Virus record (IMG/VR): IMGVR_UViG_3300043451_000089
Coordinates: 1-36,905 of that record
Reading direction: 5' to 3' (one strand)
DNA length: 36,905 bases
Source: a virus
Lineage: Duplodnaviria > Caudoviricetes
Positions 1-36,905 of this stretch are shown one piece after another; position 1 is the first letter of the stretch, and every line of letters starts with the position of its first letter. A program made the translations under genes and the position numbers. Under the pieces are notes generated by a model, which saw only the letters and a list, made by a program, of their open reading frames with translations, was not told where the DNA came from and did not search any database.

Positions 1-127
1 ATTGACTTTTATTGCATCTGCATCTATGACAAAGGTAGCATCCATCATGACCGTAATGAACATTGACCTATAAAATTCCCCACTATCATACAACGTGTAT
101 GGAGTACCTTCCATTTTATCTGGGTTT
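1..127. repeat. Terminal direct repeat, copy 1 (circular-assembly overlap)
   Basis: Bases 1-127 are identical to 36779-36905. The overlap falls inside a continuous ORF, and 127 is a common assembler k-mer length. Confidence 0.95.
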
Positions 128-336
128 ATGACCTCGGACACGAACGAATAGTAACCAATCACGTCCCCATTTTCATCAATACCCTTTTCAAATAACTGAT
201 CATTGCGAATCCAATTCAATATCGTTTCCTTGAATTGCTCGTCCGAGAATACCTCATGCCAAATTTGGTCCAACAACAACTGTCTTTGAACCTCCTCTAA
301 TTTTATCCCCAATATCGTATCGCCAAATTTGAACAT
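1..336 (-). CDS. 5' part of a 157-aa tail-region protein spanning the circular junction (continues at 36778..36641)
   Basis: Manual translation from ATG at 336 gives MFKFGDTILGIKLEEVQRQLLLDQIWHEVFSDEQFKETILNWIRNDQLFEKGIDENGDVIGYYSFVSEVINPDKMEGTPYTLYDSGEFYRSM..., which joins in frame to the 36641..36892 ORF. The linear ORF track missed this part. Confidence 0.85.
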   Translation of the reverse strand, partial: MFKFGDTILGIKLEEVQRQLLLDQIWHEVFSDEQFKETILNWIRNDQLFEKGIDENGDVIGYYSFVSEVINPDKMEGTPYTLYDSGEFYRSMFITVMMDATFVIDADAIKVN

Positions 337-339
337 ACT

Positions 340-347
340 CAAAGTTA
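340..347 (-). promoter_or_regulatory. Possible Bacteroidota -7 element (TAACTTTG) just after a terminator; could give a near-leaderless mRNA
   Basis: Matches TAnnTTTG and ends 3 nt before the ATG at 336. No TTG at -33. Confidence 0.4.
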
Positions 348-379
348 AAAAAAAAGGAGGCCATTTCTCGACCTCCTTT
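347..379 (-). terminator. Rho-independent terminator after the major-tail operon
   Basis: Minus strand reads AAAGGAGGT-CGAGAAATG-GCCTCCTTT followed by a long T run. Confidence 0.85.
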
Positions 380-400
380 CACACTAAATTACCTAACCAA

Positions 401-706
401 TCAGATTTTTGACCATTTGACCCACGCCACACAAACAGCATCTAACAATTCGGGTGCAAGTGCTTTGGACAATGACTGGCGTATCTCCTGCTCAGAAGAG
501 AAACAACTTGCACATACCGACACTTTGCCGACTTGAATATAGTTGGTCGAAAACAAGGCAACGACCTCACTCTCTTTTCTAGTCAATCGAAAAAATTTAA
601 TAGCATCCTCTACTCTATGGAAATTGCGGATTCCTGCTAAATCAAATTTAATCGTAGAGGCCAAAGTCTTTTTGACCTTGGCGCTCACTGATTGTTTTTT
701 TGCCAT
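401..706 (-). CDS. Hypothetical protein, possible tail assembly chaperone
   Basis: 101-aa ORF starting 5 nt after the major tail gene. The function is inferred from position only. Confidence 0.6.
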   Translation of the reverse strand: MAKKQSVSAKVKKTLASTIKFDLAGIRNFHRVEDAIKFFRLTRKESEVVALFSTNYIQVGKVSVCASCFSSEQEIRQSLSKALAPELLDAVCVAWVKWSKI

Positions 707-711
707 AGATT

Positions 712-1611
712 TTAGTCTATGTAAGTGAATGTTACCTCACCTGCAAATCCTTCTTTTACGACTTTCAATGTGTAACTCACACTATCAGTCAATGCAGATG
801 CAGGAGTGATTGAATAAGTACCCTCTGGAGACTCAGTCAATGTGCTCAATGATACTGTTGAACCAGTTGAATTGTTGACTACTTCAAAGTCAGCCAATAC
901 CGCGCCTGAGAACTTAATCAAATTGATTCCAGTTCCGTATTGCAAACGTGCAGTGAATGAATTTAATGTGTTACCTGGAACCGCTGCCACCAAATCAACA
1001 TCTACCAATCCATCCAATTGACTTTGATCGCCAATCTCAGATTGTGTCAACATCCACAAAGTAGATTCATCAAAATTACGCGCCCAATCAAATGCTACCA
1101 TGATTTTTTGAACAGATGCATCTGTTGCAGGCATCCAACGTGGGTCCCAAGATGCAACGTCAACGGGGATTGGATACAACATGTCACCATCTTTTGAGCC
1201 GATCAAGTTACCTTCTACATCCAAGATGTAAAAACCAAAATCAACACAACGTCCAGCAATCAATTTGCCCAAAAACACGGGAGAAGAATCTTCTGCCCAA
1301 AGTTCACCCGCAAATGAGCGAACCCCTTGACGTAAAAATGCCTTACGTCCACTCGCTGATTCCTCGAATTGAGAATCTGCTTTTGCCATTTCGATGTTCT
1401 CGAACACGGGCAATGGGAACAATCTCTTTGAAGCATCTGCCTCATTCACCAAAGTAGTGAAGTTTGGCAAGTCTGCCATGTCAATTCCGTTTTTCGTGCC
1501 GTCATTCGCGAACAAAGGCATCAAAAATAAACGGCTTGCGACCTTTTGAATAGGTACGCAGTTAGGACGTCCAGTGTTGGCCAATCCTACGTTACAGTTA
1601 CAACCAGTCAT
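712..1611 (-). CDS. Major tail (tube) protein
   Basis: 299 aa with a Cys-containing N-terminus (CNC...NTGRPNC) and a beta-rich, Ig-like C-terminal extension. It has a long A-rich leader and lies between the neck genes and the tape measure gene. Confidence 0.7.
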   Translation of the reverse strand: MTGCNCNVGLANTGRPNCVPIQKVASRLFLMPLFANDGTKNGIDMADLPNFTTLVNEADASKRLFPLPVFENIEMAKADSQFEESASGRKAFLRQGVRSFAGELWAEDSSPVFLGKLIAGRCVDFGFYILDVEGNLIGSKDGDMLYPIPVDVASWDPRWMPATDASVQKIMVAFDWARNFDESTLWMLTQSEIGDQSQLDGLVDVDLVAAVPGNTLNSFTARLQYGTGINLIKFSGAVLADFEVVNNSTGSTVSLSTLTESPEGTYSITPASALTDSVSYTLKVVKEGFAGEVTFTYID

Positions 1612-1632
1612 AGTTTTTATTATTTGTTTATG

Positions 1633-1662
1633 CTAAATTACTCTTTTTCAATTAAAAATCAA
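1633..1662 (-). promoter_or_regulatory. Putative promoter for the major tail gene (variant -7 element)
   Basis: TTG(1662-1660)-N19-TAATTTAG(1640-1633); one mismatch to TAnnTTTG. Confidence 0.45.
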
Positions 1663-3317
1663 CACTCACCCGAAAATCCACTCAATACACCTCCATTTCC
1701 TGCACCGCTCGCAACCTTCCATGTGATTAAATCACCCTCGGCAATGGTTGCTGAACCCGTTGTTGAATATGTACCTATTGCAGTTCCAATAGTGGCAACC
1801 AAAGATGTATCAACTCCATTCTTTCTCAACGTGATTGTGTATGCTGCCACTCCAACCGATCTATTTCTGAACATGAAATTCTTATAAACACCCGCTTTTG
1901 CAGGCTGTTGAACAACCGCTTCTGTCGGGCTATTTGTACCTCCTTGGACAGGCATGTAGACAGTTGAACCAGATGCAGGTGTAAAACCTCCATATCCAAA
2001 TACTTTAGAAATCTTTGCATCCAATGCAGATTGAGTTGCTGTTGATATTGGTTTATTGGCATCGCTCGTATTATCAACGTTGCTCAATCCAACCTCACTC
2101 TTGCTTATCGTTCCACTCTCCCATAATTCTGAAACACCATTGTATTTCAAAACATTTTTATCACTAGGACTTGGAACACTTACTCCATGAATTTCATTTA
2201 ATTCATACCCGTTTTGAATAGCTAACACTATTCGTCCTTGGTTTGGATGTGATCTGGCCACAAATCCAATGAATACCGCGTGATTTGGTTCTGCAGGTGG
2301 GGTATTTGCTACCATTTCACCTGCAGTAGTCGATAACCACAATGAATCACCAGCACTGAATGAACTTGTATTTTGATTGTGCAAGGTTCCAATACATGCC
2401 ACGTTTCCGTCCGTATTGTTCAGAATGTCATTGATGACCATTCCAATCGTCTTACTCGATGTAGCTTCACTACTTGCGCTGGCTAATAATGCATTTGGAC
2501 GTTCACCAGTTGACCCACTCAAATACACAATTTGACCCTTTAATAAGGTCGCGCCCGTGGAATTTCTAACAATAATCGGAATACGCTCCGCATTATCCAC
2601 TATTCCATCACCTTCTGAATCATAAATTGCCGTGGTCATCTTGGCATCCAATGCCGTTTGGGTCGCAGTGCTAATTGGCTTATCTGCATCGCTCGTATTG
2701 TCCACGTTTCCGAGCCCAATGTCACTCTTGCCCAATACAACGTCACCAATTTGCCCATTCACAGTTGTTACAGGTGATGCTGGAGTTACTATGGCAGTCC
2801 AAGACGATAACTCTGTTGGTGTTTCACCGGTTATTACATACGCACGTTCTTCATCGTTACGAATACACCAATCACCAACTTGTCCATCCAAGGACAACAT
2901 CTCCGCTTGATCAGCAACAGAACCAAGGAACTCCGAAATTGCTATTGCAGGAAGTTGACTTGAAACTAATTTACCGCCCGATAAATCGGCTTTCGTTGCC
3001 AATGTGGTAGAAAGGTCCACAACATCACTAATCGGGTGCGTATGGGGTGCAGGTGCAAATGTGGTAGGCTTATTTTGAATATCATTCCAATAAACAATAC
3101 CACTACCGCCACCACTTCCATTTCCAAATGATGCGTATTCGAGGTCATTCCAATACGTTTCCCCGTTTCCGACCTTAAATCTGAATTGTTTAATGCCATC
3201 AGTAATGACAAATGTGTCCAATTCAAGACCTATTTCACCCTCTAAAAGTAGTGGGTTGTTGGTTGTCCATTGCTCGGACGTTGACCTGCGTATTAAGATT
3301 CTATATTTCTTTCTCAT
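1659..3317 (-). CDS. Fibre/whisker-like virion protein with an Mtd_N/hyaluronidase-N-like N-terminal domain
   Basis: N-terminal RRSTSEQWTTNNPLLLEGEIGLELDT...FKVGNG..WNDLEY motif, a Gly linker, two GL.NVDNTSDA.KPISTATQ.ALDAK fibre repeats and a small C-terminal beta domain. Confidence 0.75.
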   Translation of the reverse strand: MRKKYRILIRRSTSEQWTTNNPLLLEGEIGLELDTFVITDGIKQFRFKVGNGETYWNDLEYASFGNGSGGGSGIVYWNDIQNKPTTFAPAPHTHPISDVVDLSTTLATKADLSGGKLVSSQLPAIAISEFLGSVADQAEMLSLDGQVGDWCIRNDEERAYVITGETPTELSSWTAIVTPASPVTTVNGQIGDVVLGKSDIGLGNVDNTSDADKPISTATQTALDAKMTTAIYDSEGDGIVDNAERIPIIVRNSTGATLLKGQIVYLSGSTGERPNALLASASSEATSSKTIGMVINDILNNTDGNVACIGTLHNQNTSSFSAGDSLWLSTTAGEMVANTPPAEPNHAVFIGFVARSHPNQGRIVLAIQNGYELNEIHGVSVPSPSDKNVLKYNGVSELWESGTISKSEVGLSNVDNTSDANKPISTATQSALDAKISKVFGYGGFTPASGSTVYMPVQGGTNSPTEAVVQQPAKAGVYKNFMFRNRSVGVAAYTITLRKNGVDTSLVATIGTAIGTYSTTGSATIAEGDLITWKVASGAGNGGVLSGFSGEC

Positions 3318-4081
3318 AGTTGACCTCCATCAATAGTTCCAAAATAGTCCGTGTTTGAGTTGCCACCATCCAAAATGTACTCGTACTCGTTCCCGTTGCA
3401 TGAAGTAGAACAACCCTCCTTGTATTTTACCAAGTTGATTCGTAATTCTACACCGCTAAAATCTGCATTCAAGATGTTTTTGAATGTTCCTTGCGCGTTC
3501 TCGGACCCGAACCTACTGAATGTCTTTCTCTGCACGTTCCGAATCTTTTTAAAGATTGGTTTCGAGTTTACGACCCTCAAAAATTCACTTATAAGTGAAT
3601 TCATAGGCTGAACAACATTCTCTTGGTGGTCCTTTGTAGTGAAATTCATTGGATTTGTTTCATCCAAAAAGAAAATGCGCAATGGCACATCGTATTCAAT
3701 CGAACTTTCTGGACCACTTTCGGTATAAGTAATCGTATCGAGTAACCAAATGAACGGAGTTTTCTCACGAATATCGTTGCTCCGTCTTTGCCATTCCATG
3801 TTTGTGGCGATCTGAGTACCGAGTAATGCAAACGGATTGGGTAAAAATACAGCCCCATCGAGTACATTTTCGTGCCCAACTGGTTCCGCTTTGATGTAAA
3901 CATTGGGTACAACCTCCGTAATCTTGAAAAGATTATCGTTCGTGTCCACGACTAATTTTGAAGGTCTCGCCCATTTGGTATGGCATGAAATAGAACGCCC
4001 TGTCGATTCATCGTAGTTCACGACTATGACATTGCTCATTTCATTGACCAAGCTATTGAACGTAGAAAGAATATCTATCAT
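3314..4081 (-). CDS. Neck/tail-terminator-like virion protein with a C-terminal DGG-repeat extension
   Basis: 255 aa, coupled to both neighbours by 4-nt overlaps. It lies between the connector and the tail tube and ends YILDGGNSNTDYFGTIDGGQL. Confidence 0.55.
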   Translation of the reverse strand: MIDILSTFNSLVNEMSNVIVVNYDESTGRSISCHTKWARPSKLVVDTNDNLFKITEVVPNVYIKAEPVGHENVLDGAVFLPNPFALLGTQIATNMEWQRRSNDIREKTPFIWLLDTITYTESGPESSIEYDVPLRIFFLDETNPMNFTTKDHQENVVQPMNSLISEFLRVVNSKPIFKKIRNVQRKTFSRFGSENAQGTFKNILNADFSGVELRINLVKYKEGCSTSCNGNEYEYILDGGNSNTDYFGTIDGGQL

Positions 4082-4812
4082 AACCAGTAGGCAAATTCTA
4101 AATTTTGTCCATTGAATTGGGAGTAATCTAAACCGACATAGGTAAGAATTATTGAAGCTTCACCCTCTCCAATTGATACCGTGTTTCCGACCTTGTAACC
4201 ACTACCCATTTGATTGATAGCAATGGAGGTGATAACTCCTGCCTCGGTTGTAATGTCAACAGTCAATCCCGTTCCGTCACCTCCAAAACACGGAACATTT
4301 GTAGCGTCTGAATAGCCAGTGCCACCATCCACAATTTCGGTCAATATTACTTGACCACCTACCGCATTTGCATTGTAGGTAATATATTTTCGAATAGCGC
4401 GATATGTGCGAATTGCATCATTGTACTTGTTCCACATTGTTGTGTATAACGTACTCGCGATTTCGGATGTCTCAGATTTTGGTATAACTCCACCCTGCGG
4501 AGTTTCGGCATTGATTAAATCTCGTTGCCATTCAAAGTAAATGCAACCAAGCAACATGTCTTTGATTCCATTACTTATCACAATTTCATTGCATTGCTCG
4601 AATGCTAATTGATTAAAAATGGATAGGAACAACGGAGACCTTGGGACCCCGTTGCTCAAATCCGAGATGAATTGATTATACATATTCACACCAAGCAATT
4701 TCAACAAATAAATGCGCTCATATCTGGTCATGTACTCGACCAAGTTATCATCTATGTACGTCCCAGTGGACATCTTAAATTTACCTTTAAAATCTGCTGT
4801 GGTGACAATCAT
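4078..4812 (-). CDS. Head-tail connector-like protein with an inserted GTGY/GSGY beta domain
   Basis: Position after the capsid genes; helical N-terminal 145 aa, then IVDGGTGYS...INQMGSGYKVG. Confidence 0.6.
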   Translation of the reverse strand: MIVTTADFKGKFKMSTGTYIDDNLVEYMTRYERIYLLKLLGVNMYNQFISDLSNGVPRSPLFLSIFNQLAFEQCNEIVISNGIKDMLLGCIYFEWQRDLINAETPQGGVIPKSETSEIASTLYTTMWNKYNDAIRTYRAIRKYITYNANAVGGQVILTEIVDGGTGYSDATNVPCFGGDGTGLTVDITTEAGVITSIAINQMGSGYKVGNTVSIGEGEASIILTYVGLDYSQFNGQNLEFAYWL

Positions 4813-4815
4813 GTC

Positions 4816-5124
4816 TTAATCTTTTTTTAGTTCTGCTACGCCTTTCTCAATGAGAATTTTTGCCATGTTTCCGATCACTTTAAACACTTTTCCTTTCGGC
4901 ATCAAAGGTGAATTTCCATTCGCCACGATTTCATAGTGCTTAGTCTTATCGAACTCAATGTCAATTTTCCATTTTTTGCCCTTTTTCTCAACCGATACAT
5001 CGACTTTTTCCGTGTCAACTTCGGCTGTGAAATCTCCGTTGGCACTAACTTCTAAGTTAGCATCAACAATAGGGGTGTCAACGTTAATGTCGACACCCTT
5101 ATTTTGGTCTTTTTTCTTAGCCAT
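4816..5124 (-). CDS. Hypothetical head-region protein
   Basis: 102-aa ORF starting 9 nt after the capsid gene; ends AKILIEKGVAE. Confidence 0.7.
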   Translation of the reverse strand: MAKKKDQNKGVDINVDTPIVDANLEVSANGDFTAEVDTEKVDVSVEKKGKKWKIDIEFDKTKHYEIVANGNSPLMPKGKVFKVIGNMAKILIEKGVAELKKD

Positions 5125-5133
5125 TGGTTAAGA

Positions 5134-6315
5134 TTATGCAGGTAACAATGCAGCAATTGCAGTTGCTACGTCTGCCTTAACAAACGCGCGAACCTCATTG
5201 TTCTTGATGTAGTGAGCTGCACGAGCTTCACAGATGATTGACACCATGTTTTTCGAGAAATCATCGTTGTTGTAACCAACAGTGATGTTCATATTCTCGC
5301 GAACTCTCAAATTCGACTTGCTCATGTCGGCAACCAATATAGTTCCGGCCGTGATGAAGTTCGAACTAACAACAATCAAGTTGTAAATTGATTGAGTTCC
5401 TGTCAAAGGATCAGTCAAGAAAATTGGGTATGTGTATTCTCCTTGAGTTGTCTTAGTCAACTGAATTTTAGCCAAGTCAGTTGGATTCAACACAACGTGA
5501 GTTGGGAAGAAATCAGCTCCTTCAACTTGCGCAGCTGCAGCACGAATTACATCAGAGATGTTTGCTGCTGTAACAGTACCTGCAAGATCACCTGCATCAA
5601 AGTCAACAGCAAATTCCAAGATACCTTTCATGTTGTTTCCAGTGCCATCACCAGTCAACAATTGATTCTCTAACTCTTCACGAACACTCGCCATCAAATC
5701 AGTGTTGATTTCATTTTGCATGAACGCCAAATCTTCCAACATTTCTTTTGAAACCTTGATGATTCCAGCGATTTTCTTCACCTCAACGCTCACCTCTTCG
5801 TACTGAACATTACCCAATGTTTTTGCACCACCCTCGGCAATCATGCCAACGCTTGATTGCAAAGTTTGAGAAACGTACTTGATGAACTTTGATGTAACGT
5901 TTGCCACGTTTACGATGGTTTGAAGCAAAACGCGCTTACGTACAATTCTGCTCACTCCTGGCTCCAAAGTAGTCAACGCCTGAGTACCTGAGTAGTCAGC
6001 ATTGATAGTCGTTTTCACCTCCAAAGAGACTGAACGTCCTTCACCTTTTAAAGCATCAATCTTGTCAGAAACCGCTTTTACGATTGTCTCACCAAGACTC
6101 AAAGATTTCTCTTCATTCTTTGTTCCTTGCTCTTTCAATTGCTTGATTTGAGCTTCCAAACCTGCGATTGCAGTCTTCATTTCAGTGTTATCAGCACTTG
6201 CCTTTAAGGTCTCCAAAGTTTTTTTGATACCTTTGATCTCTTCCGCTGATGCAACTCCCTGCATCTTAGCGTTAATTGTGTCCTGTAAGGACTTCAAAAT
6301 TTCTTCTTGTGTCAT
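5134..6315 (-). CDS. Major capsid protein, HK97 fold
   Basis: ~100-aa coiled-coil delta domain, then EG.AK, KIAGIIKVSKEMLED, ENQLLTGDGTG, VLNPTD and FSKNMVSIICEAR motifs. Confidence 0.95.
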   Translation of the reverse strand: MTQEEILKSLQDTINAKMQGVASAEEIKGIKKTLETLKASADNTEMKTAIAGLEAQIKQLKEQGTKNEEKSLSLGETIVKAVSDKIDALKGEGRSVSLEVKTTINADYSGTQALTTLEPGVSRIVRKRVLLQTIVNVANVTSKFIKYVSQTLQSSVGMIAEGGAKTLGNVQYEEVSVEVKKIAGIIKVSKEMLEDLAFMQNEINTDLMASVREELENQLLTGDGTGNNMKGILEFAVDFDAGDLAGTVTAANISDVIRAAAAQVEGADFFPTHVVLNPTDLAKIQLTKTTQGEYTYPIFLTDPLTGTQSIYNLIVVSSNFITAGTILVADMSKSNLRVRENMNITVGYNNDDFSKNMVSIICEARAAHYIKNNEVRAFVKADVATAIAALLPA

Positions 6316-6319
6316 TTTT

Positions 6320-7075
6320 TTAAAGTTTTGATATGATTTGCGCCCAGTCTATACCTTTCTCCGTGTTCGGCTCGTTTGCTTCTGAGTGTTCCTTTACGAA
6401 CGGCTCCGCACTTGCGAGTGAAACTAATTGAGATTGATACATCTTTGCTTGCATTTCCAAATTCATGATGCGCTCGTCTGTTCCTTGACCATTCTTGATA
6501 GCCTTAATAACAGTCTCCAAACGTTCGCTAATTTTTTGCGCCTCTGCCATTCTTTCTTGCGCTGTTTTTGCCACGTCCACGACAAATGTTTCAGAGTTTG
6601 CCCCGAACGTAACCGCTGAACCTTCCCACAACTTCACCTCTGTGATGTCGTAGTAACCACCTAATGGATAAGACAAATCTTCCACCCATTTGATTTTGTC
6701 AGAAACGTATCTGAAACCGATTGAATGTTCACGGATAATGCCCTCGGAATAGTCCTTAAAAGCATCCTCACCAAGAGTTGACGTACCCAATTGGGCAACA
6801 CCTCTCAACCCATACGAATCCTCGGTCAATTCGAGAAACTTACCAATAGGCTTTTCCCAATCGTGGTAACGCAAAAATGCAATCTTTCTGTTGCTGGTTG
6901 AATTAGGACCATGCTCCATGATTGACTTAGCAAATGCCCCTTGACGGATGATGTCGTTATCAGAGTCGATGTTTCCGAACTTGGATAGGTACATGACCAC
7001 GGTTCTGTCCTCGGAATTGACGTCCTTGATCTCAAACGCACCCTTGGTTTCATAGCTTCTTAGTATCTTTTTCAT
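6320..7075 (-). CDS. HK97-family prohead protease
   Basis: FGNIDSDNDII..GAF, YHD..KPIG, EDSYGL, HSIGF and LWEGSAVTFGAN motifs. Confidence 0.95.
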   Translation of the reverse strand: MKKILRSYETKGAFEIKDVNSEDRTVVMYLSKFGNIDSDNDIIRQGAFAKSIMEHGPNSTSNRKIAFLRYHDWEKPIGKFLELTEDSYGLRGVAQLGTSTLGEDAFKDYSEGIIREHSIGFRYVSDKIKWVEDLSYPLGGYYDITEVKLWEGSAVTFGANSETFVVDVAKTAQERMAEAQKISERLETVIKAIKNGQGTDERIMNLEMQAKMYQSQLVSLASAEPFVKEHSEANEPNTEKGIDWAQIISKL

Positions 7076-8280
7076 AGTCCTAAAAATTGTCTTTTTTCAT
7101 CATCTGTTAATTGAATGCCCAATTCACTTACATTTTTCAATGTCTCGGATTTGACCTTTTGAATATTTGATTCTTTCTCTTTGTCAGTTTGTAATACAGG
7201 CAAATGACTAAAATCTGCGTGCAATGAATACCCATCTTTATCCAATCCATAGAATGAAACGATTGATTGATACAATGTTTCTGTCTCGGGAATGATTGTA
7301 TCGGTGTAAACCATACGAATTGAATCGCGAACATTCGAAAACGTGGAACCTTCTGTACTTGAAAAGATGTTCATGTTCAATCCATAGGCATCAATGATTT
7401 TCAAAAAGTCCTCTTTTACCTCCTCAAATAACATCAAATCCTTGGTTGGGAATGACATTGGTGTCCATGCCACTGGATTTTCAGTGACTATGATTTCATT
7501 CTTGTGACGTTTTATGAATGACCTTTGTAATTCGTGACGTTCCTCAACTGTCAATGGAATAGCACCTCCAATATCAGTTTTAGCACCCGACAATACCCCA
7601 GGTGATGAAAGATTCTCCAAAAGGACATTGCGCTTTTTGTAACTCGCCATGATGTTGCTCAATGGCAATTGTAACCCATCTAACCTTGACTTTGGATTTA
7701 TGATATTGATACCATCTGGGGTCATGATGTATAACATGTCCTCCAAGTTAATTAGCTCTACCTTTCCATCGTCATAACGGAATCGGTACTTATCAATCAA
7801 TCCATCAATGTCCATTGCGTTCAATCGCTTTCCGTTCGTGTCAATTATGACGTGATCGGTTGGCAATGGCACAATCATTTTGCGAATGTCAAATGATAGC
7901 TTTGGAGAGTACGCAAACGCATTTGAGTAGATACCATCCTGCACCGCCATGGTGAAAATGACATCCTGCCAACTTTGAGTTGCGTTTGGGTTTTTGATTA
8001 AGTCAATTAACCAATGTTTTTCAACCACGTTTCCGTTCTTGTCTTTCATCACTGGCTTATTGGTCATCATCATGGATGCCCTTTTGTCAATTACAGCTCG
8101 GAGTTCTGGAATTTGTAGGTAAAGTTGAAACTTGTTGGACATATCAATCCATACAGCCTCCTTTTTTCCCCACAATTGATAATTGCCCCAAAATCCGCTG
8201 CGAACTTGATCTATTACGCGATCATCATTATTGATTAGGTCGGTAAAAGCTGCTTGTATTGTCTGAAAGAATGAACTCAT
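7072..8280 (-). CDS. Portal protein (HK97-like)
   Basis: 402 aa between TerL and the protease; LIKNPN..QS, NAF and STFSNV...YTDTIIP motifs. Confidence 0.9.
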   Translation of the reverse strand: MSSFFQTIQAAFTDLINNDDRVIDQVRSGFWGNYQLWGKKEAVWIDMSNKFQLYLQIPELRAVIDKRASMMMTNKPVMKDKNGNVVEKHWLIDLIKNPNATQSWQDVIFTMAVQDGIYSNAFAYSPKLSFDIRKMIVPLPTDHVIIDTNGKRLNAMDIDGLIDKYRFRYDDGKVELINLEDMLYIMTPDGINIINPKSRLDGLQLPLSNIMASYKKRNVLLENLSSPGVLSGAKTDIGGAIPLTVEERHELQRSFIKRHKNEIIVTENPVAWTPMSFPTKDLMLFEEVKEDFLKIIDAYGLNMNIFSSTEGSTFSNVRDSIRMVYTDTIIPETETLYQSIVSFYGLDKDGYSLHADFSHLPVLQTDKEKESNIQKVKSETLKNVSELGIQLTDDEKRQFLGL

Positions 8281-8297
8281 TTATCGGCAATTATGTA

Positions 8298-8328
8298 CAA
8301 ATGTATCTTTTTTTGGTAAAAAAACAAA
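8298..8328 (-). promoter_or_regulatory. Bacteroidota primary-sigma promoter for the portal-capsid operon
   Basis: TTTG(8328-8325)-N19-TACATTTG(8305-8298). Confidence 0.7.
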
Positions 8329-8332
8329 TCGG

Positions 8333-9712
8333 TTAAACTTTGAATATACTTTCCGCGAATATCGAAAGACCTGCCATACAATCGGGTGCATCATCATGTT
8401 TGTTCTTTCCCTCCTTTGTGAATGACTTTAAGTTGGTCATGAATTGCTCGAATTGTGAGTTGTTAGTGTTGACAAATGTCATTTCATTGATGATATGTGC
8501 TGACCTCATGATTATTCGTGTCATCTTATTCGTCTGATTGGCTACTGGTAGTATCCGTGTTTTCGTCATAGTCTGGAGATGTCGCCCGAACATAGCGCCC
8601 ATTGAGTTAGATTCCACCCTGCAATAGTTCACATTCCATCGAGTGAGCATAGATGCCACCATTGGGATTGAAACATCCGTATTGTCCCGCGTAAAAATGT
8701 AGTCAACTATGTAGATTTTCTTTCCAATTAACACTCCAACAACACTCGCTGTGTAGTCTGCACCCTCGTCTGAAACGTCACAATAGCCAATCGAACCAAT
8801 ATATCCGTTCGAGTTTGTATCCGTTTTTTGGCTTTTGACAATGTTGTCAAATTCTGACTTGTCAATTATGGTCAAATCCCCGAATAAACGACCTTTAATG
8901 TCAACTGGCTCCTGCATGTACTCAGCCAACCAAATGTCCTTGGGAGTACGTTTCTTTTTCTCCACGTATTCATCCGTGGTCATGACCGATTCACAAAATG
9001 AGTTGCCGTTCTCGTCCATAGCAGGAATAACAATCGATTCATCATAAATTCCCTCAGCCATATTTCTACCGATCATGTCATTGATGGACCACCTTGTCCC
9101 AATGTCGATACGTGCGCACCCCGTTTCAAATCGAGAATCGTGCGTGGCTTCTTTCCACTGAATTACTTTGTCATTGTAGGTATCGGACATGGCATCTTCA
9201 ATACCTCGGTACAAGTCATCCGTAATCGCTACGTTCTCAGCCCCGAAACCGATAATTGTACCTCCTACTCCAGCACCAAAGTAACCAACTTGTCTTGAGC
9301 TCTTAGTATTCCATCCGTCAATGTTGGATTTGTCATCCGCTAATTGCACATGGGGGAATATCTCTCTGAACTTATCTCCAGTCACAATATTTCGCACGTC
9401 ATAACTGAACTTTCGGTACAAGGTGGCCGTACATGTGTTTCTCATTACTGATTTATCGGGGTTTCGACCTAATGTCCACGCGCAATACAGCGATGTGATA
9501 TAAGACTTTCCTGCACGTGGTGGAAGAGATACTGACAATGAACGTATTTTGCGCTCCTCCACCCTCTGAAATGCATCTGCAATTGGTTTTAAAAATGGTC
9601 GTTTGTTAAACAATTCATGATCCATTGCCAAACAGAACTCCCAAAAATCACGTCTTGCTAATTCATTTTTGAGAGCATTTTTGATGTATTCGAGCTTCTC
9701 ATTTTTTTTCAT
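8333..9712 (-). CDS. terL: Terminase large subunit
   Basis: Walker A PPRAGKS, Walker B ITDD, GTRW, AEYMQEP, nuclease DVSDEGADYTA and HDDAPD. Confidence 0.96.
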   Translation of the reverse strand: MKKNEKLEYIKNALKNELARRDFWEFCLAMDHELFNKRPFLKPIADAFQRVEERKIRSLSVSLPPRAGKSYITSLYCAWTLGRNPDKSVMRNTCTATLYRKFSYDVRNIVTGDKFREIFPHVQLADDKSNIDGWNTKSSRQVGYFGAGVGGTIIGFGAENVAITDDLYRGIEDAMSDTYNDKVIQWKEATHDSRFETGCARIDIGTRWSINDMIGRNMAEGIYDESIVIPAMDENGNSFCESVMTTDEYVEKKKRTPKDIWLAEYMQEPVDIKGRLFGDLTIIDKSEFDNIVKSQKTDTNSNGYIGSIGYCDVSDEGADYTASVVGVLIGKKIYIVDYIFTRDNTDVSIPMVASMLTRWNVNYCRVESNSMGAMFGRHLQTMTKTRILPVANQTNKMTRIIMRSAHIINEMTFVNTNNSQFEQFMTNLKSFTKEGKNKHDDAPDCMAGLSIFAESIFKV

Positions 9713-10052
9713 TTGACAACAATTCCTTGATTTCTTTTGTGCTTAAATCACTCAAATCAATATTTGTCTGCTCTTGTTGTATTTGCTGAACTGGAGCACC
9801 ATAACAACTATCCATTAACGCTTTGTACGCATTAACATCTCCTTCCCTTGCTTTTTTAACCAACGCCAATGTCATCAAATCTTCCTGCGACATCTTCTCA
9901 TTTGTGCCAGTAATTGGATTCTTGGCCGATTGTTCTACCTCCATCCAATAACGTGCGATTGTTGCCCTGCTTTTGGCCCCTTTTGGCCTTCCTTTTGGGT
10001 TTCCACTTTCGCCTTTTTTCCAACGTGGTTCTATTTTTCCTCTTCCTGCCAT
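9699..10052 (-). CDS. terS: Terminase small subunit (DUF5681-like N-terminus)
   Basis: WKKGESGNPKGRPKG motif and KAREGDVNAYK; overlaps the terL start. Confidence 0.85.
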   Translation of the reverse strand: MAGRGKIEPRWKKGESGNPKGRPKGAKSRATIARYWMEVEQSAKNPITGTNEKMSQEDLMTLALVKKAREGDVNAYKALMDSCYGAPVQQIQQEQTNIDLSDLSTKEIKELLSNEKK

Positions 10053-10058
10053 TTGTCG

Positions 10059-10088
10059 TTGTATGTTCGTTGTTTTGTTTTATATTTG
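10059..10088 (+). promoter_or_regulatory. Plus-strand (antisense) Bacteroidota promoter
   Basis: TTG(10059-10061)-N19-TATATTTG(10081-10088); the -7 octamer is identical to that of the early promoters. Confidence 0.6.
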
Positions 10089-10091
10089 AAA

Positions 10092-10154
10092 AGTCAATCA
10101 ACGGATTGCATTTTTTTCTATATTCAATTAGGGGGGCCATTTCCCCCCTTTTTT
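10092..10154 (+). ncRNA. Putative ~60-nt plus-strand small RNA
   Basis: Bracketed by the promoter at 10059-10088 and the terminator at 10130-10154. No ORF lies inside. It begins (A)GTCAATCAACGG. Confidence 0.45.
10130..10154 (+). terminator. Rho-independent terminator with plus-strand polarity
   Basis: AGGGGGG-CCATTT-CCCCCCT followed by TTTTT. The T run exists only on the plus strand. Confidence 0.75.
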
Positions 10155-11331
10155 ATTTTACAACTTCGCCATTTCTTTTTATTACCAATGATGAATCTAG
10201 TTTTTTCATTCTGTCAATAATAACTTGACAATACTTTGGGTCAAATTCAACAATGTAAGCTTTTCTGTTTAATTGATGACATGCAACCATTGTTGTTCCA
10301 CTTCCACCAAAAGCATCAGCAACAATATCACCATCTTTACTTGAGTTTGTAATTTGATAAGCAAATAACTCAACTGGTTTCATTGTTGGATGTTCAGCAT
10401 TTCTATTTGGCCTATTGAATTCTAAAATTGTTGTTTGCTTTCGATCAGAGTACCATGAATGAGAAGCACCTTCTTTCCATCCATACAAACATGGTTCATG
10501 TTTCCACTGATAATCTTGCCTTCCCATAACCATTGAATTTTTCACCCAAATCAAACACTGCTTAACCATAATCCCTGCATTTTTCATTGCTAATCGAAAA
10601 TTAGCTCCTTCTGAATCAGCATGCCAAACATACCATGCGCCACCTTTTTTTGTAAATGCCGCGAGAGCTGTATAAAAATCATAAAGAAATTGGTAAAAAT
10701 CATCATTTGACATTGAATCATTTTTGATAGTCAAAGCATCTTTTGTTTTACCTTCATAAGCGACATTATATGGTGGGTCTGTTACAACTAAATCCGCGAG
10801 TTGACCATTCATTAATTTTTCAAATGTGTCTGTCTGAGTGCTATCTCCACAAATTAAACGATGTTCGCCTATTTCAAATAAATCACCTAATACAATATCA
10901 GTTGTGATTTCATCTGGCATTTCAAAATCATCATCTTCTGCATCTACTTCATTTCCCATTTTTAAATCTGCTGGCAAATCAAGTCCCCAGTTTTCGACCT
11001 CTTCTTGATCCCATTGATTTGCTATCATTTCCCAATCCCATTCACCAAATCCAACGTTGTCTTTAATAATAAATTGGCGTTCTTGTTCTGCAGTCAAAGA
11101 ATCTGCGATGATTACGGGAACTGTTTTCAGTCCAGCTTCTTTGCACGCTTTCAATCGCATATTTCCGCCCAAAACAATCATGTCTTTGTTAACTACAATA
11201 GGCCGAATGTCAAGCATGTCTGGAAATTCTTTTATTGATGCAACCAGTTTGTGGAATTTGTCATCCTTTATTACTCTTGGATTGTTTGGGTTTGACTTTA
11301 ATTCAGTCAGTTTTATTTTTTGCGTATTCAT
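10153..11331 (-). CDS. ParB-N domain fused to a beta-class N6-adenine/N4-cytosine DNA methyltransferase
   Basis: NPNNPR and LGGNMRLKA (ParB-N); TDPPYN, HPTMKP and DAFGGSGTT (MTase motif IV before motif I). Confidence 0.92.
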   Translation of the reverse strand: MNTQKIKLTELKSNPNNPRVIKDDKFHKLVASIKEFPDMLDIRPIVVNKDMIVLGGNMRLKACKEAGLKTVPVIIADSLTAEQERQFIIKDNVGFGEWDWEMIANQWDQEEVENWGLDLPADLKMGNEVDAEDDDFEMPDEITTDIVLGDLFEIGEHRLICGDSTQTDTFEKLMNGQLADLVVTDPPYNVAYEGKTKDALTIKNDSMSNDDFYQFLYDFYTALAAFTKKGGAWYVWHADSEGANFRLAMKNAGIMVKQCLIWVKNSMVMGRQDYQWKHEPCLYGWKEGASHSWYSDRKQTTILEFNRPNRNAEHPTMKPVELFAYQITNSSKDGDIVADAFGGSGTTMVACHQLNRKAYIVEFDPKYCQVIIDRMKKLDSSLVIKRNGEVVK

Positions 11332-11522
11332 TTAAATGGGGGTTTATGTACTTGGCCATCTGAAAGATCAACTATTCGCTCTATTTGACCTTGGTGTTTT
11401 TTCGGTATTTTCAATATTGCATCTTGGAGGTCTTTCGCATCCACTCTTCGACATTCCATGTTTTCGTCCTCTTTGTACCAAACGCGAAATGGGTATCTTT
11501 TTGTTCTTTTACTTTTCGGCAT
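11328..11522 (-). CDS. Hypothetical protein
   Basis: 64 aa, overlapping both neighbours in operon fashion. Confidence 0.6.
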   Translation of the reverse strand: MPKSKRTKRYPFRVWYKEDENMECRRVDAKDLQDAILKIPKKHQGQIERIVDLSDGQVHKPPFK

Positions 11523-11745
11523 TGGGCAAAGTTTGAATCTTGAACAACAATTTGCTGTACGCTTTGTGACGATCTGGATTCATGTTCCACTCTTCCATCC
11601 TTGCGTTTACTTCCATCATGGCGAACTTTTTTGCGTATGCGTGACATAATGGGTCTTCGGATAGTTCCGTGGACGAGTTGATAAGTACATGACGGTACTT
11701 GTCGTAGATTTTACGAGCTTTTATGTCCAAAGATTGTTCACTCAT
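11509..11745 (-). CDS. Hypothetical protein
   Basis: 78 aa with an A-rich leader. Confidence 0.7.
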   Translation of the reverse strand: MSEQSLDIKARKIYDKYRHVLINSSTELSEDPLCHAYAKKFAMMEVNARMEEWNMNPDRHKAYSKLLFKIQTLPNAEK

Positions 11746-11769
11746 GCGTTTTTTCTTTCAAATTTAATG

Positions 11770-12066
11770 TCAAATCACAAAATTTGATACCAGCCAGACG
11801 ACCAAATACACCAATCCAATCAATCCATAGCCAATTCCAACGCGAATAACAGACTGTGCCATCATTTTGGTTTTGTCATACCATAACTGAAAAGATGGTG
11901 CGTTTATTCCGAGTAACGGAAGGAGCAAAACGCGGTCAAGAATGAACAGAATTAAGATCAATGGAAAGATGAAAAACAAGGAAATGATAGTTTTCAATGT
12001 CCGTTGTGTGCTCTGCTTGGTTTTACTCTTTCGGGTACTCGATTTTTTAAATTGATGGTGTTTCAT
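11770..12066 (-). CDS. Small membrane protein (about 2 TM segments)
   Basis: Basic N-terminus, then hydrophobic IISLFFIFPLILILFILDRVLLLPLLG and VGIGYGLIGLVYLVVWLV. I moved the start to the ATG at 12066 to avoid a 100-nt overlap. Confidence 0.65.
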   Translation of the reverse strand: MKHHQFKKSSTRKSKTKQSTQRTLKTIISLFFIFPLILILFILDRVLLLPLLGINAPSFQLWYDKTKMMAQSVIRVGIGYGLIGLVYLVVWLVSNFVI

Positions 12067-12322
12067 GAATTGTGATTGTATTAGGTTGCTCAAATGTAAG
12101 ACGAATTTGTTTACCCTGGGATTGGTAGTGGGTTTGTAGGTCTCGAACAAGGTTCTTTTTTAGTCTCCAAAGTTCCTCTGCATAAACGTATCCATGTTTT
12201 TCAAGGACGTAAATTGAGCGATTGATGTTGTAAATCTCACTCCATGTTTCCTTTCCTTGAATTTCATGTCCCGCGTTTTCGAGCAAAGTTGGGAGTAACA
12301 ATGACATTTCAATTCTTTTCAT
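12047..12322 (-). CDS. Hypothetical protein
   Basis: 91 aa; leader AAAGTAAGTCAAG-ATG. Confidence 0.7.
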   Translation of the reverse strand: MKRIEMSLLLPTLLENAGHEIQGKETWSEIYNINRSIYVLEKHGYVYAEELWRLKKNLVRDLQTHYQSQGKQIRLTFEQPNTITIHETPSI

Positions 12323-12542
12323 CTTGACTTACTTTATGTTTATGAATTGGGTTGTTGCAATTTCCTTTGTGGGTTATTACATCATAAAGATTATGAGTTC
12401 TGAATTGAATGTACTCGCATTGGTCAATAACTACAATTTTAGGATTATGCAAATTTGTATTTTTGAATAGACCATCATTAGAATCTTGAACGCACCCCAT
12501 CATCCCAATGGCAATTGCGATTATCATTAGTTTACTTTTCAT
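12309..12542 (-). CDS. Small lipoprotein
   Basis: MKSK, a hydrophobic stretch and a lipobox-like MMG-C; CEYI and HKGNCNNPIH motifs. Confidence 0.75.
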   Translation of the reverse strand: MKSKLMIIAIAIGMMGCVQDSNDGLFKNTNLHNPKIVVIDQCEYIQFRTHNLYDVITHKGNCNNPIHKHKVSQDEKN

Positions 12543-12726
12543 CTTGACCTCCGTATGTTTCGTTAATTATATTTTCGGCATCTAATACAAGGTCATCCAT
12601 TCGTATTGTTTGCAAATCGTCTTCAAGCCATTGTATTATAGTTTCAATGTCGGGTCGCTGCATTACTATTCTATTGTAATACCCTTGTACAATTTCCTTC
12701 TGCGCTTGTATTATTTCTGCTTTCAT
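12532..12726 (-). CDS. Hypothetical protein
   Basis: 64 aa; leader AAAAAGTCAAAAA-ATG. Confidence 0.7.
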   Translation of the reverse strand: MKAEIIQAQKEIVQGYYNRIVMQRPDIETIIQWLEDDLQTIRMDDLVLDAENIINETYGGQDEK

Positions 12727-12747
12727 TTTTTGACTTTTTAAATGTTT

Positions 12748-12817
12748 GACACGGATGCGGAATCGAACCGCATTTTCTGTGAATATCAGTGACGTTAACC
12801 TATACGCCCATCCGTGT
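12748..12817 (-). ncRNA. tRNA-like element with a truncated anticodon arm
   Basis: Acceptor ACACGGA/TCCGTGT, D arm GGCG-TATAGGTTAA-CGTC, T arm TGCGG-TTCGATT-CCGCA. The anticodon arm is only CTG-ATATTCA-CAG. Confidence 0.75.
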
Positions 12818-12820
12818 TTT

Positions 12821-12841
12821 CATCGTCTTTCCGATGTGTCA
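12821..12841 (-). promoter_or_regulatory. boxB-like purine-loop hairpin (TGACA-CATCG-GAAAGA-CGATG)
   Basis: Perfect 5-bp stem with a GAAAGA loop directly 5' of the tRNA-like element. The function is inferred only. Confidence 0.4.
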
Positions 12842-12963
12842 CTCGTTAGATTATGCTCTCTGGACTTTATGAGTTAAGCCCCGTTAACCGTAAGCATTTC
12901 GGGTCATCGGCAATTTCATGTAAACCTGTGATGACGTTTCTTTATCGTTTACACCTTGCTAAG

Positions 12964-13043
12964 CAGCCAAGGTAGGATTCGAACCTACGTAGAACCACCG
13001 CTGAGAAAAAAGCCTTGGTGGGTAAAATCTCAACCTCTTGACT
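12964..13043 (-). ncRNA. tRNA-like element with an enlarged, non-canonical anticodon arm
   Basis: Acceptor AGTCAAG/CTTGGCT, T arm GTAGG-TTCGAAT-CCTAC, and a CCACC/GGTGG stem closing a 17-nt loop. The D arm is weak. Confidence 0.7.
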
Positions 13044-13168
13044 ATGTGCCTTTTTAAACGACGTCGAGAAGGCTAACTCTATCTCCAATACGATGAGAAC
13101 GGAAGCAGTGTGCAACAAGAGTTCATCTGGTATGCAGTCCGTGTTTTACGATCCACTCGCGAGCGTGG

Positions 13169-13771
13169 CTAATTTCTTTTTATGCTAAATTCTGGAACAT
13201 CAAAAAAAATTGATAATAATAAAATACCTGCTATTCCCAATAATTCTTTTGGGTAAACCAAGATTGCTTTATTTCTATCATTTAAAGCAAAATGAACTAA
13301 TGGGTTTTTATCACCAAATGATTTTTTGATTTTTGATAATAGACCTACATTAAACTCAATTCTTCCTTCAAATTTCGATGACATTTTAATTTCTGTTGGC
13401 CATACATTTTTCCAATTTGGAAATTTCATGTTTTCTGCAGTCTCTAGCCTAAATGTTATAGCACGAAATGCAGTTGTGACTTTTAAGTAATGGTTATCAA
13501 TTACTTTTATTTCACCAATGTTATTATGCTTTTTAAGAAATTCAATCATGAATTTCCAATCATCTTTATGTATCAAATACCCATTTAGCATAGATATTTC
13601 TTCCTCTGAAATAAACGCATATAAATCAGCAACAACCATTTGATGTGCATCAGTTGCTATTGCAAATCCATCATCTATTGCCACATAATCAAATACTGGT
13701 CTCATGTGATCACATCCACATGAATTGTGGAGTGGTGGTAATCCTAAATCTGTTTTAAATAATTTTTTCAT
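13169..13771 (-). CDS. Sliding-clamp (DnaN)-like protein, short form
   Basis: RPVFDYV, AIATDAHQM, KFPNWKNV and EFNVGLL recall the RP.L.GV, VATDG.RL, .FP.Y..V and .FN..YL motifs of the beta clamp. It is only 200 aa. Confidence 0.55.
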   Translation of the reverse strand: MKKLFKTDLGLPPLHNSCGCDHMRPVFDYVAIDDGFAIATDAHQMVVADLYAFISEEEISMLNGYLIHKDDWKFMIEFLKKHNNIGEIKVIDNHYLKVTTAFRAITFRLETAENMKFPNWKNVWPTEIKMSSKFEGRIEFNVGLLSKIKKSFGDKNPLVHFALNDRNKAILVYPKELLGIAGILLLSIFFDVPEFSIKRN

Positions 13772-13977
13772 GGTTTGACTGTTTTTTTGTTTTCAAAATA
13801 CTTAGCAATCTTGATTACCGCTTTTGTGGTCAATCCCTTTTCCTCATGATTCAAAAAAACAAATACTTGTGAGTAATGGAGACCAACTTCTTTGCAAAAT
13901 CGGTTCAAGTTGACACCAGTCGCGAGATGGTCTTTAATCATCTTTCGGACGTCCTTTTCAATGTTTACTAATTTCAT
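13768..13977 (-). CDS. Small Cro/XRE-like helix-turn-helix protein
   Basis: 69 aa from the ATG at 13977, just after the upstream stop. VNLNRFCKEVGLHYSQVFVFLN...GLTTKAVIKIAKYF fits an HTH. Confidence 0.75.
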   Translation of the reverse strand: MKLVNIEKDVRKMIKDHLATGVNLNRFCKEVGLHYSQVFVFLNHEEKGLTTKAVIKIAKYFENKKTVKP

Positions 13978-13978
13978 G

Positions 13979-14365
13979 TTAGAATGGTAAATCGTCCCCG
14001 TTTTCATCCTTTGCTGGTGCATCTTGCAATGTCGGTTGTGGTTGTGCCACGTTTTCGACCTGTTGTGCGCTTTGAGCCTTTCCACGTGTGCTGTAAATGC
14101 TCATTTTCCACGCTTGAATCGAATTAAAATAACACTCCGAACCATCTTTCTTTGAAATGTACTTGCGACCGCGCAAATTGATGTCAATTTCCAAATGGTC
14201 CCCGAATTGGAATCGGTCCACATCATCGCATTGGTCATTCACTACTTGAATTGTCAAAAATTGTGGGTACTTTTCATCAGTCTCAATAACGATGTCTCGT
14301 TTCTGAAATTTGTCTGAGATTGTCTCGGTGCTGCCTTTGGCATGTAAAAATCCAATGATCTTCAT
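13979..14365 (-). CDS. DUF3127-like single-stranded DNA-binding protein
   Basis: FQKRDIVIET..KYPQ, INLRGR, YFNSIQAWK and an acidic DDLPF tail. Confidence 0.9.
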   Translation of the reverse strand: MKIIGFLHAKGSTETISDKFQKRDIVIETDEKYPQFLTIQVVNDQCDDVDRFQFGDHLEIDINLRGRKYISKKDGSECYFNSIQAWKMSIYSTRGKAQSAQQVENVAQPQPTLQDAPAKDENGDDLPF

Positions 14366-15069
14366 ATTGCTTCGTAAATTTGGTTATAAATTGATTGTAA
14401 AAATTCTACTCTGTCTTTCATGTCTGAAATGACTAGGTCGTCTCGCTCGATTAAAAATTCCTTTACCCTTTTTTCTTCGGGGATTTGACCAAATGTATAT
14501 TGAGATTGTATTTTCTCTTGCGCAACTTCCTCAATCTCTTCCTGCGACATCTTGAAATAGGTCGGCAAAGATGCCATTTTCCACGCCATTCTACGCGCCT
14601 CGTCAATTATCATTTGTTCGGGCATGTCGGTCAAAACGTAAACCAATGACCATTGTTTTTTGCCAGTTAACCACATGTAACCTTGCATTTGCAAAAAGTA
14701 ATCTTTGTTCGGACATTCGACCTCCATTTTCGGGTACGTGAACCAATCGAATGAACACTTAATGTCAGCTCCTAAAGTTGCTGTGTGTACATCGGGCTCA
14801 CCAGTTAACCAATCGTTGAACAAACGAATCTTTGGCGCGTTTGGGTCGACATCATACCAACCCAATTGTCTTTTGGCCATCTCAATACCCAATTGCTCAT
14901 TGTTGATTCCCTTTTCAGTGTACTTGTTACTGAAATGCTCTTGGTATCCGTACTTGTCAAATGCTGCCATCTTTTCAAGTTCGGTTATGGCTGTCTTTCC
15001 AGGTCCTTTCCCGGAACGATCATTGGTCATTAACTTGCCAATATTGGATGCTCTAGCGATGAATTTCAT
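14362..15069 (-). CDS. YqaJ/lambda-exonuclease-like recombination nuclease
   Basis: RAS.IG.LM, KG..NE, TGEPD, DIKCS and Y..QMQGYMWLTG (PD-(D/E)XK motifs). Confidence 0.88.
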   Translation of the reverse strand: MKFIARASNIGKLMTNDRSGKGPGKTAITELEKMAAFDKYGYQEHFSNKYTEKGINNEQLGIEMAKRQLGWYDVDPNAPKIRLFNDWLTGEPDVHTATLGADIKCSFDWFTYPKMEVECPNKDYFLQMQGYMWLTGKKQWSLVYVLTDMPEQMIIDEARRMAWKMASLPTYFKMSQEEIEEVAQEKIQSQYTFGQIPEEKRVKEFLIERDDLVISDMKDRVEFLQSIYNQIYEAI

Positions 15070-15608
15070 ATCTCAACTCCAAATTCGTTCGACAATGTTT
15101 TCTTTTGGTCCGTGTCCAAGTTGAATTTTTTGTTCACCTCAGCAAGTTGAAAATCTCCTTTGCGGATATCTTGGACCATACGAATGAACTCATTTTGGTT
15201 CAATGTCTTTTTTGCTGTTGCTTTTGGCTTTTCAGCAACACGACCCTTGGCATCATTGTCCTCACCCTCCAATACAATTCCGAGAATGGCACAAAATGCG
15301 TATCTCTTGTAATACGTTATTTTGGAACCATCAACTTGAAATGGATTCATGCCATTCAATTTGACATCGTCTTGCATCTTGATTCTGGAGTGCAATTCAC
15401 CGCCCGAAATATGGTAGAGTGATGTAATTAGGACGTTGTCCTCAAATGTTTGGGTAAATACTAACCCGTGTTTGTGACGTAATTCGCGAGTAGCATCGAC
15501 AATCTTTTCTAACTCAGCGTACTTGTAACCATAACCTTGTTTGGCCTTGGTTATTACTGGACATTCCGCTTGGAACTCCAATAGTGATTTGATCATTTCT
15601 TGATTCAT
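15066..15608 (-). CDS. ERF-family single-strand annealing protein
   Basis: YKYAEL, HGL.FTQ, H.SG and Q..GS.ITYYKRYA...ILGI..EDND motifs. Confidence 0.9.
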   Translation of the reverse strand: MNQEMIKSLLEFQAECPVITKAKQGYGYKYAELEKIVDATRELRHKHGLVFTQTFEDNVLITSLYHISGGELHSRIKMQDDVKLNGMNPFQVDGSKITYYKRYAFCAILGIVLEGEDNDAKGRVAEKPKATAKKTLNQNEFIRMVQDIRKGDFQLAEVNKKFNLDTDQKKTLSNEFGVEI

Positions 15609-15625
15609 AATTGACTTTTCTTTTG

Positions 15626-15656
15626 CAAATATAACAAATTAAACTTATTACACAAA
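15626..15656 (-). promoter_or_regulatory. Promoter of the recombination operon with a palindromic operator (15632-15650)
   Basis: TTTG-N19-TATATTTG; operator TAATAAGTT-T-AATTTGTTA. Confidence 0.85.
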
Positions 15657-15662
15657 TTTTCT

Positions 15663-17069
15663 TTAAAGTTTTTTTGATTCTGGTAGTGGATAGCCTTTTG
15701 CCTTGGCCACTGCCCGATTGAACAACTCCCATACTTTATCATCTTTGAACTGAACGTGCATGGTGGATTTCTTGAATACTTTGACCTTGAAAAATGACCA
15801 ATCATACCAAACTCCCCATTCTTTGTAGTCGTAAATTTTCGTATTGTCTTTATAGCTTACTCCATCAAATAGCTTTTGGAGAGTATTTTCAGCATCGTAT
15901 TGGGTGGCTGTGAGGTAACATAGGGCCTTGTGTAGATCGTTCATTTTATCCGCGTTTCCGTTGTAACGTATCGCAGGTTTACCATTTCCCCAGTTGTGCT
16001 CGGCAACGTACTCCAAAATGAACTTTTTGTTGACGAGGTAGTGACTATTTGTTTTCCATCCCTCAACCGCATACCGATTCTCATGATAGTGCATGGTCAG
16101 TTTGTCAAAAATCTCTACCATTGCTTTTTCCATTCTCGATCCATGCGTTCCAACTACCAATTCAATCATCTTGTACACATTTTTCATCGTGAATGGGACG
16201 TTCTGTTGCTTCTCAACAAACAAATTGACCTCTTTTTTGAGTGATTCAGTAAGGTATTTTTGCATGTTCATTTTATTGAATACCCACAACCAACATTGCT
16301 TTTGTAACTCCTTTTTGAAATCGGCCACGGATTGTTCCTTTTCATCTTGTCTCAGTGCGAAAACAATTTTACCAGTGTTGAATTGACCAATCAAATCGTT
16401 CATTTTTACCGCGTTTTCGGCCACGGAATCAAATAATCTGCACGCGCCAACGTATCTCTGCACGACATCTCGAATAACATTGTATGGCATGATTCCATTG
16501 TACTGACTTTCCTCTACATCGTCATCCATGTCAAAGTAACCATCAAACGAATTGTTCGCGCTCGGTTTGAATAGTTTGATCATGCCAATATTGACATTCG
16601 TCTTTCTTTCGGCTGTCGAAAATACCTCTCCAAGTTCCTCAGCAAATCCGTAATTTTTAACTACTTGGTAAAGTTGATTCCTGTGACGTGAATAATGATT
16701 GACAACGGTTTCGTAATTGCACAACGCAATAATTTCACAACCTGCTGGAGCAATTTCCCATGCGTGCAGAATGTGTTTGTCCGCGTTTGAGAATGGTGGA
16801 TTCATGATGATGAAATCCATTTGAACTATTTGATCATCCTTCAATTTGAAAAAATCATTATCAATCAAATGACATTTGGATTCAACAATTTTGGCAAGGT
16901 CTGGATGACGTTCACATGCTTTGACATTTGCTCCGTATGACTTCAATACGTCAACAATATGTCCTGCTCCTGCTGATGGCTCTAAAACATTCTTTCCATT
17001 AAGGTCCAACCCTGCAATCATTCTTTCGATTACGTGGTCTGGAGTGGGGTAAAATTCACTATTGAACAT
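15663..17069 (-). CDS. Gamma-type N6-adenine DNA methyltransferase with a DUF4942-like C-terminus
   Basis: FYPTP, VLEPSAGAG and IMNPPF; C-terminal WKTNSHY.VNKKFI and FFKVKVFKKSTMHVQF. Confidence 0.85.
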   Translation of the reverse strand: MFNSEFYPTPDHVIERMIAGLDLNGKNVLEPSAGAGHIVDVLKSYGANVKACERHPDLAKIVESKCHLIDNDFFKLKDDQIVQMDFIIMNPPFSNADKHILHAWEIAPAGCEIIALCNYETVVNHYSRHRNQLYQVVKNYGFAEELGEVFSTAERKTNVNIGMIKLFKPSANNSFDGYFDMDDDVEESQYNGIMPYNVIRDVVQRYVGACRLFDSVAENAVKMNDLIGQFNTGKIVFALRQDEKEQSVADFKKELQKQCWLWVFNKMNMQKYLTESLKKEVNLFVEKQQNVPFTMKNVYKMIELVVGTHGSRMEKAMVEIFDKLTMHYHENRYAVEGWKTNSHYLVNKKFILEYVAEHNWGNGKPAIRYNGNADKMNDLHKALCYLTATQYDAENTLQKLFDGVSYKDNTKIYDYKEWGVWYDWSFFKVKVFKKSTMHVQFKDDKVWELFNRAVAKAKGYPLPESKKL

Positions 17070-17604
17070 CTTTAATTTTCTTTTTGTATTGGTTAATCAA
17101 ATCAATGGTTTCGGCCATGGTTAAATTCAATGGCTCATTCTTTTTTTGGTCCAAAACATGGAACCTATCACTACCAATCCGAGCAATTAACCCATCTCGA
17201 TAATTGGACAAATTCCCGTGCAGATACATGTTACATTTTACACACTGACCATGGACATTGTCCTCATTATATCTCAAATTTGGATAGGACCCAACAGAAA
17301 AGAAATGCCCGGCATCAAATTTGCCATTGAGATTTGCCCCACAACTGATGCATCCTTTTTTGGCATCTCTGAGACGAATAAACCGATTGAATGTCGTTTG
17401 CAATATCTTTTTCCAATCTCCGAGAGATCGTAGATTTTCAACGCGTAGTTTCTTTTCATTTCGCCATGCTGTCTTTGGTTTGCTTTTTATCTTGGCAAGA
17501 TTCTCCATTGCTTGTTTTGTCTTACAATCGATAGACTGACAGTATTTTTCCATGGTCGAGAACCTGGGTGAGAATGGCTGCTTACAATTTTTGCACTTTT
17601 TCAT
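17059..17604 (-). CDS. ninG: NinG/Rap-family recombination endonuclease
   Basis: CKNC...YC, FNRFIRLRD, CISCG, DAGHF and NVHGQCVKCN. Confidence 0.9.
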   Translation of the reverse strand: MKKCKNCKQPFSPRFSTMEKYCQSIDCKTKQAMENLAKIKSKPKTAWRNEKKLRVENLRSLGDWKKILQTTFNRFIRLRDAKKGCISCGANLNGKFDAGHFFSVGSYPNLRYNEDNVHGQCVKCNMYLHGNLSNYRDGLIARIGSDRFHVLDQKKNEPLNLTMAETIDLINQYKKKIKDVQ

Positions 17605-17605
17605 C

Positions 17606-17968
17606 TCAAAATAAATCTAATTGGATATAAGTTTTTGCGGGTACGGCTACTGGTCTCAATTCCATTTCCAAAATCTCAACCAATCTTTGATAAATTTCAC
17701 CTCGTCCGCTTATTACTTGAATCATCCATGAAACGCCTGATTCATAACATGCGCGTTTGCTATCAAATTGATTTGAGTTTGGTTCGTGCAATGAACAAGC
17801 ATATTCAAATCCTTGACTTTGCCCTCTAAAACCCATTCCATATACCCATTTGCCATTTGGTAATTGAGCTAATTTTATGACTGCTGTATATTTTTTGGAG
17901 CACTTGAATGTGTGATGTGTTGGATTTGTACAAGTTCCGTGCTCATTGAAATGATATTCCTGTTTCAT
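17606..17968 (-). CDS. Hypothetical protein
   Basis: 120 aa coupled to dnaB. It ends in QLDLF, which resembles a clamp-binding motif. Confidence 0.75.
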   Translation of the reverse strand: MKQEYHFNEHGTCTNPTHHTFKCSKKYTAVIKLAQLPNGKWVYGMGFRGQSQGFEYACSLHEPNSNQFDSKRACYESGVSWMIQVISGRGEIYQRLVEILEMELRPVAVPAKTYIQLDLF

Positions 17969-19302
17969 TAAAATTCATCTTTTTTGTGTTCAACATCTTT
18001 GAAAATCGAATAGGCTAAATAGTTCTCGAGCTCTACAATTCCGTCAAATCCCTCCCTATTCTTGGCGATTATGAACTCGCACATATTCCGGGAACTCGAC
18101 CCATTGTCCATTGTCTCTTGTCCGTAATATTCGGGGCGATGCAGAAACGCAACAATGCTCGCATCCTGTTCAATCTCTCCCGATTCTTTGAGGTCTAGCA
18201 ACTTGGGTCGTGAACCCGTCTTTGCACTCTCACGTGAAAGTTGTGCCATTGCCATGACCGGTACTCCAAAATTTTGAGCAAGTAACTTGATGCCGTTTGA
18301 AATGTCGGTGACCTCTTGATACCTGCTATTTGATTTTTTCGGGATGATCTTTTGCAAGTAGTCAATGATGATTAAATCAACATCTACCTTGTTTTGACTC
18401 ATTGATACCTTGTTTGCGATGTCCATTACCATGTGCGAACCTTCATAGATTTCAATGTTGTTCAAAAACTCAGCACCAGATACCATGCTAATTTTTTGCA
18501 ATTCGATTGATGTACAACGTCCGTACTTGATCGCGTTTGAATCCACCTGCGCAAGGTTCGCAATTATCCTGCGCATCATCTGCTCTCGGCTCATTTCTAG
18601 GGCGAAAAAAACGACTTTCTTTCCTTGTCTGGCAAGATTACACGCTGTGGATACTGCGAACGCTGTTTTACCCATCCCAGGACGTGCACCTACTACCATC
18701 ATATCCACCGGTTCAAGTAAAATTTTTGTGTGGAGACTGTTGTATGGCAATTCCAACCCCGTTATTTCTCCGTGTTTTGCTCGCTCATGATTCGCAATAA
18801 GGTCCAAAACAACCTGCTCATTGGTCTTATCATCCACTTGCTTCCGAAATTCAATGCTTTGCATCTTGGAAAGAATCTCATTGTACTTGATGATGGTCAT
18901 GTTTCCCGACTGAACCAAGGAATCAAAAGAATTTCTGAACTGGTATGCCATCTCAATCGCCAAATTCAAATTGAGCTGATCAAAAATGGACGTGATGTAA
19001 ATTCGACTGTCCAAAATGTCATTGTGATTTGTCAACCTTGCAATCTTACCATAAATCCCCTGCTCGTACCATCCGTTTTCTTTGAACTGCATCGATAATT
19101 TAACCAAGTCCAACTCCTCATTTTTTTGAATGAGTTGCCCAATTGCTTTGTAAACGTTTTTTTCGAACCCCGTTTTCATCCATCGTGGATCAATTTGCGA
19201 GTAAGTTCGATAACCGTCTTTTTTTGGAATGGTCAACACATGCCCCAATGCAACCTCCACAAGGTTCATGTTGGCTAATGGGTTTTTCTTCAAATCTTTC
19301 AT
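17968..19302 (-). CDS. dnaB: Replicative DnaB-like helicase
   Basis: GARPGMGKT, FALEM, IIDYLQ, AQLSR, LKESGEIEQDA and IAKNREG. Confidence 0.96.
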   Translation of the reverse strand: MKDLKKNPLANMNLVEVALGHVLTIPKKDGYRTYSQIDPRWMKTGFEKNVYKAIGQLIQKNEELDLVKLSMQFKENGWYEQGIYGKIARLTNHNDILDSRIYITSIFDQLNLNLAIEMAYQFRNSFDSLVQSGNMTIIKYNEILSKMQSIEFRKQVDDKTNEQVVLDLIANHERAKHGEITGLELPYNSLHTKILLEPVDMMVVGARPGMGKTAFAVSTACNLARQGKKVVFFALEMSREQMMRRIIANLAQVDSNAIKYGRCTSIELQKISMVSGAEFLNNIEIYEGSHMVMDIANKVSMSQNKVDVDLIIIDYLQKIIPKKSNSRYQEVTDISNGIKLLAQNFGVPVMAMAQLSRESAKTGSRPKLLDLKESGEIEQDASIVAFLHRPEYYGQETMDNGSSSRNMCEFIIAKNREGFDGIVELENYLAYSIFKDVEHKKDEF

Positions 19303-19994
19303 GCGCGTGGGTTGTATGGTTTGGGTTCGTTGCTTGTTGCCGTGGCGTACATGTCCAATTTGTCAGCGCGTGAGAAAAATTCTAAGGTGCAATATTTGAA
19401 ATTCGACTCCAGGTGGTGTTTTGATTTTGAAGCTGCCACCATTGCTTGTTTTACCATGTCGATTGTGTACCCTTCTTTGAATCGAGCTCGGTATTTGTTT
19501 TTGGCTGAGGTCGAAAACACGGTACATCGTTTTTGGAAAGTAGAATTGAAATGAGCAAGAATCGATTGAAAATCGACATTACTATTATTAATATCATTTA
19601 CATTAACATTAACATTATCATTAACAGCCATTTTTGCCATCGCTTGCCATTCTTTGCTATCGTTTGCCATCGTTTGTATGCGATTGCTATCCTTTGTGTG
19701 CGATTGTATGCGATTGCTATCATTTTCCATTTTTTGCCATCTTTTCTCGGCTCCAATTTTACCCGCAATGCTACGTCTTTCCTTGGTTTGCTCGAATTTG
19801 CGCAAATCCCTTTTGAGTTGATGTTTGATAGGCTCAAATGCAATTTCTACCAATAAATTGTCGCAAACTGGGTCTTGATCGTTCACGTAACGCATCAAAT
19901 GTTTGAATAATTGCCCCGCGTTTTCATCCGATAATCGCTCAATCGTATGAATTAAATCGCTGTAAAGGATGAAAGAATTTTTGTCTTTTGCCAT
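19299..19994 (-). CDS. Replication initiator (DUF6291-like N-terminus, phage replisome-organizer-like C-terminus)
   Basis: KNSFILY, LSDENAGQLFK, RSIAGKIG...RW and an NVNVNVN linker. It lies directly upstream of dnaB and contains iterons. Confidence 0.85.
   Translation of the reverse strand: MAKDKNSFILYSDLIHTIERLSDENAGQLFKHLMRYVNDQDPVCDNLLVEIAFEPIKHQLKRDLRKFEQTKERRSIAGKIGAEKRWQKMENDSNRIQSHTKDSNRIQTMANDSKEWQAMAKMAVNDNVNVNVNDINNSNVDFQSILAHFNSTFQKRCTVFSTSAKNKYRARFKEGYTIDMVKQAMVAASKSKHHLESNFKYCTLEFFSRADKLDMYATATSNEPKPYNPRA
19581..19740. repeat. Putative replication origin: 11 tandem 10-bp iterons plus an AT-rich tract
   Basis: 19631-19740 reads tttttgccat cgcttgccat tctttgctat cgtttgccat cgtttgtatg cgattgctat cctttgtgtg cgattgtatg cgattgctat cattttccat tttttgccat. 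The tract 19581-19625 is AT-rich. Confidence 0.8.
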
Positions 19995-19998
19995 TTTA

Positions 19999-20087
19999 CT
20001 GCATTAAAATGAAAAGTCCCTACGAATGGTCGTGATGCAGCACTTCCACCCATAAGGACTCCAATATTTTTCGTTTTGACCCTGCAT
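19999..20087 (-). ncRNA. C4/CI-like structured antisense leader of the replication operon
   Basis: A 15-bp stem AGTCCTTATGGGTGG/CCATTCGTAGGGACT (20060-20015) presents CTGCAT in a sub-loop. Complementary ATGCAG sites lie at 20087-20082 and 20004-19999. Confidence 0.75.
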
Positions 20088-20095
20088 GATCGTTG

Positions 20096-20120
20096 CAAAT
20101 ATAAAAAGAAAATCTAATTA
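20096..20120 (-). promoter_or_regulatory. Replication-operon promoter (-7 TATATTTG) with an operator half-site
   Basis: TATATTTG at 20103-20096. The half-site TAATTAGAT (20120-20112) is identical to the one at 26665-26657. No clear -33 element. Confidence 0.65.
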
Positions 20121-20402
20121 TATGGCACTTTTGAACACTTTACATTCGTCACCATTGATGTTTTCTATTCTAAAATCGAAATTGTCAACGAATTTTTGGT
20201 GATAAATGCATTTTACCAATGGGCCTTTCATTTCCCCGTTTTCGACCCCAGACGAAAATTCATCAATCACTCGATTGAGTATCGGCTTGATGCAATTCGC
20301 ATCTGTTGCCTCGAATTGAATAGTGAAAATTCGCTTTTTCGGCTCTGGCAATCCGTCCCTGAATTTTGCTTTCATGAGTGTCATAGTTTTTTCATTAAAC
20401 AT
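20118..20402 (-). CDS. Hypothetical protein (start uncertain)
   Basis: Up to 94 aa with several possible ATGs. Confidence 0.65.
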   Translation of the reverse strand: MFNEKTMTLMKAKFRDGLPEPKKRIFTIQFEATDANCIKPILNRVIDEFSSGVENGEMKGPLVKCIYHQKFVDNFDFRIENINGDECKVFKSAI

Positions 20403-20809
20403 TTCATGTAAACAATCATGTCATACATCTCCTCGATGGCGTGTTGTGCCCATTCTTTTGGGGTAAGGTTCGCTTCATCTACACTTACACCATACTTTTC
20501 ACGTCCGAGTTGTTCACGTGCGGTTAAATCGGCTCTAATTGAATCGTAAACGCTGGCATCTGATTCCGTGTTTTCGACCTCCTCTTTGTATTGGAGTAGA
20601 AGGTCAAATCTGTTAATGTATGATAAATATTTACCATCTTTAGGATATGAATAAATTTTTCCATCTATTACACATCTTAAAGGCTGGTCAGTGCATCCAA
20701 AATTAATTAGTTGAGTTACTTCATCACCATCACGAGTTACAACCTTATATTTATAACGATTGTTGTTGTACTTTTCCCAATCAAATGGGATTGTTTTTAT
20801 CTTTTTCAT
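20381..20809 (-). CDS. Two-domain protein: VVTRDG phage domain plus an all-alpha NTP-pyrophosphatase (MazG-like) C-terminus
   Basis: C-terminal R...GREKYG......L...EWAQHAIEEMYDMIVY with the EExxD motif. Start set at the ATG at 20809. Confidence 0.6.
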   Translation of the reverse strand: MKKIKTIPFDWEKYNNNRYKYKVVTRDGDEVTQLINFGCTDQPLRCVIDGKIYSYPKDGKYLSYINRFDLLLQYKEEVENTESDASVYDSIRADLTAREQLGREKYGVSVDEANLTPKEWAQHAIEEMYDMIVYMKCLMKKL

Positions 20810-20810
20810 T

Positions 20811-21020
20811 TTACTGTTGTTTTTCAAATTCTTTTAATAGTTTATCAGCCATTTCAACTGATGCTTTTACAATTCCATCCATAGATTGATCCCACCCATT
20901 ACTTGCACAAATACCTTGCATTGCCAATGCTGCAAAATACTCTCGTTTATTTACACCTTTTGTATAACCGGTTGTGGGAAATGCTGGTTCTTCCCAATCT
21001 TCACAATGTTTCTTTTCCAT
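20811..21020 (-). CDS. Conserved small phage protein (PAFP...REYFAALAMQG family)
   Basis: Contains the PAFP / KREYFAALAMQG / ASVEMADKLL pattern. Confidence 0.8.
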   Translation of the reverse strand: MEKKHCEDWEEPAFPTTGYTKGVNKREYFAALAMQGICASNGWDQSMDGIVKASVEMADKLLKEFEKQQ

Positions 21021-21043
21021 ATTTATTTAGTTTTTAATTATCA

Positions 21044-21074
21044 TAATAGTTGCGTATATTCAGTTGTTATGCGC
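21044..21074 (-). repeat. Half attC-like site (R'' plus one arm)
   Basis: GCGCATAAC-AACTG-AATATACGCAACTATTA begins 5 nt after the stop of 21080..21340. The complementary arm is not found. Confidence 0.45.
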
Positions 21075-21079
21075 AAGCC

Positions 21080-21340
21080 TTAACCGAGCAACGAAATGAT
21101 AGCATCTTGCAACATAGCGTCATCTCCGTTATTACTTCGAGCCTTTTGAATTAACTTAATTGCTTTATCAATCTTCTCGTTTTGCAGTTGATACCCGTCA
21201 TAGTAACCATACTGATATACTTTAGGTTCTCCGTAAAACTCCGATTTTTCAATCATTTTTAGTCTTACTGAATCAGGCCAGCGTATAACAGCCGTTTGCT
21301 GCAATGGCGGGTTTTGTGGTGAATTGTTAGTTTCTTGCAT
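21080..21340 (-). CDS. Hypothetical cassette-like protein whose N-terminus is encoded by the attC-like site
   Basis: 86 aa. The ATG and NPPLQQTAVI lie inside the palindrome 21281-21415. Confidence 0.7.
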   Translation of the reverse strand: MQETNNSPQNPPLQQTAVIRWPDSVRLKMIEKSEFYGEPKVYQYGYYDGYQLQNEKIDKAIKLIQKARSNNGDDAMLQDAIISLLG

Positions 21341-21415
21341 TTTATTAAATTTAGTTGTTAAACGAATGTCAGTGCATTTAAGCCGCCACTGACAGCAAGC
21401 GGCAAACCGTTATGC
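21281..21415 (-). mobile_element. attC-like recombination site (integron-cassette type)
   Basis: Minus strand GCATAAC-GGTTT-GCCGCTTGCTG-T-CAGTGGCGG ... CCGCCATTG-CAGCAAACGGC-T-GTTATAC. It has AAC/GTT ends, ~20-bp arms and one extrahelical base. Confidence 0.7.
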
Positions 21416-21421
21416 CCAATG

Positions 21422-21508
21422 CTAAGGCGGAAACTTCCAATTGTTCGCATCTACTTTAGGATTAAGGATAAAAGCATACTTGTCTGTGTAAACGATTTCT
21501 TTTTTCAT
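21422..21508 (-). CDS. 28-aa ORF (possibly a truncated gene)
   Basis: MKKEIVYTDKYAFILNPKVDANNWKFPP*; starts 3 nt after the exonuclease stop and ends 6 nt before the attC-like site. Confidence 0.45.
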   Translation of the reverse strand: MKKEIVYTDKYAFILNPKVDANNWKFPP

Positions 21509-21511
21509 AGT

Positions 21512-22081
21512 TTATACTTTAAAAATTCCTCTTTGGTACAACTCAAACACGATTTCTGCCTCGTGCATGGCATCATCAGCACCTCTATGAGCTTCTTCAT
21601 ACCCGGTATCTCCAAAGAAAAACTGATATGCCTCTGGTACCTTGGGCCATTTGTAGCCAAAACCTCTTGGAGATGGCATCTTAACTATGTCAGTCGAAAG
21701 AATCATTGGACATGCCAACTTTTTGGGAAATTTAAATCCTCGATTTTCTAAGAATCCAAAATCAAAAACGTTGTTGAATGCCGTAGCTCCGTCTGGGTAC
21801 ATATTGATCACGTTTTGGACGTCATCAAACATGTTTTTTAAGTTGGTCGAAAACCTGATATCACTACTTTTCAAGGTACTGTTACTGACTATCCAAGACG
21901 TTACAATTTCCTCGTTTGTGATTCCGTCCTCATGGCAAACACGGTCAAAAACAATCTCCCTTTCACCATTGCTTAGGTCCAATTCAACCATTCCGATTTC
22001 GACAATTTTACCTCCTGTTTGGAGAAACCCAGTTGTCTCGATGTCGATTATCAAAATTTTGGGTGGGGTTTGACTTTTCAT
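21512..22081 (-). CDS. DEDDh 3'-5' exonuclease (DnaQ-like)
   Basis: IDIETTG, AFNNVFDFGFL and AHRGADDA. Confidence 0.92.
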   Translation of the reverse strand: MKSQTPPKILIIDIETTGFLQTGGKIVEIGMVELDLSNGEREIVFDRVCHEDGITNEEIVTSWIVSNSTLKSSDIRFSTNLKNMFDDVQNVINMYPDGATAFNNVFDFGFLENRGFKFPKKLACPMILSTDIVKMPSPRGFGYKWPKVPEAYQFFFGDTGYEEAHRGADDAMHEAEIVFELYQRGIFKV

Positions 22082-22435
22082 TTATTTGGTTTTTATGATT
22101 TCTAATTTTTCCATTGTTGCTTTTTTCTTTCGTATCAATTCTGTGATTTCGGGCAACATCCAAAATCCGAACTCCGTTAACTCCTTTGAAAATTCATCAA
22201 GTCGCTTTGTCATCTCGGGAACAATATCACCTGGAGTGTTCCAAAGGTCATTGATTTGCTTTCCATGCTGTTTCAAAATTACTTCGACCGTCTTTTTGAG
22301 GTGCATCTTGGTTTGCTTGCTATTGAACCATTTGATGTGTTCGGTCTCGTCCACGGCATAGATTGAAGCTTGTAACCACATTACCGCGTTTATGACCCTC
22401 AAATCATCCAACTGCTTTTCTGTAATCGCTTTCAT
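22082..22435 (-). CDS. Hypothetical protein
   Basis: 117 aa, coupled to both neighbours. Confidence 0.75.
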   Translation of the reverse strand: MKAITEKQLDDLRVINAVMWLQASIYAVDETEHIKWFNSKQTKMHLKKTVEVILKQHGKQINDLWNTPGDIVPEMTKRLDEFSKELTEFGFWMLPEITELIRKKKATMEKLEIIKTK

Positions 22436-22536
22436 CTCTCTAACATTTCATTAAGGTCCGTTCCTGCTTTCAAAATCACATAGGCAACAAATAAACCGAT
22501 GGCCACCTTGGCCACCAGTTTAACGAGATAAATCAT
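22432..22536 (-). CDS. 34-aa single-TM peptide
   Basis: MIYLVKLVAKVAIGLFVAYVILKAGTDLNEMLER*; fills the gap exactly, with an ATGA overlap downstream. Confidence 0.6.
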   Translation of the reverse strand: MIYLVKLVAKVAIGLFVAYVILKAGTDLNEMLER

Positions 22537-22537
22537 T

Positions 22538-22981
22538 TCAGTTTTCATGATCTAATACTACCATTTGAATTATTGTTCCTGTTACCTTGCATGCTCCAGT
22601 CCAATCGGTCACGCAACAATCTCCGTCAACGTCAACCAATACATAGTCTGAATACTCGTCACGCTCAGAAACACGGCTGATAAATTTAACCTCTGCACCA
22701 TGCATCTTTAATCGTAGATATGTCTTTTTTTCAAACCTTGAAATGTTGAAATCAATCTCCTTTACTTTTGTTGGAGAAGTTGGAGAAATGATGTTTGCAA
22801 CCCCGTTCAAATTCTCGAATGATACTTCTGTACCTTCCGCAATTGGCAACCATACATCTTTAAAATGTTCTTGGCCATCTACCATGTCCACAAACTCTTT
22901 TGTTAGTACCATCAATAAACCATTGCTACGTCTTGCGATGATTCCTTTACTAGGATAACTCTTTTTCTTGATCTGATTCAT
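22538..22981 (-). CDS. Hypothetical protein
   Basis: 147 aa with a long A-rich leader. Confidence 0.75.
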   Translation of the reverse strand: MNQIKKKSYPSKGIIARRSNGLLMVLTKEFVDMVDGQEHFKDVWLPIAEGTEVSFENLNGVANIISPTSPTKVKEIDFNISRFEKKTYLRLKMHGAEVKFISRVSERDEYSDYVLVDVDGDCCVTDWTGACKVTGTIIQMVVLDHEN

Positions 22982-23075
22982 TTTCTTTATTGTTTAATTG
23001 TTTGACTTTTGCTTCTAAAACGCGGGAGTAATGCTCATAATTGAAATGACCTCCATTCTCCCAAAATTTAATCAT
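22950..23075 (-). CDS. 41-aa hypothetical protein
   Basis: MIKFWENGGHFNYEHYSRVLEAKVKQLNNKENESDQEKELS* (manual translation). Confidence 0.5.
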   Translation of the reverse strand: MIKFWENGGHFNYEHYSRVLEAKVKQLNNKENESDQEKELS

Positions 23076-23080
23076 GTCGA

Positions 23081-23236
23081 TTAACATAACTGAATGGATT
23101 TGATTAGTGATTCATGCTTATTCAATTTCCATTTGGCGTTGGTCTGGTCCGTGGCCTCGATGTGAACCCCACGCACAACACTTTTTTTGAATGTCTTTGG
23201 GTCCAGCTCCCAGTATTCGATGTAAAACTTTTTCAT
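23081..23236 (-). CDS. 51-aa early hypothetical protein
   Basis: MKKFYIEYWELDPKTFKKSVVRGVHIEATDQTNAKWKLNKHESLIKSIQLC*; first ORF after promoter 23255-23284. Confidence 0.65.
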   Translation of the reverse strand: MKKFYIEYWELDPKTFKKSVVRGVHIEATDQTNAKWKLNKHESLIKSIQLC

Positions 23237-23254
23237 AGATTGACTTATTTTTGA

Positions 23255-23284
23255 CAAATATATAATAAATTAAACTTATTACAA
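23255..23284 (-). promoter_or_regulatory. Early promoter with a palindromic operator filling the spacer (23263-23281)
   Basis: TTG-[TAATAAGTT-T-AATTTATTA]-TATATTTG. Confidence 0.88.
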
Positions 23285-23301
23285 CAAAAGAAGAAAAAAA
23301 A

Positions 23302-24432
23302 TTATAGTTGAGACATCCACTTATTAATTATAGGGTCATTTTTTTTCAATTTATTCTTTTCAAGTATTTGATCTTTTGAGTAATTAAACTCATTGTCTCT
23401 TGCCCATGTAATAGCACCTTCCCAGTCACATAAAAGAATACGTTTCACCATGTATTTACATGCTCCAACATCATCAGTATCTCCAAATCTTGACCATTGA
23501 TATTTGAATAATTTACTTAGATCTGGATGAATACTACCCAATAAGAAATCTTTGTATTCTTTCCATGTTTTGAATGATTCTGGAAGATTTTTAATTGAGT
23601 AAATTAAATTCTCTTTACCATAAATAGCTGCCGTGTGAACACCTTTTAAACGCTCTTCTAATTTATTGTATGTGTCAGGTTCCAATTCCTGCAAATCTGT
23701 TAAGCATCGAAATGCTTTTTCATGAACCAAATTTGATACGCGCATTGTTCTAATGTCATGTCCAAGCATGTACATTTTATCATAAACATTGTTGTATTTA
23801 AAACTACCTTCAATAAGATATTTCCAAACATCTTTGTACCTCCAATCAATAATGGGATAGGCTCTATGTGGTTCGTTTTTTCTTCGCAGCCAAAACATTT
23901 CTGAATCTTCTCCAAACATTACAAATCTGCGATCTGGAGACTCTTCTGCACGTAATCCAATAATTGATATACTGCGACCATCCATCTTGCGTAGATTTTG
24001 ACCCACCCATAAATTGAATTTGTGAAATCGTTTTGGATACTTATTTTCGATTGAATGAATAGCTACTGGATGCTTTTCTCTTACCCACTTTTCATTCTCG
24101 CCCCATGCCCATAAAAATAATTGTTGGTGACTTGCTGCGTTTGTCATGAAAATTGGTACTTGATACCACAATGGAATTACATTTGGTTGTGTCATTACCC
24201 ATTCAATTAAATCAATTGTACCTTGATACTCCGCTTCTTGATCTTGGAAATAAACAATAAATTTTCGGTCACGTTTTTTCGCCTCCTCATTCATCAAATG
24301 GAATAAAACTGTGCTATCCTTACCTCCAGAGAAAGAAAGTTGAATATTGTCGTAATTATCAAATAAATACTCAATTCGTTTTTGGGTAGCCAACAAGACA
24401 TTTTCTACCCCTCTTACTGCTGTTCTTGCCAT
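23302..24432 (-). CDS. PAPS-reductase-family PP-loop protein (IbrA/YbdN-like, DUF3440-type)
   Basis: SFSGGKDS, DQEAEY, IGLRAEES..R, YPIIDW...DVWKY and MRVSNL. Confidence 0.9.
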   Translation of the reverse strand: MARTAVRGVENVLLATQKRIEYLFDNYDNIQLSFSGGKDSTVLFHLMNEEAKKRDRKFIVYFQDQEAEYQGTIDLIEWVMTQPNVIPLWYQVPIFMTNAASHQQLFLWAWGENEKWVREKHPVAIHSIENKYPKRFHKFNLWVGQNLRKMDGRSISIIGLRAEESPDRRFVMFGEDSEMFWLRRKNEPHRAYPIIDWRYKDVWKYLIEGSFKYNNVYDKMYMLGHDIRTMRVSNLVHEKAFRCLTDLQELEPDTYNKLEERLKGVHTAAIYGKENLIYSIKNLPESFKTWKEYKDFLLGSIHPDLSKLFKYQWSRFGDTDDVGACKYMVKRILLCDWEGAITWARDNEFNYSKDQILEKNKLKKNDPIINKWMSQL

Positions 24433-24436
24433 GGTA

Positions 24437-24979
24437 TTAAATTTCTTCTTTTATATCTTCTCCTGCCTCTTTAATTTGCCTTTCAATTGAATATGGCACG
24501 CCCATTATTTCAGATGCAATTCCTTTAATTCCAATCAATCGTTGCACCTCTTCCAATGTCATTCCTAATTCTTTCATAATTCTAATTTCATCCCATCCCT
24601 GTTTTAGCATTCCAACTAAAGATGCCTGTAATTCAACCTCATGTTTACCTCTTGCGCGATTGTGACGAATCGTAGATGCCATCCTATCGCTAATATCTTT
24701 TTTAATTACAGATACTGGAAGCATTCCATTTTCACGATCATAAATTGATTTGTATTGGCACATAATTGTGTATCTGTGAAATCCATCTACAATAATATAC
24801 TTGTCTCTTTCATCATCATAAAAACAAACGATTGGCATTGTGTAACCATCACATTTGATTGATTGATATAACAATTCCATTTCACGTTTTGCAACATGAT
24901 TTGGATTGTAATCATTTGCCTCGATTTTCTCAATAGGCACAGCGATTACGCTGTAAACTGGACTTTTAAAATTGCTCAT
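24437..24979 (-). CDS. ParB/Srx-domain protein (IbrB/YbdM-like)
   Basis: ANDYNPN, DGYTMPIV, IVDGFHRY and MASTIRHNRARGKH. Start set at the ATG at 24979 (ATGA overlap with the upstream stop). Confidence 0.92.
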   Translation of the reverse strand: MSNFKSPVYSVIAVPIEKIEANDYNPNHVAKREMELLYQSIKCDGYTMPIVCFYDDERDKYIIVDGFHRYTIMCQYKSIYDRENGMLPVSVIKKDISDRMASTIRHNRARGKHEVELQASLVGMLKQGWDEIRIMKELGMTLEEVQRLIGIKGIASEIMGVPYSIERQIKEAGEDIKEEI

Positions 24980-26157
24980 AACTCTTTTTTGATTTGATTT
25001 ATACTTTTTTGTTTTAAATATTCTACCATGTCGCATTTTTTATCAATGTTTTTATTGATCATTGATTCAAGACCCACATCTCCAGTTAGGTCATAGTACA
25101 TGCAATCTTCTTTTTGACCAGTGCGAAATGTACGCCTTGTCGCTTGAATACGCAATGAGTAATCCCATATTTTATCAAAAAATACAGTCACTTTATATTG
25201 CTGTAAATTCAATCCAAAACTATCTTTTTGATACGACAAAACACGTATTCCATTGAATTGATTGGCAACTTCTTTATTGCTGGATATGTACTTAGTAAAT
25301 ACAATTACATTTTCAATTCCATGAATTTTGACAATCTTGTCAAGTATGAAGAATTTAGTTGGTGAGCAACAATAGATATGCTGCATTTTTTGAGTGAGCT
25401 CTAAAAAAATGTTATTAGTTAAAAATTGCATTTTGCTATCATCAAGATATTTTGATTTCAACTCATTGTATTGAGATTTTATATCATCCTGAATTGAATA
25501 ATCTAGATTTACCCATTGTTGTTTTATCTGTAATTTCAAATCAGACTCATATACATAATGGCAAATTAATGAATACAAATAATCAATGTTATGATACTTT
25601 TTTATAAATTCCTTAGTGACAATACCGCTCTTTTTTATTTTGATGTATTCGCAAAATGTATTCTTAAATTCAGCCATACTCATATTTAAAATGAGCGGAG
25701 ATAAAAACTCCATTTGCGCCCAAACGTCCAAAATATTTCGAGATATTGGAGTGCCATTTAGAATCAATTTGTACTCAGCCAACTTACCCAATTCAATAAT
25801 TCTTTTTGTTCTTTTTGCTTCCCAATTTTTGATTTTCAGGGACTCGTCCACGACTACAAATGGGGATTTTGATGACTTTAAATTATTTATCAAATTCAAG
25901 AATAAAACATCAGATGACGATAAAGATTCTATTCCATGGACATGAACGTTATGCACTCCCCATTTGCTTAATTCATCTTTCAAATTATTTTGCGTTTGAA
26001 AAGGTGTGAGCCACAAAATGTAGTCAGTATCTGTTGACAAAATCAATTCAATAGCTGTTCGTGTTTTACCCGTGCCAGGTTCCATAAATAACGCCCCAAT
26101 TTTGAACTTTCTCAACTTTTGGATAGCTGACATCTGATCATCTAATAAGTTCGTCAT
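24976..26157 (-). CDS. SNF2-like superfamily-2 ATPase/helicase
   Basis: MEPGTGKT, VVVDES, LNGTP, FGLNLQ and QATRRTFRTGQ. Confidence 0.9.
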   Translation of the reverse strand: MTNLLDDQMSAIQKLRKFKIGALFMEPGTGKTRTAIELILSTDTDYILWLTPFQTQNNLKDELSKWGVHNVHVHGIESLSSSDVLFLNLINNLKSSKSPFVVVDESLKIKNWEAKRTKRIIELGKLAEYKLILNGTPISRNILDVWAQMEFLSPLILNMSMAEFKNTFCEYIKIKKSGIVTKEFIKKYHNIDYLYSLICHYVYESDLKLQIKQQWVNLDYSIQDDIKSQYNELKSKYLDDSKMQFLTNNIFLELTQKMQHIYCCSPTKFFILDKIVKIHGIENVIVFTKYISSNKEVANQFNGIRVLSYQKDSFGLNLQQYKVTVFFDKIWDYSLRIQATRRTFRTGQKEDCMYYDLTGDVGLESMINKNIDKKCDMVEYLKQKSINQIKKEL

Positions 26158-26452
26158 TTGGCTCGCTATTTAAATTTTCAATTTGTTTAGGTACATGATG
26201 TTCAATTACAACAAATGGTCTTGCCTGCATGGTTGAAGTGTCTACCATGAATATATTTTTTTTGCTGTGCTGAATTTCTTTTTGATCCATAATCCAAGTT
26301 GATATGTACCACGCATCATTATCAATTGGACGTATTACTTGCGACTTTGGCAATATGCAACTACTGCCATCATAGGCAGTAGCTTTATATGCTTTTTCAC
26401 TAATACTGGAGAGGTCTTTCAATTTGACCTTGTAGCATTTTATTAAAGCCAT
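26138..26452 (-). CDS. Hypothetical protein (104 aa) of the SNF2/ParB/PAPS module
   Basis: MALIKCYKVKLKDLSSISEKAYKA...LPKSQV...WYISTWI. Start moved to the ATG at 26452. Confidence 0.75.
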   Translation of the reverse strand: MALIKCYKVKLKDLSSISEKAYKATAYDGSSCILPKSQVIRPIDNDAWYISTWIMDQKEIQHSKKNIFMVDTSTMQARPFVVIEHHVPKQIENLNSEPNDELIR

Positions 26453-26613
26453 TTTGTAATTGCAATAGGTGCTGATGCAATTGGATAATATTTTGAGATC
26501 ATCCAGCAATTACCGCCTACCATTAAACATAATGCAACTTCATTACGAACAACGTGAGTTGATACTGTTCCTTTTTTTGCTACTGATAGCTTTTGATCTC
26601 TTGACATTTTCAT
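26443..26613 (-). CDS. 56-aa first early protein
   Basis: MKMSRDQKLSVAKKGTVSTHVVRNEVALCLMVGGNCWMISKYYPIASAPIAITKWL*; directly after promoter 26639-26671. Confidence 0.6.
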   Translation of the reverse strand: MKMSRDQKLSVAKKGTVSTHVVRNEVALCLMVGGNCWMISKYYPIASAPIAITKWL

Positions 26614-26638
26614 TTTGACTTTGTTTTTAATTGTTGAG

Positions 26639-26671
26639 CAAATATATAATAAGTTAATCTAATTACACAAA
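26639..26671 (-). promoter_or_regulatory. First early promoter with a palindromic operator (26647-26665)
   Basis: TTTGTG-[TAATTAGAT-T-AACTTATTA]-TATATTTG. Confidence 0.85.
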
Positions 26672-26733
26672 TAAAAATGAATCTTTTTTCAAATTATTTT
26701 TTAATGTGCTAAAAATCAAAGGTATATATAACC

Positions 26734-26758
26734 AAAAAACCCACTCGGTTGAGTGGGT
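26734..26758 (-). terminator. Rho-independent terminator ending the late operon and the sRNA
   Basis: ACCCACTC-AACC-GAGTGGGT-TTTTT. Confidence 0.92.
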
Positions 26759-26794
26759 CTCTCGGAAAAAGTCAAACCTATCAATAAAGATCGG
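26734..26794 (-). ncRNA. Putative trans-acting sRNA with anti-leader seed UAGGUUUGACUUUUU
   Basis: It has its own promoter (26799-26828) and terminator (26734-26758). The seed at 26780-26766 is complementary to AAGTCAA motifs at many start codons. Confidence 0.7.
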
Positions 26795-26798
26795 AGTT

Positions 26799-26828
26799 CA
26801 AATGTACTAAAATTCGCTCAATAAACAA
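26799..26828 (-). promoter_or_regulatory. Promoter of the putative sRNA
   Basis: TTG(26828-26826)-N19-TACATTTG(26806-26799), overlapping the end of the lysin gene. Confidence 0.75.
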
Positions 26829-27379
26829 TAGGTAACTGATTTTTGGCCCTTTGTTTTGTTGATGATCTGCTTGTACATCTCCAAATTGTTGGCTACTTGA
26901 CAGCCCAATGACCATCCTCCAATCAATGTTTTCACGCGCATGTCATTCATGTCGTATGTGTTCGGGTGGAAATTGATTCCGCACATCTCCAATGTTGCCG
27001 TGTTTTCGTCCACGGAATTGTCTTTATCTGCATCTCGGCATATTAGGAATGGCCTAACTTGTTTTAATGCCTCTACCTTGCCTTTATGCCATCCAAATTG
27101 CCACACATCATAGTACCACTCATTCGATTTTACATGGGCCGTTCCTTTCGCTCCGTACTTGTCGAACTCTTTTAACCCGTTTGCGCCTGCGTTGGTTGTT
27201 CCAGTGCAAACCAAAACGAACTTATCCCCATTCCACAAATAGAACTTGTCATCAAACGTATTGAATTGGTCCTCTTTGGAACGAATCCCAAGTAACCAAT
27301 AATCTTTTGGCAACGTCTTGAAGCTGGGTAATGATTTGACCCTATTCAATAACTCTTGATCAGTATAATTTTTGACCAT
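26807..27379 (-). CDS. Putative endolysin with a YkuD/L,D-transpeptidase-like catalytic motif
   Basis: Last gene of the lysis cassette; GINFHP...GGWSLGCQV resembles H-x(n)-S-x-G-C. Confidence 0.7.
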   Translation of the reverse strand: MVKNYTDQELLNRVKSLPSFKTLPKDYWLLGIRSKEDQFNTFDDKFYLWNGDKFVLVCTGTTNAGANGLKEFDKYGAKGTAHVKSNEWYYDVWQFGWHKGKVEALKQVRPFLICRDADKDNSVDENTATLEMCGINFHPNTYDMNDMRVKTLIGGWSLGCQVANNLEMYKQIINKTKGQKSVTYCLLSEF

Positions 27380-27671
27380 TCTTTTCCTTTTTACGATGGT
27401 TGTAAACTGAAATAATAATGAACAACGCGATTAATGCAGATACTACGATTCTCTCGCGGTCTTTCGTGTTGTTTTCGGCCTCCAATTCACGGGCCGTATT
27501 AAGCAACAAATCCATAATGACGGAATCTCGTTCGGCAATGAGCGCACTGTCTTGGATATGCTCGCTTTTGATATTGTCAATGACGTTTTCCACGCTATCA
27601 AGCCGAGTGGAATCTTGGCTGTGCAGGTTCGTGGCCACGAACAAAAATAGAAATACAATTATGCTCTTCAT
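27360..27671 (-). CDS. Secreted/membrane lysis-cassette protein (possible spanin-like)
   Basis: N-terminal signal peptide, helical middle and a C-terminal TM followed by basic residues. It has no lipobox Cys. Confidence 0.6.
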   Translation of the reverse strand: MKSIIVFLFLFVATNLHSQDSTRLDSVENVIDNIKSEHIQDSALIAERDSVIMDLLLNTARELEAENNTKDRERIVVSALIALFIIISVYNHRKKEKNGQKLY

Positions 27672-27982
27672 TTTTTCTTGATTTTGCTGCGTAAATAGTC
27701 CATGAAAATTGCGTAAACATCCCCAACAAATCTGTCCAAATAGGCTGTAATTTCATTGGCAACCCATCCGACTATGAATGAAATCAAAATGACAACCTTT
27801 GTCGGCATGTCTGCATAAAATATCTCAATCAATCCAGTGGTGGCATAGGTGAGAATACCTGCGATAACCATTCCCAAAAAAGTTGTCATAGCTGGGTATT
27901 TCTGTTTGATACCCTTTATCATTGCTCCGATCATCCCAAAAACGATACCGAGCAATCCTGCTACATCTTCAAAGTTCTTCAT
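27668..27982 (-). CDS. Holin
   Basis: 104 aa with three hydrophobic segments and a basic C-terminus RSKIKKK; upstream of the lysin. Confidence 0.75.
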   Translation of the reverse strand: MKNFEDVAGLLGIVFGMIGAMIKGIKQKYPAMTTFLGMVIAGILTYATTGLIEIFYADMPTKVVILISFIVGWVANEITAYLDRFVGDVYAIFMDYLRSKIKKK

Positions 27983-29499
27983 TTATAGTACGTGCGTTGG
28001 TTTTTAAATTTGTCTCCCAAAGTTACAGTCAGTTTTGCCAATCTGCTCCAATCGTAATACTCAATATTTGCACTTTCCTGCACGATAACTGGAATGTCTT
28101 GGTATCGGTACGAATGATTATGGTAGTTGTAATCGCTCAAAAATAATTGATTTTCGCTCAATAAAAAGACATCAGTAATTGGTTTGATGATACACTCATT
28201 CAATGGGTCGGTAATTACCTCATACGTATTAAGATTCTCGCGTATTACGCGGTTCATTTGTCTGTCTGAGTAGATTATATTGTCCGTCTCCATATTGGGT
28301 TGTCTACGCCCTGCAAATCCGTTGAAACGAATACATGATTCAACATTGGCACCAGTGAAATCAATTCCGTCCGCTTCATGGTAGCCGTTGAAAATTGCTC
28401 TGAGACGTGCTGTTCCCATCGCGTTTTCGACTGAATACGGCTTTAGGTCATAATGTCCCCATTCGATTGTTCCCGTCAATCCTGCTGTGTTATACTCGAT
28501 TCCGAGCTCGTAACAACCAAATCCAAACTCTTCTGAAACTGCGTACCAATCCACGGTGACATATATTGCCAATGGATCATTTGGCATTTGAATAGATGTC
28601 ATTCCATCATATACCAATTCAACTCCATCTTTGTAGATTTTGAACGAAACAATGTCGGTATTCAATGCCTTTTTGAACCACATTGATGCCTTATCTGTCT
28701 CCCATGTTTTCGTTGTGCGCGATGCAAGTACCAAATGTTTACAACAGCACTCTTGCGCGCCTCGGTTTTGCTCGGTGAATGATGCTGGTAATTTGAATGA
28801 GCTGAACTCCTTTTTTGTTCGGTCCTCAAAATATGTCGGGCATGCAATCAATGACGAATAAACCTCTTCAAAAAATGTTTCTAATTCACCTGGCAATGGT
28901 AGCTCATCCCAATCAGAATCAACGGGTAAATAGGTTTGCCCCAATCCCGTTACTGCATAACGATTACCACTCGATATTGTATCGATTATTGTGTATTCAT
29001 CGGTGCCAATTGAATATTGAATGATAATCATTTCCCCAACATCTGGATGTTCGAACGAAAACACGGGTCCAAATTGGAATGATGACACTGGTTTATAGTC
29101 GGCAAGTAATGGTTCTTGGTCCTTTCGCTTGGTCCATAATTCATAACCACAAATCAACTCAATATCTTCAATGATTTCAAAGTCCAAAAAACGGAACTCT
29201 AAATCTTCTGCAAATTGCCAATCTTCAAAAACTGAATATGGTAATTGTGTCGGGGATTGGTCCTCCAATAAACAAGTTGCAACAACTTCACTTGAACTAC
29301 AATTTCTAACTAACCATGCACCAGCACCACCCCAATACAAATAGTATGAATTCGGTCCATAATTGGTGTAGTCAAAAAGCAATCCCCACACTCCAAAAAC
29401 AAATCTTGGTGCATTATTCTCGTCCGCATCTTGCAGAACTCTGTGTGTCTGCAAAAACGTGGTGTCAGTATCGTATTTTATCTTTAGCGTTCTAAACAT
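27979..29499 (-). CDS. Minor tail/tail-tip protein
   Basis: 506 aa, acidic and beta-rich; last gene of the tail block. Confidence 0.65.
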   Translation of the reverse strand: MFRTLKIKYDTDTTFLQTHRVLQDADENNAPRFVFGVWGLLFDYTNYGPNSYYLYWGGAGAWLVRNCSSSEVVATCLLEDQSPTQLPYSVFEDWQFAEDLEFRFLDFEIIEDIELICGYELWTKRKDQEPLLADYKPVSSFQFGPVFSFEHPDVGEMIIIQYSIGTDEYTIIDTISSGNRYAVTGLGQTYLPVDSDWDELPLPGELETFFEEVYSSLIACPTYFEDRTKKEFSSFKLPASFTEQNRGAQECCCKHLVLASRTTKTWETDKASMWFKKALNTDIVSFKIYKDGVELVYDGMTSIQMPNDPLAIYVTVDWYAVSEEFGFGCYELGIEYNTAGLTGTIEWGHYDLKPYSVENAMGTARLRAIFNGYHEADGIDFTGANVESCIRFNGFAGRRQPNMETDNIIYSDRQMNRVIRENLNTYEVITDPLNECIIKPITDVFLLSENQLFLSDYNYHNHSYRYQDIPVIVQESANIEYYDWSRLAKLTVTLGDKFKNQRTYYK

Positions 29500-31705
29500 T
29501 GCCGTAAATTTTTGATGTGATTTTTACCCCGTTTGTGATGTCGATTTTACTTGTGTCGAGCAAACATCTCAATTGTGCCACGTTTTCGACCGGGAAAGAA
29601 ATCTCACATTTGGTTAGTCCTGCAATTGGGGTTAATGGGTTCGAAATATTGTTGTCAAAGTCGATTACCGTGGATGAAATCCAACGCGGTGATGATTGAG
29701 TAGGTTCAATCGTAATCATTCCCCAAATTTCATCTATTATCCACGCGCTACCATTATTGATGGCATGTGTAGTGACTATCTCTACAATCGTATTTTCTGG
29801 TAATGCCGTGATGACATTCGATTCTGGCAACGCTTCATTGAATGACGGGTAATACAATTTGACGTCGTTGTCAAGTAGAGGTTGTGAATCGTAGTCTTTT
29901 ATCTCCAAATTTTCATTGAATACGTACTGCAAATTGTCTTTGATCAACTCAATGTTCAATTGGAGTACCCATGAACCCGTTGTTCCGTATGGCAGCCAAT
30001 TTTTGTCCTTGTTTGGGTAGAAATCATTGTTAGCGTTCAACTGCTGTAACCATGTTTCCCACCGATACAAATAAGGTAACGCCAAACGAACCCCATAAAG
30101 GTTCGATGGATAGTCATCATAGGTCGAATCCAAGACCAACAACGCATTTCTTTTCGCGCTGGTAGTGGGTAAGGACGAAAACACGGATTGAGACAAGTTC
30201 AAAACGTGCCGACCTCCCACAATGGGAACACTCGCAATATCAAATACAACCGATTGTAAGGAGAAAAATTCATCCGTATCTAAATTATACGCCCGAACCT
30301 CGGCTGTTATGCTTGTCATTGCCTCTCCCAACACTGCCTGAAACCCTCCAACAAAACACAAATCATCCTCTATGTTTGCCGAAATTGAACTCAAACCCGC
30401 AGGAATCGTTTGTACGTTTTGCCCATGGTTCAATACCTTGGTTTCTACGAAATCAAATGGTCCTGCCACGGGTGGATTGCTCGTCAACTGACCATCAAAG
30501 ACAGTCAAATTCAAGTTTCCTACCTTGACCCAAATAACAAAACGTCTGTCACCTACTGCACGTGCAGCAAAGAAATTTTTGAACGCGGTGTTTCCATGGA
30601 GCTCAACATAAAATGTCTGTGTAGTTCCATCAACCGTTCTATTTAAAGTCAAGTTATACGCAGCCCCATTCACTCCATCTATTGATCTAGCTTGTGGATA
30701 AGCTACTACATATTCGGTCGGTCCCATGAACGCATAATCTTGCATCCCGAGTACCTTGTTTTTGTAGTACGTTTCATCGCTCGGAATATAACACGCCCCG
30801 AACCCAACGACATCAGATGCACTTTCAATTATTGCCGTACCTGTACTGGTCACATCGTATGCCATTTCTGAAATGGACTGAACCAACTCAGCATCTACAA
30901 TTCCTTGGTTAAATGCTTGGTTAAACCACCCAGTATCCGCATCATCATTAACGATTAGTTCCGTGTTTGAAAACGGCTCTCCAAAATATGACTGCCATTT
31001 TGATTTGGCATAGAATTTCAAGCAATCCGCGGTTGCAAAGTCCGATTCATCGTAGATACTCCACATGTAAAAAACGACAGAAACGCGGTACTGATACGCA
31101 TCTGTCATGCCCATTGGAGTAATATCCTGAATTTGACATGATTCAATCGCCCCTCCGCTTTTATTACCGATGATAATTCCATCTGCTGTACCTCCCGATG
31201 GCAAATCAAGTAGGTTAAAAAGCAATCGGTTGACTTCGCTGTCAATCAATGAAAATTCATTCCCATCTTGACCATTTGGAACAAGGTTCACATCTAAAAT
31301 CAATCCTTCGCGTTTTCGACCTGCAGAAGTATCAACTGAAATTTGAACTATCTGTCCATCTGTTTGATCGTACCAATGAGGAATGTCATCTACATACAAC
31401 GCCCCATCTGAAACAGAGGTGACAGTCACCAAATCATTGTAAATTAACGACCCCGTAGATGTGAAAACTTTGATTCTAACATCGTCTCCAAAACGGAATC
31501 CCTCGTCCTCAAACGAACCAGATGCCCAATAGATGATATTTTGAACGGGGTCATTGTATATGTAATTCGCATTACTGCTTTGAACCAAAATTGAAGATTG
31601 AAAATCAATCGTGGCTGTGATTTTATCTCCCGTATTCGCTCTCAAATATGACGTTACATCGCCATTCTGATTGTCAAATTGTTTATTGAGGACTATGACT
31701 GGCAT
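29492..31705 (-). CDS. Minor tail/baseplate protein
   Basis: 737 aa, acidic and beta-rich, downstream of the tape measure gene. Confidence 0.65.
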   Translation of the reverse strand: MPVIVLNKQFDNQNGDVTSYLRANTGDKITATIDFQSSILVQSSNANYIYNDPVQNIIYWASGSFEDEGFRFGDDVRIKVFTSTGSLIYNDLVTVTSVSDGALYVDDIPHWYDQTDGQIVQISVDTSAGRKREGLILDVNLVPNGQDGNEFSLIDSEVNRLLFNLLDLPSGGTADGIIIGNKSGGAIESCQIQDITPMGMTDAYQYRVSVVFYMWSIYDESDFATADCLKFYAKSKWQSYFGEPFSNTELIVNDDADTGWFNQAFNQGIVDAELVQSISEMAYDVTSTGTAIIESASDVVGFGACYIPSDETYYKNKVLGMQDYAFMGPTEYVVAYPQARSIDGVNGAAYNLTLNRTVDGTTQTFYVELHGNTAFKNFFAARAVGDRRFVIWVKVGNLNLTVFDGQLTSNPPVAGPFDFVETKVLNHGQNVQTIPAGLSSISANIEDDLCFVGGFQAVLGEAMTSITAEVRAYNLDTDEFFSLQSVVFDIASVPIVGGRHVLNLSQSVFSSLPTTSAKRNALLVLDSTYDDYPSNLYGVRLALPYLYRWETWLQQLNANNDFYPNKDKNWLPYGTTGSWVLQLNIELIKDNLQYVFNENLEIKDYDSQPLLDNDVKLYYPSFNEALPESNVITALPENTIVEIVTTHAINNGSAWIIDEIWGMITIEPTQSSPRWISSTVIDFDNNISNPLTPIAGLTKCEISFPVENVAQLRCLLDTSKIDITNGVKITSKIYGNV

Positions 31706-31889
31706 ACTTTTTCGCTAATTTATTTAACCCTGCTTCATCGTTCGCCTTGACTAATCGCTTAATCTCGGCCATGTCGCTAAGTAATTCCGTTTTTTTATCC
31801 GTCAATGATTCTGGCAATTTGCTCAATGCCTTTGCAAGCTCTTGTTGCATGACGTCAAATGACTTTTTTAACTGCTCAATCTGATTCAT
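31683..31889 (-). CDS. Small helical hypothetical protein
   Basis: 68 aa, coupled to the upstream gene by a TAATG overlap. Confidence 0.7.
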   Translation of the reverse strand: MNQIEQLKKSFDVMQQELAKALSKLPESLTDKKTELLSDMAEIKRLVKANDEAGLNKLAKKYASHSPQ

Positions 31890-33604
31890 TATCCGTTTAT
31901 TACACTCGTTTCTACGTGACCTACTGCATATCCGTTCGGCTCTTTGTAAGTTATCTTGGCAAAGGACCTCTCGTCCCAGAACTCAAAATTTACCACCTCA
32001 CAAATCACCCCATTCACCTCCACGTAGTTATTGTCCAACAAACTTAACGCATTTTCGAGCGAAATGATGTTCCGGACATTCGTTTTGACCTTTGCACCTT
32101 TCAAAGTAATCTTGTTTTTGTAGTGGTAATTGTTCCACAACGCCAACGCGCTACAATAGTTCGTGAAATTCTCTGGCTGTTTCCCATTGATTGTCCACAA
32201 TGATTTTGTGACCGAAAAAAACTGCTGTGAAATCATCATGCAATCCTTTCTACTTCCAATCTGTGACGAGAAATGGGTCGAGTTCCCGAAAATACCCGAC
32301 AATTTATCTACTAATTTGAAAGCCGTTTTTGCAACTTCCTCCGCCCATGTCAACTTTCCTTTTCGAGCTCCCAACGCAAAAGGAATGTTTACTTGATTGA
32401 GACCTTTGATTGACACTAAATCTGCGTTGACAACTGATGTCGGGTCGGTACTTATCTCGCAATCATGGTAGTCGTACATCTTGTCCATGGTATGCAGGTC
32501 GCTTTGGTCCAATGTGTACTTGATGTAGTACCTTTTCCAAACATCATCTGTGTTGAATGTCCATTGATCTTCTCGCGTTCCTTGCAATGCCAATGCAGGT
32601 GTGACATTCGTATTTGCCGTGTTTTGGAAGTAACCCTCAATCTCAAATCTTACCACTCCATTATTCACCTTTACTTCACCATTGAATTGTGTCTCCATGG
32701 CACGTAAAAATGAACCCAACGTAGGCACGGTATCTGATGCGCTCGGTACTTTCTTGTTAAATGGTTGATCAAATTCGTCTGGCAAGTAATCAAAAATTGA
32801 TTTTCTATTCCGAGTTAATGGAACGGGAACCAATGTCCACTCATTGTGAGCGGTCAAAAAATCACTTTTGAATGAGTAACCAAGTTGCGCACATGCTTTC
32901 TTTGCCAACTCCAAATATTTGACCCCGTTAATCTTTCTTTTAGGGGGGAATATTAGGACATAAAGCTTCGTGGCCATGGCAATCAATGCCGTCAAAAGAA
33001 GTCCAAAATAAATCGCCCTTGCGACTATCTTCATCGCCATCGCTATAATATCTCCAAGATCTTGAACAACAGCCGTACCGACAGATGGTGTAGTTGCCTG
33101 AATTATTTCTGTGATTGAAAAAATGAGCTCCTTTCCTTGGTCAATTACTTGCTCGGTCATCACATAGATTGTGACGTTCAACATAATTGCTGTTTCAATC
33201 TGATTATCGGCAATGATAAAGTAAGGTACTTCCACGGATTCGACCTCCATTCCCTTTTTCAACATCAACTCAAAACTGGTCCCGTCCGCCTTATCCCAAA
33301 AATCATCATATCCCTTTCTCTTTTTCAACTTCACCTCAACCTGGTTGTCTCGGAACGTGGGAGAATCGAGCAAATCCACGTAGTATTCAATCGCCACCCC
33401 TCCCATTTCTACTCGGTAAGGTATCCCCTCAAAGATTCCTGCTCCGTTCAAATGGTCCTTGACTATCTCATAAGCTTCATTGACCAAAACAACGGTATCC
33501 GTATTGATTTGTAACACATCTGGATTTCCACTGAAATCTGCCAATAGACCAATCTGATCATTGTTCCTTGGTGTTATTTGAATATCGTTTAGAAAATGCC
33601 TCAT
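31889..33604 (-). CDS. Tail hub/tip-like protein with an internal hydrophobic helical segment
   Basis: 571 aa directly after the tape measure gene. Confidence 0.65.
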   Translation of the reverse strand: MRHFLNDIQITPRNNDQIGLLADFSGNPDVLQINTDTVVLVNEAYEIVKDHLNGAGIFEGIPYRVEMGGVAIEYYVDLLDSPTFRDNQVEVKLKKRKGYDDFWDKADGTSFELMLKKGMEVESVEVPYFIIADNQIETAIMLNVTIYVMTEQVIDQGKELIFSITEIIQATTPSVGTAVVQDLGDIIAMAMKIVARAIYFGLLLTALIAMATKLYVLIFPPKRKINGVKYLELAKKACAQLGYSFKSDFLTAHNEWTLVPVPLTRNRKSIFDYLPDEFDQPFNKKVPSASDTVPTLGSFLRAMETQFNGEVKVNNGVVRFEIEGYFQNTANTNVTPALALQGTREDQWTFNTDDVWKRYYIKYTLDQSDLHTMDKMYDYHDCEISTDPTSVVNADLVSIKGLNQVNIPFALGARKGKLTWAEEVAKTAFKLVDKLSGIFGNSTHFSSQIGSRKDCMMISQQFFSVTKSLWTINGKQPENFTNYCSALALWNNYHYKNKITLKGAKVKTNVRNIISLENALSLLDNNYVEVNGVICEVVNFEFWDERSFAKITYKEPNGYAVGHVETSVING

Positions 33605-36222
33605 GTCCTTGTTTTGAATCGGTTATATGTCACTGAATTTCCTTGTTTTGTCCTTTTTACAACCTCCATGATGGATTGAGTAATCTCACCCAATTCGATT
33701 GATGTTTCGGGCTTATTTTTGATCGTGGAATTGACCTCGTCCAATTTGTTAACCAACAACGCCAAATCCATGGCATTTCCTGCTGAATCGGAACGAACTA
33801 AACGCCCATTTTGGTAATTCATGGCAATTTGTGCAAGTTGCTCATTGGACATCGCACCAATTTTCTCATTCAACGACTTAGGCATTACGCGTTCATTGGG
33901 ATGAAGTACCGAAAGGAATCCACCTTTTCCATCAACTCCACGTCCATTTGCTCCCGTATCCTCGGTTCCTTTCTCAAACGCGGGTAATGAATTGATGAAT
34001 TGAGTTAGGACAGTGGCATCTTGAATCGTTTTTGCCACGGCTGTGTTCGGGTCATTCTCAACATTTGCCGTGTAGGACGAAAACACGGATTGTGCCAACT
34101 GAATTTTCTGCTGCCTGCGAAGTTCCTTAGCGCGTTCCTTTTCTTTCTCTGCAATAACTCTTTGTTGTTCCGCTAATGATTCCTTGGCTGAGATGTTACC
34201 ACTCTCGGCTAACTTTTGCAATTGGTCCGCTTGCTTTTCGGCCTCGGTCAATTCATTTTCCATGGCTTCAACTTTCTTTTTCGATTGAGAAACAAAGAAA
34301 TCAGTTGATAATTTGACCGACTGCTCCAGCATTTCCCTTTTCTCTTTCTCAATTCGTGCAGCTTCAATCGCTTCACGTTCCATACGTGCCAACTCGGAAT
34401 CAGTAATTGCATTGGCTTTAAACGCATTCATTTCCTCAGCATTTTTCTTTTCAGCTTCATTCTTTTCATCCATTGCTTTTTTATCCTTGTCCGCTTGTTC
34501 TTTCTGCTGCTTATCAATCAATACCATTTCATCATATAAAGCATCTTCCTGCTCTTTCAAGTAATCATCCAACAACTTCTTTCGATCAATCTTCTCCTCC
34601 TTTTTCTGTTCCTTTTTTGCTTTAGAAACCTTGTTCATGGATTTGACCTCCTTATCTGCATTGGCAACAACGGCATCAACCGCTAATTTTTCCAAATCAC
34701 CAATGTTGGCCATGGTTTTTTCAAGTTCAATCGCTGCTTGTCCTACTCCTTCCGTTCCGTTCCACCAATCCGAAATAGCTTGGTTAGTCTCCTTAAATAA
34801 CGTTTGTTGGTTATCCCTTGCATCGCTTACAGCCTCATTGAATTTCTCCATTCCCATTGATGCTTTCGCTTCATTGACCTTCATCTCCAATGCCAACTTT
34901 TTAGCGTATTGCTCTTCCAATAGGTTTTGCGCTGCTTTCGCTTTTGCTTCGGAAGTTATTTTAGCAATCAACTTACCTTTCGCTTCGGTCAATTTTTTGG
35001 TGTCATTGATGTCACCATTCAAATTCGCAAAATACTCGGGGTATAATTGGCTCAATAAATTGAGTGCTTCACGTCTTTGTTTCTCACTCAAATTATGATC
35101 GTTCACTCGGTTAGTCAAGACCTCAATTTGCGTTACCTCCTCTGCCGTGTTTTGGAGCTCCTTTTCAATTTCCTCATTCAATGATTTGCGCAATGTCGCT
35201 TGTCTGGCAAGTTCACCATTGGCATCTGTCAACCATGAATACAATTCTTTGTAATTCATCACCACTGCTGCAATGATACCACCCAACAAAAAGATTGGAT
35301 TGGTGAAAATTGCTTTTGCCAAGTCAAGAAATCCACTCGCCAATGCTTTGGTTTCTTGGCCGAGTAGCTTGAAATTTATTCCAGATACAGCATCGCCCAT
35401 GCTCGATAACGCTTTACCTGCACCCGCCAAATCCAAATCTAACATTCGAGACCCGAACAACTGGGTATTGTTACTCAATTGCTCAAATGCATTTCCTGCG
35501 TTGGCTTTCGTTTCTTGTGCCAAATCCGTTATTTCATCCTTCAACTCGGCTGCACGTCTTTGCGCTGTCTTGAATGCTTCCGATGACTTGTCCATGCGCA
35601 TCATCTCTTCCATCAACTTCCTCAATTCCTGCTTATACGAACCTACTTTTCGGAAGTTATCACCCACACTCTCGTCAATGGCTTTGAGCTCCTTGTCCAT
35701 TTCTGATGCACGTTGAGCCGATTGTCTGTATTGCTCACTCAGTTTTTTAAATTCATCCGTGTTTTGCTTGCCTGCTTTTTCCAGCGCAAGTAATTGAGAT
35801 GCCATTTCACGAGCTTCATTCTTTGCTTCGCGTGTCGCTTTTTCCAATTGCTTGTATGCACTGGCTTCATTCTGCAATTGCTTGACCGCTTTTGCCGTCT
35901 CCTTTTCCTTTAATTGCTGTGTTTTGATAATCTCGCGCTCGGCTTTCTCTGAAATGATAAGTAGCTTGGCTTTTTCCTGCTCTACCTTGACCATTTCCTT
36001 GCTCACCTTGGTAGCTTGCTCGGTTGCTTGGGCAAATTCCTTTAGGCTCTGAGTTGAATCGAGTTTTTGACCTCCTAATGAAGTCTTTATTTCGGCTGCT
36101 GTTTGCTGCATGGTTGCTTCCAACCGATTCAAATCCGCAATCGTCTTGTTTGCGGAATCTCTTATACCTCGGAATACATCTTCATCCTCGAAAATGTCCT
36201 TTGCACCTATTAATTTTGCCAT
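33601..36222 (-). CDS. Tail tape measure protein
   Basis: 873 aa of E/K/A-rich coiled coil; DNFRKVGSY, TM-like NPIFLLGGIIAAVV and C-terminal FEKGT...LHPNERVM. Confidence 0.9.
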   Translation of the reverse strand: MAKLIGAKDIFEDEDVFRGIRDSANKTIADLNRLEATMQQTAAEIKTSLGGQKLDSTQSLKEFAQATEQATKVSKEMVKVEQEKAKLLIISEKAEREIIKTQQLKEKETAKAVKQLQNEASAYKQLEKATREAKNEAREMASQLLALEKAGKQNTDEFKKLSEQYRQSAQRASEMDKELKAIDESVGDNFRKVGSYKQELRKLMEEMMRMDKSSEAFKTAQRRAAELKDEITDLAQETKANAGNAFEQLSNNTQLFGSRMLDLDLAGAGKALSSMGDAVSGINFKLLGQETKALASGFLDLAKAIFTNPIFLLGGIIAAVVMNYKELYSWLTDANGELARQATLRKSLNEEIEKELQNTAEEVTQIEVLTNRVNDHNLSEKQRREALNLLSQLYPEYFANLNGDINDTKKLTEAKGKLIAKITSEAKAKAAQNLLEEQYAKKLALEMKVNEAKASMGMEKFNEAVSDARDNQQTLFKETNQAISDWWNGTEGVGQAAIELEKTMANIGDLEKLAVDAVVANADKEVKSMNKVSKAKKEQKKEEKIDRKKLLDDYLKEQEDALYDEMVLIDKQQKEQADKDKKAMDEKNEAEKKNAEEMNAFKANAITDSELARMEREAIEAARIEKEKREMLEQSVKLSTDFFVSQSKKKVEAMENELTEAEKQADQLQKLAESGNISAKESLAEQQRVIAEKEKERAKELRRQQKIQLAQSVFSSYTANVENDPNTAVAKTIQDATVLTQFINSLPAFEKGTEDTGANGRGVDGKGGFLSVLHPNERVMPKSLNEKIGAMSNEQLAQIAMNYQNGRLVRSDSAGNAMDLALLVNKLDEVNSTIKNKPETSIELGEITQSIMEVVKRTKQGNSVTYNRFKTRT

Positions 36223-36672
36223 CTATTTTTTGTTTGCGCGTTCAAATTCTTTCACCAAATTGAAGTACTCTCGAACACTAATTGTCTTTGCGTTTATCCA
36301 TGTTCCCATCCATTTGGAGATGTGAACCAATACTTGCTCTATTGTTGTGTCGGACCCGTTGTTCGACATCATTAAATTCAACTTCGCCAATTCCATCTCG
36401 GCCATGGTAAGTTCAAATCTATCCATGGTCAGGACGTAATTTAACTCATGAATGGCTTTTTTCTTCATCACCGCATAAATTCTTTTCTGCAGCTTCATCA
36501 ATCCGAACTCCTTTATGTACCCATCCATGATTCTTTCATAGCATTTGTAGTCCTGGAATCCACTCCCAACATTCAAATCCTTTCGGCAATACTCCAATTT
36601 CCCCTCTCCAATCTTGACCCAATTGTACAATGGCATATCGTCAAGACCATTGTAGTATCTCTCTCGCCACAT
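36223..36672 (-). CDS. Pre-tape-measure protein, likely a tail assembly chaperone
   Basis: 149 aa from the ATG at 36672 (YYNGLDDMPLYNW...ISVREYFNL); abuts the tape measure start. Confidence 0.7.
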   Translation of the reverse strand: MWRERYYNGLDDMPLYNWVKIGEGKLEYCRKDLNVGSGFQDYKCYERIMDGYIKEFGLMKLQKRIYAVMKKKAIHELNYVLTMDRFELTMAEMELAKLNLMMSNNGSDTTIEQVLVHISKWMGTWINAKTISVREYFNLVKEFERANKK

Positions 36673-36905
36673 TATTGAATCTTTCAATACATTCGATCGC
36701 CAACTTTTCGCGACTTTCCTCGGCCAACCCAATAATGCCGTCACCATATTTTTGAAATAAATCTTCTGTTCCATCTTCATTGACTTTTATTGCATCTGCA
36801 TCTATGACAAAGGTAGCATCCATCATGACCGTAATGAACATTGACCTATAAAATTCCCCACTATCATACAACGTGTATGGAGTACCTTCCATTTTATCTG
36901 GGTTT
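36641..36905 (-). CDS. 3' part of the junction-spanning 157-aa tail-region protein (starts at 336)
   Basis: In frame with 1..336 through the 127-bp overlap. Confidence 0.85.
   Translation of the reverse strand, partial: NPDKMEGTPYTLYDSGEFYRSMFITVMMDATFVIDADAIKVNEDGTEDLFQKYGDGIIGLAEESREKLAIECIERFNNVAREILQWS
36779..36905. repeat. Terminal direct repeat, copy 2
   Basis: Identical to 1-127. Confidence 0.95.

What the first reader, a model, noticed from the sequence alone, without database searches (positions are those of the whole stretch)
26734..26828. Dedicated phage sRNA whose seed is antisense to a motif at the start codons of about nine early/middle genes
Seen in sequence: a full promoter (TTG-N19-TACATTTG) at the lysin stop, and a strong terminator 40 nt later, enclose a non-coding unit of about 60 nt: CCGAUCUUUAUUGAUAGGUUUGACUUUUUCCGAGAG plus the hairpin. 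The complement of the seed, (A)AAGTCAA(ACC), recurs beside start codons at 12324-12330 (ATG 12322), 12544-12550 (ATG 12542, one G-U), 12729-12739 (ATG 12726, 11 nt), 13772-13780 (ATG 13771), 15611-15619 (ERF), 22067-22078 (first codons of the exonuclease, 12 nt), 23000-23010 (leader of 22981), 23240-23246 (ATG 23236) and 26614-26622 (ATG 26613). It also occurs at 11289-11299, early in the ParB-MTase. The first gene after each of the three full-operator promoters carries it, and I did not see it at head or tail gene starts. Inference: one trans-acting RNA controls translation of the early programme. That could serve the early-to-late switch, a carrier state or superinfection immunity in a phage with no recognisable integrase or CI. 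An activating, ribosome-recruiting role in an SD-independent host is not excluded. I do not know of a described family matching it.
Basis: partly seen in the sequence, partly recalled or inferred. Interest (0 to 1): 0.9.

Follow-up and report, generated by a model that had tools for sequence, protein, structure and literature searches.

The report
Phage RNA mirroring early gene starts
An uncultured freshwater phage has, right after its last late gene, a promoter-to-terminator unit of about 64 bases whose open stretch is the exact mirror image of a short tag placed just before nine of its start codons; this RNA is predicted to pair with those starts and would likely switch their translation off together, though no transcript has been seen.

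Summary
The window is a complete 36.8-kb phage genome with every gene on the minus strand. At 26732-26828 (-) a Bacteroidota-type promoter match (TTG-N19-TACATTTG) abuts the stop of the last late gene. About 33 nt later comes a strong terminator. The open stretch UUUGACUUUUU is antisense to (A)AAGTCAA(A). GTCAA ends 0-4 nt before 9 annotated starts (0.62 expected).

Comparative evidence favours an RNA-RNA relationship:
- A 69%-identity relative keeps the promoter, seed and terminator, while the 22-24 nt between them diverged.
- Four lineages place a consensus -7 box directly after the stop codon.
- A separate lineage (L016/L018) has a different start tag (AAAACTAAAAA) and a post-lysin unit antisense to it, with a 15-nt perfect match.
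- Across six lineages, each unit matches its own gene starts better than any other lineage's (only the identity of 720 permutations); composition controls show nothing.

Evidence against:
- Duplexes are A/U-rich and weak, and energy-based tests are not significant.
- Two lineages (L035, L007) show nothing significant and L015 only a marginal signal, none against its ATCAA tag.
- No RNA data exist.
- The hairpin must also serve as the late-operon terminator.

Verdict: probable (~55%) anti-start RNA. The tags resemble mycobacteriophage start-associated sequences. This is a new variant of known phage antisense control.

The parts
26807..27379 (-). Its last codons supply the -33 TTG.
   Evidence: ORF. 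phrog_3000, unknown function. No Pfam or PDB match. Weak holin-like gene just upstream.
26826..26828 (-). -33 TTG of the unit's promoter match, lying inside the Tyr-Cys codons TAT TGT.
26799..26806 (-). -7 box TACATTTG, starting directly after the TAG stop codon.
   Evidence: The same position holds a consensus box in L206, L212 and L235/236/238. The consensus TAnnTTTG/-33 TTTG is described in PMC7366714 (passages).
26732..26795 (-). Predicted RNA of about 64 nt. The 5' end is inferred from the box position, not mapped.
   Evidence: No ATG and no ORF within it.
26766..26778 (-). Seed GGUUUGACUUUUU, unpaired in the centroid fold.
   Evidence: TTTGACTTTT is conserved in L206.
26732..26765 (-). 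Intrinsic terminator. It also ends the late operon.
   Evidence: It is the most conserved stretch against L206, at 0.87-0.97 identity.
26614..26622 (-). Target tag AAAGTCAAA abutting ATG 26613, the first gene after P1.
23240..23246 (-). Tag AAGTCAA, 3 nt before ATG 23236, the first gene after P2.
23000..23010 (-). Tag AAAAGTCAAAC (11 nt) in the leader of the gene starting at 22981.
   Evidence: In L206 the tag has moved to abut the ATG.
22067..22078 (-). Tag AAAAGTCAAACC (12 nt) at codons 2-5 of the exonuclease gene (ATG 22081).
   Evidence: RNase_T domain.
15611..15619 (-). Tag AAAAGTCAA, 2 nt before the Erf ATG at 15608, the first gene after P3.
13772..13780 (-). Tag AGTCAAACC abutting ATG 13771 (RusA-like gene).
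12729..12739 (-). Tag AAAAAGTCAAA (11 nt), 2 nt before ATG 12726.
12544..12548 (-). Core GTCAA within GGAGGTCAAG, before ATG 12542.
12324..12330 (-). Tag AAGTCAA, 1 nt before ATG 12322.
11289..11299 (-). Tag AAAGTCAAACC (11 nt), 33-43 nt inside the ParB-methyltransferase gene (ATG 11331).
9713..9717 (-). Core GTCAA abutting the large-terminase ATG at 9712.
3320..3324 (-). Core GTCAA within GGAGGTCAACT, before the tail-fibre-like ATG at 3317.
26639..26646 (-). P1 -7 box TATATTTG (TTG at N21).
   Evidence: About 40 nt are shared with P2 and P3.
23255..23262 (-). P2 -7 box TATATTTG.
15626..15633 (-). P3 -7 box TATATTTG.
10090..10104 (-). Second same-sense copy of the seed core (TTGATTGACTTTTC), in the gap before the small-terminase-like gene. 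Its role is unknown.

Best explanation
The promoter-to-terminator unit directly after the last late gene (26732-26828, minus strand) carries an unpaired stretch, UUUGACUUUUU, that is exactly antisense to a start-associated tag, (A)AAGUCAA(A), lying 0-4 nt before nine start codons. Its RNA is predicted to pair with those starts and would likely block ribosome access, lowering translation of the early and middle genes together.

Shown directly:
- the anatomy of the unit;
- the enrichment of the tag at starts;
- conservation of promoter, seed and terminator in relatives;
- lineage-specific matching of units to their own tags.

Inferred:
- that the unit is transcribed from its own promoter (it could equally be released as the 3' end of the late mRNA);
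- that pairing occurs in the cell;
- that the effect is repression;
- that its purpose is to shut down early genes once late transcription runs, or to provide immunity.
For: 1. Promoter. The TTG-N19-TACATTTG match is one of only 6 full matches on the coding strand, all intergenic. The other matches include the three early promoters and the promoter at 8305.

2. Start tag. GTCAA lies in -15..-1 of 9 of 51 starts (0.61 expected). Nine of 86 copies end 0-4 nt before a start (0.62 expected).

3. Contiguous matches. The unit has exact matches of 9 nt or more to 6 of 52 start regions. None of 500 shuffles reaches this, and only 9 of 6124 real 36-nt windows do.

4. Relative L206 (69% lysin identity). 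It keeps TTG-N19-TACATTTG, TTTGACTTTT and the terminator, while the 22-24 nt between them diverged. Sliding identity is 0.87-0.97 over seed and terminator against a baseline of about 0.65. L206 start regions keep the tag in 5 of 18 genes. Three of them extend to GTCAAACAAA(TG), fitting L206's own seed.

5. Near-identical relatives. The contigs that cover the unit show no difference within 26732-26828 while diverging 2.6-4% in the flanks (five contigs, 15 rows were not shown).

6. Position of the -7 box. A consensus box sits directly after TAG, TAA or TGA in WIN, L206, L212 and L235/236/238, always with TTG at N19.

7. Independent lineage L016/L018. It has a different tag (TTAACC..AAAACTAAAAA-ATG; AAACTA ends 0-12 nt before starts in 5 of 9 copies, 0.28 expected). 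Its post-lysin unit AGUUUUUAGUUUUAAA is antisense to that tag with 15-, 12-, 11- and 9-nt perfect matches.

8. Six-lineage test. Own-unit versus own-start-region antisense 9-mers average 3.84 against 0.61 for cross-lineage pairs, and only the identity of 720 permutations reaches the diagonal. Complement-only, sense and reverse controls give 132, 266 and 190 of 720. Intragenic control windows give 0.65. In the 8x8 table, own exceeds cross in all four within-lineage comparisons.

9. Unbiased scan. Among 30-nt windows, the post-lysin region is top or near top in WIN, L206, L016, L018 and L238.

10. Precedent. sRNAs that pair across start codons are known in Bacteroides (GibS; PMC7366714 passages).
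Against: - No transcript evidence. The only RNA-library contigs lie inside the lysin gene, and contigs cannot show RNA ends.
- Energy tests are not significant. For the 36-nt unit, 23 of 52 start regions reach -10 kcal/mol or better against a shuffle mean of 19 (p about 0.24), and random windows score as well. For the seed alone, 8 of 52 (15%) compare with 12.7% of random windows (shuffle p about 0.12). Duplexes are A/U-rich, at -9 to -13.6 kcal/mol.
- The swap test is one-sided. Window start regions do not prefer the window's seed over L206's (10 nt or more: 2 versus 4).
- Lineages without a matching unit. Group B (L035, and L040 and L043 in the scan) and L007 show nothing significant; L015 is marginal (8 nt or more, p 0.01; 9 nt or more, p 0.035), through matches to ATG-AAAAGAA and not to its ATCAA tag. 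L015 has a strong tag (ATCAA, 10 of 29 starts) with no complement in its unit.
- The hairpin is needed anyway as terminator of the co-directional late operon.
- In L016/L018, L013/15 and group B the -7 box ends in A, and TTG is often missing.
- Because the tag is multi-copy, one antisense copy yields many 'targets'. The independent events are few, roughly two robust lineages plus marginal ones.
- I chose the lineages and units after seeing the loci.
Confidence: 0.55

Rival explanations
1. The unit is a plain terminator and 3' UTR. The hairpin simply ends the late operon before the early promoter P1. The start tag is read by the ribosome or by a phage or host protein, as has been left open for mycobacteriophage start-associated sequences. 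The single backward copy would be a by-product, for example an inverted insertion of a recombination-prone multi-copy cassette.
For: - All genes are co-directional, and the late block runs through the terminal repeat to 26807, so a terminator is required here.
- Lysin-terminator-early promoter is the general layout in relatives.
- Energy tests are not significant.
- Tags exist in lineages without a matching unit (L015, group B).
- In L203-205 the first early gene is swapped exactly at the tag, which fits a recombination linker.
- For cluster K SAS the authors leave the reader of the tag open, 'either RNA or protein' (PMC3203893 passages).
Against: - It does not explain a consensus -7 box fixed directly after three different stop codons in four lineages.
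- It does not explain the conservation of TTTGACTTTT beside the hairpin while the neighbouring 22-24 nt diverged.
- It does not explain a second lineage with a different tag and a matching backward copy at the same place.
- It does not explain own-lineage specificity, which is absent in the sense and complement controls.
Confidence: 0.22
2. The element acts only in cis as an insulator. It would work on transcripts that read through the terminator, folding back on the start region of the first early gene about 150 nt downstream, so that late read-through does not translate early genes. There would be no trans regulon.
For: In each lineage the first gene after P1 is among the matches: WIN 26622-26614 (9 nt), L206 at 2138 (10 and 9 nt), L238 at 10759 (10 nt). 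The element always lies just upstream of the early region.
Against: - The best matches are to distant genes (12 nt at 22078; 11 nt at 12739, 23010 and 11299).
- The L016 unit matches genes 3-5 kb away better than the first gene.
- A -24 kcal/mol terminator leaves little read-through.
Confidence: 0.1
3. The tag is a DNA operator. A phage DNA-binding protein would recognise the motif in double-stranded DNA in either orientation, at the early promoters and at the post-lysin promoter.
For: In P1, P2 and P3 the tag lies 9-17 nt downstream of the -7 box, and in the unit the backward copy lies 22 nt downstream of its box. P1-P3 share a further ~40-nt block that looks like an operator.
Against: - The tag is locked to start codons (0-4 nt), including gene junctions without promoter boxes (12322, 12542, 12726, 13771).
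- Units never carry the tag in the sense orientation (sense control).
- In L016/L018 every small early gene has its own copy 3-5 nt before the ATG.
Confidence: 0.06
4. The unit is an attenuated leader. The promoter would fire into the terminator to give a short abortive RNA unless an antiterminator lets RNA polymerase read on into the downstream genes, as at lambda PR'-tR'.
For: A promoter is followed within about 35 nt by a strong terminator on the same strand as all downstream genes. Lambda 6S RNA is listed as a phage sRNA of unknown role in the review PMC12197685 (section 2 read). The PR'-tR'/Q mechanism itself is recalled, not read here.
Against: The downstream genes have their own full promoter, P1, 150 nt on. 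This reading does not explain the antisense match to start tags or its lineage specificity. No antiterminator-like gene was recognised.
Confidence: 0.05

Closest known systems
Start-associated sequences (SAS/ESAS) of cluster K mycobacteriophages (Pope et al. 2011, PMC3203893; passages read)
   Same: - Short asymmetric repeat placed a few nt before start codons.
- Many copies per genome and essentially one orientation.
- Concentrated in non-structural genes, and attached to unrelated gene families.
- Four cluster K genomes carry a single copy on the opposite strand.
- Function unknown, with the authors leaving open an RNA or protein reader.
   Different: - SAS is 13 bp, G+C-rich and contains a Shine-Dalgarno core.
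- Here the tag is 5-11 nt, A-rich and without a Shine-Dalgarno core, in a host type that largely lacks one.
- Here the single backward copy sits in a promoter-to-terminator unit and changes together with the tag between lineages. That was not described for SAS.
c4 antisense RNA of phages P1/P7 (immI), and by recall the CI RNA of satellite P4
   Same: A phage-encoded short RNA acts in trans by base pairing on the phage's own messages. [quoted passage not shown]
   Different: c4 is processed from the operon it controls and acts on one operon. Those details and all of P4 CI are recalled, not read here. The unit here would address about ten dispersed start regions through a shared tag. There is no Rfam match.
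GibS and other trans-encoded sRNAs of Bacteroides thetaiotaomicron (PMC7366714; passages read)
   Same: Bacteroidota context: sigma-ABfr promoter TAnnTTTG, no Shine-Dalgarno, and an unstructured seed that pairs across target start codons.
   Different: GibS is a host chromosomal sRNA with a long extended seed and metabolic targets. It is not phage-borne and has no repeated tag on its targets.
T4 RegA translational repressor and RegB endoribonuclease (PMC3014915; passages read)
   Same: The same logic: one phage factor recognises a short sequence in the translation initiation regions of many early messages (RegA about 30 mRNAs; RegB cuts GGAG in early start regions) and shuts early protein synthesis down.
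   Different: Both T4 factors are proteins. Here the recogniser would be an RNA and recognition would be by base pairing.
3'-UTR-derived sRNAs that share the parent mRNA's terminator (for example CisR; PMC13250501, search listing and abstract start only)
   Same: The element lies in the 3' UTR of the last late gene and uses its terminator. In lineages without a good -7 box it could only arise this way.
   Different: In this phage and three other lineages a consensus promoter sits in front of the element, so independent transcription is also likely.

Membership tests
Trans-acting base-pairing sRNA gene (own promoter, intrinsic terminator) | Own promoter upstream of the RNA | tested here: met
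   TTG-N19-TACATTTG is one of 6 full matches, all intergenic, and is conserved in position in four lineages. This is a sequence match only; promoter activity was not testable.
Trans-acting base-pairing sRNA gene (own promoter, intrinsic terminator) | Rho-independent terminator at the 3' end | tested here: met
   15-pair hairpin plus U-run; -24 kcal/mol, z = -5.2.
Trans-acting base-pairing sRNA gene (own promoter, intrinsic terminator) | Discrete transcript of the predicted size | not testable with these tools
   Only assembled contigs of two RNA libraries were available, and they lie inside the lysin gene.
Trans-acting base-pairing sRNA gene (own promoter, intrinsic terminator) | Single-stranded seed that is conserved in relatives | tested here: met
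   The seed is unpaired in the centroid folds of the window and of L206. TTTGACTTTT is conserved while the 5' part diverged.
Trans-acting base-pairing sRNA gene (own promoter, intrinsic terminator) | Complementarity enriched at target start regions over background | tested here: inconclusive
   Met for contiguous exact matches and for lineage specificity. Not met for duplex energies.
Trans-acting base-pairing sRNA gene (own promoter, intrinsic terminator) | Seed-dependent change of target expression | not testable with these tools
   Needs reporters with compensatory mutants.
Start-associated sequences (as defined for cluster K mycobacteriophages) | Short asymmetric repeat within a few nt upstream of start codons, in many copies | tested here: met
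   Nine GTCAA copies end 0-4 nt before starts (0.62 expected); 6 AGTCAA copies. The tag is shorter than the 13-bp SAS.
Start-associated sequences (as defined for cluster K mycobacteriophages) | Mostly at non-structural genes, attached to unrelated gene families | tested here: met
   Seven of the 9 are early or middle genes. The tag is kept when the first early gene is swapped in L203-205.
Start-associated sequences (as defined for cluster K mycobacteriophages) | Sequence homology to the SAS consensus GGGATAGGAGCCC | tested here: not met
   The tag is (A)AAGTCAA(A). This is an analogue, not a member.
Described RNA families (Rfam 15, including phage antisense RNAs) | Covariance-model match at the gathering score | tested here: not met
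   No match in the whole window. The best sub-threshold hit is PsrR1 at 22 bits against a 42-bit cut-off.
Plain intrinsic terminator of the late operon | Hairpin and U-run after the last co-directional late gene, before the next promoter | tested here: met
   This role holds whatever else the unit does.

The most novel reading that the evidence does not exclude
Bacteroidota phages run a programmable, RNA-based counterpart of T4 RegA. Each lineage stamps a private start-associated tag on its early genes and keeps one small 'anti-start' RNA at the end of the late operon that mirrors the tag. Tag and RNA co-evolve, giving lineage-specific shut-off of the early programme and possibly RNA-based superinfection immunity. 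This would also suggest what the unexplained start-associated sequences of mycobacteriophages are for.
Probability: 0.35. Interest if true: 0.85.

Novelty: new variant of a known kind. Interest (0 to 1): 0.72.

Why it matters
If true, one roughly 60-nt RNA would control about ten phage genes through a shared tag at their start codons. That would be an RNA solution to the early shut-off problem that T4 solves with the proteins RegA and RegB. It would occur in a phylum where translation initiation lacks Shine-Dalgarno pairing and post-transcriptional control is poorly known.

It would give a testable function to 'start-associated sequences', left unexplained since 2011. It would also offer a simple, reprogrammable tag-and-RNA pair for controlling gene sets in Bacteroidota.

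Three literature searches found no description of such a system in Bacteroidota phages. Notes from this scan list similar candidates in other phage genomes, so the phenomenon may be widespread.

Tried and rejected
- RNAduplex of the 36-nt unit and of the 19-nt seed against all start regions gave no enrichment over shuffles or random windows.
- RNA evidence. One run search gave 22 DNA and 2 RNA-library runs. Laying 8 runs gave RNA-library contigs only at 26815-27023 and 27027-27271, inside the lysin gene, so nothing can be said about the unit.
- A 14-mer seed scan of IMG/VR returned about 120 unrelated chance hits. The best context identity was 48 of 100, and only 13 of 64 parts were scanned.
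- Exact scans for the P2/P3 promoter block and for the terminator found nothing.
- Megablast against GenBank phages found no match.
- The lysin search of prokaryote genomes gave one weak hit (36% over 39 residues), so it yields no host.
- Relatives of the methyltransferase-like gene (5 loci, 46-64%) and of the large terminase (14 loci, 51-67%) gave no closer kin. They have no TTGAC in the gap before the terminase genes.
- Group B 'GTGTTT versus AAACAC' complementarity is only 6-8 nt and not significant.
- The L043 intergenic hot spot is an A/T-palindromic promoter region, not an antisense unit.
- L004's top rank in the scan was not counted, because AAACTA is not start-associated there and I did not inspect which 9-mers matched.
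- The second antisense copy in the L018 record lies inside a gene.
- A small-peptide reading is rejected. The window's unit has no ATG, and L206's 40-codon frame is not conserved.
- A pairing of the tag with 16S rRNA was considered from memory only and dropped, because the tags differ between lineages.
- No RNA-binding protein was recognised among 30 small or unknown proteins.
Full report
**What the window is.** The window is a complete IMG/VR phage genome with a 127-bp direct terminal repeat, leaving 36,778 unique bases. It contains no tRNA gene and has no Rfam match. All credible genes lie on the minus strand. In the direction of transcription the order is as follows:
- tail and structural genes (36780 to 27979);
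- replication and recombination genes: helicase, ParB-like, PAPS reductase-like, exonuclease, DnaB-like, NinG/Rap, methyltransferases, Erf, SSB and RusA-like;
- small and large terminase, portal, protease and major head protein, running on through the terminal repeat into the tail genes.

The 'lysin' label is unverified: phrog_3000 has unknown function, and there is no Pfam or PDB match. DNA runs holding the phage are freshwater metagenomes. A Bacteroidota host is inferred only from the promoter type and the scarcity of Shine-Dalgarno sequences. The prokaryote-genome search gave no prophage relative.

**The unit.** On the minus strand the 190-aa gene ends TTT TAG at 26809-26807. The -7 box TACATTTG (26806-26799) begins at the next base. 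A TTG lies 19 nt upstream (26828-26826), inside the codons TAT TGT. Bacteroidota sigma-ABfr promoters have TAnnTTTG at -7 and TTTG near -33 (PMC7366714, passages). Of 27 unique TAnnTTTG boxes on the coding strand, only six have TTG 17-22 nt upstream. All six are intergenic: this one, an overlapping weaker one at 26780, the three early promoters P1-P3 (26646, 23262, 15633) and one before the portal gene (8305), which has the same TACATTTG box. After about 33 nt comes a 15-pair hairpin with a U-run (26765-26732). As RNA the hairpin gives -24 kcal/mol in the centroid (z = -5.2), and GGUUUGACUUUUU (26778-26766) is unpaired in the centroid. The unit has no ATG.

**The start tag.** GTCAA occurs in the 15 nt before 9 of 51 called starts (0.61 expected from upstream composition), and AGTCAA before 6 (0.27 expected). 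Of 86 GTCAA on the coding strand, 9 end 0-4 nt before an annotated ATG (0.62 expected). Exact antisense matches to the unit are:
- 12 nt at 22078-22067;
- 11 nt at 23010-23000, 12739-12729 and 11299-11289;
- 9 nt at 26622-26614, 15619-15611 and 13780-13772.

Of the ten seed-core matches of 9 nt or more in the genome, seven lie within -30..+15 of a start. The first gene after each of P1, P2 and P3 carries the tag in otherwise dissimilar leaders.

**Is the antisense copy more than chance within this genome?** With contiguous perfect pairing as the measure, the unit matches 6 of 52 start regions over 9 nt or more. No shuffle of 500 reaches this, and only 9 of 6124 real 36-nt windows do. The other windows that reach it lie at two places, 20020-20038 and 11980-11998, which are simply complementary to the common ATGAAAAA start context.

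With duplex energy as the measure there is no signal. For the 36-nt unit, 23 of 52 start regions reach -10 kcal/mol or better against a shuffle mean of 19 (p about 0.24), and random windows score as well. For the 19-nt seed, 8 of 52 compare with 12.7% of random windows (p about 0.12). The duplexes are A/U-rich, at -9 to -13.6 kcal/mol. This is a real weakness. Because the tag is multi-copy, a single backward copy automatically produces many 'targets'.

**Close and intermediate relatives.** IMG/VR holds lysin relatives only up to 62% identity (73 loci). The metagenome collection added three near-identical contigs (L203-205, 98-100%) and one intermediate contig, L206 (69%).

L203-205 have an identical unit. 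Their first early gene is a different gene, with the junction exactly at the tag (AAAAAAGTC-ATG).

Six contigs from other DNA runs were laid over this stretch, and five of them cover the unit. Those five diverge 2.6-4% in the flanks and show no listed difference within 26732-26828. X3 and X5 have none across 26722-26857. In one search, 15 rows were not shown.

L206 keeps TTG-N19-TACATTTG, then differs at about two thirds of the next 22-24 positions, then keeps TTTGAC(T)TTTTCC and the whole hairpin. Sliding identity is 0.87-0.97 over seed and terminator, 0.80-0.83 over the gene end and promoter, and 0.90 over the first early start region, against a baseline near 0.65. L206 keeps the tag at 5 of 18 starts (0.64 expected). 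In the homologue of gene 22981 the tag has moved from 19 nt upstream to abut the ATG.

L206's seed reads CAUUUGUUUGAC. Three L206 start regions read GTCAAACAAA(TG), matching over 10-13 nt. The window has three GTCAAACC sites, matching its own GGUUUGAC. A formal swap test is one-sided. L206 starts prefer L206's seed (10 nt or more: 3 versus 1). The window's starts do not prefer the window's seed (2 versus 4).

**More distant lineages.** A consensus -7 box sits directly after the stop codon, whether TAG, TAA or TGA, always with TTG at N19, in the window, L206, L212 and L235/236/238 (lysin identity 48-69%). It is followed by 40-75 nt and a terminator. L013/15, L016-L023 and the large 'group B' have TAnnTTTA, often without TTG. 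So an independent promoter is likely in some lineages. In others the element can only be the 3' end of the late message.

Relatives do not share GTCAA at starts: the 15 nt before starts held GTCAA at 0-2 genes per locus, and AGTCAA at none, in 73 loci. They do have private start tags:
- ATCAA at 10 of 29 starts in L015;
- ATAAC, the core of ACATAAC, at 9 of 33 starts in L069;
- TAAAC(AC) at 6-8 of 35-44 starts in seven of the ten group B loci tested.

The decisive case is L016/L018. Their early genes carry TTAACC-N3-AAAACTA(A/G)AAA 3-5 nt before the ATG. In L016, AAACTA ends 0-12 nt before a start in 5 of 9 copies (0.28 expected). The post-lysin unit reads CAAAAGUUUUUAGUUUUAAA plus hairpin, with 15-, 12-, 11- and 9-nt perfect antisense matches to those starts (about 0.5% of 200 shuffles reach this).

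L238's unit matches two starts over 10 nt, including the ATG. L015 and L007 are marginal. L212 (5 starts), L235 and group B (L035) are not significant.

**Lineage-level test.** I took the stretch between the -7-type box and the terminator stem as the unit, and -25..+10 of all called starts as targets. With six independent representatives (window, L016, L238, L015, L007, L035):
- Own-unit versus own-start antisense 9-mer hits average 3.84, against 0.61 for cross-lineage pairs. Only the identity of 720 permutations reaches the diagonal. The same holds at 10 nt, and 4 of 720 reach it at 8 nt.
- Complement-only, sense and reverse versions of the units give 132, 266 and 190 of 720.
- Intragenic control windows give 0.65.

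In the 8x8 table that includes L206 and L018, own exceeds cross in all four within-lineage comparisons.

I left out L212 (too few starts) and L235/L236 (same lineage as L238). I chose lineages and units after looking at the loci, and gene calls came from a simple longest-ATG rule.

An unbiased scan of all 30-nt windows puts the post-lysin region at or near the top in the window, L206, L016, L018 and L238. It does not do so in L015, L007, L012 or group B. L004 also ranks top, but I do not count it.

**Reading.** The anatomy, the conservation pattern and the lineage-specific mirror relation favour an RNA-level interaction. The RNA made from, or ending at, this unit would pair with the start-associated tag of early and middle genes. 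Since the tag abuts the start codon, the RNA would most simply block initiation. The antisense orientation in every positive lineage, and the locking of the tag to start codons even at gene junctions without promoters, argue against a DNA operator.

The hairpin certainly also terminates the late operon. Whether the RNA comes from its own promoter, from the late message, or from both cannot be told.

The unit's -7 box is TACATTTG, as in the promoter before the portal gene at 8305, whereas P1-P3 have TATATTTG plus a shared ~40-nt block. That hints at a different regulatory class, but the timing is inference. I put this reading at about 0.55. The rivals are a plain terminator with an accidental or recombinational backward copy (0.22), a cis-only insulator (0.10), a DNA operator (0.06) and an attenuated leader (0.05).

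**Comparison with what is known.**
- Start-associated sequences. The tag behaves like the SAS of cluster K mycobacteriophages: 13 bp, 11-19 copies, 3-7 bp before starts of non-structural genes, and a single opposite-strand copy in four genomes. The tag here is an analogue, not a homologue.
- Phage antisense RNAs. The RNA would work like c4 of P1 (PMC8546580, passage) or like sar and OOP (PMC12197685, section 2), but on a dispersed regulon.
- Bacteroides sRNAs. It would also work like those that pair across start codons, such as GibS (PMC7366714, passages).
- T4. Functionally it parallels the protein regulators RegA and RegB (PMC3014915, passages).
- Databases and literature. No Rfam family matches. 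Three literature searches found no such system described for Bacteroidota phages. I could not consult supplements or subscription journals.
- Earlier notes of this scan. They list at least eight similar candidates in other Bacteroidota phage genomes. I treat these as leads, not evidence.

Noticed in passing
window 10090-10104 (-): A second same-sense copy of the seed core (TTGATTGACTTTTC) lies in the 100-nt gap between the ParB-methyltransferase stop and the small-terminase-like gene, after a GGGGGG/CCCCCC hairpin. It ranks among the top antisense-to-start windows. Relatives of the terminase region lack it.
   Followed up: partly
L015, L069, and ten group B loci including L035 and L040: Each related phage lineage has its own short tag just before many start codons: ATCAA at 10 of 29 starts; ATAAC, the core of ACATAAC, at 9 of 33; TAAAC(AC) at 6-8 of 35-44 starts in seven of the ten group B loci tested. 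Lineage-specific start-associated sequences therefore look general in this phage group.
   Followed up: partly
L069 17770-17860 (+) and L069 8516-8545: After a TATATTTG box comes a long hairpin with a U-run. Its 5' arm, GTTATGTTTTAAAA, is antisense over 14 nt to L069's start tag, and its 3' arm mimics the tag. An 11-nt antisense match also lies in the last codons of L069's lysin gene.
   Followed up: partly
window 26630-26672, 23247-23288, 15629-15657: The three early promoters share a ~40-nt block (GTAATAAGTTTAATTT...TATATTTG) covering the -33 to -7 spacer, a likely common operator. The unit's promoter and the one at 8305 lack it.
   Followed up: no
L203/L204/L205 versus window 26613: In 98-100% identical relatives the first early gene is replaced by an unrelated one, with the junction exactly at the tag (AAAAAAGTC-ATG). 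This suggests the tag may also serve as a recombination joint.
   Followed up: no
window 23000-23010 versus L206 6070-6095: In the homologous leader the tag has moved from 19 nt upstream of the ATG (window) to abut the ATG (L206). This is site turnover within one leader.
   Followed up: no
window 12549-12553, 3325-3329 and about 369-375 (-): Three starts have a full GGAGG Shine-Dalgarno-like core, two of them fused to the tag as GGAGGTCAA, in a genome that otherwise lacks such sequences.
   Followed up: no
post-lysin units of window, L212, L235/236/238, L007, L013/15: A recurrent TAGGT(T/A) box lies just 5' of the terminator. AACCTAAA-like sequences occur in some leaders of L007, L015 and L016, which may be a second, more widely shared pairing element.
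   Followed up: partly
window 1-127 and 36779-36905: A 127-bp direct terminal repeat. The repeat falls inside the structural gene block, so it probably marks a circular assembly rather than the physical ends.
   Followed up: no
window 20020-20038 and 11980-11998 (-): Two stretches are complementary to the common start context ATGAAAAA(G): 11980-11998 lies inside a gene and 20020-20038 in an intergenic gap. They score as high as the unit in the multi-start match test. They are probably chance, but they show the test's background.
   Followed up: yes
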